Assembly: GCA_041650835.1 (NCBI GenBank)
Contig: JBAZKL010000001.1
Span: 637,617-701,616 of the forward strand
Reading direction: 5' to 3'
Source: Candidatus Omnitrophota bacterium
GTDB lineage: Bacteria; Omnitrophota; Gorgyraeia; Gygaellales; Profunditerraquicolaceae
DNA: 64,000 bases
Shown here: positions 1 through 64,000 of the stretch, one piece after another
Layout: the number at the start of each line of letters is the position of its first letter
Numbering within the stretch: position 1 is the stretch's first letter
Position numbers and translations under genes: made by a program
Notes under the pieces: model-generated
What the model was told of the DNA's origin: nothing
Seen by the model: only the letters and a program-made list of their open reading frames with translations
Databases searched by the model: none

Positions 1-599
1 ATATCATCATGGTTAAGGTCGACAAAATGCTCCATCGATTCCGGGGGGATACCCAACTGAAGGTAATTGATCAATACCCCTTTAGGCTTGCCGGTCGTGC
101 CTGACGTATAAAAAATAATGGCGTAATCGTTTTCATGCATATCAGTCGGCGGCGGCTCTTTAATGCCGCGGTGTATCAACTCCTCTAACGACAGGCACCC
201 CCGTATCTTCTCATGGCAGACCACGATCTGCTTCAGGCGCGGGCATTTATCCTTGATCTCGTGAAACGAGACGGAATCCTTGGTCTTGGCGATCAAGAAC
301 TTTGCTTCGGAATGCGCCAGGCATGAAATGACCTCTTCTTGCGTCAACATAAAATCCAAAGGCACCGCAGTTGCCCCGCAGCACCAGATCGCCAGATAAC
401 TATACACATATTCCGGCATATTAGGCAGGTAGATCGCGACCTTATCGCCTCTCTTGATCTCAAACTGCTCCATCCCATACAAACTCTGAGCGATCCTGAA
501 GACAAAATCGCGCAACTGCAGGAAGGTGACAGCCTTATCCCTGAAAATAAACGCGGGCTTTTCAGGATATGTTTTTGCCTTAGCCTCTAAGATCTTGAT
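1..599 (-). CDS. AMP-dependent synthetase/ligase (acyl-CoA synthetase family), N-terminal part; 3' end cut by window edge
   Basis: The track did not list this ORF because it runs off the window. The minus-strand translation starts with ATG at 599-597 (MNVIKILEAKAKTYPEKPAFIFRDK...) and contains the AMP-binding motif YTSGTTGKPKGV encoded around 85-120. Confidence 0.8.
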   Translation of the reverse strand, partial: MKILEAKAKTYPEKPAFIFRDKAVTFLQLRDFVFRIAQSLYGMEQFEIKRGDKVAIYLPNMPEYVYSYLAIWCCGATAVPLDFMLTQEEVISCLAHSEAKFLIAKTKDSVSFHEIKDKCPRLKQIVVCHEKIRGCLSLEELIHRGIKEPPPTDMHENDYAIIFYTSGTTGKPKGVLINYLQLGIPPESMEHFVDLNHDD

Positions 600-731
600 A
601 ACATTCATATTTTTTACTCACTTGACCTAAGCCTGGATGGATACAAAAAAGCAAAAATTACCATGAAATTATTGTAACAAAGGAAAGAGTGCTTTTCAAG
701 GGTTTTATGAACAGTTTCATTCGCGGGAGGA

Positions 732-1412
732 TCACTGGCGATTCGCCTGAGATTCTTTGCGGTCAAGGGCGCGCCTAATCTTAATATTCCAGAACACACC
801 CGCCATCAGAACAAGCGTTATTACCATCAAGATCACATGGCGCGCCCCCAAGGGGCGTTTTGCCATCAGGAATTCATCTCTAAAATAAATCATCGCAAGC
901 AATATCAATATGCCATATACCCTGATCCACTCCCCGTTCTTCACGGAAAACTTAAAGTTAAATTGCTTCGCCTGGGCGTGGCGATAAGGCTTTAAACGGA
1001 ATAAAAAGGCGGGGACTTCTTTTTTATACTGCTTGAAATCGTCGCCGAATTTCTCTAAAAGGACAGCTTCTTCCTTTTTGACCGTAAAATAATACACGAA
1101 CCAGAACGCGCCGATATAGTAGCTTAAAAGAAAAGGATTATAGGCGAACAAGGTAAAACCCAGCCCCAAAAGGAAATTACCGACATAAAGGGGATTACGC
1201 ACAAAAGCGTACGGCCCGCAAATGGCCAGTTTACGCGATTTCTCGATATAGCCTGAAGCCCATAACCTGATAACCAGCCCCAGGATGATAGCGGGGATCC
1301 CGTACTGCAGGTACAAATCCTTCGTTGCCGCGAAAAAGATAAAAATAACGCAATAAGGCCAGAAGATCCACAAACGCAGCTTTTTAAACCGGACATTATC
1401 AAATAACTTCAC
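732..1412 (-). CDS. membrane methyltransferase of the ICMT/PEMT family (isoprenylcysteine carboxyl / phospholipid methyltransferase-like)
   Basis: 226 aa with multiple TM segments and the family motif GPYAFVRNPLYVG. Confidence 0.65.
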   Translation of the reverse strand: MKLFDNVRFKKLRLWIFWPYCVIFIFFAATKDLYLQYGIPAIILGLVIRLWASGYIEKSRKLAICGPYAFVRNPLYVGNFLLGLGFTLFAYNPFLLSYYIGAFWFVYYFTVKKEEAVLLEKFGDDFKQYKKEVPAFLFRLKPYRHAQAKQFNFKFSVKNGEWIRVYGILILLAMIYFRDEFLMAKRPLGARHVILMVITLVLMAGVFWNIKIRRALDRKESQANRQ

Positions 1413-1560
1413 AGGGATTCTCCTTTTTTATGGTAAGGATTATACCTTAATTATCGCTCGGATGAAAGTATTATTATAGAAAGCTGACTGAGCATAGTGG
1501 CTCTTTAAGGGGAAAAATGGCATACTTATTATATATGGCATTATGCCGTACAAGGAGCCT

Positions 1561-2322
1561 ATGATGATGGGATTAAAACCTAAGATCCTCGTTGTTGACG
1601 ATGAAATCGATATCAGGGAAACGCTCACTCATTACCTGGCGAAACAAGGCTATGAGGTAAATAGCGCGGCTAACGGCAAAGACGCGTTAACCTATCTCGC
1701 TCATAAAAGCGTTGAAGCGGTCCTTTTGGATATTGTTATGCCGCAGATGAAAGGGTCGGAACTCACCGCGCTAATAAAGAACCGTTATCCCAAAACCAAG
1801 GTCATGATCATTACCGCCTACCCGCACGAAGGAGAAACCCTGGAAAACGAGTTAACGGTGGACGCCTTACTGATAAAACCGCTTACACCGGATGAAGTCT
1901 ATGCTTCATTATTCAAACTACTCGGGAAAAAGCCTGATACCACCGCGCGCGTAATGCCGCGGGACAGGAGACCCCCGCGCTTAAATAACAGCGCCAAACT
2001 TCTTTTTGTCGGGATATCGACAGAAATATTCGAAGCGCTCAAGATCCATTTATGCTCCTTAACGCTCAACGGGCAATTATACGAACTTGAGAACGCCCCC
2101 GACACCAGAGAATTCTTTCAGAGGACAAAAACCAATACCCCCGATATCATCATCATCGACACCGCCTATCTCAACAACCTCAACCCGCGGTTATCGGCGC
2201 TGATACGCGCTACTTCACCGCGCACCCTGGCGCTGGAGCTGACATCGCTCGCATACACATCTTTTAGCCGGGAAGATTTTACCGAGAAGATCCGTATGGT
2301 GAGCTTCATGAAGAAAAACTGA
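1561..2322 (+). CDS. response regulator with an N-terminal CheY-like receiver and a C-terminal degenerate receiver-like domain
   Basis: KILVVDDEIDIRE...LLDIVMPQMKGSEL...KVMIITAY receiver signature. The start is placed at the ATG 6 nt after an AAGGAG RBS (1549-1554). Confidence 0.75.
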   Translation: MMMGLKPKILVVDDEIDIRETLTHYLAKQGYEVNSAANGKDALTYLAHKSVEAVLLDIVMPQMKGSELTALIKNRYPKTKVMIITAYPHEGETLENELTVDALLIKPLTPDEVYASLFKLLGKKPDTTARVMPRDRRPPRLNNSAKLLFVGISTEIFEALKIHLCSLTLNGQLYELENAPDTREFFQRTKTNTPDIIIIDTAYLNNLNPRLSALIRATSPRTLALELTSLAYTSFSREDFTEKIRMVSFMKKN

Positions 2323-2325
2323 CCG

Positions 2326-2664
2326 TTACCGCGCCAAATAATGAACTGCCAGCCAGACGGTCTTTTTCTTCGTATCCGTCCAGGTGACGCGATGCCGCCT
2401 TCCGCAAGGGATAAGCATATAATCCCCCCGGCGCAGTAAACGGGCACGTTTCTCTCCGGATAAAAGTAATTTGGCCGCACCCGACAATACCATGACCCAT
2501 TCCAGGCCTTCCTGCTCGAGCCACTCACCGGGAGGCGTCAGCTGCCCCCGCGAAACAATGCGTTCGATCCTTAAACCTTTATGTTCAAGAAGGCATGAAA
2601 ATATTTCTTCTGCCGCCCCTCGAGGAAGAGAGGCGAATATATTGCCCGGGGTCTTTTTTCGCAT
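2326..2664 (-). CDS. cupin domain protein
   Basis: Small beta-barrel protein with a cupin_2-like core (GEWLEQEGLEWVMVLSGAAKLLLSGE...GDYMLIPCGRRHRV). The start is uncertain. Confidence 0.55.
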   Translation of the reverse strand: MRKKTPGNIFASLPRGAAEEIFSCLLEHKGLRIERIVSRGQLTPPGEWLEQEGLEWVMVLSGAAKLLLSGEKRARLLRRGDYMLIPCGRRHRVTWTDTKKKTVWLAVHYLAR

Positions 2665-2678
2665 AGTATTCTTTACCC

Positions 2679-3134
2679 TTACCAAAAAACCATACCGCCC
2701 GAAGGCTTGAACCCTTCAAGTAACTTCAGCGCTTTTTTCACCGCCTGCTCCTCAACGATCAGCGAAACAGGGAAATCAGCTCCCGTAAGGCTCAATTTCT
2801 CGAAAGAATAAAGGAAATCCGCCTTCCGCAGGAGCGCATCGACATATTCGTAATCTTTATACTCCACAATGACCGCTAAAGCGACATACTGCTGCGACGG
2901 GCTTTTTTCAAATGAGCCCTCATCCTCTCCCCCTTGAGAGGGCGCGGGCGGCTCTACCAGCTGCCCCTCGGCGATCCCTCTTTTCTCCTTCTCTTCCAAA
3001 AGCAGTTCAAACGCTCCCGGAGAATACGCGCCTTGCCCTTCGGCGATCATATCCAGCAGCGCGGCATCAGGAAGCTCTTCATAGCGCTTCTTTAATTTTA
3101 ACCGTTCCTGCGTATCCATACCTTCTCCTTCCAT
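2679..3134 (-). CDS. hypothetical acidic protein
   Basis: ORF with no motif I recognise. An internal Met start was chosen to avoid overlap with the upstream TPR gene. Confidence 0.35.
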   Translation of the reverse strand: MEGEGMDTQERLKLKKRYEELPDAALLDMIAEGQGAYSPGAFELLLEEKEKRGIAEGQLVEPPAPSQGGEDEGSFEKSPSQQYVALAVIVEYKDYEYVDALLRKADFLYSFEKLSLTGADFPVSLIVEEQAVKKALKLLEGFKPSGGMVFW

Positions 3135-3159
3135 GAACTTGCCCGCACCGTTTGCTTCT

Positions 3160-4023
3160 TTACCGGGAAGCGCCCCACGTATCCTCAAATTGCTTTAATT
3201 TCTCAAGATAGGCGCCGGCGACCTCAACGTTCTCAAGATCATTCTTTTGCTGGAATATTTCTTTCGCCGACGCCAGGCTTTCCCGCGCGCGGGTGAAGTC
3301 ATCAATCATAAAATAAGCCAATCCCAGGTTATAATACGCGTGCCCGTTAAGAGAATTAAGGGCGATCAATTTCCGGTAATAGGAGATACTCTGCGGGTAT
3401 TGATCGAGCGCGGCGTATACGCCGGCTATATCGGCGTAGGCATCGCCGGAGTCGGGCTCAAGCGCAATGACTATCTGGTAACATTCAAGCGCCTGCTGAT
3501 AATTTCCCAGCGATGATTGATACGAGGCCAGGTTAAAGAGCGCCTCGGTATACGAGGGGTTTATTTTTAAGGCTTTTTTGAAATGGGCGATCGCCTGAGC
3601 GGTATCACCGCTGGAGGCGTAAGCCATACCCAGGATATTATATACTTTGGCATAATCTTCTTTGATCAAAAGCGCTTTCTGTAATTCAACGATAGCTTCC
3701 CGGGGCTGATTGCCCACTAAGAACGCGATCCCTTTAAAGAACAAGAGCGTGAATTCCTGGCTGAGAGATCCTTCCTCAAAGTCGCGCAGGACCTTTAATG
3801 AGCTCAAAGACGTTGAATCTGTTTTTGAGGCTTCCAGGACTTTTTTGAATTCTTCGCGCGCTTCCTTCCACCTGCCCTCTGCCGCGAAATTAACCCCTTT
3901 TTGGTACAACGCCTCTTTTTGCGGCAGAGGCACTTCGGCATTGCCGCAGGCAAAAATAAGAAAGGCAGCAAGAACAGCGCTGCCGAAGATGTTTAATCTA
4001 TTTTTCTTCATACATACCTTCAC
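3160..4023 (-). CDS. TPR-repeat lipoprotein
   Basis: Signal peptide plus lipobox (LIFAC|GNA) and several tetratricopeptide repeats (AYYNLGLAYF..., ALFNLASYQ...). Confidence 0.7.
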   Translation of the reverse strand: MKVCMKKNRLNIFGSAVLAAFLIFACGNAEVPLPQKEALYQKGVNFAAEGRWKEAREEFKKVLEASKTDSTSLSSLKVLRDFEEGSLSQEFTLLFFKGIAFLVGNQPREAIVELQKALLIKEDYAKVYNILGMAYASSGDTAQAIAHFKKALKINPSYTEALFNLASYQSSLGNYQQALECYQIVIALEPDSGDAYADIAGVYAALDQYPQSISYYRKLIALNSLNGHAYYNLGLAYFMIDDFTRARESLASAKEIFQQKNDLENVEVAGAYLEKLKQFEDTWGASR

Positions 4024-4164
4024 TGCCGGTTATCATCGGGCCACCAACCGGCAACCTACAGAGACGGATCACAGGGGATTTCCGGCAAAAAACGGAGGTT
4101 GCGTTAGTGGCAAAAGAAGGAAAGACCAAAAACAGGTATTGCGGCCCTGATAATACGTATACCC

Positions 4165-4671
4165 TCATTTAACCGCGAGCACTTTAACCTTAAAATACAA
4201 TGTTTTACTTGCCAGGGGGTGATTATAATCCAAGATCACGAAATCATCCTTTATATCCGCGATCCGGGCGGAAACGACCTTCCCGTCAGATCTTTTGATC
4301 TGGATATATTTATTAAGCTTCAGTTCGAGCGTTTTAGGCATATTCTTGCGCTCGATCTGTTTAAATGCTTTCGGGTTTATTTCCCCGTAACCTTCCTGAG
4401 GCGCTACGACAATGGTTTTAGTATTTCCGGCGCGTAAACCCTTAAGCTGCCGCGCCAGGCCGGGGACGATCCCGGCTTTTTTCCCGTGGGTATAGCGTAA
4501 CGGGCCGTGCTTCTTAGAGCTATCGACGACCTTCCCCTCCACGGAAACCGTATATTCGAGGGTAACCGCCTTTCCGTCCTGGATCGCCGTGTCATCGGAC
4601 TTCCCCGAAGAAACACCCATACCGGCAACTAAAGAAAACACTAACAGGACAATAATACGTTTTGTTTTCAT
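4165..4671 (-). CDS. FKBP-type peptidyl-prolyl cis-trans isomerase, secreted
   Basis: Signal peptide and FKBP core (VTLEYTVSVEGKVVDSS...GKKAGIVPGLARQLKGLRAGNTKTIVVAPQEGYGEINPKA). The start is set at MKTKR, preceded by a GGGAGG RBS. Confidence 0.8.
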   Translation of the reverse strand: MKTKRIIVLLVFSLVAGMGVSSGKSDDTAIQDGKAVTLEYTVSVEGKVVDSSKKHGPLRYTHGKKAGIVPGLARQLKGLRAGNTKTIVVAPQEGYGEINPKAFKQIERKNMPKTLELKLNKYIQIKRSDGKVVSARIADIKDDFVILDYNHPLASKTLYFKVKVLAVK

Positions 4672-4744
4672 TCTCGCCTCCCTATTTTCATTATAAACCA
4701 AAAAAGCCTTTACCGGTACTAAAATTACAGGCCGCGGAGAACGG

Positions 4745-6907
4745 CTATGCTTTTACTATCCGCTCAAGGCCGATGCGTTTTAATTCCTTATCTATCGCGA
4801 TCACCTTGACCTTGACCGCGTCCCCGACCGATACAACATCGTACGGGCTCTTCACATAGGTATTGCTTAGCCGGGAAATATGGATCAGGCCGTCCTGATG
4901 CACCCCGATATCCACAAACGCGCCGAAATTAGTCACATTCGTCACGGTCCCCTCAAGCACCATATCGATGCTTAAGTCATCGATCTCGTTTATCCGCGTA
5001 TTAAAAGAAACACAGGAGAATTCTTTTCGAGGGTCAAGACCCGGCTTACAAAGCTCCTTAACGATATCATTGAGCGTCAGGAGCCCCAGGTCATCGCGGA
5101 CATACCCCCGGCAGTCGATCTTTGCGGCCTCTCTTTCATTGCCGATCAACTCCCGGATATCGATCCCCCGGTCGCGCGCCATTTGTTCAACGCAGGAATA
5201 GCGCTCCGGATGGATCGCGGAATTATCTAAAGGGTTATTCCCGCCGGGTATCCTCAAGAAACCGGCGCATTGCTCAAAAACCTTATTTCCCAAACGCGCG
5301 ACCTTCAACAGGTCATTCTTATCGTTAAACGAACCGTACTGCGCCCGGTAGGAAACGATATTCGAAGCGATGGTTTTTCCGATCCCCGAAACATAAGACA
5401 AAAGCGCTTCTGAAGCGGTATTTAAGTTCACTCCGACATGATTAACGCAAGATTCAACCACATAATCCAAGGTATCCTGTAATTCCGCCTGGTTGACGTC
5501 GTGCTGGTATTGCCCTACCCCGATCGCCTTGGGCTCGATCTTTACCAATTCTGCCAGAGGGTCCTGCAGCCTTCGGGCGATACTGATCGCCCCCCTGACG
5601 GTCACATCAAGACCGGGAAACTCTTTAACAGCCGTTTCAGACGCCGAATAAACCGACGCCCCCGCTTCACTGACAACAATACACAAAACCGGCGCTTGCT
5701 CCTGTTTAAGCAGCTCAATAAAGAACGCGTTGGTCTCTTTTGAAGCGGTGCCGTTACCTATCGCGATAATATCCACGCCGTGTTTTTTGATCAATCCCGC
5801 GACAGCCTGCTGAGCGAGCTTTCTCTGCTGCTCTGACGAATGGGGAAAGATCTGCGCGTATTCTTTATAATTTGAGTTGCGGTCTATGACCACCACCTTA
5901 ACGCCGGTCCTAAAACCCGGGTCAACGCCCATGATCACCTTATGCCCCGCCGGCGAAGCTAAAAGCAGGTTTTCCAGGTTCTTGGAAAATACGCTTATTG
6001 CCTCTTTTTCAGCTTCAGCGAGCTTCATTAAAAACACCTCTGTTTCTATGGAAAGTGAGAGCAGCCGTTTGTAACTGTCGGTTATCGCGGCGCATAATTC
6101 AGGATAGAACAAAGCTTCTTTATCGACGATCACTGCCTCTTCAATTAATCCCCGCGCGCCCTCCGGGTCAACTTCGATCTTCCAGATCAAAACATTTTCC
6201 GCCGCCCCGCGCCTGATCGCCAGGATCCGGTGCGAAGGCGATTTCTTGAGAGGCTCCGAAAAATTATAATAGGTTTCGAATTTTGATTTTTTGCCCGCCC
6301 AATCCTTATGCGGCCGCGCGATAATGACCCCCTCGCCCCAGGCGTATTCCCGGAGCCTGCTACGGACCCGGGCGTTATCAGCGATCATTTCAGCGACAAT
6401 ATCACCGGCCCCTAACAAGGCATCTTCATAGGTATTAACCCCCTTATCGGGGTTCAAGAACCTTAAAACGATCTCCTGCTTTCGGCCTTCGCGGAGCTGT
6501 TCCATCATGATATCCGCCAACGGCTGCAGCCCCTTCTCTTTCGCGATCGTGGCGCGGGTCCTTTTCTTAGGCTTGAACGGGAGGTAAAGGTCTTCGAGCT
6601 TTTGCTTTTCCCGGCAGGCGGCGATCTCTTTTTCCAATGCCGGCGTCAAAAGCCCCAGGCCATCGATCGTCTTGATGACAGTTTCTTTCCTTTTTTCAAG
6701 CTCGGTATAATAATTCAGCTTAACCTGTATCGCGCGCACCCGGGTTTCATCCAAACCGCCTGTTTTTTCTTTTCGATACCGCGAGATAAAAGGCACGGTC
6801 GCTCCTGATGAAAAAAGCTCGACGGTACTCTTCACCGCGGGTAACGCGATAGAGAGATCTTCAGCGATATACAAAGCGATCAAATTATTTTCCATATCAG
6901 AGGGCAC
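4745..6907 (-). CDS. tex: transcription accessory protein Tex (YqgF/HhH/S1 domains)
   Basis: 720 aa with the Tex N-terminal signature (VPFISRYRKE..TGGLDE) and a C-terminal S1 domain (GTVTNVTNFGAFVDIGVHQDGLIHISRLS). Confidence 0.9.
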   Translation of the reverse strand: MPSDMENNLIALYIAEDLSIALPAVKSTVELFSSGATVPFISRYRKEKTGGLDETRVRAIQVKLNYYTELEKRKETVIKTIDGLGLLTPALEKEIAACREKQKLEDLYLPFKPKKRTRATIAKEKGLQPLADIMMEQLREGRKQEIVLRFLNPDKGVNTYEDALLGAGDIVAEMIADNARVRSRLREYAWGEGVIIARPHKDWAGKKSKFETYYNFSEPLKKSPSHRILAIRRGAAENVLIWKIEVDPEGARGLIEEAVIVDKEALFYPELCAAITDSYKRLLSLSIETEVFLMKLAEAEKEAISVFSKNLENLLLASPAGHKVIMGVDPGFRTGVKVVVIDRNSNYKEYAQIFPHSSEQQRKLAQQAVAGLIKKHGVDIIAIGNGTASKETNAFFIELLKQEQAPVLCIVVSEAGASVYSASETAVKEFPGLDVTVRGAISIARRLQDPLAELVKIEPKAIGVGQYQHDVNQAELQDTLDYVVESCVNHVGVNLNTASEALLSYVSGIGKTIASNIVSYRAQYGSFNDKNDLLKVARLGNKVFEQCAGFLRIPGGNNPLDNSAIHPERYSCVEQMARDRGIDIRELIGNEREAAKIDCRGYVRDDLGLLTLNDIVKELCKPGLDPRKEFSCVSFNTRINEIDDLSIDMVLEGTVTNVTNFGAFVDIGVHQDGLIHISRLSNTYVKSPYDVVSVGDAVKVKVIAIDKELKRIGLERIVKA

Positions 6908-7020
6908 CTGTGTATTTAAAAAATTTCCGCCTGTGATTATTTTCGGGCTATTGTAACATTAAACGGCAGGGTATTCAAATACAAATATAAAAGGAGGGAA
7001 AGCGTTTATTGCTAAATATT

Positions 7021-7395
7021 TTATTTGTTCAAAACGCGCGCGATCAGGCTTTTTAGCTCCGCATCATTAATGGGCTTGCAAAGATACCCGCAGCATTTAA
7101 CCTGTTTGATCCGCGCGACCGTTCTTTCATCCGCGAACGCGGTCAAGCATATAATGGGGGAATCGCAAAAACGATTAATGCTCCGCGCGGCCGCGATCCC
7201 GTCAATCGCGCCCTTCAAGCGCACGTCCATCAGTATCAGGTCAGGCCGCGCGCTTTGAACCGCCTTAAGCGCTTCTTCACCGCTGGAGGCCGGTTCCGGG
7301 ACTTGATAGCCTTGCGCCTCTAAAAAACATTGCAGGCTTTTGGCGACAATAATTTCATCTTCAACGATCAATATTCTTTTTTTAGAGGAAGCCAT
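7021..7395 (-). CDS. single-domain CheY-like response regulator receiver
   Basis: KRILIVEDEIIVAKSL...DLILMDVRLKGAIDGIAAARSI. It is 124 aa and a close paralogue of the 51082-51456 protein. Confidence 0.8.
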   Translation of the reverse strand: MASSKKRILIVEDEIIVAKSLQCFLEAQGYQVPEPASSGEEALKAVQSARPDLILMDVRLKGAIDGIAAARSINRFCDSPIICLTAFADERTVARIKQVKCCGYLCKPINDAELKSLIARVLNK

Positions 7396-7522
7396 AGCAG
7401 CCCGAACCAGGGAAAATATTTTTTTGATCAGCCCTTAATTTCACGGTTTTTACGCGCTCCACGCAAAAACTATTTATTTAGAATGGAATATTTACAAGAT
7501 ATCCAACTATGTTATAATATGC

Positions 7523-8061
7523 CTATGAACGCCAAACTCATATCATTGCTGTGGCATATCCCCTTAAAAGACTGGTTTATTCTCCTGACACTTTCAATAC
7601 TGATGGTCTCATTGCTGGAGATCCGTAAGCTCAAAAAGATCATCGCTCAGGAAGCGCAAAAAAGGCTGATCCCGCAATTAACGCTGGAATTGATCTTAGA
7701 CTCCAACATCAAGAAATCGGGCTTTTACCTTAAGAACGACGGGTTTTTCCTGGCGCGGGAGATCAAGATCGAAGACCTGAACTTAACTCTCGACGATTAC
7801 GGGTTCAAGCTCAACTATATCCTTACCTTTGGAACGCTCGACAGCCTTAAACCGCAGGAACGCGTCAAGCTTGATTTTAAAACATTTGATAAAAAACTTA
7901 CCCCGCTTCCCGAAGTGACCGAAATGCTCATCCCGCACCTGATCAACCCTGCTTTCAAAGTGACTATTTTCTACACGAACATCGAAAATATCAAATTCCG
8001 GCTGGCCTTTTCTAAAAAGCGGGAAAAATTCTTCGTTGAATCTCTTGAGATCTGCAAATAA
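7523..8061 (+). CDS. hypothetical membrane protein
   Basis: The ORF has an N-terminal TM helix. The track ORF starts at 7330 and would overlap the receiver gene, so an internal ATG (MPMNAK) was chosen. Confidence 0.4.
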
Positions 8062-8108
8062 CGTTCAATCTGTTTACCCTGCGCCTTTTCATAGGAGCGC
8101 AGATATTA

Positions 8109-9599
8109 CTAAAACCCATACCAGTAATTTACCAGCGGCTTTGAACCTTTCGAGGCATCGACGATCACATTCTTAAGGCGGCAATACTCATAGAATCCAT
8201 CCTTACCCAATTCCTTGCCGAAGCCGCTTTGTTTAAAGCCTCCATAGGGGACTTCATTATAGAACATACCGTAGGTATTGATCCAGATAGTGCCGGCATT
8301 GATCTTTTGGGCCGTTTCTTTCGCCAAGTCAATATCCTGTGTCCATAAAGAACAGGCGAGCGCGAACTCACTTTCGTTGGCCAATACAACCGCCCCATTG
8401 AGGCTGGAGAATTTATCGATACAAGCTACCGGGCCGAAAACCTCCTCTTTAAAGATCGTCATTGCCGAAGAAACCTCGCTCAAGACGGCAGGCTCCAGAA
8501 AAAATCCTTTATGAAACGCCTCCGCGGCGGGAATAACACCTCCGCAGAGAAGGCGCGAGCCTTCTTTTTTCGCTTTCTCAATATACATAAGGACTTTCTT
8601 GCGCTGTAAATCAGAGACCAGCGGCCCCATTTGAGTCTGGAAATCTTCCGCGCTGCCTAATTTGATCCTTTTCGCTTTCGCGCAGAATTCAGAAATGAAC
8701 GCGTCGTATATCTCTTCAGCCACGAGGATGCGCGACATTGCCGTGCACATCTGCCCCTGGTTCAGGAATATTGAACACAATAAACCGTTAACCGCCAGTT
8801 CCAGGTCCGCGTCCTTAAAAACTATTCCCGCGGACTTACCTCCTAATTCCACGACCAATTTCTTAACGTGCTCGGCGGAATCATTGATGATACGTTTTCC
8901 CACTTCATTACTGCCGGTAAAAGACACCATATCCACGCGCTTATCCTTGCACAAAACTTCTCCCAGAACGGCTCCCGGGCCGTTAAGGATATTTACCGCT
9001 CCCTGGGGCAGGCCGGCATCATAAATGATCCTGCCTAATGCCAAGGCGGTCAAAGGAGTCAAGCTCGAGGGTTTCAGGATCACCGTATTGCCCGCTGCCA
9101 GCGCTTGCGCCATTTTCCAACAAGCGATCAACAAGGGATAATTCCACGGCACGATCAAAACAACCACCCCATGCGGTTCGCGCATAAGCACGCTTTCGGC
9201 ATCGCCGGTTTGCGCGGAGATCTTTATCGTTTCGGGGCGTAAATAATTTTCCAGGTTGTTGGCGAAATACTCGAACGTTTTAGCGGCGCTGGGAATATCC
9301 ATAAAAGTGGATTCTTTAATAGGCTTGCCGGTATTGGCTGACTCAAGCTGCGCTAATTCCTCCGCCCGGTCCAATATTCCCTGCGCGATCTTTAAAATAA
9401 AGGCTTTGCGTTCAGGTAAAGTCAGCCTTGGCCAGGGACCCTGGTCAAAAGCGGAACGCGCGGCCGCTAAAGCTACTTCAACGTCCCTCACAGATGCAAC
9501 CGAAACTTCGGCGATAACCTGCCCGTTGGAAGGGTTGATGACCTTATGCTTCTCTTTAGTATCCTTTAATTCACCGTCAATAAGTAGTTGAGTATCCAT
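8109..9599 (-). CDS. NAD(P)-dependent aldehyde dehydrogenase
   Basis: 496 aa with ELGGKSAGIV (glutamate active site) and FLNQGQMCTAMSR (catalytic Cys) motifs. Confidence 0.9.
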   Translation of the reverse strand: MDTQLLIDGELKDTKEKHKVINPSNGQVIAEVSVASVRDVEVALAAARSAFDQGPWPRLTLPERKAFILKIAQGILDRAEELAQLESANTGKPIKESTFMDIPSAAKTFEYFANNLENYLRPETIKISAQTGDAESVLMREPHGVVVLIVPWNYPLLIACWKMAQALAAGNTVILKPSSLTPLTALALGRIIYDAGLPQGAVNILNGPGAVLGEVLCKDKRVDMVSFTGSNEVGKRIINDSAEHVKKLVVELGGKSAGIVFKDADLELAVNGLLCSIFLNQGQMCTAMSRILVAEEIYDAFISEFCAKAKRIKLGSAEDFQTQMGPLVSDLQRKKVLMYIEKAKKEGSRLLCGGVIPAAEAFHKGFFLEPAVLSEVSSAMTIFKEEVFGPVACIDKFSSLNGAVVLANESEFALACSLWTQDIDLAKETAQKINAGTIWINTYGMFYNEVPYGGFKQSGFGKELGKDGFYEYCRLKNVIVDASKGSKPLVNYWYGF

Positions 9600-10095
9600 A
9601 AGAGCCTCCAGTCACAGGTCGCATGACACAAGACACAAGTCAAAAGTAGTCCATGGTCCACAGTCCATGGTCGATAGTAAATGAACATCCGGAAAATTGG
9701 AAATCCGGGACTAGGGAAACCGGAAATCAGAGGATCCGGGATATTACATAAAGCCTAATGAGCACGAGTACCAATTGTCATGCCGCGAAAGCGGGCATCT
9801 AAAAAGATTGCTTCGTCGCCCGCCATAGAAACTTTGGCGGGCTCCTCGCAATGGGCATAATGGTTATTTTGTGTTGTTATTTGAGCTCTATTATCTTTTG
9901 AATTCGACAAATGTCGACGGAAACTTTATATTAAATACTCATTACACTATTTCAATTATTGAACCGGTTTAATATATGATAGTAATATTTGTTCTATCTT
10001 ATAGTAAAATCAACATGTTGTAAATATGGGCAGCAACACTTTTTAACCATTATGCCCGCAATGACACGAATTAATCTACATTGCTTAGAATACTG

Positions 10096-10306
10096 CTAAC
10101 GGATGGCTGCGACTGCACCTTGCCTTTATCGGATTGGCAAGTGCGTCCTTCTGGACTGATTTTGAGCGGGGCATAAAGGCAAGGAGCGGGCATGGTGTCC
10201 CGACGTTATACGTCGGGACGAGCGACGCAGCCGACCTGAGCGAAGTTTTGCCACGCTGGGGCAAAACGAGCGTCCCCGCGAGAAACAGTCGCAGCCATCC
10301 GTAATC
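10096..10306. repeat. 211 bp structured element bounded by 17-20 bp perfect terminal inverted repeats, with nested internal hairpins
   Basis: acggatggctgcgactg at 10099-10115 is the exact reverse complement of 10287-10303. Internal stems are ccttgcctttat/ataaaggcaagg, gtcccgacg/cgtcgggac and gttttgcc/ggcaaaac. Confidence 0.5.
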
Positions 10307-10334
10307 TAAAAAAAACAAGGGACTGACAGTTTCA

Positions 10335-11339
10335 TTAAATTTTAATCTTAACTTCTTTAAAGAGCGAAAAAAGGCGCGTAAACGGGACATACCAGCGGGA
10401 CAACTGCCCCAATTGGCCTGTCAGCTTCATCTTGCCTTGCGTGACCGCCACAAATGAATCAAGCTTCCCTAAAAAAACCTGCTTCCAGGCCTCTGCCGGC
10501 GCGGAGATCACGAACGGCGCGTTACTATCGCAATCTAAACTCGTGATCCTTCCTTTTTCAAAGCTGAATTTATACACCTTATCGCTGGCATCGAGTTTGA
10601 TCGCCAATTGCAGCGTTAGATCAAGCTCCTCGCCTTTTTGCGCGATAAACTCATCCTTATTCACCAGGTCCACGATCGCCTGCACATGCTCTTTTGAAAA
10701 CATCTCATAGGCTATTTCTTTACGGGTTAACGTATTTTTAAGCGGGCTATCCAGTTCATCTAAAGCGTCTTTCTTGAACAAGCGCGCGACCGCGGCAACC
10801 CGCACCGCTTCTTCCAAAGCTTCGATCAGCGCCAGGGCGTCTTCAAAGGTATCCCCGAGAGCCACAACACCATGGTTCTTCAACACCACCAGGTTATTGT
10901 TTTTCAAAGCCTCAACGACCAGCTCGGGCTTTGTCACCGTCGGGGTGTCCTGCTCGACGACCGGCACTTCTCCAAGATAAAATTTAGTTTCGAAGGTCAA
11001 TGCCTTTAACGATGAATTCACGGCAAAATACCCATTGATCAAAGGGGCATGGCAATGGATAACTACTTTCGCCGGAAAATTCTTATAGGCCAGGCTGTGT
11101 AACGGCAATTCAGAGCTCGGCTTCTTATCCGCACGCGTTTTCCCTGTTGTAATATCAACCGGCACAATATCTTCCCGCCCCAAACCGCCTAAAAACGTTC
11201 CCGTAGCCGTAATAAGGATTGTCGCGTCATCCAACCGGGCGCTGATATTGCCGCTCTTAGCGACAGCAAGGCCGGTAGCATAGATCCTCCCGCCTACTTT
11301 AATCATCCGGTCTTTAACTATTTCTTCATTATCAAGCAT
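10335..11339 (-). CDS. class II aldolase/adducin-family enzyme (MtnB/Ald2-like) with a C-terminal SCP2-like extension
   Basis: N-terminal class II aldolase signature (SGNISARL...VIHCHAP). The C-terminal roughly 120 aa resemble an SCP2 sterol-carrier fold. It is in an operon with mtnA and a nucleoside phosphorylase. Confidence 0.7.
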   Translation of the reverse strand: MLDNEEIVKDRMIKVGGRIYATGLAVAKSGNISARLDDATILITATGTFLGGLGREDIVPVDITTGKTRADKKPSSELPLHSLAYKNFPAKVVIHCHAPLINGYFAVNSSLKALTFETKFYLGEVPVVEQDTPTVTKPELVVEALKNNNLVVLKNHGVVALGDTFEDALALIEALEEAVRVAAVARLFKKDALDELDSPLKNTLTRKEIAYEMFSKEHVQAIVDLVNKDEFIAQKGEELDLTLQLAIKLDASDKVYKFSFEKGRITSLDCDSNAPFVISAPAEAWKQVFLGKLDSFVAVTQGKMKLTGQLGQLSRWYVPFTRLFSLFKEVKIKI

Positions 11340-11342
11340 CTC

Positions 11343-12278
11343 TTAAACTCCCAGGTAAATATGCTTTGTGATCAACTCTTTGGGGGTAACATCAAAAGCG
11401 GGATAATACCCCTTCACCCCGGCAGGGGCAAAACGAACGCCCTGATATTCCAGCAATTCCTTATCGGGCCTTATTTCAATGGGTATATCTTTACCGCTTG
11501 CTGCCTTTGAAGGAGGAGGACAAACCACATAAAAAGGGACCTTAAAATGTTCTGCTAAAAGGGCGATCTGATAGGTCCCGATCTTGTTGGCGATATCCCC
11601 GTTTTGAGCCAAATGGTCCGCTCCCACGATCACCTTAGTGACCTTATTTTCATGCATCAGTTGAGCCACCATATTATCAGCGATAACCGTAACATCAAAG
11701 CCCGCGCGGTTGAGCTCCCAGGCAGTTAAACGCGCGCCCTGCAGATACGGACGGGTCTCAGTCGTGAAAAAACGGATATGCTTATCCTGTTTTAAACAAA
11801 GCGAACCGATGAGCGGCATCAGGCCGCTGATATTACAATGCGTCAGGATAACATCCCCGTCATTGATCAAAAGGCTTACCTCTTCTGCCTGCTGTACGCG
11901 CTTGTTCTTTAACATTTCAAGAAAACCAAGGATACTTTTTTCCAGGTCTTTGCCTGCCTGCGCCCACCCCAGTACCATACCGGTCAAGATCTTAAAAGAA
12001 AGCGTCGGACGGCTCGAGTTTATGGCAGCGGCCACTTTTTCCAAGCGGGGAAGAATATCCTTACCCTGCTTTTTCTTCTTGATCTCCAGCAAGAAAGTAT
12101 ACATGACCAGGAGGACCTGGCCGACAGCCCTGGTCTTCATTTCCTTGATCGCGCGGCACGCCCCCTGATAATCCCTTACCTTCAGGTACACTTTTTTCCG
12201 CGGCAATCGCGTCTCATCAAGGATAAAGATAGTATCCCCTTTTAACTCGATAGGCCAAAACAACGGCGAGAACTTCAT
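11343..12278 (-). CDS. mtnA: S-methyl-5-thioribose-1-phosphate isomerase (eIF-2B alpha/beta/delta family)
   Basis: Family motif VIVGADHLAQNGDIANKIGTYQIALLA. Confidence 0.75.
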   Translation of the reverse strand: MKFSPLFWPIELKGDTIFILDETRLPRKKVYLKVRDYQGACRAIKEMKTRAVGQVLLVMYTFLLEIKKKKQGKDILPRLEKVAAAINSSRPTLSFKILTGMVLGWAQAGKDLEKSILGFLEMLKNKRVQQAEEVSLLINDGDVILTHCNISGLMPLIGSLCLKQDKHIRFFTTETRPYLQGARLTAWELNRAGFDVTVIADNMVAQLMHENKVTKVIVGADHLAQNGDIANKIGTYQIALLAEHFKVPFYVVCPPPSKAASGKDIPIEIRPDKELLEYQGVRFAPAGVKGYYPAFDVTPKELITKHIYLGV

Positions 12279-12279
12279 T

Positions 12280-13050
12280 CTATTTGCCTTCCAATTTCTT
12301 CACGGCCGCCAAAGCGATCTCGATCAACTTCGATTCCGCCATATAATACATCGGATTCATAAACCCCATCTCACCGGTAATCACGTTATCGCTGACCGCC
12401 AGGATCGCTGCGGCCTTAACCTTATAGGTTTGCGCGATCGTAAGCAGTGTTGAAGAAACCATATCCACCGCGATCGCCCCTTCAAGGCGCTTTGACTCCA
12501 CCAACTCCCTGGTTTCGCGCAAAAGCGCGTCCGTCGTCCAGGCGCACCCCCGATGGACCGTCGCCCCCAGATCAGCGGCAACAGCAAAGAGGGTATCGGT
12601 AATCTTCTTGTCGGCAACCGTCTTAAAATCCTTATCGACGTAATACGGAGTTACTCCGTCTCCGCGAATGACCGTATCGACCACTATCAGGTCGCCGACT
12701 TTAATGTTTTCATCCAGCGCCCCGCAGGTGCCGATACGGATGATATTCTCTATCTCGGCATTGCACATAACCTCGGAGGTGATCGCGGTATCAGTGGAAA
12801 ACCTGCCGCCGTTGATAGCCGTAAGCTTGATACCCTGATACATCCCGGTATACATGGTATATTCCATAAAAGAAAAATTCTTCACCGGGTTCTCTATCTT
12901 CTTCATCAACACATCAAGCCTGTCTCTGGGCCCCGGCACGATCGCGTATTTGCCGACATCCTGAGGCCGCAGCTGCACCATCGCCGTAAGGTCCTTACCT
13001 GTCAAATGAACATCTTTTTGCATTTTCATATCGATCTCCTCACCAGTCAC
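12280..13050 (-). CDS. PNP/UDP family nucleoside phosphorylase, probable 5'-methylthioadenosine phosphorylase
   Basis: IRIGTCGALD motif of phosphorylase family 1. Operon context with mtnA and the aldolase. Confidence 0.65.
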   Translation of the reverse strand: MTGEEIDMKMQKDVHLTGKDLTAMVQLRPQDVGKYAIVPGPRDRLDVLMKKIENPVKNFSFMEYTMYTGMYQGIKLTAINGGRFSTDTAITSEVMCNAEIENIIRIGTCGALDENIKVGDLIVVDTVIRGDGVTPYYVDKDFKTVADKKITDTLFAVAADLGATVHRGCAWTTDALLRETRELVESKRLEGAIAVDMVSSTLLTIAQTYKVKAAAILAVSDNVITGEMGFMNPMYYMAESKLIEIALAAVKKLEGK

Positions 13051-13071
13051 CGGGCTCCCCCGGGGCTGACA

Positions 13072-13506
13072 TTATACTTGTATATTTAATTTCTTAACTA
13101 ACGGGAAAAACCGGGAATCCTCTTTACGGGCATGCGCGAGTGAAAGCTTGATTATTTCCTGCGCGGTGACGGCAATCTGCTTCATCCGCGCGGCATCCGG
13201 CTTGCCTTTCGAGGACGAAAAAAGCGACTTAAACAGATCGAGCTTCGCGTAGATCTGAATATGTTCGATTTGCAGCTCGCGCACGACCTGCTGCGCTTCA
13301 AGCAGCCCGCTCTTGAGCACTAAAGGAAATATCTTGCTTTCTTCATAGTGAAAATGCCCCGCGACATATTCCTGGAACAAGGTATTGAATTCACTTAGCC
13401 GCTTCGGCTCCTCGGCGATACGCGCCACAGACATAGCTTCCTTAAAAAAAGCTATACTTTCGAAGATCTCTCCGTGCTCCTGCGAAAGCTTTAACAATTT
13501 ATCCAT
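13072..13506 (-). CDS. hemerythrin-like metal-binding protein
   Basis: H...HxxxE...H...HxxxxD spacing (QEH, HFHYEE, IEH, LAHARKED). Confidence 0.5.
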   Translation of the reverse strand: MDKLLKLSQEHGEIFESIAFFKEAMSVARIAEEPKRLSEFNTLFQEYVAGHFHYEESKIFPLVLKSGLLEAQQVVRELQIEHIQIYAKLDLFKSLFSSSKGKPDAARMKQIAVTAQEIIKLSLAHARKEDSRFFPLVKKLNIQV

Positions 13507-13542
13507 TTTTATTCCCTCCCGTATGCCAATAAATACTTTTAC

Positions 13543-14448
13543 CTAAAACAAACCTTGAATATTCTCTCCCAGGATCCCGTCTTTCTCCTTTTGGGTCAAG
13601 GGCAAAGCGCCTACCGCCTTTAATGAAACGGCAGGGTCCTTTTTCGCCGGCCAATCGCTTCCCCAAAGGATACGCTTGGCGCCTACCAGGGAAAGCGCCG
13701 CCTGAAAATTAGCGGCGGATGTATCCCCGCTTGTATCGACATATATATTCTTTAAATATTCCGAAGGGTTCGCGCGCAGGTCTTTTACAAGATCGATCCC
13801 CCGCAGCATCTGATAGGTTGAGTCAAAGCGGGAGGGCAAGTGGCAGATCACTCCGCCAAAGTAGGCAAAAACAAATTTTACCCCCGGATACTCGCGAAAA
13901 ATATCCGCCATAAGGAGCTTGCCGATACAGATCGTTGTGTCAAAAACATATTCGATGACCGGCGTCAATAACGCGTCCTGCACGCGGTCATAGCCGATAG
14001 GGTTGACGATCTGGGGGTGGACAAAGATCGGGATATCCTTCTTTTGAGATTCGGCATAAACAGGGATAAAAAGCTTGTCGTCAAGGTATCTTCCGTTATA
14101 GCTGCTTGCTAATGAGAGCGCCTGGAATCCCAGTTCCTCTGTCGCGCGCTTGAATTCATCAAGCATATCGGAAGCGTTGTCGATAGGCAAAACCGCGGCT
14201 CCGATAAAACGCCCCGGGAAGCGTTTCATGACCTTCGCGACATTGTCGTTAAAAGCGTACGTAACCTCGCTGATACTGCCTAATTTCAGGTGGGCGTCGG
14301 TAGTCGGATAACTCAAAACAGCTTTATCGATCCCGCGGGCGTCCATCATCGCTACCTGCGCGTCAATATCGCCCCAGGCTTTCGAGAAAAAATGCGCGTT
14401 ATTAATGATCTCAGCGGGCAACCAATGGCTATGGCTGTCGATTATCAT
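13543..14448 (-). CDS. amidohydrolase-2 family metal-dependent hydrolase (TIM barrel)
   Basis: N-terminal MIIDSHSHW metal-binding motif, 301 aa. Confidence 0.7.
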   Translation of the reverse strand: MIIDSHSHWLPAEIINNAHFFSKAWGDIDAQVAMMDARGIDKAVLSYPTTDAHLKLGSISEVTYAFNDNVAKVMKRFPGRFIGAAVLPIDNASDMLDEFKRATEELGFQALSLASSYNGRYLDDKLFIPVYAESQKKDIPIFVHPQIVNPIGYDRVQDALLTPVIEYVFDTTICIGKLLMADIFREYPGVKFVFAYFGGVICHLPSRFDSTYQMLRGIDLVKDLRANPSEYLKNIYVDTSGDTSAANFQAALSLVGAKRILWGSDWPAKKDPAVSLKAVGALPLTQKEKDGILGENIQGLF

Positions 14449-14484
14449 AAACGTTTCCCCGGGCTTATAGGAGCAACAGTCGCC

Positions 14485-14901
14485 TTACTTTTGATCAGCG
14501 CTCTTTAAGATCCGCCCTATCATCTCATTTTCATAAAGGCCCTTGAACTCATCGAGGGTTTCTTTACCCAGCTCTTTTACGATCGCCTTCTCTATCGCCT
14601 CTAATTTCACATCCAGAAAAATGAACTCCGGGTTGACTTTCTTTCCCTTATATTTAAGTTCAAGCGAGGCTTTTTCTTTTTCCGCTATATAATCCCTGAA
14701 ATCATTGACAAATTGCTCAAGGGGCTTTTTCTCCCGGGGAAGATACGTCCCCTTAAGGATACCCTCTATTGACTCCAGGATGAACTCATCGATCTCAAGC
14801 TGGGTGAACTTGCGCTCATATTTGTCAAAGGATTCCTTGGTCGTTTTATACAACCAGAGTAAATACCGTTTCTTTAAATTGCGCATATCCTGCTTATCCA
14901 T
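14485..14901 (-). CDS. hypothetical Lys/Glu-rich protein
   Basis: ORF with no motif I recognise. Confidence 0.35.
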   Translation of the reverse strand: MDKQDMRNLKKRYLLWLYKTTKESFDKYERKFTQLEIDEFILESIEGILKGTYLPREKKPLEQFVNDFRDYIAEKEKASLELKYKGKKVNPEFIFLDVKLEAIEKAIVKELGKETLDEFKGLYENEMIGRILKSADQK

Positions 14902-14918
14902 ACGTTCGCCCCTCGCTT

Positions 14919-15527
14919 TTATTTCTTGACCAATTCGACATCATCGATGTACAAAACGCCTTTAGCCTCAGCCTTAGGCTCAAACTGGTAACTCTTTATC
15001 GGAAAATCCAACGTGTCGTTCTTGTCGGCGGCGTCAGGCTGCCAGTCTTTTCTCGGGTAGAAATCAGCGAGGGGGCAGACCATCTGCTGCCATCCGGTAA
15101 AATCATCGCTGACCATGGTGCGCCAGACTTCTTTCCCGTTATCTTTTATATCAAAGCATATATAGGCGCCTGAATTACTGCCGTACATATAAAAGGCTAT
15201 CGCGTTATATTTTGTCCAGTCGATATCCTGCAGGGGCACCAGCCACGCGGTGTTCTTCGAATCTAATTCAAAGCCGCGCGCCGCCCACATATAGCCGCCG
15301 GGGACCGCCTCATAGGCCAACTTGAGCGACTGCTTGCCGCCATGTTTGATATCTGTCGCGGCGCTGACCTCTAATTTCGAATCCCCTCCCGTCCCGAAAT
15401 CAACCGACCCGTCAGGGCCTCCTGAAAGAGCGCCTTCAAAATCATCGATCAATAAACCCTTGTCCTCTGCGAAACATACTGAAACCACACAAAGAGCAAA
15501 CACTAAACTTAACGTCAGCGCCTTCAT
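14919..15527 (-). CDS. secreted hypothetical protein, possible carbohydrate-binding beta-sandwich; paralogue of 43200-43850
   Basis: Signal peptide MKALTLSLVFALCVVSVCFA. Weak similarity to the 43200-43850 product. Confidence 0.45.
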   Translation of the reverse strand: MKALTLSLVFALCVVSVCFAEDKGLLIDDFEGALSGGPDGSVDFGTGGDSKLEVSAATDIKHGGKQSLKLAYEAVPGGYMWAARGFELDSKNTAWLVPLQDIDWTKYNAIAFYMYGSNSGAYICFDIKDNGKEVWRTMVSDDFTGWQQMVCPLADFYPRKDWQPDAADKNDTLDFPIKSYQFEPKAEAKGVLYIDDVELVKK

Positions 15528-15609
15528 GTTATTCCTCCTTATTTGTTTTACCGGTTAATCCTGTTTATCTGATAAACGTATCGCCTGATATTTTCACGGC
15601 CGCTGGAAA

Positions 15610-16386
15610 TTACTTGCCCGGATGCTGCTGCTTAAATGGTATCACCGGCTTAGTCCACGGCGTTTGCTGATTGATCACCGCGATCTCCAAAGGACAGACA
15701 TTCGCCGGCACGGTTAACGCAAAGCGCACCGCGCTCTCGATGGCTTCCGTTGTCATAAGCCGGGAGGTATCAGCGGTTATCTCCTGTAACTTTCCGGTCA
15801 GGTCGGTGTCCGTAACACCGGGGAGAAGAGAAGTGACCTTGATCCCATGATCACGCATCTCCCAAAACAACCCTTTTAAGAAAGCCTTTAATCCGACCTT
15901 AAGCGAACTATAGACCAGGAAATTCCGGGGCAGCGGGTCGCAGAGCGTTGAGCCTGAAACCATATTAATAATTGCCCCTTCCTTATTCTTAATCATATCA
16001 TTGATTACCAGCCGAATCAAGCGCACATACCCCAGATAATTAGTATGCACTAATCTTTCGAAATCGTCAAATGGCTGTTTCTCAAAAGGCGACTGGCTGG
16101 AAACCCCGGCATTATTGATCAGGATATTGATAGCGCCGAACTTTTCTTTCGCCTTATTCACCAGGTTCTCTAAATCTTCAAGTTTGGTAACATCGCAGAC
16201 AACCGGTAAAACCTCGACCTTATACTTCTTCCTGATCTCATCCGCGGTTTCTTTAAGCGGCCCTTCAGTACGCGCGGCAATGACAACATTAGCCCCTAAA
16301 TCAGCGCAGGTTGCAGCTAAAGCTTTACCGATACCGCGGCTGGCTCCCGTCACTATCGCGGTCTTCCCTCTAACCTTAGACATCAT
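15610..16386 (-). CDS. short-chain dehydrogenase/reductase (probable ketoreductase of the PKS-like cluster)
   Basis: TGASRGIGKA Rossmann motif, NNAG, and the YxxxK catalytic pair (YSSLK). Confidence 0.85.
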   Translation of the reverse strand: MMSKVRGKTAIVTGASRGIGKALAATCADLGANVVIAARTEGPLKETADEIRKKYKVEVLPVVCDVTKLEDLENLVNKAKEKFGAINILINNAGVSSQSPFEKQPFDDFERLVHTNYLGYVRLIRLVINDMIKNKEGAIINMVSGSTLCDPLPRNFLVYSSLKVGLKAFLKGLFWEMRDHGIKVTSLLPGVTDTDLTGKLQEITADTSRLMTTEAIESAVRFALTVPANVCPLEIAVINQQTPWTKPVIPFKQQHPGK

Positions 16387-17519
16387 ATGCCCCCCTTTAA
16401 GTTCCCTGGCAGGAATTTATTACTCAGTAACAACAACAGGAGTAATCCTCCCGCAAACACGCCATAATGCAGCAAAAAACTTTTCTGTAAAAGTATGCTG
16501 CCTATGGTAACGCCGATCCCGGCGGAAATAAAACGGATGCTGCTGTTTAAGCCGGCAGATTCGTTTATGAATTCTTTCGGTAAATCGGTCAATAATGTTG
16601 AAAGCCCGGCATGGTTCAACGTCCAACCGAATCCCCAAACAAGCATTACTATCGCTATCGCCGGAAACGGCAATTTCACGCAGAGCGTCAACACGCTCAA
16701 TATCATTAAGGCAATTCCCAGGTTAACCACCTTAAGCCTTCCCAGGGAATCCGAGAAACATCCTCCCGCTACTTCTCCTATGATGCCGCTTAAGCTGGTC
16801 AAGGTGATCAGGGTACTGATCAGGAATTGATCAAAGCCATAGGCTTTTGAAAAAAATACCGCGAGCCACTGCTGCACGCCATGATAAAAGAAACTAACAA
16901 GAAAGATATAACTCAACACTAAAACTACTGTTTTATTACGGAATACCTTATTATAATGCGCCGCGAAACTGCCCGTGGTTGCCTTAAAATCCTGAAGATA
17001 CCAATACATGTGTACCCAGACCAGAAAACCGAACACCGCGGGAAGAAAATAGATCATTCTCCACGGGAGTACCGCGCTTAAACTTAAGCCCAAGAGCGAG
17101 GCGACAAATGTGGCGCTAAAAAAGATCCCGGTCAACTTCCCCTTATTCTCCGGTTCGCCGTACTGGCTGATCAGGATCAACACCAGAGGGACAACCGATG
17201 CCCCGAATACACCCATCAGGACGCGCGACGCGTACAATATTCTTATATTCGCGGCAAAAGCCGCGAACAGGTTTGCCGCGCAAAAAAGGAAGAAACAAAC
17301 CAATTCAACTTTCTTCGCGTTGAACTTCCTTACCAGGGGGCCGTAAAAGAGCGCCGCGACGCCATAGGCAAGCATATACAACCACATGATCCTTCCCGCG
17401 ACAAACTCAGAGACGTTGAATTCCCTTGCGATCGAAGGGACCAACGCGGAACTCGCAGCCACGTTAAAAGACAACACCGCGCCTTCAAGGCAAAGCAAAG
17501 AAAATGTGGTTTTTCTCAC
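16383..17519 (-). CDS. MFS transporter
   Basis: 378 aa with about 12 TM helices. It overlaps the SDR start by 4 bp. Confidence 0.8.
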   Translation of the reverse strand: MRKTTFSLLCLEGAVLSFNVAASSALVPSIAREFNVSEFVAGRIMWLYMLAYGVAALFYGPLVRKFNAKKVELVCFFLFCAANLFAAFAANIRILYASRVLMGVFGASVVPLVLILISQYGEPENKGKLTGIFFSATFVASLLGLSLSAVLPWRMIYFLPAVFGFLVWVHMYWYLQDFKATTGSFAAHYNKVFRNKTVVLVLSYIFLVSFFYHGVQQWLAVFFSKAYGFDQFLISTLITLTSLSGIIGEVAGGCFSDSLGRLKVVNLGIALMILSVLTLCVKLPFPAIAIVMLVWGFGWTLNHAGLSTLLTDLPKEFINESAGLNSSIRFISAGIGVTIGSILLQKSFLLHYGVFAGGLLLLLLLSNKFLPGNLKGGI

Positions 17520-17522
17520 TAC

Positions 17523-17966
17523 TCAAACCTTCGCGGCAGCACGTTCTATCACGTCCTTAAAGATCAAAAGGTTTTCCTTCGAATGTTTATTGATAAACCC
17601 TTCCACCTGCTCATCGTTGAACTTCGCCTTATCATCCATCTGGAAATGCTGGATCCAGGACAATTCCACACCTTCCGGCTTTTGCGTGTAAAGCCAGACG
17701 ATCTTCATATATTTAAAAGGGAATTTCGGCTCTTCTCTTTCAGAATAGGTAAAGCATTTTTCTTTAAATAAAAGCCTCCAGGACTGCCAGGATTTCCCTT
17801 CGTCATCAGTCAGGCGGAAGGTGATCTTGTTGCCCTCTTTCTTTACTATTTCGGCTTTCCGGTATTCGCCGCCGAACAGTTCGGTCCAGCGGGGAATATC
17901 GTTTGAGATATCGAACACCTTATCATACGGAGCATTGATGATTATAGAATTACATGTATGTCCCAT
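17523..17966 (-). CDS. SRPBCC (polyketide cyclase/dehydrase, Bet v1-like) family protein
   Basis: 147 aa with a fold-family resemblance to TcmN-type aromatase/cyclase. Supported by PKS context. Confidence 0.55.
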   Translation of the reverse strand: MGHTCNSIIINAPYDKVFDISNDIPRWTELFGGEYRKAEIVKKEGNKITFRLTDDEGKSWQSWRLLFKEKCFTYSEREEPKFPFKYMKIVWLYTQKPEGVELSWIQHFQMDDKAKFNDEQVEGFINKHSKENLLIFKDVIERAAAKV

Positions 17967-18003
17967 AGGTTACCTCCTTGCGGCCTGAGACTTATGACAT
18001 TTA

Positions 18004-18318
18004 CTATTTCCCGAATAAACTCAACAGGATCGCCAGGTCCTCAGACGCGCTTAACGAATGCGGCGCGTTCTTGGGCATAAAGATAAATACACCCGGAGCC
18101 ATTTTGATCTTTTTACCGTTTAATATAAAAGTACCCTTCCCCTTTAAAACCGTCACTGCAGCTTCCCGGCTGGAGGTATGCTCGGAAATATCGCTCCCCT
18201 TTGCCAGGCACATGAGCGTATAGTTGGAAGTATTCGTCTTTACCAACACCTTACTAAAGACACCGTCTTTGGGGAATTCCATCATCGCTTCCAGATCTAG
18301 TATCGCTGATTTAATCAT
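18004..18318 (-). CDS. cupin domain protein (possible TcmJ-like polyketide cyclase)
   Basis: 104 aa small cupin barrel (GSDISEHTSSREAAVTVLKGKGTFILNGKKIKMAPGVFIFMPKNAPHSL). Confidence 0.55.
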   Translation of the reverse strand: MIKSAILDLEAMMEFPKDGVFSKVLVKTNTSNYTLMCLAKGSDISEHTSSREAAVTVLKGKGTFILNGKKIKMAPGVFIFMPKNAPHSLSASEDLAILLSLFGK

Positions 18319-18423
18319 ATTCTCCTTTTATTAAAAGCAATAGACACAAAGTCACCAGACACACGACACAAGTTTCAAGAGATATAGCACAAAAGCCTAA
18401 CCTGTGTCTGGTATCTTGAGACT

Positions 18424-19239
18424 TTACAATACCGCAACCACCCGCGCCCAGGCGGCACCCGTGCATTTGATCTTGATCGGAAAACAAATAATCTTAAACC
18501 CGGAATCCGGCAGTTTCCCTAATCCGCAGAGCCGCTCTATATGAATGAATTCCCTTTTCCGGCCGTGAAAATGCGCCGGATACAAAGGATGCTTTTTCTT
18601 GTCCTCCAGGAATTCCTTAAGCATGAATTTATACGGCCGGTCGATCCCCATAGTATCGACACCAAAGATCTTGATGCCCCTATCAAGCAGATAATCGATC
18701 GCCGTTACATCCACCCCCGGGTATTCCGAAAAATACTTCGGGCCGCCGTAGAATTTATCCGCGCCGGTATAAAAAAGGACAATATCAAAAGGTTTAAGGG
18801 TATAATTGATCTTTTTAAGGCTATCTTCCACGTCCGTGGCAGTAATACAATCCGCGGGTTTCTTACGCGTCAGGTCCAGGCGCACACCGTCGCAATAACA
18901 CCATTCTAAAGGGATTTCTTCGGCAGTTTTCGCGGGGCGCCCCTCAGAGCGGGAGCCGTAGTGGAAAGAATAATCCAGATGCGTGCCGATATGGACAGGT
19001 GAATGGACAATTTCTAAAGATAAGAATTCTCCGTCAGGCAGATCATCCGGGCTAACCATACGATTACCCAGAAAATACTTGAGCCTGCCTAAAAGGGTCT
19101 TGCCCATGATCACGCGGTTAAACTTCTCAACCCCAGCCTTATGCCCCACCCGCTCAATATCCACCGGGTGGACTTCAAAGGCTTTTTCATCGATAGGAAG
19201 GCTTAAGTCTATGATCTGCATAACGTTTTGGGCTTGCAA
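18424..19239 (-). CDS. cyclase family protein (kynurenine formamidase-like fold)
   Basis: HxGTHxDxxxH motif (HSPVHIGTHLDYSFHYG). Confidence 0.75.
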   Translation of the reverse strand: MQAQNVMQIIDLSLPIDEKAFEVHPVDIERVGHKAGVEKFNRVIMGKTLLGRLKYFLGNRMVSPDDLPDGEFLSLEIVHSPVHIGTHLDYSFHYGSRSEGRPAKTAEEIPLEWCYCDGVRLDLTRKKPADCITATDVEDSLKKINYTLKPFDIVLFYTGADKFYGGPKYFSEYPGVDVTAIDYLLDRGIKIFGVDTMGIDRPYKFMLKEFLEDKKKHPLYPAHFHGRKREFIHIERLCGLGKLPDSGFKIICFPIKIKCTGAAWARVVAVL

Positions 19240-19294
19240 AAAAAAATACGCGAGAAAAACGCCGACTCATCCGATAAGTCAGCGCGATAAAACG

Positions 19295-19534
19295 TTAAAC
19301 TTTTGCCAGCTTTGACTGAATGACCTTAACGATCTCATCGATCGTAGAAAGCTTAGAGATCTCTTTGGTGCTTATTTTCGTATTAAAGGTTTTTTCTAAA
19401 GCAATAACTGCTTCGACCATTTCAGTAGAATCAACCCCGATACTTTCCTGCAAAGTCACGCTGTCTTTAAGTTCTTCCGGTTTTACGCGTAACAACTTGA
19501 CTAAAACATCCTTGATCTGAGCTTTTATATCCAT
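19295..19534 (-). CDS. acyl carrier protein
   Basis: 79 aa with the 4'-phosphopantetheine attachment region GVDSTEMVEAV. Confidence 0.75.
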   Translation of the reverse strand: MDIKAQIKDVLVKLLRVKPEELKDSVTLQESIGVDSTEMVEAVIALEKTFNTKISTKEISKLSTIDEIVKVIQSKLAKV

Positions 19535-19928
19535 ACTTATCCCCCTTTAGAGATTACTTATAACAAATGCAGGCCGTATAACACAACTAATTTATAATTT
19601 TAGGTTATGGCTCAGGTTAAGATATTTGTTTGGTTGTTGGGTTTGGTAGTTAGGTTATATAACGTTAATGATAAAGTTTAAAGGCCCTGCCTCACCGGCA
19701 GGTAAATAACAAAGGAAGGTTTAAGACTCAAGGTTTAATCTTAAAATTTATCCTTTATTCTTTGGATTTCCTTTGTTCTTTGAGCTTTAACCTTTGATCT
19801 TAACTTGCTCTACTTGTTTTTAACCAAACCGCTTTACCCAACTACTAAACTAAAATCATTACCCTTGCCTAACTACCCTCTATGGACTATTTGCCTGCCC
19901 CGAGCTTGTCGAGCGGTGTCTTGCAACT

Positions 19929-21389
19929 TTAAATATGAACCTCTCCCTTAGTAGCTCCAGCCTCCCACTTCCCTACTCCTGCCATAACATCCTGGAAACA
20001 GAGCTTTGCCAACGGATCAAAATTGCTCTCCATGATGCGGTTGATGCGGCCGGGTTTTGAGAAAAATTCCCGCATACACCATGAACCCAAACGGCCGAGG
20101 TCATCAATGGTCAAATGATCCGTGGGAATAACAGGATGCAAGAAATCCCACTGGCTGAAATCAACTTTCTTAGGGTCAATCCAGTTCTTCTTTAAAGAGA
20201 TCCGCCACATAGGTGAATTCGGGGCAGGCGTGACGTAACCAACCCAGAGGATATCCGGGTCGACCTGATCTGTGAACTCAAAGCGCTGCTTAATAATAGC
20301 TTCCGTATCATAATCAAAACCCATCATGATATCCGCGACAATGGCAATATCGTTCTTGCGCAGGATCTCAATGGTCTTTTTGATCTGATCAAGGGTGATC
20401 CCCTTGGCGATCCTTTTAAGCTCTGACTGCGTGGTTACTTCAATACCGAAAACTCCCATAAACAGGCCTGTTTCCTTCATCAGCGGCAAGATTGACTCGC
20501 AATTGACCCAATCAATAGCCCGGCCAAGAGAAACCCATTTAATGTCAATTTTCTTTTGTTTCTTTAAATTACAGAATCTTTTCACGCGTTCAGGATCAAC
20601 ATTGAAATTATCATCCTGAATGACCACGACCTTGACCCCGTACTTATTCTGCAGCAAGGCCATTTCTTCAATGACCCGCTCAGGGCTTTTGGCGCGCCAC
20701 TTCAGGAAGTCTGACGGAGAACGCGGGTCAAACTGGTCCCATTCGTAGCAAAAGGTGCACGCTGAAGGGCAGCCCCGTGAAGTAACCATATCCACGAACG
20801 GCTTCCAATACGTATGGCCAACATACTTATCCATCGGGAACAGATCGTATGCCGGCAAAGGCAGTTTATCGAGGTCCTCTAAAAGCGGTTTATGCGGCCC
20901 CATCACGATCTCGCCATCGATCCGCGAAGTAACGCCGCCCACGTCTTTTAAGTCTTTCTTTTTATCGATAGCTTCGATTAAATCCCCGAATGATTCTTCT
21001 TCACCCATGACCACAAAATCAACTGCCGGATTTTCTTCCAGCGTCGGCACCGGCATGGCTGAATACCACAATCCGCCCAAAATTATTTTTGTCCGGGGCA
21101 ATGCCTTTTTGATCCCTGCCGCTGCCTCTTTAAAATGACGCAACACTCCATAGCCTCCGTAGCCATGCAGCTGTTCACCCATCACCACAATATCAGGCTT
21201 CTTGGCCTTGACCTGCTCGATCAGCTGGTCCATAGGGAGCTGGTCTGCTTTCCCGTCGATAACCGAGACATCCTCATATCCTCGTTCCCGCGCGTACGCT
21301 GCCCAGTGCGCGTACAATTGATTCGGCGAACGATGTATCCCATGGGTTGCCCAGGCGCCTACTTTAGGCATGACAAACAGAATTTTCAT
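19929..21389 (-). CDS. B12-binding domain radical SAM protein (class B, probable C-methyltransferase or rearrangement enzyme)
   Basis: N-terminal cobalamin-binding-like domain and the radical SAM CxxxCxxC motif (SRGCPSACTFC). Confidence 0.85.
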   Translation of the reverse strand: MKILFVMPKVGAWATHGIHRSPNQLYAHWAAYARERGYEDVSVIDGKADQLPMDQLIEQVKAKKPDIVVMGEQLHGYGGYGVLRHFKEAAAGIKKALPRTKIILGGLWYSAMPVPTLEENPAVDFVVMGEEESFGDLIEAIDKKKDLKDVGGVTSRIDGEIVMGPHKPLLEDLDKLPLPAYDLFPMDKYVGHTYWKPFVDMVTSRGCPSACTFCYEWDQFDPRSPSDFLKWRAKSPERVIEEMALLQNKYGVKVVVIQDDNFNVDPERVKRFCNLKKQKKIDIKWVSLGRAIDWVNCESILPLMKETGLFMGVFGIEVTTQSELKRIAKGITLDQIKKTIEILRKNDIAIVADIMMGFDYDTEAIIKQRFEFTDQVDPDILWVGYVTPAPNSPMWRISLKKNWIDPKKVDFSQWDFLHPVIPTDHLTIDDLGRLGSWCMREFFSKPGRINRIMESNFDPLAKLCFQDVMAGVGKWEAGATKGEVHI

Positions 21390-21510
21390 AAAACCCCCCT
21401 TTGAAAATGATAATTAAAAACTTGTTCCGGCCACAAGTCACATGACACAAGTAAAAAGAATCAAAACCTGCGGCTGGTGTCTTGTGTCGGGTGTCTATTG
21501 GAGCTTTACA

Positions 21511-22740
21511 CTATGATTTCTCTACTACCAGCGCCGAATTGATACCGCCCCTGCCGCGGGAGATGATCAAGGCTTTCTTGATCTTATGCGGGAGCGCCTT
21601 ACCGGTGACAAAATTCAAGCCATTGTAAAAAGGCTCATCCAAATTGATGGTCGGAGGAACAAGGTCATGCTCCATGCTCAAGAGCGTGATGATCAGGTCA
21701 ACCGCCCCCGACGCGCCCAAAAGATTCCCAAACATCGATTTCGGACAACTCAGCGGGATATCTTTCGCCTTTTTGCCGAAAACTTCCTTTATTGCCGCTA
21801 TTTCGGTATTATCCCACTCATCGACCGCCAGGCCGTCTAAACTGATATAATCTATTTCTTCAGGCAATGCCCCGGCGTCAGTAAGCGCCAGAGTGATCGC
21901 CCTGGCTAATTGTTTCCCGTTGGAATCCGGATGGATCCTGTCTTTTCCGTCGCAGGTCGTGCCAAAACCGGAAATATACCCCGCGATCGCGGCGCGACGC
22001 GCTTGGGCGTGGTCAAAATCTTCCATGACCACGATACCCGCTCCTTCACCGATCACAAAGCCGGAGCGTTTTTTATCAAACGGCCGGTAGGCGCTTTCCG
22101 GTTTCTCATTACGAGTAGAAAGCGAGCCATAGGTATTACAACACAATAAAGCGTAAGGAGTGACCGGGGCCTCCATCCCTCCCGCCAGGATAAGATCAAG
22201 TTTTTTCTTCGCTAAGGTAGTGCGCGCGTAGCCGAGCGCCATTAAAGAACTCGCCCGGTCCGATACGACTGTTTTACTAAAGCCCTTGATGCCGTAATAG
22301 ATCGACACCTGCCCTTGAGGCGCGGCAGGGAACCACGCCGAAGCCATATAAGGAGAAACTCCTTCGCGCCCTTCGATATAAAGGTCGCGCAATTCCGTTT
22401 CCGCGTATAACCATCCGCCTAAAGCATTTCCCAGGAATATCCCCACCAGGTTCGGGTCCTCATTCTTAATATCAATACCGGCATCCTGCAAAGCCATTTC
22501 AGAGGCGATCAAGGCCATATGAGAAAAAACATCTATTTTCTTTAAAAGCCGTTCGGAGACATGCGAATATTTTTCCAGGTCATCGATCTGGCCGGCAACG
22601 CGCGACGGATATAACGAAGCGTCAAAACGCGTGATCGCCTTGACAAAAGGCCTGCCTGATTTTATATTCGCCCAGAACTGGCGTTTTCCGATGCCGGAAG
22701 GAGCGACAATGCCTGATCCGGTAATAGCTATTTTTTTCAT
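21511..22740 (-). CDS. ketosynthase beta / chain-length-factor-like, catalytically inactive
   Basis: KAS fold, but the active-site Cys is absent (TVVSDRASS where KS-alpha has STGCTAG) and both catalytic His are replaced (SLDGLAV, KSMFGNLLG). Its start overlaps the stop of the upstream KS-alpha (ATGA), suggesting translational coupling. Confidence 0.8.
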   Translation of the reverse strand: MKKIAITGSGIVAPSGIGKRQFWANIKSGRPFVKAITRFDASLYPSRVAGQIDDLEKYSHVSERLLKKIDVFSHMALIASEMALQDAGIDIKNEDPNLVGIFLGNALGGWLYAETELRDLYIEGREGVSPYMASAWFPAAPQGQVSIYYGIKGFSKTVVSDRASSLMALGYARTTLAKKKLDLILAGGMEAPVTPYALLCCNTYGSLSTRNEKPESAYRPFDKKRSGFVIGEGAGIVVMEDFDHAQARRAAIAGYISGFGTTCDGKDRIHPDSNGKQLARAITLALTDAGALPEEIDYISLDGLAVDEWDNTEIAAIKEVFGKKAKDIPLSCPKSMFGNLLGASGAVDLIITLLSMEHDLVPPTINLDEPFYNGLNFVTGKALPHKIKKALIISRGRGGINSALVVEKS

Positions 22741-23996
22741 TCCAGCCGCCTCATGACTAAAGAAGAATGTATCCCCGAAAAACCGCTGCTTGTTTTAATG
22801 ATGGTTTTGACTTTTTTCCGGCGCGCGACATTGGGGATATAATCGAGGTCGCACAGAGGGTCTTTTTCCTCCTGGTTTATCGTCGGAGGAAGGACATCAT
22901 TCTGAAAGATCATCGAGCAGATGGTAAGTTCGACCGCGTTTGCCGCTGCCAGGGGGTGTCCGAACATCGACTTAAGAGAACTGATAGGCAGTTTATAGGC
23001 GTAATCGCCGAAGATCATTTTATAGGCGCTTGTCTCGAATATATCATTCATGCGCGTCGATGAACCATGCGCGTTAATATAATCTATCTGCTCAGGCTCA
23101 ACCCCGGCATCAAGGAGCGCTAATTTAATGCACTTAGCCATCGCCGTCCCGTCGCCCGGCAGGTCAGTCATATGAAAAGCGTTACAACTGGTGCCGAAGC
23201 CAAGGACCTCACAATAGATGGTCGCGTTGCGCTTCAAGGCGTGCTCAAGTTCCTCCAGGATCAAGATCCCCGCTCCTTCCGACAAAACAAAGCCGTTACG
23301 CTTATTATCAAAGGGGCGGCTGGCAGCCTCAGGGTCATCATTAAGCGTCGATAAAACATTCACCACATCAAAGGCGCCGAAGGTGATCGGGGTTAAAGGC
23401 GCTTCCGCGGCGCCTGCGACCATAATATCATGCTGGCCGTCCTGTATCGTCTCTAAAGCAAACCCTAACGAATCGGTCCCGGCGGTACAGCCGGTAGACA
23501 AGGTATCGCAAATGCCGCGCAAACCGTATTTCGTGGAAATCTCTATCGAAGGGGTATTGAACATCGCCGCGTCATAAAGGTCGGGCCTCGCCAAAGCGGG
23601 ATTGATCGGCGACTTACCGTTATCCGTCACCAGCGCGAATTCTTCTTCCATATACTTGGTGCCGCAGATCGCGTTTGCCAGGCAAACCCCCACCCGTTCA
23701 GGGTCCTCTTTTGAAAAATCAAGCTTACTATCCTTGATCGCCATGTTTGCCGCGACCACTCCGAATTGCACATAGCGGTCCATACGCACGGCCTCATCAT
23801 GGGTCAACCCTAAGGCAAAGGGGTCAAAATCCTTTACCTGCGCGGCGATCTTGGTATTAAAAACCGAAACATCAAAATCTTCAACTTTCTTAATACCTGA
23901 TTTTCCGGAAACAAACGCCTTCCAGGCATTTTCTTTTCCGATACCGTTGGGCGAGATCACACCGATCCCTGTTATCACGACTCTTCGTTTCTTCAT
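22737..23996 (-). CDS. beta-ketoacyl synthase (KS-alpha type, catalytically active)
   Basis: Catalytic triad is present: Cys in LSTGCTAGTDSLG, His in INAHGSSTRMND and His in KSMFGHPLAA. The track ORF begins with TTG at 24026, but the ATG at 23996 (MKKRRVVITGIG) is the likely start. Confidence 0.85.
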   Translation of the reverse strand: MKKRRVVITGIGVISPNGIGKENAWKAFVSGKSGIKKVEDFDVSVFNTKIAAQVKDFDPFALGLTHDEAVRMDRYVQFGVVAANMAIKDSKLDFSKEDPERVGVCLANAICGTKYMEEEFALVTDNGKSPINPALARPDLYDAAMFNTPSIEISTKYGLRGICDTLSTGCTAGTDSLGFALETIQDGQHDIMVAGAAEAPLTPITFGAFDVVNVLSTLNDDPEAASRPFDNKRNGFVLSEGAGILILEELEHALKRNATIYCEVLGFGTSCNAFHMTDLPGDGTAMAKCIKLALLDAGVEPEQIDYINAHGSSTRMNDIFETSAYKMIFGDYAYKLPISSLKSMFGHPLAAANAVELTICSMIFQNDVLPPTINQEEKDPLCDLDYIPNVARRKKVKTIIKTSSGFSGIHSSLVMRRLE

Positions 23997-24042
23997 ATTT
24001 TTATCGCAATACAATAGTAGTTTCAAGACACAAGTTTAACCG

Positions 24043-24666
24043 CTACTCTGGTGACCTGGCGTCTTTGTGCTCTGGTGACTTTGTTCCCTCGACTCTCCTG
24101 ACCTCAAAAACGATACTGCCTCCGTCAGGACAGGTGACCGTGTTGATCGAGTCAGGATCCTTCATGAATGAGAACTTGGCGCCGAAATTAAGCGCGAAAA
24201 GCGCGGGGAACGCCGTGTGAAACGCGGCCCCGCAAAATCCCGGGATACATTTTAATCCGACCGTTTCCCAGGTATCCCCTACTTTATAACCAAACGTACA
24301 TTTCCCCGGAGCTTTCACTACTTCAATAACCATCTTCTTCGGATCCGGCCCTTTATGCCGCACATCTCTCGGGACCGATTCGACTTTGCCTTCTTTATCC
24401 AGGACCTCCGCTTTGAATTCCAGCTTTCCCCCGTCAGGGCAGGTCACCATCAGCGAACGTTGATTTTCCCTGAACGGGAACTTCGCGCCAAAGCTTAAAG
24501 CGTAGATCACCGGAAAAAGAGCGTGCGCTAATCCCAGGCAAAAATGCTTCGGAGGATGAGTAAAATCCTCTAAAATAAGTTCATCGCCGGCCTTATACCC
24601 GTGATAGCATTCTCCATAAACGTTGGAAACAGTCAATTTCAGCTTAGGGAACGGTGATTGTATCAT
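24043..24666 (-). CDS. hypothetical protein with two tandem ~95 aa Cys-rich repeats (CPDGG motif); possibly TIGR04076-like
   Basis: Internal duplication: CYHGYKAGDEL...FCLGLAHALFPVIYALSFGAKFPF...VTCPDGGKLEF and CTFGYKVGDTW...FCGAAFHTAFPALFALNFGAKFSF...VTCPDGGSIVF. Confidence 0.5.
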   Translation of the reverse strand: MIQSPFPKLKLTVSNVYGECYHGYKAGDELILEDFTHPPKHFCLGLAHALFPVIYALSFGAKFPFRENQRSLMVTCPDGGKLEFKAEVLDKEGKVESVPRDVRHKGPDPKKMVIEVVKAPGKCTFGYKVGDTWETVGLKCIPGFCGAAFHTAFPALFALNFGAKFSFMKDPDSINTVTCPDGGSIVFEVRRVEGTKSPEHKDARSPE

Positions 24667-24671
24667 TGGGT

Positions 24672-25682
24672 TCAGGGGGCTTTGATAAATTTTTTGGTTT
24701 CCGCTATCAAATGATGTTTGCTGAAGAATTTTCCGGTGCGCTCAACCAAATGCACCATCTCAACCAGCTTTTCGTTAAGCGGAGCTTGCAGCTTTTTATC
24801 CCTGGCAACACGCACGTACTCACCGTTGATATAATCGATCTCCGAAGGCCGTTTCCTTTTTATGCTCTGCAGAATAGACCCATACAACGGCTCCTTGCTC
24901 AAATTGATCATGATCTCCGACATGATCCGTGAAGATTCAACCAGCGGCATCGAAGCCAGGCTCACCAGGCGCTCCACCGGAAAATCAGGCAAACCCGCCA
25001 TCTTGACGCCGGCCCGGGTAAAAACCTCCAGGCCTTCACGCCAGATAGTGACCGCCACCCGGCTTATTTCCATATCGGCAAACGCCTCCTGAATACTCAT
25101 CCCTAATACGGCCGGAAGGCAATTGTTCGCGTTAAGAAAGATCTTTAAATATTTCATGGCAGTCACGTCGTCGCTTAAAACCATGGGGAACATTTTTTTC
25201 ATCAGGAGAAAAACCTCTTTAAGCGTATTGTCCTGCCTGCCGTTAAGCCTGCCGATAACCCAGGGTCCTTCAAAATTCTGCACGATATGAGCGGGGGTAA
25301 CGTAGGTCGCCCCGAACATGACGATACTTGAAATAATATGCTCCCGCGGTATATGCTCCGCGATAATATGGTCGGCCTGCACGCCGTTCTGGATGGTCAG
25401 GATGGTTGAGTTCTTCAGGAATTTCAAATTCTGTTTAATGGTGCTCTCGCAATCCTGCGTTTTTACCGTCAGGATCACTAAATCGAAGCTTTCCTGTAAA
25501 CTCCCGGAAACATCAACTGGGACATTTATATTGCCCCTGGTGCCGTTGACCGTTAACCCGTTCTTTCGTATTACTTCAACATATTCGGGACGGACAAATA
25601 AAGAAACCGCCTCACCTCTGAATTTTAAATATGCCGCGACCAATCCGCCGATCGCCCCGCCCCCGATGATTGCTATTTTCAT
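24672..25682 (-). CDS. ketopantoate reductase (ApbA/PanE) family NAD(P)-dependent oxidoreductase
   Basis: N-terminal MKIAIIGGGAIGG Rossmann motif, 336 aa, two-domain KPR architecture. Confidence 0.65.
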   Translation of the reverse strand: MKIAIIGGGAIGGLVAAYLKFRGEAVSLFVRPEYVEVIRKNGLTVNGTRGNINVPVDVSGSLQESFDLVILTVKTQDCESTIKQNLKFLKNSTILTIQNGVQADHIIAEHIPREHIISSIVMFGATYVTPAHIVQNFEGPWVIGRLNGRQDNTLKEVFLLMKKMFPMVLSDDVTAMKYLKIFLNANNCLPAVLGMSIQEAFADMEISRVAVTIWREGLEVFTRAGVKMAGLPDFPVERLVSLASMPLVESSRIMSEIMINLSKEPLYGSILQSIKRKRPSEIDYINGEYVRVARDKKLQAPLNEKLVEMVHLVERTGKFFSKHHLIAETKKFIKAP

Positions 25683-25688
25683 ATACCC

Positions 25689-25967
25689 TTACCCGTTTGT
25701 CCTGTTGCCTTTCTTAGGAAAGCCGTATTTTTTATAATCAATACCTGATTGCTCCAACAAACGCACCATCATGCTGTAAAAAGGCACCGGGACATCGGAA
25801 AAGAAAGCGCTGATGACGTCTAGCTCCTGCACCGCGGCGCCATGACGCGCGGCGGCATTCTCCTCCGCTTTTTTTCTTACCGCGCTCTCAGCGATGTGCC
25901 GGTGAAAAACAGGCAATTTCGCGATAATACCGGTAAACTTCTCCTGGATATCAGCTTCCCATTCCAT
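25689..25967 (-). CDS. hypothetical small protein
   Basis: ORF with no motif I recognise. Confidence 0.3.
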   Translation of the reverse strand: MEWEADIQEKFTGIIAKLPVFHRHIAESAVRKKAEENAAARHGAAVQELDVISAFFSDVPVPFYSMMVRLLEQSGIDYKKYGFPKKGNRTNG

Positions 25968-26119
25968 AGCTTATAAAACCTCCCGAGCCTTACGCTTATA
26001 GTAAAATTTTACTATATTATTTCCCAATATTTTATAATTAAATTATTTTTTGTCAAGCCTAAAAACTAACATCTCATCAAACAAGGGATTACCGCGGGAT
26101 AACAAAGACACGAAAGGAC

Positions 26120-26404
26120 TTAATACCCCCTGAGGATCGATTCAATCTTCGTCTTAATTGACGCGGCTTCAATCCTGCCGGCCAATTCGACATTGCCGTT
26201 AATAAGGACTACCGGCACCTGCGCGGGGCTTAAACTATACCGCTGCATGGCTTTTAAATTCTCCGTATGTTTAAACTCGAAGAATATCTTTGTTTTATAT
26301 TGTATTTCCAGGCCTTTAACGACTTCCCGTATCTTTTTTTCAATGAATTCGCATTTAGGGCAGGGTCTGCATATGACTTCAATCGTTTTAATGGCCATGA
26401 TCAT
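26120..26404 (-). CDS. small thioredoxin-fold protein with a CPKC redox motif
   Basis: 94 aa with a CxxC (CPKC) motif. Confidence 0.55.
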   Translation of the reverse strand: MIMAIKTIEVICRPCPKCEFIEKKIREVVKGLEIQYKTKIFFEFKHTENLKAMQRYSLSPAQVPVVLINGNVELAGRIEAASIKTKIESILRGY

Positions 26405-26476
26405 TACTCCTTTTTACGCGCGCCGATACGTTTGATTTGAAAAGGATCTTTATAATAAAACTGGCGATCACACCCG

Positions 26477-26899
26477 TTATGTATTAGCTGTCTTTAGATT
26501 ACGCAGGTACATAAGGTCCCTGCTTGAAACCATACCGATCACCTTATCGCCCTTACGCACCGGAAGGTGGCGGAAAGGGACTTTTTTCATCATATCATAG
26601 ATCTTATCGATGCCGTCATCCAGGTCAACGGAGATCACGTCGCTGGTCATAATATCCCTGGCTTTTGTCTCATCCAGGGACTTATCCTCGGCAACAACCC
26701 TCCAAACCACGTCCCGCTCCGATATGATACCGGCGAGATTTCCGTCTTTTTCCACGATTATCGCGCCGATCTTATTTTGTTTTAAGATCTTGGCGATCTC
26801 CCGCACCGAAGCATTTTCCGAAGTTTTAATGATGGAATCATTGATCTTTAAAGCGAAAGGCGTATTGGCTTTTTGTTGGACCTTAACAAGCTTTTTCAT
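26477..26899 (-). CDS. CBS domain pair protein
   Basis: Two CBS motifs (IIVEKDGNLAGIISERDVV and VIGMVSSRDLM). Confidence 0.7.
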   Translation of the reverse strand: MKKLVKVQQKANTPFALKINDSIIKTSENASVREIAKILKQNKIGAIIVEKDGNLAGIISERDVVWRVVAEDKSLDETKARDIMTSDVISVDLDDGIDKIYDMMKKVPFRHLPVRKGDKVIGMVSSRDLMYLRNLKTANT

Positions 26900-27024
26900 T
26901 ACTACCCCTCTAAAATTCTATTCGCCGGCTCAGTAAAAACACAGGTATATTTTACTGCTAAACAACGGCATATTCAATGAAAAACTTAATAATTTTATGC
27001 GCGGGGCTTTTAAAAAGGGGTTTT

Positions 27025-27315
27025 TCAGGTCATCTCTTCCAGGGGCAGGACAAACGCTTTAACGCCTTCATTGCTGAGGGTTTTCCTGAGTTCTTTCACG
27101 CAGGAGGCTATTTGCTTGGCCTGCTTATCATCACAGGCGACATAAAGTATATTATTCCTTCCGGGCCAAATATCGTCCCCGCCATGCGTCCCCGAAGCGC
27201 TGCCTTTGCCGAAAACACCCATGACTTTAGTGTAATTCTTCACCGCGCACCCCGACAGGACTTCCATGACCTCGGCATCGATTGCCTCATTATAAACCAC
27301 CATGACCATCTTCAT
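27025..27315 (-). CDS. P-II-like (GlnB fold) small protein adjacent to the RND pump
   Basis: 96 aa, beta-alpha-beta P-II-like composition. This is the usual position for such proteins next to RND permease genes. Confidence 0.45.
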   Translation of the reverse strand: MKMVMVVYNEAIDAEVMEVLSGCAVKNYTKVMGVFGKGSASGTHGGDDIWPGRNNILYVACDDKQAKQIASCVKELRKTLSNEGVKAFVLPLEEMT

Positions 27316-27337
27316 AAAGGCCTCTCCTTACTTGCCC

Positions 27338-30300
27338 CTAAACACCGGTTTTCGGCGGGTGAGCCTGGGCGATAGTGTTTGTGTTTTGTCTGTCCTTTTT
27401 CTCAAAAGTATCTTTCCGGTGAAATATCGCGTAGAGCGTCGGGACAAAAAGCAGCGTGATCAACGTGGAAACCGTAAGCCCTCCGAACATGGTAATGCCG
27501 AGCGGCCGCCAGGTCTCCGATCCCACGCCGCTTGATATTGCCAAAGGCAACAATCCCGCCAGCGTCGTAATGGTAGTCATAAGCACCGGGCGCAGCCTGT
27601 CCCTGCCGGCATTGGTCACCGCGTCATGCATCGATTCGCCGCGGGCGCGTAAAATAATTATATAACTGATCAATACGATAGCGTTGTTAACGACGATCCC
27701 GATAAGCATGATCGCGCCCAGGAAGCTCACGATATTCAACGTGGTCCCCGTGAGCACAAAACCCAAAACAACGCCGATAAAGGTAAACGGAATGGAGAAC
27801 ATGATGATAAACGGGTCCAGCAGCGACTCGAATTGAGCGGCCATGACCATGTACACAAGTGAGACACCCAGCAATAAAAGCAGGGTAAGGTCGCGGAAGG
27901 CTTTTTTCTGTTCTTCCGCCTCGCCTCCGACATTGATCGTCATATCGGAAGGCAGGACTATCGCCTGCATCGCGTCCTTGAGGTCTTCAACGACCTTGCC
28001 GCTGGAGCGGTTATAGGTATTACATTCCACCCTCACCACCCGTTCGCGGTTCTGGCGTTCAATTTCGCGCGGGACAAACCCCTCGCGGATCGCCGCTATG
28101 CTCGAAAGCCTCACCTGGCTTTGCGTCACGGGAGAAATAATCGTTAAATTCTCAATATCTTCTATACTCTGGCGCGAAGATTCCTCCAGCCGCACATAAA
28201 TATCATAGGTATCCCCTTTTTCCCGGTACTTACTTGCAGTCGAGCCTTCGATACAGGTCTTAAGCGTACTGGAAATAATATTCATGTTCAACCCCACGCT
28301 CGCCGCCTTCTGACGGTCAACCTCTATCATTAACTCAGGAAGCTGCAATTCCCGGGAGATCGACGCATCGACCGTGCCGGGGATCTCCTCCATCATGCCC
28401 TTTATTTTCTGCGCGATCTCTTCGGTTTGCGAAAACGAATTACCGACGATCTCTATCTGCACGGCCTTGCCTCCCAGCCCGGTAAGCATCCTGCCGATCG
28501 GATTGCCGGTCTGGATATCGATCTTCAGGACGCCGGGGATCTTCTTGATCTTATTACGCAGGTCCTGGGCTATTTCCCAGACTAAACGCTTGCGCTTTGT
28601 CTTAGCCACCAGCTTTGCCCCCGCGGTAACGATATTTGAACCGGAGACCTGCCCCATGCCCCGGCCCCTGCCCTCAACCGTCCCTGTGCGGGCATAATAA
28701 AACCGTGCTTCAGGGATATCGTTTTTTAGTATTCCTTCAATTCTCTTGGCAACTTTTTCGCTCTCTTCAAGGCGCGTTCCCAGGGGAAGGTTAATAGTCA
28801 AACGAACGTCCCCGGTATCTTCTTCAGGAGAAAATTCATTACCCACAAAAGGCACCAGGAGCATCGTGGCAAAGAAAGCCGCGGCAAAGCCGATAATGAC
28901 CGTCTTTTTATGGCGCAGGCACCAATCCAAAAGGTTTGAATAGAAAGACTCCCAGGACCTGAACATGTTCTCGGAGAATTCATAGAAGCGGTCAAAGAAC
29001 CGTTTATCTTTCCCGGCATGATAAACAGTTTTCATCCATTGAGAACAAAGCATGGGGCTGAAAGTAGCCGCGGTAAAAAGCGACCCCAGAAGGGTCACGG
29101 TAACGATCACCGCCAGCTCCGAGAAAAAAATACCGATGACCCCGGGAATAAAAAGCATGGGCATAAAAACAACCACGGTCGTCAAAGTTGAAGCCGCGAT
29201 AGCTAAAAACATTTCCTGCGTGCCGAATATCGCCGCCTCTGTCGGCCTATTGCCCCTCTCCAGCTTGCGGTATATATTATCGACAACGACGATAGCGTTA
29301 TCGACGACCATTCCCGCGGCAATAGCCAAAGATGAGAGGCTTATCGTATTGATGGTCTTGCCGCTTAAGAAAAGATAAATGAACGCGATCAAAAGAGAGA
29401 ATGGTATGGTAAGGGCAATGATCAGGCTGGGCAGGAACTGGCGCAGGAAGAACCAGACTACGACAACGACCAGGATGATCCCCAAATAGACCGAAGACTT
29501 CAAAGAGTCCAACGAATCAATGATATCCTGCGAGGTGTCGAAAATTGTATACATCGAAACATCGGCAGGCAGCGTTTTCTCTAAGTCCTTAAGCTTCTTT
29601 TTAATACGATTGGCGACCTCAACCGTATTGGTATCCGTCTGCTTTTGGATCATTAACATTAACCCGGAACGCCCGTTAATACGGACATTAAGCGTGACTT
29701 CTTTAAAACCGTCCTCTATAGTCGCGACATCCTTTAAATACACGATCTTTCCGTCGCGCTTGCCCAGGATGACCGTGTTTATTTCCTCCGGCTCAATGAA
29801 CTCCCCCGGCAGGCGGATCAGGTAATCGGTCAACCCTGTTTTAAGCTTTCCTAACGGCTGCGAGACATTTTCCTGTTTTAAGATATCCTGGATATCCAGG
29901 ATAGAAAGCCCGTACCCTTCCAAACGGCTCTTATCCAGCGAGACATTAACCTGGCGCTCCAGACCTCCGAGAAGCTCTACCGTCCCTACTCCGGGCAGCT
30001 GGCGGATAGCGTCTCCTACCCTTTTATCGATAAGATCATTTAATTGCGCGTATGACTGCTGCGCGGTGATCCCCATGAAAAGAATGGGGATATTCGCGGT
30101 ATTGAATTTATAGATGAACGGATTATCCATTTCATCGGGGATATCGGGCAAGAAGCGCTTAGCTAATTCAAGGCGGTCGCGCACGTCATTGGTGGCGGCA
30201 TCAAGGTTTGTCCCCCAAATGAACTTCATGGTGATCAAAGAAGCGCCTTCGGAAGACTTGGAGGTCAATTTTTCAAGGCCGGGAGTTGTCGCCAGCTGGT

Positions 30301-30505
30301 TTTCCAGGGGTTCGGAAACTTTCGCCTCTACGTCTTCGGGGCTGGCTCCCGGATAAACCGAGATCACCGTGATGACCGGCGGTTCGATCTTAGGCATGCT
30401 GTCAATACCGATACGGGAAAGGCTATACATGGCGAGGATAATGATCGCGGAAAAGATCATCAGGTTCGTAACGGGTTTTTTTACGCCAAATTCCGGCAAT
30501 TTCAT
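27338..30505 (-). CDS. RND efflux transporter permease (AcrB/CzcA family)
   Basis: 1055 aa, 12 TM helices plus two large periplasmic loops. It overlaps the upstream MFP gene by 4 bp. Confidence 0.9.
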   Translation of the reverse strand: MKLPEFGVKKPVTNLMIFSAIIILAMYSLSRIGIDSMPKIEPPVITVISVYPGASPEDVEAKVSEPLENQLATTPGLEKLTSKSSEGASLITMKFIWGTNLDAATNDVRDRLELAKRFLPDIPDEMDNPFIYKFNTANIPILFMGITAQQSYAQLNDLIDKRVGDAIRQLPGVGTVELLGGLERQVNVSLDKSRLEGYGLSILDIQDILKQENVSQPLGKLKTGLTDYLIRLPGEFIEPEEINTVILGKRDGKIVYLKDVATIEDGFKEVTLNVRINGRSGLMLMIQKQTDTNTVEVANRIKKKLKDLEKTLPADVSMYTIFDTSQDIIDSLDSLKSSVYLGIILVVVVVWFFLRQFLPSLIIALTIPFSLLIAFIYLFLSGKTINTISLSSLAIAAGMVVDNAIVVVDNIYRKLERGNRPTEAAIFGTQEMFLAIAASTLTTVVVFMPMLFIPGVIGIFFSELAVIVTVTLLGSLFTAATFSPMLCSQWMKTVYHAGKDKRFFDRFYEFSENMFRSWESFYSNLLDWCLRHKKTVIIGFAAAFFATMLLVPFVGNEFSPEEDTGDVRLTINLPLGTRLEESEKVAKRIEGILKNDIPEARFYYARTGTVEGRGRGMGQVSGSNIVTAGAKLVAKTKRKRLVWEIAQDLRNKIKKIPGVLKIDIQTGNPIGRMLTGLGGKAVQIEIVGNSFSQTEEIAQKIKGMMEEIPGTVDASISRELQLPELMIEVDRQKAASVGLNMNIISSTLKTCIEGSTASKYREKGDTYDIYVRLEESSRQSIEDIENLTIISPVTQSQVRLSSIAAIREGFVPREIERQNRERVVRVECNTYNRSSGKVVEDLKDAMQAIVLPSDMTINVGGEAEEQKKAFRDLTLLLLLGVSLVYMVMAAQFESLLDPFIIMFSIPFTFIGVVLGFVLTGTTLNIVSFLGAIMLIGIVVNNAIVLISYIIILRARGESMHDAVTNAGRDRLRPVLMTTITTLAGLLPLAISSGVGSETWRPLGITMFGGLTVSTLITLLFVPTLYAIFHRKDTFEKKDRQNTNTIAQAHPPKTGV

Positions 30506-31407
30506 TTTATTTCCCCTTTCCCGGAACCATTTCCGTTATCGATGCTCACCAGGGCGTTTTCATAGAGACGCTGCTGCCCGACAACCACAACCAGATCTCC
30601 TTCTTTTAATCCGCTGGTAACCTCATATAACGACCCCTTACGTATCCCGAAAGAAACCTGATGCATGCGCGCGGTGTTATTTTCTACCGTATACACATAC
30701 GCCTGCGGTTCTTTACCGATGATCGACTCCTTCAGGATCACCGGCACGCCGGTATGTTTTTCAAGCGTCAAAGAGACCTTCACGAACATCCCCGATTTCA
30801 GCAAATACCCCGGATTATCGACGGTGATCTCTACCGGCGCGGCGCGATTCTCTAAATTTACCATCGGGCTTATCTTGGTTATTTTACCCTGGAATTGCCG
30901 CAGAGGATAAGCGTCAACGGACACGCGGGCTTCCTGCCCCAGGGATATCTTCGGCAGATATATTTCAGGGATATCCAGGACAACCTGCACTCTTTCCAAA
31001 GTAACCAGCAAGGCGACCGCGTCCTGAGGCCTAACATGGGCTCCGATATCAACGAAGACCTTGCCCACAACTGCGTCGAGCGGACTTACCACGGGAGCCT
31101 TCTCGTACTTTAAGCCTGTTTCATCCCGGTCTATATAAAAAACGGTCTCACCCTTGGCGACGCTGCTGCCGACTTCATAAATTTGTTCGATTATCTTGCC
31201 GCTGACCTTAGGGTAGACTAAAACCTCCTCATTTGCCTTGATACTCCCCACGTAATCGATGGTCTTCTCTATGTCAGACAAGGAAAGTAAACGGGTCTTA
31301 ACCGGAATGATATCAGGAGCGGCCGCTTTTTTAACCTCACTCCCGCACCCCCCCAAAAAGACAAACAATAAAAGATAAGCCCAAATTCTCTTACTATGCA
31401 TTTTCAA
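30502..31407 (-). CDS. RND efflux periplasmic adaptor (membrane fusion protein), lipoprotein
   Basis: Lipobox LGGC and HlyD-like barrel-sandwich and beta-barrel regions. Confidence 0.85.
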   Translation of the reverse strand: MKMHSKRIWAYLLLFVFLGGCGSEVKKAAAPDIIPVKTRLLSLSDIEKTIDYVGSIKANEEVLVYPKVSGKIIEQIYEVGSSVAKGETVFYIDRDETGLKYEKAPVVSPLDAVVGKVFVDIGAHVRPQDAVALLVTLERVQVVLDIPEIYLPKISLGQEARVSVDAYPLRQFQGKITKISPMVNLENRAAPVEITVDNPGYLLKSGMFVKVSLTLEKHTGVPVILKESIIGKEPQAYVYTVENNTARMHQVSFGIRKGSLYEVTSGLKEGDLVVVVGQQRLYENALVSIDNGNGSGKGEIK

Positions 31408-32666
31408 CCTCCGGCAGCCTTTTCAAACCGCGATTTAGCAATAATATAATCATATATTGATTGTTCCTGATTAAACAAAGAGACCTGATAGCTCAACGAA
31501 GCGTCATTGAGGTCCAATATACTGGCGATCCCGGCCGAAGATTTATCCTGAACGGTTAATAGAGCATCTTGATACACGGCGACCTGCGACCGCATAAGCT
31601 GCAGGAACGAAAGGGCGCTCTTTAATTCCAGATAGGTGGACTTAACCTCTAAAGCGATGTCTTTGATTATTTTTTCTTTCGTCAACCGGGATTGCTTTAA
31701 ATCCGCCAGGGCCCCTTGGACCTTCGCTTTCACCAACCATCCGTCAAATACCGGCCAGGAAACCGTAACTCCTAATATATTATAATCATTGTTATTCCTG
31801 GCGGCGCTGACGTTTGCGCGTGTGGAGCTATAATAATCCCAGGACGCGTACACACTGGGACGGCTATCGGCCTTGGCTACCTCAACGGCTTTCTCTGATT
31901 GTTTCTCCTGCGCCTCATACTGCTTGATCTCCGGCCTCAGGCGCATTGCTTGCAAGAAAGCCTCGTCATAGGCGAGGACTTGCGGCTCATAACTGAACTC
32001 TCCGCGAAGGGTTATCGCGACATTGTCCTGTACATACAGGACATTATTCAAGACCGCCCTGCCCGAATCCAGGTCGTTTAACGAGCTGTCGTAGGCGTCC
32101 TGGACGCTGAGCAAGGACTGCTCCATGCTCAAAACTTCAGATTCCGAAGCCTCGCCAAAAGCATACCGCTCTTTAACCGCCGCCTGATGCGCCCGGGTGT
32201 TCTCAAGGATACTTTTATTAAGCGCGGCAAATTTCTCGGCTAAAAGAAGCGTATAAAATGCTCTTTTAACATTCAAGGCTGTCTCTTGCTTTGCCGCGTC
32301 TAATCCGGCCTCGGTAGCCGCCAAGAAGAATTCATTTTGTTTTATCGTATTGCTGATAGCTGCGCCTTTATACAGGTATTGCCTGACTGAAAGCTGCGAG
32401 GACGCCTGAGAAGCATCCTTCCCATACAGGCCGCGGGTATCAGTCAAACTTGCTTTCGCCGTCAAAGCAGGCAGGCGCGCGGCGCGAGACTCAGCTATCA
32501 GTGCTTTTGCTTTTTGCACATCTTCCTGCTTTAAAAGCACCGCCGCGTTATTACGCAGGGCAAGGGAAAGCGCTTCATCCAGCGTTAAAGAAAGCTCTTC
32601 GGCGCGCAAAAAACCCAGCGGCAGCAGGACAAAGATCATAATAAGAATGTTATTACGCAGCTTCAT
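31404..32666 (-). CDS. TolC-family outer-membrane efflux protein
   Basis: 420 aa with a signal peptide and tandem coiled-coil OEP repeats. Confidence 0.8.
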   Translation of the reverse strand: MKLRNNILIMIFVLLPLGFLRAEELSLTLDEALSLALRNNAAVLLKQEDVQKAKALIAESRAARLPALTAKASLTDTRGLYGKDASQASSQLSVRQYLYKGAAISNTIKQNEFFLAATEAGLDAAKQETALNVKRAFYTLLLAEKFAALNKSILENTRAHQAAVKERYAFGEASESEVLSMEQSLLSVQDAYDSSLNDLDSGRAVLNNVLYVQDNVAITLRGEFSYEPQVLAYDEAFLQAMRLRPEIKQYEAQEKQSEKAVEVAKADSRPSVYASWDYYSSTRANVSAARNNNDYNILGVTVSWPVFDGWLVKAKVQGALADLKQSRLTKEKIIKDIALEVKSTYLELKSALSFLQLMRSQVAVYQDALLTVQDKSSAGIASILDLNDASLSYQVSLFNQEQSIYDYIIAKSRFEKAAGG

Positions 32667-33119
32667 TTAACCCTCTTTTTCATGCAGCAGGATATCGCGT
32701 ATCTGCCCGAGTATCCGCAGATGGTCCCGCCGGTCAGCTTCCGATATCTTTCCGAATATTTTAATAGACATTTGCCGGCGCTGCTGCGAAGTCTTCTTTA
32801 CCAATTCATTGCCTTTAGGGCTTAAGATCACTTTTATAATGCGGCGGTCACGGGAATCATACTTACGCAGGATATAGCCGCCTTTAACTAAACGGTTAAC
32901 GATCCCCGTCATTGCCGCGGTAGAAACATCCATGAGATGAGCCAGGTCGGTCATCTTGGATTCACCCTCCTTATGGATAATATCGAGAACGAGGAATTGC
33001 GGCAGGGTGATCTTTCCTTTATATAATTCATTAGCCTGCCGTTTAGCGAATTCCCGCATAATAACCGGCATAAGAGCGTTTAACTCATCGGCAAATTCCA
33101 ATAAAGAGACCTCGATCAT
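32667..33119 (-). CDS. MarR family transcriptional regulator
   Basis: 150 aa winged HTH (LPQFLVLDIIHKEGESKMTDLAHLMDVSTAAMTGIVNRLVKGGYI). Confidence 0.8.
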   Translation of the reverse strand: MIEVSLLEFADELNALMPVIMREFAKRQANELYKGKITLPQFLVLDIIHKEGESKMTDLAHLMDVSTAAMTGIVNRLVKGGYILRKYDSRDRRIIKVILSPKGNELVKKTSQQRRQMSIKIFGKISEADRRDHLRILGQIRDILLHEKEG

Positions 33120-33226
33120 ATTTAACCCTATAAATATTTAACCATATTAAATGTTAACTACATTAATATAATACCACAGAAAAAACCCCTTGTCAAGCAA
33201 AACAGCTCTAAAGGGATTAAGGTTTT

Positions 33227-33613
33227 TTAGTCTTTTATATTCAAGATCGATTTTACCTGGCTTACCAACTCTTGCGGGGCTACCGGTTTAGGGATAAACC
33301 TGCGGCCGCCGATCTTGCCGGTGCCGGCGCCTACTTCATTTTCCTTGACCAGGGCAGTCAAAAATACTATCGGTATTTTACTGGTTGCCTCTTCCTTGAG
33401 CAGCTGTTCAGCAACTTTGGAGCCGTCCATTTCAGGCATGAAAACATCCAAAAGGACCAGATCAGGCTGGTGCGCCTTTGCCAGATTGATCCCCTGCAGA
33501 GGGCTCATCGAAGTAAGCACTTCAAACTTTCCCGTTTTTTCCAGGATAGACTTGGAAAAATGGCAAATATCCTCTTCATCATCAATGACCAGTATTTTAA
33601 ATTTTCTTTCCAT
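33227..33613 (-). CDS. single-domain CheY-like response regulator receiver
   Basis: KILVIDDEEDI...DLVLLDVFMPEMDGSKV. The start is set at MERKFK. Confidence 0.75.
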   Translation of the reverse strand: MERKFKILVIDDEEDICHFSKSILEKTGKFEVLTSMSPLQGINLAKAHQPDLVLLDVFMPEMDGSKVAEQLLKEEATSKIPIVFLTALVKENEVGAGTGKIGGRRFIPKPVAPQELVSQVKSILNIKD

Positions 33614-33687
33614 AACGCCCCCTTTCGCAGAAAGCCTGACCGCCGTCAGGCAGTCGCACACGCCCGCCGGGCTTACGCGTGCCTTAT

Positions 33688-34203
33688 TTAAAGTGTTTTC
33701 GTAAGGTTCTCCAAGAACAAACTTTCCGCTTCAACCATCTGCCGGTTATGATTTAAAATCCTTACCAATGAACCCGGCCTCTTTTTATCTATAGACTTGA
33801 CCATCTGCCCTAAACCGGCAGAAAGCTTGCGTAAAAGGAAGATCCTCGCCTGCAGCCGGCGCTTGACCATGCCCGGCTTTAAATAATTAAGGAAATACAA
33901 ACTTAAATCTATGCTGAATTGCGGCCTTTTAAAATCAAGGAAACTTTTAGTAAGAAGCGCGGTAAAACGGCTTTGGCCTTTGGAGGTAAGTTCATAAACA
34001 TACCGCGCGGGGCGCCTGCCTGTTTTAACGGTCGTCTTCGCGATAAATCCTTTTTTTTCCAGAACGCGTAACGGATAATAAATAGAACTCAGGTCGATCC
34101 CTGCGAATAAAGCGAATATCTCACGGATCTCTTTCTTGATCTCGTATCCGTGCTTCGGGCTTTCTTTCAGTAAACCCAATAATATCAATTCATGCGCTAT
34201 CAT
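33688..34203 (-). CDS. PadR family transcriptional regulator
   Basis: N-terminal PadR wHTH ([21 protein letters not shown]). Confidence 0.65.
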
Positions 34204-35147
34204 CCGAAACTACCGATATTCCTGAACTTTTGATACCGAAGCTTAAGCAATTCATCCTTCTTAAGGCTTAAAAGCTCCTTCAAATTCTTCTCTATTCTTT
34301 CTTTTAAGACCGCCGCCATCTTTTGAGGGTCACGATGCGCCCCTCCCAGCGGCTCAGGGATCACCTCATCAATAATACCCATTTTTAACAGGTCTTCACC
34401 CGTCAATTTTAACGCGGCCGCGGCTTCAGGGGCTTTTGAACTGCTCTTCCAAAGGATAGCCGCGCAGCCTTCCGGAGAAATGACCGAGTAATAAGCATTT
34501 TCCAGCACACAGACCTTATCGGCGACCCCTACTCCTAACGCGCCTCCCGAACCGCCCTCTCCGATGACAATAGTAATAATAGGGACTGCCAAAACGGTCA
34601 TTTCCCGCAAGTTAAGCGCGATAGCCTGCGCCTGCCCGCGCTCTTCAGCGCCTATCCCCGGATAAGCGCCGGGAGTATCGACTAAGACCACAATGGGAAG
34701 ATTGAACTTATCCGCTATTTGCATCAAACGCAGCGCCTTACGATACCCTTCCGGATGGGCGCAGCCAAAATTCCTTTTCAGGTTTTCTTTAGTATCCCTG
34801 CCCTTTTGATGCCCCATAACCATGACCTTCTGCTTATTGATCGTCGCGAAACCGCCGATCAGGGCTTTATCGTCAGCGAAGCTTCTATCGCCGTGCAACT
34901 CGATAAAATCAGTCATCATCAAAGCGATATAATCAAGCGTATACGGACGATGAGGATGACGGGCAAGCTGTACCCGCTGCCAGGGAGTCAAATGGCTGTA
35001 CGTTTCTTTACGCAGCGATTCCAGTTTTTCTTCCAAACGCTTTACTTCAGAGGATAGATCGATCTTTTTATCTGAAACAAAACTTTTTAATTCCTGTATC
35101 TTTTTCTCGAGTTCTACGATCGGTTTTTCAAAATCCAGTCGGGTCAT
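34200..35147 (-). CDS. accA: acetyl-CoA carboxylase carboxyltransferase alpha subunit
   Basis: 315 aa with the AccA core ([54 protein letters not shown]). Confidence 0.9.
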
Positions 35148-35192
35148 TGCATTATAAGGTTAGGCGGGCAGTTCATTTTTGCCCGCGCGATG

Positions 35193-36013
35193 TTAATCAA
35201 CAATAGTTACTTCGGTATCCACAGGCACGATCGCGTAAAGCTCTTCAACATCCGCGTTCAACATCCGCACGCACCCCTGGGTCACCTGCTGCCCCAGCTT
35301 CTCCGGTTCAACAGTGCCATGGATACCATAACCGGCCATATTAAACCCGAGCCATCGGGTACCCAGGACATTCTCGGGGCTCCCCGGGGCAACCACCGCT
35401 CCCGCCTTAAACCATGTCGGGTTCGGTAATTTATTGATGATCTTAAATGTCCCTACGGGAGTGGAATTATTAAGGCCGGTAGAAACAACATAAGACTTAA
35501 TGATCTCATCTTCGGTTTTAAGCAAAAGGATATTCTGGGATTTATCCACGAATATCGTGAACGGGACGGTCCATACTTTAAGCTTTTTCCCGGGGATGAT
35601 CTTATCGCTGGTTAAATTATTGCTCCTCATGATCAACTCGGTCGTTGTCTTAAATTCTTTAGCGATCTTGATCAAGGCGTCTCCCGGCTTTATTTCATAG
35701 GTAGCCGTCCGCTCCGGGATAAGCGTGGGAGAAAAAAGCAGTTTAATATTCAGTTCTTCGAGCTTCTTCTGCCAGGAAAACATATCGCGTGAACTGGAGA
35801 ATTCTTCGGTCAATTTCGCGTACGCGCTCTTCGCCTCAAGGAGCTTTCCTTGAGCCTCAAACTCTTTTGCCTGAGCGACTAACGATGAAACAGACCCCCC
35901 AGCCCCTCCCGCCATCTGCTGAGGCATGTTACGCCCGTTCATTTTGAGCAGCAAAAAAAACACCGATACTATAAAAATCAAGGGGATCACGATCAAAAGA
36001 ATTTTTTTCACTC
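35193..36013 (-). CDS. L,D-transpeptidase (YkuD) with a LysM domain, membrane anchored
   Basis: LysM (IKPGDALIKIAKEFKTTTELIMRSNNL) and the YkuD catalytic region (HGT...TQGCVRM). The start is proposed at GTG 36013, preceded by a GGAGA RBS. The longer track ORF to 36164 runs into the hairpin array. Confidence 0.7.
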
Positions 36014-36016
36014 TAG

Positions 36017-36360
36017 TCTCCTTTCGCAGAAAGCGAAACACCAACGCAATTCCTCTTAAGCGTTGGGTGTAACAGAAAGGCGCATACCCACACAATTCCA
36101 ATTTGTGTGGGGTGTTCGCAGAAAGCGAAACACGCCGCAGTAAGCGGCGTACTTGCCTATCCAATTAAGGCAAGTGCCAACGCAATTCTGCCGCAGTAAG
36201 CGGCATACCCAGCCACACCAATTAGGCTGGGTGCGATCTGCGTTGGGTGTAACAGAAAGCCGCGTACCGGCGCAATTCCAATCTGCGCCGGGTGCAGGCA
36301 GAAAGCCACACACCCCGCTACACCTATAAAGCGGGGTGCCAATTTGCGCGGGATATTACA
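36017..36360. ncRNA. array of at least 8 tandem stem-loops with variable stems and conserved loop motifs; candidate CsrB/RsmZ-like sRNA on the minus strand, or a structured leader/repeat array
   Basis: Hairpins are caccaacgc/gcgttgggtg, cccacaca/tgtgtggg, cgccgc/gcggcg, cttgcc/ggcaag, gccgc/gcggc, cccagcc/ggctggg, ccggcgc/gcgccgg and ccccgct/agcgggg. Loops are AATTCCAAT-like (AUUGGAAUU on the minus strand). Units recur as taCC[stem]-loop-[stem]GGgtg. The strand is unresolved. Confidence 0.55.
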
Positions 36361-36364
36361 ACAT

Positions 36365-36817
36365 TTAAATCGCTTGCGCGGTGATCGCGATAGCAACTCC
36401 CAGCAAAAATCCGCCGATAACTTCAATAGGGGTGTGGCCGACCAATTCCCGCAGCCGCCCCTCCTGGATCTTGCCTTGCCAATATATATCTTCCATGATC
36501 TTATTTAAGATCTGGGCCTGTTTACCTGCAGAGCGCCTGACCCCCTGCGCGTCAAACATGACCACGATCGCGAATGACGCGGCGAGCGCGAAATCGACAC
36601 TGTCAAAACCTTTCGACAGGCCGATCGCCGTTGCTAAACAAGAGGCCCCGGCAGTATGGCTCGAAGGCATCCCGCCCGTGCCGATAAACCAGCGAAAATC
36701 GAACTTTTTCTCTTTAATAACACCGATGATCACTTTGACGGTCTGAGCGGCTATCCAGCTCAATAAGGTGACCATCAAGATCTTGTTGTGGTAAAACTGG
36801 GTAAAAATATTGTCCAT
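36365..36817 (-). CDS. divergent PAP2 family protein (YuiD/DUF212-like)
   Basis: GGMPSSHTA motif and TM helices. The start is set at MDNIF. Confidence 0.65.
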   Translation of the reverse strand: MDNIFTQFYHNKILMVTLLSWIAAQTVKVIIGVIKEKKFDFRWFIGTGGMPSSHTAGASCLATAIGLSKGFDSVDFALAASFAIVVMFDAQGVRRSAGKQAQILNKIMEDIYWQGKIQEGRLRELVGHTPIEVIGGFLLGVAIAITAQAI

Positions 36818-36827
36818 ACGTATTGCT

Positions 36828-37463
36828 TTATTGTGAGATCGGCTCGACCTGTATCTTGATCCGGGGATAAAACGTCGGCTTCCCATCTTTGATAATATAA
36901 CCGCCGTTTCCTATCATCTCTCGCAGTTGGGCTGTTTTTACTTTTTCTATCTTAACCAATGTTTTAACCTCTTTATTGGTTTTACGCACGTGCTTCTTCA
37001 AATCCCGTATCATCTGCTTGAGCTCGACGACTGAATCCATTTTTTCTTCCAGGTCTTTTTTTTCCTGGGCAGCTTGAGCCAACTGGAGGGTCATTGTTTC
37101 TTTCTGGTTCGCCAAAGACACATTTTCGGCTTTTAAGGCGACAACCTCATTATTCAGCGTTTCTATATCGTTAAGCGCCGCCTGGAACTCCTCGCCGAGC
37201 TGAGCGAGCTTCTCTTCGCCGGCTTTCAACTCCTCCTTGAGCGCTGTATTCTCCGCGGATAAAGAATTACTGACCGCTTTTTCACTTCCCAGGGAAGTTA
37301 ACAACGACTGATTCTCATTTTTCAAAGAAAGAACTTCAGCCTTCATTTTTTCAAGCGCAGCAAGCATGCCATATTTTTCCTGCAGTGAAGCAATATACAT
37401 GTAAACGGTAAATATGGTTATACCCGCTAAAAAAACAACAAATATAATTTTCAAATGCTTCAT
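36828..37463 (-). CDS. membrane-anchored coiled-coil protein
   Basis: N-terminal TM helix followed by about 150 aa of heptad-rich sequence. Confidence 0.5.
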   Translation of the reverse strand: MKHLKIIFVVFLAGITIFTVYMYIASLQEKYGMLAALEKMKAEVLSLKNENQSLLTSLGSEKAVSNSLSAENTALKEELKAGEEKLAQLGEEFQAALNDIETLNNEVVALKAENVSLANQKETMTLQLAQAAQEKKDLEEKMDSVVELKQMIRDLKKHVRKTNKEVKTLVKIEKVKTAQLREMIGNGGYIIKDGKPTFYPRIKIQVEPISQ

Positions 37464-37728
37464 TGAAGCTCCTTGAATACTTTAACAGATTCTATAATTA
37501 TATACCAGAGCCCGGAAAAAGCAAGGTTTTTCCCTATCCCTAAGCGTGGAAAGGCCTTCTTGAGCAAAAGATCTCTTAACTGATCAATGAAGCGTATGGT
37601 GAGATTTTCAATAAATTTTCGTTAGATTTAGCGTTCTAAGACGTCTATTATTAGTGAGGGGATAGATTAGCGGGCAAGGTGACCTTGCTTCTCAGTCTGT
37701 TCACCGATAACCGCAAAACGGAGGCTAC

Positions 37729-39255
37729 ATGGTAGCAAAAATATTCAGCTTCAGCTTATGGGGTTTAGAAGCTTATCCCATTGATATAGAGATAGATATA
37801 TCAAACGGACTGCCCGCGTTAACTATAGTCGGGCTGGCGGATACCGCGGTAAAAGAAAGCAAAGAACGCGTAAAATCAGCCATCAAGAATTCCGGGTTCA
37901 ACTGGCCGGCAGAAAGAATAACCATAAGCCTGGCACCTTCAGATATCAAAAAAGAAGGGACCGGCTTTGACCTGGCGATCGCTTTAGGGATACTATCCGC
38001 CTCAGAGCAGCTTAACAGCGTTAACCTGGAAAGTTTTTGCGTGTTAGGAGAACTTTCCTTAGACGGCTCTATCAGGCCGACCAAAGGTATCTTACCTATC
38101 AGCATATCTTTAGCAAAAACTAAAATAAAAAACCTTATTCTCCCCTGCTGGAACGCGAAAGAAGCAGCGGTCATTTCCGATATCAATGCCTATCCTTTAA
38201 GGACACTGCGGGAAACAGTGGAATTTTTAAGCAATCCGGAAACGATCCAGCCGCTTAAAGTCGATATTAAAGACCTTTTCCAAATCCAGGCGCGTTATCA
38301 AGAGGATTTCTCGGAAGTAAAAGGGCAGTATTTCGCCAAACGCGCCCTCGAAGTCGCGGTCGCGGGAGGCCACAACATCCTCTTCATCGGCCCGCCGGGA
38401 AGCGGAAAGACCATGCTTGCCCAAAGGATACCCACGATCATTCCCGATCTAACGCTCCCGGAAGCCTTAGAAATAACTAAAATACATTCTATAGCCGGTA
38501 TCCTGCCGATAAAAGACGGGATCATTACCCGGCGGCCCTTCCGCCTGCCGCATCATACGATCTCAGGGGCCGCGCTGGTCGGCGGAGGCTCGACTCCGCA
38601 AGCTGGCGAAATAAGCCTGGCGCATCAAGGCGTATTATTCCTGGATGAATTGCCGGAATTTAACCGGAACTGCCTTGAATCGTTGCGCCAGCCTCTCGAA
38701 GACGGGACGATCTCCATATCCCGGGTCAACCGGTCATTTGTTTTCCCGGCTTCTTTCATGCTTGCCTGCGCGATGAACCCCTGCCCCTGCGGGTATTACA
38801 CCGACCCCCATAAAACCTGCAAATGCAACTCCATAAAAATAGACCATTACATGGGAAAGATATCCGGCCCGCTCCTGGACAGGATCGATATCCATATTGA
38901 AATACCCGCCATTCACTATAAAGAATTGACCGATCCCCAAGAAGCCGAACCTTCAGCAGTGATCAAAGCGCGCGTTGAAAAAGCGCGGGTGATACAGCGA
39001 GAACGCTTACGCCATGACCGTATCTTTCATAACGCCCGCATGAGCACAAGGCTGATCAAAAAATACTGCACGCTGGAAGATGAAGCAAAAGAAATACTCC
39101 GGCTGGCAATGACCGAGCTGGGATTATCCGCGCGGGCCTATGATAAGGTCATCCGCGTCAGCCGCACTATCGCTGACCTCGCCGGCTCGGATATAATACG
39201 CGCCGGGCACATCGCCGAAGCCGTGCAATACCGCAGCCTTGACCGGAAATTATGA
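37729..39255 (+). CDS. comM: YifB/ComM family Mg-chelatase-like AAA+ ATPase
   Basis: 508 aa with Walker A GPPGSGKTM, Walker B LFLDELPEF, and N-terminal Lon-like and C-terminal ChlI domains. Confidence 0.9.
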   Translation: MVAKIFSFSLWGLEAYPIDIEIDISNGLPALTIVGLADTAVKESKERVKSAIKNSGFNWPAERITISLAPSDIKKEGTGFDLAIALGILSASEQLNSVNLESFCVLGELSLDGSIRPTKGILPISISLAKTKIKNLILPCWNAKEAAVISDINAYPLRTLRETVEFLSNPETIQPLKVDIKDLFQIQARYQEDFSEVKGQYFAKRALEVAVAGGHNILFIGPPGSGKTMLAQRIPTIIPDLTLPEALEITKIHSIAGILPIKDGIITRRPFRLPHHTISGAALVGGGSTPQAGEISLAHQGVLFLDELPEFNRNCLESLRQPLEDGTISISRVNRSFVFPASFMLACAMNPCPCGYYTDPHKTCKCNSIKIDHYMGKISGPLLDRIDIHIEIPAIHYKELTDPQEAEPSAVIKARVEKARVIQRERLRHDRIFHNARMSTRLIKKYCTLEDEAKEILRLAMTELGLSARAYDKVIRVSRTIADLAGSDIIRAGHIAEAVQYRSLDRKL

Positions 39256-39345
39256 CGACAGGGACCTGTCAAAAGGTGGCTGTCACCCTTTGACTTGATT
39301 AAAGACAAAACCATGAAAAAAACACAACGCTTGAATCTTGCAATT

Positions 39346-39396
39346 GAAGAAGCTTGGTGACTGTCACGTTTTGCGTGACTGTCACCAAGCTTCTCG
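39346..39396. repeat. inverted pair of REP-like palindromes (GTGACTGTCACC core)
   Basis: gaagaagcttggtgactgtcacg tttt gcgtgactgtcaccaagcttctc forms a near-perfect 51 nt palindrome immediately upstream of the RAYT gene. A related copy ggtggctgtcaccc lies at 39276-39289. Confidence 0.6.
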
Positions 39397-39411
39397 GTTT
39401 AAAGCATACTT

Positions 39412-40032
39412 ATGCCGCGCACCTCACGTTTTATTGCAACAAACGCTTTCTACCATATCATATCCCGCTCACTAAATGATACCCATATACTACGAGACAA
39501 CGATGATTTTACGCGTTTCTTTATGCTTGTTGATACAGCAAAACAAAAATATCCCATCCTGATATTTCATTATGTCGCAATGAATACTCATTTTCATTTA
39601 GTAGTACAAGCGCCTAATCATGAGATTCTTTCTAAGAATATTTCGCATCTAAAATGGCATTACACATTGTGGATGAGAAAAAAATACGGATGGAAAGGCC
39701 CCCTATGGAAGGAACGATACAAAAGTTTACCTATCGAAAACGAAAATTATCTTTATGCCTGCGGAATGTATATCGCCTATAACCCTGTCCGGGCGGGGGT
39801 ATGCAAAGACCCCGGTGATTACCCTTACAGCAGCTTCCGAAAATACCATAGAGGAATAAATGATCCGTTGATCGATCTCCAAGAAAGCCAGAAAGGTGAC
39901 AGTCACCTTTCTGAACAATGGGATTTCCGTTCGAATTTGCTAAAAAATATTTTCAGCCACTCTTCAGCTATCGGCTCAACCCTTTTTATCGAAAAACTTA
40001 AACAACCCCGAAATGCCTGTCCCCAAAAGTGA
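39412..40032 (+). CDS. REP-associated tyrosine transposase (RAYT; IS200/IS605 Y1 transposase-like)
   Basis: Y1 transposase motifs are present: HTH-like N-terminus, HFHLVV (HuH) and the C-terminal YIAYNPVRAGVCKDPGDYPYSSF. The gene is flanked by REP palindromes. Confidence 0.8.
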   Translation: MPRTSRFIATNAFYHIISRSLNDTHILRDNDDFTRFFMLVDTAKQKYPILIFHYVAMNTHFHLVVQAPNHEILSKNISHLKWHYTLWMRKKYGWKGPLWKERYKSLPIENENYLYACGMYIAYNPVRAGVCKDPGDYPYSSFRKYHRGINDPLIDLQESQKGDSHLSEQWDFRSNLLKNIFSHSSAIGSTLFIEKLKQPRNACPQK

Positions 40033-40060
40033 CTGTCACCAAAAGTGACTGTCACCGTTG
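40028..40060. repeat. two direct REP copies (aaaagtgactgtcacc x2)
   Basis: Tandem 16-mers immediately after the RAYT stop codon. Confidence 0.6.
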
Positions 40061-40065
40061 CCGGG

Positions 40066-41010
40066 CTACTTATTGCGCGCGCAGCGGAAGCCCGTGTATT
40101 CATTGATATAACCCGGGGCGTCCGCTGTGCGTTCTGTAGTACGTAATTGCCCGCTATCGCTAAACCAGAATCCGCCCCGGATAACACGCGAGCCCCCCTT
40201 CAGAGGGCCGACGGGATCTTTATACGCGGCAGCCTGATAATAGCCGGCATCATACCAATCGTTACACCATTCTTGAACGTTACCGGCCATACCTACCGCG
40301 CCATACGGGCTCTTATATTCCTGGAACTTCCAAACCGCCACCGTATAATAAAAACCATCTTTTTTCCGGCTGTAATTTGCCCTGATAATTCCATTGGCAT
40401 GCGGTTCAGCGTTACCCCAGGGGTAGGTGCGGCGGTCAGTCCCCCGCGCGCATTTTTCCCATTCCGCTTCGCTCGGCAGTCGATAGCCATCCCGGGAAAA
40501 ATCGCATATCCCGCTATCCTCGTCATAACACGGCTGCAAGCCCTCCACGCGGCTGCGCCAATTGCAATAATGGATCGCGTCCCACCAGCTGACATTGACT
40601 ACCGGATGGTTATCGAATTGTTTAAAGCTCGGATCATCCCACTCCCCCAGGGGCTTATACCCTGACGCCTTAACAAATTGACGGAACTCACCCACGGTCA
40701 CTTCACAGCGGTCAATTAAGAACGCGCTCAAGAAGACCTCATGCTCCGGCTTTTCATCCCGGTTAACACGGCTATCATTCCGCGGCCCGCCCATGATAAA
40801 CGCGCCCGCCGGCACGCTCACCATGCCTAAACCGGTATTAGGGCAGACATTAACGAAAGGGGGCGAAAAACCCTTGAACGCGAACCATGCGGTCAACAGT
40901 ACCCCGGAGATGGCCGTAAATATAACAATTAAATTTATGAATAATTTACGGGAGACAGTCCTCATCTTATAAGCGCTCTCATATGCCCTTAATTGAATAC
41001 TCCTCAACAA
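40066..41010 (-). CDS. formylglycine-generating enzyme (SUMF1/FGE-sulfatase domain) family protein, membrane anchored
   Basis: FGE-sulfatase signatures (RCEVTVGEFRQFV, GNVQEWCNDWYD, RVIRGGFW) after an N-terminal TM helix. Confidence 0.8.
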   Translation of the reverse strand: MLRSIQLRAYESAYKMRTVSRKLFINLIVIFTAISGVLLTAWFAFKGFSPPFVNVCPNTGLGMVSVPAGAFIMGGPRNDSRVNRDEKPEHEVFLSAFLIDRCEVTVGEFRQFVKASGYKPLGEWDDPSFKQFDNHPVVNVSWWDAIHYCNWRSRVEGLQPCYDEDSGICDFSRDGYRLPSEAEWEKCARGTDRRTYPWGNAEPHANGIIRANYSRKKDGFYYTVAVWKFQEYKSPYGAVGMAGNVQEWCNDWYDAGYYQAAAYKDPVGPLKGGSRVIRGGFWFSDSGQLRTTERTADAPGYINEYTGFRCARNK

Positions 41011-41156
41011 AACACCTCAAAGGCGAAGCGGCGAATGCTCTTTTGATTGATAAGTTCTGTTTTTCGGCTATAATTTAGAAAGGAAAACGATAAGGCTACG
41101 CTTAATTATATCAACATTTACCCCTGAGTAAACAAGAAACTTCCGCGGGCATACGC

Positions 41157-43196
41157 ATGATCAAAAAAAACACCATTATTATCCCGGCCCTCTATTTACT
41201 CCTCCTGCCCCTGCTCCTGGAAATAGATCTCAGGGCCCTGGATCACTTGTTTTATAAAGAACCGCCCCCGCAAAAAGAATACATCATCTATTGCTTCGGC
41301 GATTCATTTACCTTCGGAGACGGAGCTCAGCCTAAAGACAGTTATCCGCGCCATCTCCAGAGAAAATTAAACGCCCGCCTCCGCAGGCGGGTAAGAGTTT
41401 TTAATCTCGGGGTACCAGGCGCGAACTCATCACAGGTATCAAATTTCATGCGCGCTATATTCGCGCGGTACCAAAGCCCCGACCTGGTATTACTGCGGGC
41501 AGGGACCAATGACGGATGGAATTTTGCCGATAATACGTTTCCCGGCTTGCAAAATAAAAAAGCGACAGGAAATGACCGCGCCCAAACGCTTCTGCGCGAC
41601 TCAAAGCTCCACCGCGCCCTGTTAACGCTCTCAGAGATAAAGGAATCCCCCCTCTCGTATGACCCCACGGGAAGAGACAAAGACAACCCCCTTTTCCTTG
41701 CCAAAAAATCAGATGATTTCAGCAGGCTCGCTCAATTTAATCTTGAGGCAATGGCAGCAACCGCGCGAGCAGGCGGCAGCAAAATATTTTTATTGAATTA
41801 CCCGCGCGGCGATATTTACGGCCCGCGCACCATCGCAAGCGTCGCTGAAAAGCTCTCCCTGCCCCTGGTGGATATCCGGGCCGCCTTTAATAAAAAGCTT
41901 CAAGGACACGATGAAAAAGAGTTGTTCGCGCCCTGGTGGGAGTGGAGCCACCCTAACGGCCGGGGATATGAACTTATGGCCCAAGCGATATACGACAAGA
42001 TGCTCAGCGAAGGGATTATCGTTGAAGACAAGGATAAAATATCCCTCATGACTTTTCGCGCGCACAAACGAGATAACGCTAAACTCGACAACTGCACAAT
42101 CGAGGTCAGCGATATCCAAAGAAGGCTCGACACAGAGAACCAACGCGTAGAGATCACCTATTCGCTCAAACCAAAAGCTTCAGGGACACTCTCTCAAAAG
42201 AACCCCGCGTATATATTCCTGTCTTATTCCCCCGGCGGCGCTCACCCCGGCGCCCCCTGGCAGCGCCCCTCGCCTGTTGCCGTCGATATAAACGGGAACG
42301 GACAGACGGATAAACCAAAAGACGCCTTAGTGGCCCAGTCCGGCAAACAACGCAGTTTTTTTTATTATGCCCGCGCGGGGCTCTCCGACAAAGACGTTAC
42401 CGCTGACAACTTTGCTATCCATATCCACGCGCTGGAAATGGTTTACGCACCCGCGGGGATTTACCGTATCGGCAACTGCCAAGCGCCTTTTGAGACGGAT
42501 GGTGAAGCGCAAACACAGGGGTTTTATATCATGAAATACCCTGCCACTATCGCGGAATACGCGGCATACCTCAATGAAACGGAAAAACAAGATACCGGCT
42601 TATACCCTTATCTTTTTAAGTATAACCATAAAATGGCGCAACAGGCTTGCGGAATTACACGCATAGGGACAGACGGTAATTATTCCTATATTATCCGCAA
42701 AGATAAAGCGGATTTCCCCGTCGTGTTTGTTACCTGGTTTAACGCCTTTGATTTCGCCCGATGGGCCGGCATGCGCCTGCCGAGTGAAGCGGAATGGGAA
42801 ATAACCGCCCGCGGATGCGACCAAAGGATGTACCCGTGGGGAAATTCTCCCGAACCAAAGGAGAGCATCTGCAATATGTTCGATGACGGGGTGTCTTACG
42901 CATCGGATGTATTGCGTTATGAACAGGCATGGGAACAACAAGGGCTGTCTTCGCCATTCGGGGCAAGAGAACTCACCGGCAATGTATGGGAATGGGTAGA
43001 CACCTATTGGTATGATACCGGCTTCTATGATGAACGTCAAAGCAGGACTGATTATAAAAATACCGCTAACAGGGTCCTGCGGGGAGGAGATTGGGGAACT
43101 GCTTCCTCATGGCAGAAAGCCGCGGCGCGCAACAATGACATAACTTCCCTGGCACGCAAGAACGGCATCGGATTTCGCTGCGCAATTGATGACTAA
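41157..43196 (+). CDS. fusion protein: N-terminal SGNH/GDSL hydrolase domain plus C-terminal FGE-sulfatase domain
   Basis: GDSL block (YCFGDSFTFGDG) near the N-terminus and FGE-sulfatase blocks (YRIGNCQ, GNVWEWVDTYWYD, RVLRGGDWG) in the C-terminal half. Signal peptide or TM at the N-terminus. Confidence 0.75.
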   Translation: MIKKNTIIIPALYLLLLPLLLEIDLRALDHLFYKEPPPQKEYIIYCFGDSFTFGDGAQPKDSYPRHLQRKLNARLRRRVRVFNLGVPGANSSQVSNFMRAIFARYQSPDLVLLRAGTNDGWNFADNTFPGLQNKKATGNDRAQTLLRDSKLHRALLTLSEIKESPLSYDPTGRDKDNPLFLAKKSDDFSRLAQFNLEAMAATARAGGSKIFLLNYPRGDIYGPRTIASVAEKLSLPLVDIRAAFNKKLQGHDEKELFAPWWEWSHPNGRGYELMAQAIYDKMLSEGIIVEDKDKISLMTFRAHKRDNAKLDNCTIEVSDIQRRLDTENQRVEITYSLKPKASGTLSQKNPAYIFLSYSPGGAHPGAPWQRPSPVAVDINGNGQTDKPKDALVAQSGKQRSFFYYARAGLSDKDVTADNFAIHIHALEMVYAPAGIYRIGNCQAPFETDGEAQTQGFYIMKYPATIAEYAAYLNETEKQDTGLYPYLFKYNHKMAQQACGITRIGTDGNYSYIIRKDKADFPVVFVTWFNAFDFARWAGMRLPSEAEWEITARGCDQRMYPWGNSPEPKESICNMFDDGVSYASDVLRYEQAWEQQGLSSPFGARELTGNVWEWVDTYWYDTGFYDERQSRTDYKNTANRVLRGGDWGTASSWQKAAARNNDITSLARKNGIGFRCAIDD

Positions 43197-43199
43197 AGC

Positions 43200-43850
43200 A
43201 TGAAAACACTCTTAAAGCATTTCTTAATAATAGTTACCCTCAGCATCTGCGTATCGGCACTGCTCGCAGGAGTACGGCACACGAGAAAACGCGGACTGCC
43301 GGTGGACATAGAAGCAGAGCTCCTGAACAGGTTTGCCGCTGAGAATACCAGGCTCTCCCTATCCTCCCACCCGCGCGATAACTATATCCACTGGAACAGG
43401 GATGACCGCTATTCGGGAGAAATGTCGCTGAAAATATCCATTGATCAGGCGGAAAAAGAAGTAACGTATTGCAGCGATATTACCCTGCGCGAAGCCCTTG
43501 ACCTGCAGGCAGCGTATCAAGAAGGACGGATAGAATTCCGGGTAAAAACAATGGCCTTATTCCCGGCGAACACGAAATTCGAGGTACTCCTGGTTGATGA
43601 GCGCAACACCCGCCTCAATTCGGAAGTTTCATTCAACAGCCCAGAAAACGCCTGGCAGCTTATCAGCCTGCCCTTGCGTGATTTTTCCCAGCCGCCGCTT
43701 CCCGGCTCTTTTAATTGGAAGACGATCACAAGAATAGAATTTGCCGTTCGCTGCCCTGAAAGCTCAAAGGGCCTCACCCTGCTCATCGACGAGCTTAAAG
43801 TTAAGGACGCGCAAACAGTGCTCCTTGATATCGGCGCCCATTTTGAATAA
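43200..43850 (+). CDS. secreted hypothetical protein; paralogue of 14919-15527
   Basis: Signal peptide. No motif I recognise. Confidence 0.4.
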   Translation: MKTLLKHFLIIVTLSICVSALLAGVRHTRKRGLPVDIEAELLNRFAAENTRLSLSSHPRDNYIHWNRDDRYSGEMSLKISIDQAEKEVTYCSDITLREALDLQAAYQEGRIEFRVKTMALFPANTKFEVLLVDERNTRLNSEVSFNSPENAWQLISLPLRDFSQPPLPGSFNWKTITRIEFAVRCPESSKGLTLLIDELKVKDAQTVLLDIGAHFE

Positions 43851-43867
43851 CGCAGGTGACATAAGCT

Positions 43868-44659
43868 TCATCGCCTCAAGAATGCTATAAGATACCATAT
43901 CCCGAACAGCATACCTGTTATTTTAAAATATTTCCTGAGTTCCCGCGCTTTATCAACCGAAAAATCCATCCAGATCCTTGATTTAAAAAAGTACCAAAGA
44001 AAAACAGCCCATAAAAAATGGCCGCATATAAAAAACATCCCCAGAGACAATCGGATCTTCAACACCAGTGAAAAAATAAAGATAAAACAGACAGACGCCA
44101 AGACCGCCGCGGAATATCTCTGCCGGTTCTTGATAACAAAGAGGGACCTCTTATCCGCTTCGGCGTGCGCAAGCTCATGGCATAATTGTCCGGGTATAAA
44201 AAAAGCGGCCATATACGAACTCATCGCGATGACCGGCAGGGAATAAGCTGCGTTTCCCGCGTAGGAACCGATCAAAAAAAGGCATCCGAAAAGATAAACG
44301 TTGATCACGATACCGGCAAGAGTATTCTTTTTCCAAAGGATCGACGGTAAAGAATACGCGGTGTTCAAGGCAACCGCGATACCCAAAGGAAGCATAAGCC
44401 GGGGCAAACGCATTGCCGCAAGAATAAACCCCAGGAGAATAGGCGCAAATACCAGGAACAGCTCGCGGGTTATCCAATCCCGGGGTTCTTTATCACAGAG
44501 CCGGTTAAAAGAATAGCCGTAGGAAAGATAGCTTGAGCCGATAAAAAGGCTTATCCATAAATCGGGGCACAGGCAAAAACCGCCTCTGGTAAAAATAAAG
44601 CCCAGGACTGTCAGGCCTAAAAGATAATACCAGTCCCTCACCCGGTACAAATTGATCAT
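43868..44659 (-). CDS. UbiA-like membrane prenyltransferase family protein (tentative)
   Basis: Polytopic membrane protein with an NxxxDxxxxD-like motif (NRLCDKEPRD). The start is uncertain because the longer ORF overlaps the upstream gene. Confidence 0.4.
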   Translation of the reverse strand: MINLYRVRDWYYLLGLTVLGFIFTRGGFCLCPDLWISLFIGSSYLSYGYSFNRLCDKEPRDWITRELFLVFAPILLGFILAAMRLPRLMLPLGIAVALNTAYSLPSILWKKNTLAGIVINVYLFGCLFLIGSYAGNAAYSLPVIAMSSYMAAFFIPGQLCHELAHAEADKRSLFVIKNRQRYSAAVLASVCFIFIFSLVLKIRLSLGMFFICGHFLWAVFLWYFFKSRIWMDFSVDKARELRKYFKITGMLFGIWYLIAFLRR

Positions 44660-45933
44660 CTGCCGAATAAAACATTGAAGCGGGAGATTCTCATAAGGTA
44701 AAACAGTTTTTTCACTGACCATGTCGCTCCATAACATACAATTAAATAAAAATAAGGGAGTAAAACAAGCACGTAACGAAGAAAAGCTACCTCCATATAT
44801 TTCAAGAGGGACGCCAGTTCAACTAAAAAAGCGATTCCCAAAAGATATTCGATCCCCAAGGACCCGTTTTTTCTGAAAGAACTCACTCCTTTTACCCCTA
44901 AAGCGGCCAAGCCGATCAAAAACAGCGGTGCCGTGACAGGCGTGGGATGTACTATTTTAATGATAAATTTCAGCCGGCTGAGCATGTCAGGCAGGAAAGC
45001 CGAGGGTAAATCGGCGATTTGCCAGGCGAAATAACGAAAACGCATGAGTATTATTTTCTTAATGCCTGCCAGCGGGTTCACATAAAGCGCCGGGTTAAAA
45101 AGCACGAACACAAGAAAACAGGCAAGTAAAACGATGCTTACCTGGAGCAGGCCTCTCAGGATCATCCTTCTTGTGATCTCCCTGAACAATATCTGCTTTC
45201 CCAGGACAGAAAGAAAGCAAATAAAGAAAATAACGATATTTAACGCCCCGTTGATCTTCGTACCTGTTAGAAAACCCGCGCTCAAGCCTACCAACAACGC
45301 CGGCAGGAACAACCAATCCTCCCCCTTTTCCTTATTTTGCCACCGGGACAAATACGCGTTTATTAAAAGGATGTTTAAGAAATGCTGCAATAACCAAACA
45401 GATTCCAGGAGGACCATGTTTGAAAAAACGACAAAATGCTTATGAGCCAGGAGCAGCCATACCGCGGGGAGAGCGCAATAGTACCAGCCCAAACGCCATC
45501 CCAGGGCGAATACCGACACCACGCAAAGCGTCATAAAGATCAGCATCCCGGACCTCACCTTATAGACCAGGTCGGCGGCATAAGGCCACGGATGCTTTTC
45601 TATTGCTCCGTCGGATATCTTGACAAAACGCACGAGAGTGTCCGGCTCCCGCAGCATCGGCCGCCACGGGCTGTAATGGATACTTAAACCGATCAAATAG
45701 ACCCCCACAGGGACCGCTGAATACCTTAGGTCGGAATGCCAATACGGATTATCCATATTATGAGTAATGAAGAACGATTTAAATAAACCGGCGTAATAAA
45801 CATAGATCAATTCATCATTATTCAACTCATTGCTTAAAGTTTTGCCGCGGGCATGAAGGGATACCATCACGCAAAGAATAATACATAAGGAAAATATCGC
45901 TATTTCAAATATTGATCGCTGGGTTTTCTTCAT
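44656..45933 (-). CDS. polytopic membrane protein, GT-C (ArnT/PMT-like) glycosyltransferase fold (tentative)
   Basis: 425 aa with more than 10 TM helices and a periplasmic loop after the first helices. No soluble domain. Confidence 0.4.
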   Translation of the reverse strand: MKKTQRSIFEIAIFSLCIILCVMVSLHARGKTLSNELNNDELIYVYYAGLFKSFFITHNMDNPYWHSDLRYSAVPVGVYLIGLSIHYSPWRPMLREPDTLVRFVKISDGAIEKHPWPYAADLVYKVRSGMLIFMTLCVVSVFALGWRLGWYYCALPAVWLLLAHKHFVVFSNMVLLESVWLLQHFLNILLINAYLSRWQNKEKGEDWLFLPALLVGLSAGFLTGTKINGALNIVIFFICFLSVLGKQILFREITRRMILRGLLQVSIVLLACFLVFVLFNPALYVNPLAGIKKIILMRFRYFAWQIADLPSAFLPDMLSRLKFIIKIVHPTPVTAPLFLIGLAALGVKGVSSFRKNGSLGIEYLLGIAFLVELASLLKYMEVAFLRYVLVLLPYFYLIVCYGATWSVKKLFYLMRISRFNVLFGR

Positions 45934-45992
45934 AACAAACAGTTAATTATTTTTGCCCGTGCCCGGCAGGTCGCGATTGAATGATCAAACCT

Positions 45993-47813
45993 TTAACGCT
46001 CGGTGAAAAGATCCCGGATCTTGCCCCAAACGGCCGCCGGTTTATAGATGACCGCCTTTTGAGAAGGTTCATACGTTCCTGTTTCTTTCCAGGAACCCGC
46101 CAACCAGCTGAATCCCGAAATGCTGTATTCGGTCATCACCGGTAAATAATCTTCCTTTATCTTTTGCTCGTTCCAACTATAGGCATAAAATTTTCTGGCG
46201 CGCTCCTCGGATGCTCCCTCATCAAACATAGACACGCCGGGAAAATCATCTTTTAAATGAAGCTCCGACATGATTGTCCTGGGGATATCCGACAACGAAA
46301 CCGCTGCGTCTGAAACACGCATACGGCCGCTTGCGTCAAATGGTTTAATAAGGACGAGCGGCAGCCCCCCGCCCCGCCCCGGATAATACAGCTGCCCGGC
46401 ATTCCCGCGTTTCTCTTGAGGAAGGTAAACATCCCCCAGGGCCCCATGGTCGCCCATAATAACGATCAAAGAATTATCATAAATACCGGCTTCTTTTAAC
46501 CCGCTCAGGAACATTGAAACTAATTTCAAAAGCCCCCGGGCTTGTTTTTTATACCCCTGCCGGTCCGACGGCAGAAGTTCAGGCTCGAGAGCTTCATTGA
46601 ACATCAAAGGAAAATGCATCCCCGGAAGGTGGATGTATTTAAAGAGTTTCATATTCTCACTCAAGGAGAGCCCCGCGGAAGTCTCCCGGAAAAACCTGAC
46701 CGTTTCCCGGAATTCATGCCGTTGTGAAGGCGGCAGTTGGTCCTGCCTGAACCTGCCGGATCTTTTACCGCTTCCCCGGGAGAAGAGCCTTCTTATAAAC
46801 CATCGTTGATCGCGGTAAAGGGCCTTTTTTAATTGCTGCGGGCAAGAACGAAACAACGCGATATCATAAATGTGTGCAATATCCTTGGCCCTCAAGCGTT
46901 TTTTTGCCACAACAAGGTTCGATGCCAGGGCAGGATCGCAATAAATCGAGTAGGGGTTAAAATAAGGGTACAATTCAACGGTGAAGCCGCGGTCCCGCAG
47001 GACCGACGGCAGTGAACGGCGGGTAAATTCATCCTTAATGAACCTTTGGATCTCAACCGTGTTATCGTAATAGCGGCCCGTCATGATCGTAACAATAGCA
47101 GGATACGTGCATTGAAACGGGGCCACGGCGTTACGAAAATAGGTAAATCCCTGAAAAGGCCCGCCCTCCGCAGGGTCCTCATCAATGATCTCCTGAAAAA
47201 CATCCGTTTCAAAGGCATCCAATAAAAGAATGATAACGTTTTTCTCTGAAGAATAACGAGTGAGATTTTTGTTGTCTATCACTACCTTCTCGGCGCTCGG
47301 CAGTTGCGAAGCCTGTATCATCGTCCACAAAGCTGAAATGAATTGTATCAATAAAAGCCCGGCAGCTAATTTTCTCAGGCCTGCGCGGGCCTGCTGCGCC
47401 TTAAAAACAACTAAAGCCGCCCCTGACAACCAGGCAAGCGCGTCAATAATACCCCTCCCCCGGAATTGATCCCACTCGATCTGCCTGCCGTCAAACACGC
47501 CGTAGCTCCAGACAAAAACATTTCCCTGCAGCCATATCAATACGGACGCCCCGGCTATAGCTGCCACGCATGCCTTACGCGACGAAACAGGCAAAACCAG
47601 GAGGACCGCGCTCAAGAGCACAGCGGCGGCAAAAGAGATCATAACAAAAACAGGCGTAACAAGAGAAAAGACGTAGGGGAATTCCAGCCGGTTGGTTAAA
47701 TATATTTGAAGCGGAGTGAAGAAAAAAAGCGTCAGTGAAAACAAAACAGCGGCAATACAGGCATCAGCCTTCTTTATACCGGCGCAGCCCGAAAGAGGAG
47801 CGGGACGATTCAT
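45993..47813 (-). CDS. sulfatase-like (alkaline phosphatase superfamily) membrane hydrolase/transferase, LTA-synthase/phosphoglycerol-transferase-like
   Basis: N-terminal multi-TM region followed by a sulfatase-type domain (NVIILLLDAFETD ... IVIMGDHGA). Confidence 0.65.
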   Translation of the reverse strand: MNRPAPLSGCAGIKKADACIAAVLFSLTLFFFTPLQIYLTNRLEFPYVFSLVTPVFVMISFAAAVLLSAVLLVLPVSSRKACVAAIAGASVLIWLQGNVFVWSYGVFDGRQIEWDQFRGRGIIDALAWLSGAALVVFKAQQARAGLRKLAAGLLLIQFISALWTMIQASQLPSAEKVVIDNKNLTRYSSEKNVIILLLDAFETDVFQEIIDEDPAEGGPFQGFTYFRNAVAPFQCTYPAIVTIMTGRYYDNTVEIQRFIKDEFTRRSLPSVLRDRGFTVELYPYFNPYSIYCDPALASNLVVAKKRLRAKDIAHIYDIALFRSCPQQLKKALYRDQRWFIRRLFSRGSGKRSGRFRQDQLPPSQRHEFRETVRFFRETSAGLSLSENMKLFKYIHLPGMHFPLMFNEALEPELLPSDRQGYKKQARGLLKLVSMFLSGLKEAGIYDNSLIVIMGDHGALGDVYLPQEKRGNAGQLYYPGRGGGLPLVLIKPFDASGRMRVSDAAVSLSDIPRTIMSELHLKDDFPGVSMFDEGASEERARKFYAYSWNEQKIKEDYLPVMTEYSISGFSWLAGSWKETGTYEPSQKAVIYKPAAVWGKIRDLFTER

Positions 47814-49201
47814 CTTTGTTTTCGTTTAAGGAAATACACGGACCTTGACGATCCCGGCACCTGCCGGCAGCCCTCGATCTCAAAGTACCGCCCAAATTCC
47901 TCTTCAAAGCTTTCACGGGAGTATTCCGTAAAAATGTCTTCCCGGTTAACTAAGAGCCTGCGCACAGAAGGATCGCTTTTAGGGATGAATTCAACAAGCG
48001 CGCACCGGCAGATCTTCTGCAACAAATAGGCTATCTTCCCTAACGGGATCCCGCAGGTGAACGCCAAATGATGGATCAAGGCCAAAGCCATAACGGCATC
48101 CGCGGGGCCGCGCTCGAAAAACGAGCTTCTCTCCTCTAAAGCCCACCCCGCGGCAGGGCTGGGATTGGCAACATCGATCACCAAGGGTAAAACAGAAGAC
48201 AGCTTTTCCTCACAACAGGCCCGGTAATTCTCCTCTACCACGGCATGATCATTATCAAAAGATACTACCGGTATATTCAGGCGGCCGGCAATACGGCTGA
48301 AAACCCCCGTGTTAGAACCTATATCATAAATGAAGCGCGGGTTGTATCGCTGCAGGAATTCAGAGACTAATGCCTGTTTTGCCGTTATCATACAGTGAGG
48401 GTAACCGGTATCCGAATAATACCTCAGCCAATGCGACCGGCGCGAACGCAATTTCATTCCCGCCACCGCGGATTCCAAATTATCGATAAGCGCCTCAAGG
48501 GCTAAACGGCTGAGGCGGCAGGAGCGCTGCCCTACTGCCGCAGCTTCATAATGCTTCTGGAATTTAGAATGGCTATACAGGTGAAAAAATAATGCCGGCC
48601 TCAAACGGCTCCAAAGCGGTAAGAGCGAACTCGCCAGGTCCAACGGTATACCGTCAAGATAAGTCCGGGACAACTGATTCAATCTCACGTCGACACAGCT
48701 CATTAAAGCCAACGGCGCCAGAAAATGCCGGCAAAACTGCCGGTAAGCAGCCCAGGGCTCGCCGGGACGATATATTTCAAAAGAAAGCGTATCGATCAAG
48801 AGCGGCTTAGCGTTAAGGAATTGAATATTGCAGGCGCTGGCGTCTTTTAAGGTCATGCCCTCTTTAAGGGCCATTTTCTGGATTTGGAGCGTCGTTAAAG
48901 CAGCCTGCCTTAACTGGCTGAAGCACCATTCGCAGGGATAGGAAACAAACGGGATCGTCTCAGGCTTAATGACCTTATACGCTAACCGGCTGTCCGCAGC
49001 GGGGACATCCGATTGCGTATGCGGAACAAGTTTCCCCGCGGACACCAATGATTCATAAAGGCCGCAACGCGTAAGGTGGTCAAAGTGCCCCTGATACACC
49101 TTATTGACTTGCCTGAAGATCCGGCCGTCTCTCTCGAAAAGAAAACCGCTTGGGTCACGAAACGAAGCTAAAACAGGAAAACGGCTTTCAGGAATTGGCA
49201 T
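47810..49201 (-). CDS. hypothetical protein with a class I SAM-dependent methyltransferase-like region
   Basis: IYDIGSNTGVFS (motif I-like GxGxG) in the C-terminal half. The N-terminal ~270 aa are unassigned. Confidence 0.4.
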   Translation of the reverse strand: MPIPESRFPVLASFRDPSGFLFERDGRIFRQVNKVYQGHFDHLTRCGLYESLVSAGKLVPHTQSDVPAADSRLAYKVIKPETIPFVSYPCEWCFSQLRQAALTTLQIQKMALKEGMTLKDASACNIQFLNAKPLLIDTLSFEIYRPGEPWAAYRQFCRHFLAPLALMSCVDVRLNQLSRTYLDGIPLDLASSLLPLWSRLRPALFFHLYSHSKFQKHYEAAAVGQRSCRLSRLALEALIDNLESAVAGMKLRSRRSHWLRYYSDTGYPHCMITAKQALVSEFLQRYNPRFIYDIGSNTGVFSRIAGRLNIPVVSFDNDHAVVEENYRACCEEKLSSVLPLVIDVANPSPAAGWALEERSSFFERGPADAVMALALIHHLAFTCGIPLGKIAYLLQKICRCALVEFIPKSDPSVRRLLVNREDIFTEYSRESFEEEFGRYFEIEGCRQVPGSSRSVYFLKRKQR

Positions 49202-49204
49202 GGA

Positions 49205-49438
49205 TCAGTTCTTTTTTTGCTTTTTCCTGATAATAATACGGCCCAGATACATTTTGATCTTTCCCCAAGCTGTCTTAGCCACAAAAAACCCGACGACCAA
49301 AGACGCTACCACGGATTGAAAGATACTGCTCCCCGCCCCGGGATCGATGTAAGCATAGCCATACGCAGGAAAAAAAAATAAAAACATACTTGCGGGCAAA
49401 AGAACATGTTTACTGAATTTCATAACCGCCCCCCGCAC
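49205..49438 (-). CDS. small hydrophobic protein
   Basis: 77 aa, two hydrophobic segments. Confidence 0.3.
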   Translation of the reverse strand: MRGAVMKFSKHVLLPASMFLFFFPAYGYAYIDPGAGSSIFQSVVASLVVGFFVAKTAWGKIKMYLGRIIIRKKQKKN

Positions 49439-49614
49439 TATTACAGCTTTTCACCCAACGATCAATAAACAAAAACCCCCACCGCCGCAAACCCGGCTTT
49501 TGAAAATAGTGTAACATTTTCACCCGGTCTTGTAAAACAGATTTCTCGATCCCCCCCCCGAAAACTAAAAGCTATCCCCGTTTTAGCTTGCCGCGGATAG
49601 CGCAAGAGGCGCTC

Positions 49615-51012
49615 TTAAAAATCGGCAAATAACATATCCAGGTCGTGCTGGTAATCTTTATCTTTCCTATACCGGGGACGAGCGGCCTGAAGGATAGCGG
49701 AGAGCCTCACCTTGCTGTAAAATACCTTGGAATAAATAAGGTATTCTTTCCTGTTCTTTATGCGGGAGATGATCCGGTCATTTTCAATCTTGATCTTTCC
49801 TGAATTTTCCAGCTCCTGAAACTCTTTCCTAAATGCCTCTACGGGATCTTTTTTAAAAAGAGCGGCAAATGAACTTCTCAGGAAGCCTTCGAAAATATTA
49901 ATTATAATGAATTTACGCATCTCTTCATCGAGGCAAACCTTTACCCCGGTAAAACAAGGGACCCTTTTGAAAGCAGGTTTATGCTTGCTTCCCACCAGAT
50001 GCGGATGGCCATACCAAGCCTCACCGAACGGATGGGAATGAGAGCTGTATCCGATACCCAAAAGAGACGAATTCTCTTTACGCAGATCGGTTTCCTGGGC
50101 ATTGGCGGCAAAATCATTATCGGATAAGCCAAATCCATCCTCAACAGAGATGTTGCGGGACAATGATTGCAGGATCTTACGCCCCTCAATGAGCATGATC
50201 GCGCGCCGCTGTTTTTCTAAAGCCGAAAGCTCCTTATGAGCCAAAGAAAACGGCGTATGCGGCAGCGGACTAAAGGGCGTGATATGGACCATATCAGCCC
50301 CCAAAGCGATGATATCTTTAAGATCTCGGATAAAAGAAGCGGTCGATTGCCCCTCCAAACCGGCGATCAGGTCGACATTGATAAAGGGAATGCCCGCTTT
50401 GCGCGCGTCCTTAAAGACCCGGATAAATTTACTTCTGGTTTGAGGACGATTGATCAACCGGATAACCTTCGCATCCAATGACTGGACGCCGATCGTTAAA
50501 CGATTAACGTTATAGCGCGCCAAAACAGATATGAGGCCTTTGTTTAGATCGGTCGGGGTCCCTTCAAAAACGACCTTACAATCGCTGCTTGTGTTGAAAT
50601 TACGGTAAATATGCTCAAACAAACCTTGAATATCGCCGAGCTTCAAGAACGAAGGGCTTCCCCCCCCGAAATAAATAGAGGTGAAAGAAACCGGACGGAA
50701 GATCTTTTTAAAAAGGTCGAGCTCCCTGCGCAAAAGTCCGACATACCGGAGGACTTCCTGGTACTCGCCGGGCACATATGAATCGCAAAAACAATAGGAG
50801 CAGCGGAACCGGCAAAAAGGTATATGGATATAAAGGCCGAGCTTGCGCGGCGCTTTGCCATCCAATATCATCTTAACCGACCTGCGCCAAAAATATTGCA
50901 CTTCCTGCAAAGAAAATTTTTTTCCGTAACTATAATGCGGATAGATATCGTCATCTGCCAGCCGCACACTCAAGAATTTAAATATATCGACCATCTTTGG
51001 AGTCAAGATCAT
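49615..51012 (-). CDS. HemN-like radical SAM protein (oxygen-independent coproporphyrinogen III oxidase family)
   Basis: LGLYIHIPFCRFRCSYCFC: CxxxCxxC with the HemN/HemW-type preceding block. Confidence 0.8.
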   Translation of the reverse strand: MILTPKMVDIFKFLSVRLADDDIYPHYSYGKKFSLQEVQYFWRRSVKMILDGKAPRKLGLYIHIPFCRFRCSYCFCDSYVPGEYQEVLRYVGLLRRELDLFKKIFRPVSFTSIYFGGGSPSFLKLGDIQGLFEHIYRNFNTSSDCKVVFEGTPTDLNKGLISVLARYNVNRLTIGVQSLDAKVIRLINRPQTRSKFIRVFKDARKAGIPFINVDLIAGLEGQSTASFIRDLKDIIALGADMVHITPFSPLPHTPFSLAHKELSALEKQRRAIMLIEGRKILQSLSRNISVEDGFGLSDNDFAANAQETDLRKENSSLLGIGYSSHSHPFGEAWYGHPHLVGSKHKPAFKRVPCFTGVKVCLDEEMRKFIIINIFEGFLRSSFAALFKKDPVEAFRKEFQELENSGKIKIENDRIISRIKNRKEYLIYSKVFYSKVRLSAILQAARPRYRKDKDYQHDLDMLFADF

Positions 51013-51081
51013 ACACTCATACCTATACGTTTATTGCATCGGCATGCAAAAAAAACCGTACGCCGAGGCTTTTGATATTAT

Positions 51082-51456
51082 TTATGCGGTTTTTCGCAAG
51101 ACTGAGGCGATCATTGCTTTCAAGTCAGCCTCTTCAAAAGGCTTAGGAAGGCAGCCGGAGCTTCCCGTCAGGCGGATCTTCTCTGCGACCTCTTCGTCCT
51201 CATACGCAGTCAGATGAATTATGGGGATATTGAAACGTCCCCGGATGGCCGTCGCGGCTTCCACGCCATCCACGCGGCCGCGAAGTTTAATATCCATCAG
51301 GATCAAATCGGGCTTTTCGGCCTCTGCCTTTTGGATCGCATCTTCGCCGGTGGAAACCAAAGAACCCACCAGATAACCTGAACTCTCTAAAGTATTCTTC
51401 AGGCTTAAAGCAACGATAGGCTCATCCTCAACGATCAGAACGCGTTTTTTCTTCAT
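51082..51456 (-). CDS. single-domain CheY-like response regulator receiver
   Basis: KRVLIVEDEPIVALSL...DLILMDIKLRGRVDGVEAA. Confidence 0.8.
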   Translation of the reverse strand: MKKKRVLIVEDEPIVALSLKNTLESSGYLVGSLVSTGEDAIQKAEAEKPDLILMDIKLRGRVDGVEAATAIRGRFNIPIIHLTAYEDEEVAEKIRLTGSSGCLPKPFEEADLKAMIASVLRKTA

Positions 51457-51481
51457 ATCAAAGCTGTTTTTTTACAGTCCT

Positions 51482-53338
51482 TTACCCCTTATTCAACGTG
51501 ACCTTGAATGCCGTCCCTCCTGTCCGCAACAGCTTGACCTCCCCCAACTGCCGCGCCAATATATTCACTAATTCAAGCCCTAATGTTTGCGAGCTTTTCA
51601 AATCAAAATCTTTCGGCAAACCGACACCGTTATCCCGGACCACAAGCTCATAGGTATTATTTTCCCCCGCCTTCAATTCGACGCAGATCTCGCCTTTTCT
51701 ATTATCCGGGAACGCGTATTTAAACGCGTTAGTCACCAGCTCATTAACGATCAAACCGCAATGGACCACCATATCCATATTAAACCAGATCCCGTCATCA
51801 GCCACGACTTTCAGGGAAACAGTACCCTCAGTAACGTCGAACGAATGAGCAATGCTGCGCAAGAGGCTGTTGAGGTATTCCTTCATATCGATCCGGGAAA
51901 AGTCTGAGGAGCCATATAATTTCTCATGCACCATCGCGATCGATTTGATCCGGGAATGGCTCTCCATCAGGATCTCCCTTACCCCCTCATCCTTGATCTT
52001 ACGCGCCTGCAGATTCAATAAGCTGTTAACAACCTGCAGGTTATTCTTGACGCGATGATTGAGCTCCCGCAGTAAAAGCTCTTTTTCAACAAGCGCCGCT
52101 TTTATTCTTTCCTCAGCACACTTTCGCTCGGTGATATCTTTTACAAATCCCTGCACAATGCCCTTTCCCGAACGGGAGACGATCTTAGCGCTGACCGTCA
52201 CCCATACGCAGCTATGGTCTTTCTTCATATGCTGCCCGTCGAATTCAACCTTTCCGTCGCGCAACAACCGCTGCATATGCTTTTGCATTAACCGCGTGTT
52301 TTCCGGACAGTCGATCTTGGCCAAAGATGCCCCCATGAGATCATCCCGGCTGTATCCCGTCATCTTGCAGGCATTTTCATTAACATCCATGATAGTCCCT
52401 TCGAAATCATGGATATATAAAGCATCATTTGTATTCTCAACTATTGAACGGTACCTGCTTTCGCTTGCCAGCAACGCAGCTTCTGCCTGGGTACGCTCGG
52501 TAATATCCCGGAAGACACCCATGAGATACTTCCGGCCGTTCATCACCATGATACTGGCATTAATATCAACATAAAAAACAGTGCCGTCTTTTTTCTTGAG
52601 CGGGATATTTTGCGCTAAATTGATCTTGCCTTCGCATTGTTGTTTAAAGACCTCTCTGACTTTCGGGAGTTCCTCTTCAGGATGGATATCATTCACCGCT
52701 AAACCGCGCAATGCATCCAGATCATAGCCGAGCATCTTACAAATCGCGCGGTTTCCCAACCGGAACTCCCTTGTTTCGATATCCGCCAGGAGTATTCCGT
52801 CGTTGACGGCATCAAAGATACACTTAAACCGCTCTTCGGATTCTTTAAGTTCAAGAACGGCTTTTTTGCGCGCGGTAACATCGATAAAAATACAATGGGC
52901 CTGTTTAAAACGCCCCTCAAGGTCATAGCTTATCGTGCCGTTAAGCGAAGCAGTAAAGCACGTGCCGTCCTTACGCTTCATTTCAAGTTCAACGCCCCCG
53001 GCCAGACCGCCTGCCTTAAATAACGGAAAACGCTCCTGAAAAAGTTTTTTTGAATCTACGGCCAGAAAATCCCCGACCCGATGGCCGATAACTTCTTTAC
53101 CGGAATATTGCATAACATCCAGCCAGGCCTGGTTGACCTGAATAAGGCATCCTTCGCTGTTGAGCGACTGGTACGGCAGCGGCGATAATTCCAGAGGGCT
53201 TACGGACACACTATCGTTATTTTTGGTTTGCTTATCACTGGAGTGGATAGTTTTTTTGACACGCGGCAGCGCCGGAGATATCCTTTTAAATCTTTTCTTC
53301 TTTGGAAGAAGCGGGGCCTTCTTGGTCTTCATGCTCAA
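51482..53338 (-). CDS. multi-PAS sensor histidine kinase (HisKA_2/HWE-type)
   Basis: Several PAS/PAC blocks, an H-box HRVKNNLQVV and an ATP-lid region GLIVNELVTNAFKYAF ... VRDNGVGLP. Confidence 0.85.
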   Translation of the reverse strand: MSMKTKKAPLLPKKKRFKRISPALPRVKKTIHSSDKQTKNNDSVSVSPLELSPLPYQSLNSEGCLIQVNQAWLDVMQYSGKEVIGHRVGDFLAVDSKKLFQERFPLFKAGGLAGGVELEMKRKDGTCFTASLNGTISYDLEGRFKQAHCIFIDVTARKKAVLELKESEERFKCIFDAVNDGILLADIETREFRLGNRAICKMLGYDLDALRGLAVNDIHPEEELPKVREVFKQQCEGKINLAQNIPLKKKDGTVFYVDINASIMVMNGRKYLMGVFRDITERTQAEAALLASESRYRSIVENTNDALYIHDFEGTIMDVNENACKMTGYSRDDLMGASLAKIDCPENTRLMQKHMQRLLRDGKVEFDGQHMKKDHSCVWVTVSAKIVSRSGKGIVQGFVKDITERKCAEERIKAALVEKELLLRELNHRVKNNLQVVNSLLNLQARKIKDEGVREILMESHSRIKSIAMVHEKLYGSSDFSRIDMKEYLNSLLRSIAHSFDVTEGTVSLKVVADDGIWFNMDMVVHCGLIVNELVTNAFKYAFPDNRKGEICVELKAGENNTYELVVRDNGVGLPKDFDLKSSQTLGLELVNILARQLGEVKLLRTGGTAFKVTLNKG

Positions 53339-53439
53339 CCTTTTAGCTCATAAAAATCTTGGTTTTATGTTAGGCAGGATACTGATTTATTATACACCTA
53401 ATAATACAACAAACACCGTTTTTTTAACTATTTTCCGCG

Positions 53440-54912
53440 TCACGGCTGCGCTTTCTCAATTACCTTTATTATGGCAGACGCGGCATTATCCGCTAAAAGG
53501 CTGTTCCCCTTCTTTGTGCAATGCCCGAAACTTCCGGCGAACATATCGACAAAATAAGCATCAACCCCTTGCTTTGCCACCGCGTCTTTAAAAACCTGTT
53601 CATTATCCACCAAAACAACCTCCGGCTGCCCCCCAAAAACTTTCCGCAGCAAAGCAGCGCTCTCCATAGGATAGGACATACACACCAGTATCCCGGCCCG
53701 CTCATCAACCACGATACTCTTCAGCTTCCGGTAATTAGCGACAGTCAGCGGATTATATCGGGTGAGCTTCTCCCGCGCGCGGGAATATTCCTGCGCTCGC
53801 GAGTTATCTCCCATATTCCCATATAAACCCGACAAGAATTTGTAACACCTATGGTCGTAGGCAGGATTTAAACCCAGCGCCTTCTTAAACAAAGGCTCAG
53901 CCTCCGCGTACAACCCCCGGCGTTCGTATAAATACCCTAACCCGATATACGCTTCCGGATTACGAGGCTCTACTTCAGCGGCTTTTAAGAACATGCGGCG
54001 GGCATTTTCGTAATCACGCATTTCTTCATAACACCAGCCTGAAAATATATACGCCGTTGCTTTATAAGGAGCCAGGACGATCGCCTTCTCCAGCAGCGCG
54101 GCCGCCTGCGGGAACTTATCCTGTTTATTGTAAAATAACGCGTACGCGACATACGCCTCTTCATTGTCCGGGGCAAGCTCGATCATCCTCTTGTATCTTT
54201 GTTCCGCCTGCTCGTAGCGGCCGCCTTCAAAGTCGCTCTTAGCCCTCAGGCATTCCCGCTGAATTACCGCAGCGGACGGTTTACCGATATACTTTCCAAA
54301 TTCCGGGCAGTTCAAATCATTCTTTATAAAAACCGTCCATTTCCCGGGAGAGCCCTGAGATGCGCCTAAGCCCGGAAAACCATATCCTCTCAACTTACGC
54401 GCGCAACCGCTCCCCAGGAGCTTCATCAGCCGATATGTTTTAAAAGACCTGAAAAAACGTTTAACCGCGGAAATATTTTCAGCTTCAAAAAAAACATAAT
54501 CTTCCCCGTCATTGACCCCCATCATCGCGATCACCATATCAGGGTCATAGGTATCGAGGTCTTTATTAAGCTGCGAAAGCAGGCGGGTGGAATTCACCGA
54601 GGGAATACCGCGGTTAATGACGCTAAAGGCCTTTCCCGGGACAAGGCGGCCCAGGGCTGCTTCAAGCAAAGCAGGATACGCGTCGGCTTTCCCGGCCGTG
54701 GTCGATTCTCCTAAACACATGATCCGATACGCGCCATGCTTCCTCAAAGAATCGCCGTTACGCTTTTCCCAGGTTGAGACGATAAACAATCCCGTCAAAC
54801 GTAACCCGGCTTCAAGTGCCAGAAAAAAAAAGAAGATCCCCAGGCAGGCTAAAACAATTCCTTGGGTAAAAGTAGTTTTCGGCTTCGCGTTATGGATAGC
54901 ATCCTGCTTCAT
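53440..54912 (-). CDS. membrane-anchored SGNH-hydrolase-like domain plus TPR repeat protein
   Basis: N-terminal TM, CLGESTTAG and GVNDG SGNH-like blocks, then multiple TPR units (AYIGLGYLYERRGLYAEAEPLFKKAL...). Confidence 0.55.
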   Translation of the reverse strand: MKQDAIHNAKPKTTFTQGIVLACLGIFFFFLALEAGLRLTGLFIVSTWEKRNGDSLRKHGAYRIMCLGESTTAGKADAYPALLEAALGRLVPGKAFSVINRGIPSVNSTRLLSQLNKDLDTYDPDMVIAMMGVNDGEDYVFFEAENISAVKRFFRSFKTYRLMKLLGSGCARKLRGYGFPGLGASQGSPGKWTVFIKNDLNCPEFGKYIGKPSAAVIQRECLRAKSDFEGGRYEQAEQRYKRMIELAPDNEEAYVAYALFYNKQDKFPQAAALLEKAIVLAPYKATAYIFSGWCYEEMRDYENARRMFLKAAEVEPRNPEAYIGLGYLYERRGLYAEAEPLFKKALGLNPAYDHRCYKFLSGLYGNMGDNSRAQEYSRAREKLTRYNPLTVANYRKLKSIVVDERAGILVCMSYPMESAALLRKVFGGQPEVVLVDNEQVFKDAVAKQGVDAYFVDMFAGSFGHCTKKGNSLLADNAASAIIKVIEKAQP

Positions 54913-54985
54913 GAGTCGGTTATTCCTGCATTACGAGGGAGGCTGCCGCTTTTTAAGCGTCGAAAAACGGCATTCTTGAAAGAAC

Positions 54986-55378
54986 CTATGGAATGATCTC
55001 TATTCCCGGAGGCCCTTCTTTTACGATATGTTGCAATAATTTTTCCTGAGCAACGGCTGTTATGGAAACAAACTCAACCCCCAGCTGAAAGGGGAATTCC
55101 GCGGCGCTGACCTCTTTAAGCCAGATCACCTTACCCGTTACTTTGATCGGATCGCTGAAATCAAGCAGTTGAATTTCCAGGTCGATGAATCTTCCCGACT
55201 CCAGCCTCTGAGGGAAAGGAAGGCAGATCCCTGTTACTGAAATGTTCTTACTGCGGGAAGCAGTCTTAAAAACAGTATTCAGCAAACGGTAACTGACCAC
55301 TAAAGACGCATTAATACGTATTTTTCTTCTACGCTCTTGCATGATTATTACTTTATCACAGGATACCCGGAAATTCAA
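54986..55378 (-). CDS. PilZ domain protein
   Basis: RRKIR (RxxxR) and N-S--G (NISVTGICL) c-di-GMP binding motifs. Confidence 0.55.
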   Translation of the reverse strand: MNFRVSCDKVIIMQERRRKIRINASLVVSYRLLNTVFKTASRSKNISVTGICLPFPQRLESGRFIDLEIQLLDFSDPIKVTGKVIWLKEVSAAEFPFQLGVEFVSITAVAQEKLLQHIVKEGPPGIEIIP

Positions 55379-55383
55379 TGTTT

Positions 55384-56061
55384 TTAAAAATCCCCCCCAT
55401 TATCGGGGCTCCCCACATATTCTTGAGCTCTTTTTTCCCGGGAAGCAATAACAGAGACGCCGGCCTTGAATAAACCCGGCCCCAGGAACCAGGCCTTCTG
55501 CAGCACATTAAAGACTTCAGGGGCCGCCATCGCCTCATAATCAATCTTCAAATACCGCCGTAAAAGCAGCTCCGCGTATTTTTGAGCAAATACTTCATAA
55601 ACTTCCCTGTCACTGAAGACATCCTCCAGGCTGAATTTTGATAAAGCAGGATAATGCTGCAGTACGTCCTGCGCGGCGATCCTGCTTAATCCAAGCGCGC
55701 CATAGGCCTTCTTCCCCGGATGCTCGAAATTCGGAGGATAATTCTTACCGGAAGACTCCAGGTAATTCAAGCCTGCCCTTAAATACCTCCAAAGCCCTTC
55801 GTTCATTTCCATTGACGTCAATACCTTACCCGGCCGGGCGGTCAGCGCGGCATCATTGACCGCGGACGCAGCATGAGTGAACTTCACCCGGGATGCGCCA
55901 AGATGCGGAGAATACGCGTACAATAATACCACTAAAGACAGGATAAAGAATTCACTGGCGATGAAGACATTGTTTTTGGTTTTTATTCCGCTCACGCGCG
56001 GGGCAGGGCCCTTAAGAACCGTCAACGATTTGAATAAAAGCATATCTCCCCCCAAAAACAA
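55384..56061 (-). CDS. hypothetical membrane-anchored protein
   Basis: One N-terminal TM. Weak transglycosylase-like block (AYGALGLSRIAAQDV). Confidence 0.3.
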   Translation of the reverse strand: MFLGGDMLLFKSLTVLKGPAPRVSGIKTKNNVFIASEFFILSLVVLLYAYSPHLGASRVKFTHAASAVNDAALTARPGKVLTSMEMNEGLWRYLRAGLNYLESSGKNYPPNFEHPGKKAYGALGLSRIAAQDVLQHYPALSKFSLEDVFSDREVYEVFAQKYAELLLRRYLKIDYEAMAAPEVFNVLQKAWFLGPGLFKAGVSVIASREKRAQEYVGSPDNGGDF

Positions 56062-56143
56062 AACCCCGGCGTAATCACACCGGGGTCATGAGAAAAGAAA
56101 AAGCCCTTAAAAGGCACTTTCAAGGGCTTGCTTTTCCTCTTTG
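56051..56143. terminator. two adjacent GC-rich hairpins with flanking T/A tracts (candidate bidirectional rho-independent terminators)
   Basis: ccccggcg..caccgggg (56064-56085) is followed on the minus strand by a U-tract. aagccctt..aagggctt (56101-56129) has T-tracts on both sides. Confidence 0.45.
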
Positions 56144-56341
56144 GCAACGCAGCCCCCCGATCGAACGATCGGGGCTGTCGCTTTGCGCCCCAGCATTACT
56201 GCTAGTTAGCCTTTTTCAGTAGGTTCAAACTATATTGAACGAACTACCTGTTCTTATTAAACTATAACATACAATCGGACTTTTTTCCAAAAACAAATCG
56301 ATTTACCGCGGTAGGCGCGCCTGGCGGCGGAAAAACAGGGA

Positions 56342-56770
56342 TCAGGACCCAAGGCCGCCCTGCAGAGGGTTTTTTTTGGTGAGGTTGATCGCCATAGCGG
56401 CGAAATTATCTATTTCTTGTTTATCTTTCTCGGAGATACTGATAAATTGTATCCCTAATCGGCATTCATCGATTTCTTTCACGCAATACTTGACTTCTCC
56501 GGTTATTTCAACCGGCCCGTAGAAGCTCACATCATCTTTTTCAACCTTAAACAAGGTAAAACGTATCATTAACACCGTATTGAGCGGAATTTCATAGTCG
56601 GTATAGATCGCCATCCCGCTCTTGCTTAAATCAAGCATGGTTGCCTTGATCTCCTTATTCGCGGTTAACAGGCGTACTGCCAACGGCTCATTGATCCTAT
56701 ACGTAACCGAGAGGCTGACCCTGACGCGCTTGCCCCTTCGCCGCTCCGCCCCCGAATAATCAGCTTCCAT
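56342..56770 (-). CDS. PilZ domain protein
   Basis: RRRGKR (RxxxR) and DLSKSGMAI (DxSxxG). Confidence 0.6.
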   Translation of the reverse strand: MEADYSGAERRRGKRVRVSLSVTYRINEPLAVRLLTANKEIKATMLDLSKSGMAIYTDYEIPLNTVLMIRFTLFKVEKDDVSFYGPVEITGEVKYCVKEIDECRLGIQFISISEKDKQEIDNFAAMAINLTKKNPLQGGLGS

Positions 56771-56831
56771 GCCTGTATCTCCTCTATATACCCCGGAACG
56801 CCTCTCTCAAGTCAGCAAGGGTATCCACGGT

Positions 56832-57197
56832 TTAAACCGTATACTTTTTAACGAACTTCAATAATACCTGGACATCAAACGGCTTGATAATATAATCGAC
56901 CGCGCCTAACTCCTGCCCCTGGAACACCGCCTTTGATTCAGCTTTGGCAGTAAGCATAATAACGGGGATATTTTTTGTTTGATCGTCTAATTGCAACTCA
57001 TGTAGGACGCTAAAGCCGTCGCGGTGAGGCATCACCACATCCAAAAGAATAAGGCCCGGGTTGTCTTCGCGAGCCTTACGCAATCCTTCGTCTCCATCAG
57101 AAGCGGTAATTATTTCATAGCCTTGAGCTTCTAATTGCTTTTTAACAAAAAAGATCACATCCGGCTCGTCATCGACAATAAGTATCTTACATTTCAT
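56832..57197 (-). CDS. single-domain CheY-like response regulator receiver
   Basis: KILIVDDEPDVIFFV...LILLDVVMPHRDGFSVL. Confidence 0.8.
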   Translation of the reverse strand: MKCKILIVDDEPDVIFFVKKQLEAQGYEIITASDGDEGLRKAREDNPGLILLDVVMPHRDGFSVLHELQLDDQTKNIPVIMLTAKAESKAVFQGQELGAVDYIIKPFDVQVLLKFVKKYTV

Positions 57198-57468
57198 ATC
57201 GGACCCCGCGATAATTGTACGTTATTATAACGCGGGAGTTTCGCGGGCGCAAGAAAAAGAATTAGATCGCAGAAAACTCAAGAGATCAGAAAATCTAGAA
57301 TAATAAGTTAATTCTAAAGATTAAAGGCTAAATAACAAAGGAAATTCAAAGATTAAAAGTAAAATTCTAAAATGTAACCTTAAGCCTTTAATCTTCCTTT
57401 GTTATTTGAACTTTAACCTTTAGACTTTAAAATTATATCGTTCTTTGGTATCTGGTTTGAAGAAACCC

Positions 57469-57876
57469 CTACTGATTGTTCTTGGGCGGGACCAACAGCT
57501 TTTCCAGCAGCTTCTTGGAAGTATTCGACACATTTTGCTCCAACTGCCTGATCACTATATCTTTCATCTGCGCTTCGCGCCTGAGCGCTTCAAATTCCTG
57601 CCGCAGCTTCTCCTGCTTCAAAGATGCCGTCTCGATGGTCGCGTTGAGCCGCGCGATATGGCCCTTACTTTCCGACAGCCTGTTCCTGTTATGAACTAAT
57701 TCAAAGACCAGGGCCACGCCGATACATATCATCAATAAAACAAGCCATAAAGCCGACGTTCGCCAAAACGTTACTTTCTTGACCAATTCGGTATATTTTG
57801 TTTTATATGCCAAAACCAACTGCTTATAATCAGCTAACGCGTAAACAATACCGGAAGCCTGTTTTTCTTTTGCCAT
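57469..57876 (-). CDS. membrane-anchored coiled-coil protein (FtsB/DivIC-like topology)
   Basis: Single TM followed by a coiled coil. Confidence 0.35.
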   Translation of the reverse strand: MAKEKQASGIVYALADYKQLVLAYKTKYTELVKKVTFWRTSALWLVLLMICIGVALVFELVHNRNRLSESKGHIARLNATIETASLKQEKLRQEFEALRREAQMKDIVIRQLEQNVSNTSKKLLEKLLVPPKNNQ

Positions 57877-57967
57877 ACCCGCCTTTTCATCCGTAAAAAA
57901 GCTTTTTCCTGTTATTATTATACTATTGTTCAGGGAAATTTAATACTTTTATTAAGTGTTTTGAGTG

Positions 57968-58204
57968 TTACCATGTCACGGTTTTAACAGCATAGGCAAA
58001 TACCAATATCCCTGAACCCATTAACAATAACCCCATACTCCGCGTATTCCTGATCTCTTTATTTAAATCAATAGGCTCGATCCGCCAGTTTATCATCTCA
58101 TAAAACCTCTTTTGGAGGCCCAAAGCGGCTTGCGGCTTTAAAAAAAGAAAATAACCGGTCAAACAACATCCGATACACGCCAGGCTTACGATCAACATAG
58201 TCAA
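57968..58204 (-). CDS. small membrane protein
   Basis: 78 aa, two TM helices. Confidence 0.3.
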   Translation of the reverse strand: MTMLIVSLACIGCCLTGYFLFLKPQAALGLQKRFYEMINWRIEPIDLNKEIRNTRSMGLLLMGSGILVFAYAVKTVTW

Positions 58205-58208
58205 AACG

Positions 58209-58598
58209 TTATGATAAAAACCACCGGATAATTTTTTTTACCACGCTCAAAGGAGAAACCGGGGAGAGCGCGGCAGGGCGCTTTACCAGTTCGATCATAT
58301 TATCCAGCCCGAAATCAAGCCCCGCGCAATACCGGTCATTACCCAGGGCCCTCGACCAGATAACCCTGGCTTTTTTCTCAAAAGGCCCGGAAAAAAAAGA
58401 GGACTGCGCGATCATGACCTCCACGCGGGTATCGATCTTAAACGGCCGGCCGCTGTCAACGCAGGCTCCCCGGGCGCAGATATTCCGCAAGAACGCCTCC
58501 TGCCGTAAATTATCAGCGTCCATGAGCGACACCGGAAAATGAATATTCAAGCGTTCATACGAACGGCGATGGGGTTCACCGGGATGATTCTGGCTCAT
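58209..58598 (-). CDS. PilZ domain protein
   Basis: RRSYER (RxxxR) near the N-terminus. The beta-barrel region is reasonable but the DxSxxG motif is degenerate. Confidence 0.45.
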   Translation of the reverse strand: MSQNHPGEPHRRSYERLNIHFPVSLMDADNLRQEAFLRNICARGACVDSGRPFKIDTRVEVMIAQSSFFSGPFEKKARVIWSRALGNDRYCAGLDFGLDNMIELVKRPAALSPVSPLSVVKKIIRWFLS

Positions 58599-58707
58599 AA
58601 TTTTTATACGGCCGCAAAACGCAAGCCGCTCCTGCTAAAGCATCCAGTAAACTGATGCCCTTAAACAAAGTTCTTTCCAGTTCTTCTTTTTATGTTATAC
58701 TTTTTTT

Positions 58708-59802
58708 ATGGCTGATAAATTACGCAACATCATCGAAGATATAGCGGTCGATTTCCTCAACAGCGCGTTATCCGCGCGCATCGATATATGCACCTGCGCC
58801 AAATGCAAAAACGACATGCTCGCATACGTCTTATCCCGCGTACCGGCCAAGTATGTAACGACTGAATTCGGCGCGCTCCACACGATCATCGAACAAACCA
58901 AACTTGAAAAAGAAGCGGAGGTCGGCAGAGCGACGATCGCCGCCATCGAGATCATCAGCAAAAGCCCCCGCCACGAGGTCAAAGAGAACAAAGAAGCGAC
59001 CTTTCAGCTGCTCCTGGACAAGATTTATCAGGACAGAGGGCTTGATTTCCACCACTACCATTCAGACCTGATCAAGCGCCGCATCGCTATGCGCATGAAC
59101 CTCAACAAAGTCGGTTCACTCTCGGAATACTTAATGTTCCTGATCAACAATCCGCATGAATACGATAAATTGTTCGAAGTCCTCTGCATCAATGTTTCCG
59201 AGTTTTTCCGCGATCCCCCGGTCTGGGAAACAATGACCCCGATCATCAAAAACCTTATTCAGCAGAAAAACGGCAAAAGCGGCGAAAAGCTGATCATTTG
59301 GTCAGCCGCCTGCGCCTACGGCGAAGAACCGTACTCGCTCGCTATCCTGCTTAAAGAACTATTAAAACAAACCGGCTCGACCGTAAACCTGGAAATAAAC
59401 GCTACAGACCTTGACCCTAAGGCGCTGCGCGCCTCGCACAAAGCGGATTACCCTAAAACAGCGGTAAAGAACGTAAAGAGCGAATACCTGAAATCTTATT
59501 TTACCTCGTCTCTGACCAGTTTGAAGCTCAAGGATGAGATCAAGGACATGGTATCATTTAAACCTCTTGACCTCATCGCTTCCGACTATATCAAAAACAC
59601 CGACATTATATTCTGCCGCAACGTTTTCATTTATTTTACCCGCAGCCTCCAGGACCAGCTCCTCATGAAATTTTTCCATTCATTGAACATCGGCGGCTAC
59701 CTGGTCATGGGGATCACGGAAACCATGTGGCCGGAAGCCAAAGAGATCTTTGAAGAAGTCAGCGCCACCTGCAGGATCTACCGCAAACGCGCCGTAGTCT
59801 AA
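58708..59802 (+). CDS. cheR: chemotaxis protein methyltransferase CheR with an N-terminal ComFB-like Cys-cluster domain
   Basis: The C-terminal CheR SAM-binding region (IWSAACAYGEEPYSLAILL ... IFCRNVFIYF) is present. The N-terminal ~90 aa carry the ComFB-like motif DICTCAKCKNDMLAYVLSRVPAKYV. Confidence 0.8.
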   Translation: MADKLRNIIEDIAVDFLNSALSARIDICTCAKCKNDMLAYVLSRVPAKYVTTEFGALHTIIEQTKLEKEAEVGRATIAAIEIISKSPRHEVKENKEATFQLLLDKIYQDRGLDFHHYHSDLIKRRIAMRMNLNKVGSLSEYLMFLINNPHEYDKLFEVLCINVSEFFRDPPVWETMTPIIKNLIQQKNGKSGEKLIIWSAACAYGEEPYSLAILLKELLKQTGSTVNLEINATDLDPKALRASHKADYPKTAVKNVKSEYLKSYFTSSLTSLKLKDEIKDMVSFKPLDLIASDYIKNTDIIFCRNVFIYFTRSLQDQLLMKFFHSLNIGGYLVMGITETMWPEAKEIFEEVSATCRIYRKRAVV

Positions 59803-59831
59803 ACACGCACACTTCTCTTTTTTATCTTTGC

Positions 59832-60389
59832 TTACGATTTCATCAGCATTAACGCTTCTGAACGCGTCTTCTGATTATCCTCGAATATTCCCCGTACCGC
59901 AGACGTAACCGTAAACGTCCCCGGTTTCCTTACTCCCCGCATCGACATGCATAAATGCTCCGCTTCGATCACTACCATCACACCTAAAGGCTTAAGCTTT
60001 CTCATAATGATCTCGGCGACCTGCGTCGTCAAGCGCTCCTGGACCTGCGGCCTGCGGGATAAAATATCAACCACGCGCGCCAGCTTACTCAAACCGGTAA
60101 CCCTGCCGTGTTTCGGGATATACGCGATATGCGCTTTACCCATAAAAGGCAAAAGATGGTGTTCGCAAACGCTATAGAGCGGGATATCCTTAAGCAAAAC
60201 GATCTCACTGTGCTTCTGGTCCAGGATAACTTCCATTTCTTCTTCCGGATCCTGGGTGATCCCGGCAAATATTTCCCCGTACATTTCCGCGACGCGACGG
60301 GGAGTATCCATAAGGTCTTTTCTCCTGGGGTTTTCGCCGATCGCTTCAAGTATATCCCTGACCGCCTTTTCAATTTTTTTTACATCCAT
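59832..60389 (-). CDS. folE: GTP cyclohydrolase I
   Basis: [22 protein letters not shown] motif. The start is at MDVKKIEK, preceded by a GAGGTG RBS. The longer track ORF extends spuriously into mnmE. Confidence 0.9.
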
Positions 60390-60402
60390 ATACACCTCAC
60401 TT

Positions 60403-61854
60403 TTACTTACCGACGCAAAACTCGCTGAAAATCTTTTCCAGGAGGTTTTCCGAGAAGCATTTCCCGAGCAGCTCATCCAGGCGGGATAACGCCTCCTTAA
60501 TATCTTGAGCGACATACTCAAGCGATAAACCTTCACGCGAAGAAGAGAGCGCTCCCTTGATGCTGCGCTGCGCCTGGAGCACTGCCTGCTGGCGACGCGT
60601 ATTAATAAAGGACCCGGATCCACCGGCAGACACCCTTCCGGTCTTAACCAATTCCTCGATCATACGCTCCAAAAGATTTATATTCCGGGACCGCTTCGCG
60701 GAAACAGAAACATGAAAGGGGAATCGCTTTATGACCGCCTGCTCCTGGATACGGGTTTTCAGGTCAATTTTATTAAAGACCGCGATAGCCGTCTTATTTC
60801 TCTTAAGCACGGCGCGCATGAAGGCTTCATCCTCCGCGCGCAATCGCCGAGCCGCGTCAAAAACCGCGATAATCAGGTCGGCATCGTCAATGCTCCGGCG
60901 GCTGCGCTCCACGGCTTTCTTTTCGATCAGGTCACGCGGCTCAATGATCCCGGCAGTATCAACGATCCTTACCGGGATACCCTTAATATCGACGACCTCT
61001 TCGATAACATCCCTGGTAGTTCCGGCGACGGAAGTCACGATAGAACGCTCTTTTCTTAACAGGGCGTTCAAGAGGGAAGATTTGCCGGCATTAGGCATCC
61101 CGCAAATAACCGTATGGATGCCTTCGCGGTAGACCTGTCCGTGCCTTGCTTCTTCAAACATACGGCCGAGGCGCGACGCGCAATCCTCCAGCCCGCGAAG
61201 AATTTCTTTTTTCCCCGGTTCCCCGAGATCTTCTTCCGGGAAATCGATCTGCGCTTCAATAACCGCCAGGACCTTAAACATATCATCCCGGAGAGAATTG
61301 ATCTGCCGGGAGAAAGATCCCTCCAGCTGCCGGAGGCCGAGCTTCAAGGCGGAATCGGTCTTTGCTTTAATAATATCCAGGACAGCCTCTGCCTGAGACA
61401 GGTCAATCCTTCCGTTTAAGAACGCCCGTTTGGTAAATTCCCCGGGTTCCGCTAAACGGCAACTCTTTTCTAAGACAACATCTAAAACTGCCCGCGCGGC
61501 AACATAACCTCCATGACAGCTGATCTCCACGACATCTTCCCTCGTATAGCTTTTCGGGGAACGCATCACGGTGAGGATGGCCTCATCGATAATATTTTCT
61601 TTCAGGGCAGATGGTTTATAAGAAAGGCCCATTCCCTGCGGTGGCTTGGAAACGGGCTTATCCGCGACAACCCATCCATAATGGACCGTGTAACTTTTGC
61701 ATTGCGAAGGCTTAACCGCGCTTTGAGCGACAAAAACACTATCGGCGACCGCCAAGGCCTGCGGGCCGCTTATTTTAATAATACCGATCGCCGATTCGCC
61801 CGCGGCTGTAGCTATCGCGGCTATCGTATCTTTCAGAGAAGACTTCGAAACCAT
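60403..61854 (-). CDS. mnmE: tRNA modification GTPase MnmE (TrmE)
   Basis: G1 [15 protein letters not shown]-domain blocks and a C-terminal ...FCVGK tail. Confidence 0.9.
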
Positions 61855-61992
61855 ATCTCTATGTTCAAATTATAAATCCAATGGAATTAAAATAAAAATT
61901 ATTTATAAAACTCTTTACTATCTTATTAAAATTAATTACCGGGAATTATTTCCCTTCATAAATAAAACCATAGGCCTTCGATATATCCGTCA

Positions 61993-62700
61993 TTATACCG
62001 CCCTCAAGACCCGGGAAACTCCCATTAGATCCGCTTTTTCCAATTCAACGCCCGTCCTGAAATTATCCGGCCCTTCCAAATTCGACCACGCGACAGAGCC
62101 CCGGGTGTAAAGCGGCTGCCCCTGGTCAGGAACAGAAAGCCACATCTCAAGCGGCGTATGCGGAGGGTACCAATCCCTCGTCATTAAACCCAGACCTTTA
62201 GCACTGATGTCCTGCACCTCGGCGCCGTCTTCCTTATTGGAATCCAACGCTAAAAGCTTTAACGATAAATTAACCGAAAACCGCTCAAAAGTCCTTTTAT
62301 CATCGAAACCTTCTTCGCGCATAACAGTACCTCCTCCTTTTTTAACATCATCCCTCCACCACTGCCGGTTAAGCTGGCCGGAATATTGCTTTAGGATAAA
62401 TTGATAGAGACGCTCCTTATCATGATCTTTAAGGGTTTTGAAGCAAAAACCATACACGGTAGAATCAAGGACGCGCTTCTGCCATAAGATCCAGAGTTCC
62501 GCTTCAATAATAAACCCCTCAGAAATCATTATATGCATTTTTAAGAATTTATCCAGCACTAAATGTTTTTTTAGGGCAATACTGCCTCCTTTAAAATTAA
62601 TATCCCTAACCTGCGCATCAGCATATACATAAGCCCCTTCCAATTTTATTTTGCAATCTTTATTGATCTGCCACCTTGTCAGATGCCTGCGCTCTTCCAT
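61993..62700 (-). CDS. tandem PilZ-domain protein (YcgR-like arrangement without a flagellar N-domain)
   Basis: The second PilZ has DKRTFER (RxxxR) and DISAKGLGL (DxSxxG). The first half is PilZ-like but degenerate. Confidence 0.5.
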   Translation of the reverse strand: MEERRHLTRWQINKDCKIKLEGAYVYADAQVRDINFKGGSIALKKHLVLDKFLKMHIMISEGFIIEAELWILWQKRVLDSTVYGFCFKTLKDHDKERLYQFILKQYSGQLNRQWWRDDVKKGGGTVMREEGFDDKRTFERFSVNLSLKLLALDSNKEDGAEVQDISAKGLGLMTRDWYPPHTPLEMWLSVPDQGQPLYTRGSVAWSNLEGPDNFRTGVELEKADLMGVSRVLRAV

Positions 62701-62752
62701 AGTAACCTCACCTCACCTTTCTTTTTAGTTTTGATATTCAACATAAGGAATA

Positions 62753-63982
62753 TCATCGCGCTCCCGCGATAACCGGCAGGGGCTTTTCCACAGCCCTCTG
62801 CCGTGTTATCGTATAAGTTATCGGCCGCATCGGATCACTCCTGAAGTTTAACCGGTCATGCCCGATCGGCGCATAAGCCTTTTTGCTTATAGTGCCGAAA
62901 GAAAATAACGGAAAACTTTTTCCGGTTTGCACCATGTGCTCCTTTTGTTTTGCCAGCGCGGAAGACGCGGTCTCCGGAGGACTTTGAGCCTTAATGGATC
63001 TTATCCTCCAGGCCAATGTTTCAATCTCGGCTAAGAATGCGCTGCGCATAAAAGGCGTAACCAGGATCACCGCGTCAGACGGCAGGTCTTCCATTAATTT
63101 CAGCCGTTTCGCTATTCTTTTTCTTAACAGGATACCGGACGCTTCATCGGTATCCGCGTACGCCGCGTGCGCGCGAAGCTGCTCATAGACCATTTCCGCG
63201 CGCTCCCTGAACTTACGGATGATTTCTTTATCGCGCTCCAAAGAGATCATCTCAACATCCCAATCCCGCATCGCTTCATTCACGCCGCCAAGGAGCGTTT
63301 CGATACCGGTCGACGGGCCGAAGCGCCGCGTAAAATCCCGGGCACTTTCCTGCCACTGCCGGAATAAAGAAGGGACACTGACCAATTCATAATACTCCTC
63401 TTCTTTTATTTCCTGCGGCGCCTTGATCCGGCGTAATGCCTCCTCAAAAACAGCCGAAATATTTTTATGGTCATGCAGCAGGCTCTCCTCAGAGCTGCGG
63501 CGTTCCTTCTCCCGGCAGATAGTATCGATCGCCGGTTCATCCTTAAAACGCCCCTGCCAGGACCGATATATTTCAAAAGGATGGCCGAAGAGCAACCCTT
63601 CAACCCGCTGCTGCAACAAAGGTGTCAACGCGTGGCGTAAACGCCAAAGCCCGCCAAGATAAAGTATCTGTTCCAGCGTCCAATTACGCACGGCTCTCTT
63701 TTGTATAGCCGATAACGCTTTGAACGCGAGCGACGGCATAAGGCAAAGCATCGTATGCAGCTCTTGGCGATGGCGCGTCTGAATATCGACATATTTAAGC
63801 TCATGGCGCAAGCGTTCGTGTTTATTAAGGTAGCGGATATACTCCTCGTGGATAGTCAGAGATGCCGCCATCAAGACCGCGCGGGGATATTCCAGTTCCA
63901 GGCGCTTGCGCGTATCCGGATATTCCTGAAGCGCTATTTTTTCAAGTGTTCTTTTGTCAGCGTTCCCCAAGAGCTGCTGCAT
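62753..63982 (-). CDS. hypothetical protein
   Basis: 409 aa ORF with no motif I recognise. The start is near the window end. Confidence 0.35.
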   Translation of the reverse strand: MQQLLGNADKRTLEKIALQEYPDTRKRLELEYPRAVLMAASLTIHEEYIRYLNKHERLRHELKYVDIQTRHRQELHTMLCLMPSLAFKALSAIQKRAVRNWTLEQILYLGGLWRLRHALTPLLQQRVEGLLFGHPFEIYRSWQGRFKDEPAIDTICREKERRSSEESLLHDHKNISAVFEEALRRIKAPQEIKEEEYYELVSVPSLFRQWQESARDFTRRFGPSTGIETLLGGVNEAMRDWDVEMISLERDKEIIRKFRERAEMVYEQLRAHAAYADTDEASGILLRKRIAKRLKLMEDLPSDAVILVTPFMRSAFLAEIETLAWRIRSIKAQSPPETASSALAKQKEHMVQTGKSFPLFSFGTISKKAYAPIGHDRLNFRSDPMRPITYTITRQRAVEKPLPVIAGAR

Positions 63983-64000
63983 CCAGCTGCGATGATCATC

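Follow-up and report, generated by a model that had tools for sequence, protein, structure and literature searches.

Work on REP/RAYT systems has, to our knowledge, dealt almost exclusively with Proteobacteria. Classical REPs typically carry a 5' GT[AG]G tag. The REPIN-RAYT systems of Pseudomonas, which are reportedly those of Bertels and Rainey in 2011, are said to fall into RAYT Groups 2 and 3. Insertion sequences of the IS200/IS605 type are found in multiple near-identical copies and are often paired with tnpB. In contrast to insertion sequences, RAYT genes are single-copy and vertically inherited, and RAYT Group 4 is found in Cyanobacteria, Chlorobia and Caldilineae (Bertels et al., 2017; PMC5581495). 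The GT[AG]G tag is not universal, since some REP classes are without it (Quentin, 2018; PMC6006769).

The locus described here was analysed in a stretch of 64,000 nt (the window) of contig JBAZKL010000001.1 of Candidatus Omnitrophota (assembly GCA_041650835.1, positions 637,617 to 701,616). It is very probably a REPtron, that is, a single-copy, vertically inherited RAYT gene tightly bracketed by its cognate REPs. The top match of the encoded protein, by both sequence and fold, was E. coli TnpAREP (RAYT, YafM; REP/BIME; 4ER8). The HUH, catalytic Y...NP and D-W/Y-P-x-S-S motifs of the two proteins align, and both are encoded by a single-copy gene flanked by REPs (REPtron), the copy number here being that in 64 kb. 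Unlike the E. coli enzyme, to which it is about 20% identical, the window protein has 206 rather than 165 residues, about 40 of its residues forming an additional, conserved tail; its repeats have the core GTGACWGTCAC without the GT[AG]G tag, each unit being a dyad; one REP lies inside the ORF; and the host belongs to the phylum Omnitrophota.

Inverted REP doublets forming long hairpins, their dispersal in intergenic spacers (loci L132 and L003 of sister genomes) and a single-copy, vertically inherited RAYT are likenesses to the Pseudomonas REPIN-RAYT systems. Unlike Pseudomonas REPINs, the doublet is far shorter (18-nt unit spacing, about 45 nt in total) and its abundance differs strongly among sister genomes, with no copy outside the locus in the window. 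Scarce flanking repeats and a host outside the Proteobacteria are shared with RAYT Group 4. The system is of a known type and only modestly novel, in its Omnitrophota host, its anchoring at comM, a dyad core common to Chloroflexota, a stop codon and last residues that appear to be REP-derived, and a compensated REP hairpin in the coding sequence. REP/RAYT systems would be extended by it to an uncultured phylum.

Layout of the locus and the encoded protein

The features of the locus are listed below (the L numbers, here and throughout, are loci of other genomes).

37729 to 39255, plus strand: comM/yifB-like gene of the Mg-chelatase family (ORF and Pfam domains); upstream neighbour, context outside the element
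39268 to 39294, no strand: degenerate singlet REP hairpin (GTCAAAAGGTGGCTGTCACCCTTTGAC); ssDNA fold of -7.4 kcal/mol, z = -2.9
39313 to 39360, plus strand: 15-codon remnant of an 88-aa CxxC small ORF; MKKTQRLNLAIEEAW followed by a stop codon, where the complete ORFs of L003, L004 and L126 read MNKTKRSNPVIKYQD...
39348 to 39394, no strand: REP doublet (REPIN-like hairpin) of two GTGACTGTCAC units; ssDNA fold of -24.2 kcal/mol, z = -9.05
39412 to 40032, plus strand: RAYT-like Y1 HUH nuclease gene, 206 aa (ORF, family profiles, model and fold match)
39889 to 39913, no strand: intragenic singlet REP CAGAAAGGTGACAGTCACCTTTCTG, a perfect 25-nt palindrome; ssDNA fold of -10.7 kcal/mol, z = -5.6
40013 to 40056, no strand: three tandem 16-nt REP units (motif and repeat search); the copy at stop-3 is also present in homologue loci

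A preliminary description of this DNA had placed here a 206-aa ORF with the motifs HFHLVV and YIAYNPVRAG...DYPYSSF, flanked by and containing REP palindromes. The ORF was present at 39412 to 40032 with both motifs in its translation, and REP copies were located upstream of the gene, within it, and across and after its stop codon. The one REP-like copy that had been described upstream corresponds to the degenerate core GGTGGCTGTCACC at 39275 to 39287, within the singlet hairpin of 39268 to 39294, which starts 13 nt past the comM stop codon; its intact equivalent was seen in L004 (at 9598). The inverted REP pair that had been described next to it was also found, with a length of 47 nt (39348 to 39394) instead of 51 nt. 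Its two units are 18 nt apart, start to start, and its 21-nt arms (39348 to 39368 and 39374 to 39394; 95% complementary) form a 20-bp stem that is interrupted centrally by a T.T mismatch and capped by a 5-nt loop; the doublet ends 18 nt before the RAYT ATG. The perfect 25-nt palindrome in the ORF was confirmed as such and relocated by 6 nt, to 39889 to 39913 from 39883 to 39907. Two direct copies said to follow the stop codon were recovered as AAAAGTGACTGTCACC at 40025 to 40040 and 40041 to 40056, the former of which includes the stop TGA (40030 to 40032) instead of following it. The first unit of this 3' array (40013 to 40026) is degenerate and codes for the last residues of the RAYT, ACPQK, and the third is intergenic, 10 nt from the stop codon of a convergent FGE-sulfatase gene, which ends at 40066.

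The protein was assigned to the RAYT family in the preliminary description, and profile and structure comparisons agreed with this. The HUH motif is H60-F61-H62 (39589 to 39597), the Y...NP motif is Y120/N124/P125 (39769 to 39786) and the serine motif, DYPYSS, spans residues 136 to 141. In these traits the protein resembles the class-2 (TnpAREP-like) Y1 enzymes, of which Y...NP is the signature, a conserved serine motif past the catalytic Tyr being present in several TnpAY1 subclasses (Quentin, 2018; PMC6006769). Pfam Y1_Tnp was matched with E = 7e-11, above the gathering score. NF047646 (REP_Tyr_transpos) was the sole substantial NCBIfam match; it was aligned over profile positions 2 to 146 of 146 with 70.7 bits, below the equivalog cut-off of 80. 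Relatives scored 69 to 76 bits with the same profile, and these sub-cut-off scores suggest that the protein is no equivalog but belongs to a divergent subfamily. The IS200 model NF033573, which has a cut-off of 55, gave 13.2 bits.

In searches of the PDB by sequence, the HUH, YIxxNPV and D(W/Y)PxS motifs were aligned with those of 4ER8, the top match. An AF2 model built from 69 homologues (pLDDT 88) also had 4ER8 as its top Foldseek match (E = 1.1e-9, TM 0.74), followed by the TnpA proteins of ISDra2 and IS608 (5e-6 or worse). H53, Y54, F61, H62, Y120, N124 and P125 were invariant across the 69 sequences, and H60 was kept in at least 90% of them. Judged by sequence and model, the 206-aa protein is a predicted RAYT/TnpAREP-like Y1 HUH nuclease and not an IS200 transposase.

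The C-terminal tail (about 65 aa) had been regarded as unusually long and as a possible recent readthrough or extension, and it had been proposed to check whether homologues end near residue ~150. This origin was rejected. The 83 homologues found, all from Omnitrophota-type metagenomes or MAGs, end at 195 to 212 aa and cover 95 to 100% of the query, and the tail is conserved among them, with L153, Y157, F181, I187 and an AIGS motif as conserved positions. Residues 171 to 200 of the model have a pLDDT of 81 to 89, and the RAYT-like proteins of Chloroflexota are also about 200 aa long.

At the extreme end of the protein, the C-termini ACPQK and CLSQK, each directly before the stop codon, are conserved among homologues. 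In at least 12 homologue loci a core copy lies at stop-3, and this position would explain the conserved C-termini as translated REP sequence. The RAYT stop codon and last residues thus appear to be REP-derived. REPs at or just past rayt stop codons have already been described (Nunvar, 2010; PMC2817692).

Position beside comM and inheritance of the gene

The chromosomal context of the gene was compared among the homologues. Every RAYT gene whose protein is at least 46% identical, and whose contig reaches far enough, is directly preceded by a comM homologue in the same orientation. This applies to L003 (68% identity), L004 (61%), L005 (53%) and L019, and likewise to about 20 loci from metagenomes with identities as low as 46%; the comM-linked loci span 46 to 72% in all. 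The conserved upstream block reads ACCA, LysM/YkuD, DUF212, hypothetical and comM, and the genes downstream vary. Homologues of 35 to 45% identity showed no comM linkage, and the argument from synteny leaves out such distant homologues, for example P0082 (L128), which has no comM linkage and other palindromes. A single copy of the RAYT gene was found in the 64-kb window.

The conserved position beside comM argues for a fixed gene under vertical inheritance and against a mobile insertion sequence, and the gene is regarded as domesticated. In this clade the RAYT gene, annotated merely as "transposase", would be a fixed chromosomal landmark beside comM.

The same evidence bears on whether the gene is instead an autonomous IS200/IS605-type insertion sequence, with the flanking hairpins as its left and right ends. 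The Y1_Tnp fold, common to the TnpA proteins of IS608 and ISDra2, is in line with this, hairpins on either side of the gene recall the ends of IS608, and by analogy with these enzymes the protein would recognise ssDNA hairpins. Such an element is nevertheless hardly credible and was rejected on synteny and profile scores. The site past comM is constant over 46 to 72% protein identity, so that the gene, unlike IS200/IS605 elements, would not be mobile as a unit. It is present once in the 64-kb window, with no multi-copy signature there, and tnpB is absent among its neighbours. The score with the IS200 model is negligible (13 bits against a cut-off of 55), and the protein has the Y...NP signature of class 2 as well as the serine motif of RAYTs.

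REP copies in the window and in other genomes

GTGACWGTCAC was matched exactly five times in the 64-kb window (at 39357, 39375, 39896, 40029 and 40045), against 0.01 matches expected by shuffling; five were reached in none of 100 shuffles. One or two degenerate copies at the RAYT locus come in addition to these. When up to two mismatches to GGTGACWGTCACC were allowed, seven matches were obtained against 0.29 expected, six of them at the RAYT locus; the seventh (at 52190, with two mismatches) is at chance level. The core is the commonest 11-mer of the window and its copies are all within 39268 to 40056; beyond these limits none was seen in the 64 kb, and no other dispersed repeat family was found there. 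A literature search with the 11-mer returned only unrelated primer or oligonucleotide matches. The 11-mer units are 5-1-5 dyads that read (G)GTGAC, and the 5' GT[AG]G tag is absent, with no GTAG or GTGG before the stems; the only exception is the degenerate copy at 39275, which reads GGTGGC.

Throughout the comM-linked clade a core copy was found upstream, 32 to 110 nt before the ATG, the doublet form of the window recurring there in homologues, and a second one at the 3' end, either at stop-3 (TGA inside GTGAC) or within about 40 nt past the stop. Copies away from the gene were found in some of these genomes. L132, whose RAYT is 67% identical, has 22 exact core copies in 12.6 kb, all of them intergenic and mostly in the form of a uniform doublet, gaagGTGACTGTCACgctttttGTGACTGTCACctttgccaaaaa. 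In L003 (20 kb) a variant doublet, GTGCCTGTCAC-N7-GTGACTGGCAC, occupies five spacers outside the RAYT locus, taken as the gene plus its adjoining spacers. No clear core copy was seen away from the RAYT locus in L004 (20.6 kb) or L005. The core forms a dispersed family of intergenic REP doublets in sister genomes. Sister species range from zero dispersed copies in tens of kb up to a doublet in nearly every spacer, and the clade could serve as a natural series for the study of expansion and death of REP populations.

A doublet scan of public genome contigs gave at least 119 stretches. Among the matches listed, at least eight Omnitrophota loci have doublets and no RAYT nearby. An open frame overlapping the doublet of L106 was considered as a RAYT and rejected (no tblastn similarity; RAYT motifs absent on visual inspection). 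The 34 distinct doublets show 17 different flank sequences. Outside the core there are six flank positions, and complementarity was observed at 80% of these, compared with a naive 25% for unrelated bases. This covariation of the flanks would reflect selection for the hairpin. At the two gene-flanking sites, distant homologues have other palindromes (GTGCCTGGCAC, GGGACTGTCCC, CTGTCCCC..GGGGACAG), which is the usual co-variation of RAYT and REP.

The identical core, with 18-19-nt spacing and a perfect hairpin, was common in MAGs of Chloroflexota among the matches listed. In two of these loci (L008 and L056) the identical 11-nt core flanks RAYT-like genes, the proteins being 23-24% identical to that of the window. 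That proteins so different have the core and the 18-nt doublet spacing in common bears on the conservation of REP recognition or on transfer between phyla.

Dispersal of the REPs was thus seen in sister genomes, with no copy outside the locus in the 64-kb window. It was asked of the same data whether the palindromes might be local only, serving as autoregulatory operator or processing sites of a quiescent or REP-depleted RAYT with no dispersed population. Such sites would be confined to the locus, as the copies at 39268 to 40056 are in the window and as is the case in L004 and L005; 5-1-5 dyads would also suit a dimeric regulator binding double-stranded DNA, and the placement of copies ahead of the ATG and over the stop codon is kept across species. 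However, sister genomes with 67-68% identical proteins have dense intergenic populations of the same core, and other Omnitrophota genomes have doublets distant from any RAYT (among the matches listed). For RAYT Groups 1 and 4, about 12-14 copies of the flanking 16mer per replicon were reported (Bertels et al., 2017; PMC5581495). If about 10-15 copies per genome of a few Mb are assumed by comparison with these groups, less than one copy is expected per 64 kb, and the absence from the window is therefore uninformative. A purely local role is considered unlikely.

The mechanism favoured for the REPtron is drawn from homology with E. coli TnpAREP. The RAYT would bind REP hairpins extruded on ssDNA and would cleave and rejoin them via Y120, with a metal held by H60 and H62. 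By cleavage and rejoining, REP doublets could be copied into intergenic spacers. The REPs that flank the gene, 18-110 nt before the ATG and over the stop codon, would be conserved resident copies.

The REP inside the coding sequence

The intragenic palindrome (39889 to 39913) encodes Q160 to S167 (QKGDSHLS), in a variable loop. Its site is the most variable segment of the family, and residues 161 to 170 are the block of lowest confidence in the model (pLDDT 57). Among the homologues compared, an intragenic REP was found only in the lineages of the window, L003, L126 and L127, where it is translated as GDSH, GACHVLCDWH, GDCHALCDCH and GDYQRDNCH, respectively. L003 and L126 have a full doublet, with six added codons; the window has a singlet with a perfect extended stem, and the copy of L127 is decayed (GGTGACTATCAGAGAGATAACTGTCAC). 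Insertion of a REP into the coding region, one of the two origins put forward in the preliminary description, fits its restriction to a small sub-clade and the six codons added in L003 and L126. The palindrome would descend from a REP doublet that entered the flexible variable loop in the ancestor of this sub-clade and was tolerated in frame, the hairpin having since been kept or renewed, rather than decayed, in three of the four lineages.

The stems of L003 and L126, which are 86% identical in DNA, were compared position by position. Each has 17 positions, made up of 16 pairs and a T.T mismatch. The stems differ in three places, all of which are compensatory pairs (A-T vs G-C twice, A-T vs C-G once) and none disruptive. 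Two of these pairs are in the flanks (AAAACG...CGTTTT vs AAGGCG...CGCCTT) and the third is in the core (GTGCC...GGCAC vs GTGAC...GTCAC). The core pair of L003 matches the REP variant of its own genome, at the cost of a D-to-A and a C-to-W change in the protein. The compensated changes and the match to the REP type of L003 suggest that the hairpin is either under selection or renewed from the REP population; its decay in L127 shows that it is dispensable. It is plausible, on these sequence comparisons, that the internal hairpin is functional or homogenised.

It may equally be asked whether the palindrome is a neutral passenger, i.e. a REP insertion that is tolerated and functionless in itself, and the chances of this are put at slightly below even. 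A passenger would be expected to be limited to a few lineages (the window, L003, L126 and L127), to sit in the most variable and lowest-confidence segment of the protein, and to decay, as it did in L127. It would be less expected to form a perfect 25-nt palindrome in the window, to show only compensatory changes at the three stem differences between L003 and L126 despite 86% DNA identity, or to copy the genome's REP variant in one pair despite the D-to-A and C-to-W changes.

It was also weighed whether the palindrome and the 3' REPs together have a role in terminating or insulating transcription of the convergent FGE-sulfatase gene, blocking antisense transcription into the RAYT. Read on the minus strand, the palindrome precedes CTTTCTT; it was flagged as terminator-like, as was the REP pair at 40035 to 40049, and the convergent gene ends nearby (40066). 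The pattern scan, however, was weakly enriched (5 found vs 2.1 expected), the T-tract is poor, and the downstream neighbours change between species while the REPs remain. This role is improbable.

To return to selection or renewal of the hairpin, its strongest form is that the internal hairpin is actively kept matched to the REP population of the genome and is not a passive scar. This is doubtful. The route could be that the RAYT drives templated replacement or gene conversion of the sequence that encodes it; alternatively, selection could act, with the enzyme (or its mRNA or DNA) using the internal hairpin for self-regulation. A domesticated transposase would then carry its own substrate in its gene and co-evolve with it, part of a loop and the last five residues being REP-encoded. 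The compensated hairpin in the ORF offers a small, directly testable instance in which a domesticated transposase would interact with the gene encoding it.

Signs of local rearrangement were seen at REPs. In L126 a 495-nt partial tandem duplicate of the 3' part of the RAYT gene has its junction at the stop-codon REP; it may be an artefact of assembly. A conserved 88-aa CxxC ORF separates comM from the RAYT gene in L003, L004 and L126, and the window retains just its first 15 codons (39313 to 39360). The remnant is truncated by the REP doublet, its stop codon being within the first GTGAC, which suggests that a REP-associated deletion removed most of the CxxC ORF, about 230 nt in all.

Small ORF and possible duplication at the RAYT locus

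A conserved small ORF of 88 aa with a DDCPLC motif lies between comM and RAYT in relatives (listed below); no match was obtained for it in a Pfam search.

Positions of the 88-aa small ORF in relatives
L003, 9569-9835
L004, 9653-9919
L126, 564-830

In the window, the small ORF (39313-39360) is reduced to its first 15 codons and terminates in the REP doublet, which has the appearance of a REP-associated deletion of some 230 nt. At L126 (1015-2346), the 3' portion of RAYT is partly duplicated in tandem (495 nt), with the junction exactly at the stop-codon REP. The duplicate may have arisen by genuine REP-mediated duplication, or it may be an artefact in the assembly of a short contig.

REP core and other palindromes beside related genes

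Among the matches listed by the doublet scan of public genome contigs (L007-L125), the 11-nt core at 18-19-nt spacing was widespread in Chloroflexota/Anaerolineae MAGs, in which the doublet forms a perfect hairpin, GTGACAGTCAC-N7/8-GTGACTGTCAC. RAYT-like genes flanked by the core were found at Chloroflexota loci.

RAYT-like genes flanked by the 11-nt core
L008, 4174-5770
L056, 3738-5258

The proteins encoded at L008 and L056 share only 23-24% identity with the window protein, and thus the REP core is common to both phyla despite deep protein divergence.

In more distant family members, the two sites beside the gene, one ahead of the ATG and one immediately past the stop codon, are likewise occupied by palindromes, but of different sequence.

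Gene-flank palindromes of distant members
L151, L157, L164, L168, L176, L198 and L128: GTGCCAGCTAC..GTAGCTGGCAC; GGGACTGTCCC; GTGCCTGGCAC; CTGTCCCC..GGGGACAG

At L128 (10001-11946), a distant homologue (35% identity) has no comM linkage. An RHS/SpvB toxin-like gene is located upstream of the homologue, and 650 nt beyond it lies another Y1_Tnp gene, whose 233-aa product scores 81.8 bits with the NCBIfam RAYT model.

Sulfatase-related genes and terminator-like signals

Two adjoining genes follow RAYT in the window.

40066-43196, pair of FGE-sulfatase-domain genes
41157-43196, member of the pair fused with a GDSL lipase domain

Because sulfatase genes are present further on from the pair, a sulfatase-maturation neighbourhood is suggested. 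The internal palindrome (39888-39914) and the 3' REP pair (40035-40049) were flagged as terminator-like, with T-rich tails, when read on the minus strand. The convergent FGE-sulfatase gene ends at 40066, and both features lie downstream of it.

Further perfect palindromes of the window (20-25 nt) are unrelated to the REP core, examples of such sequences being TATAGTAAAATTTTACTATA and TATCCTGGATATCCAGGATA.

Perfect palindromes unrelated to the REP core
10197-10219
25997-26016
29884-29903
36087-36111
56155-56174
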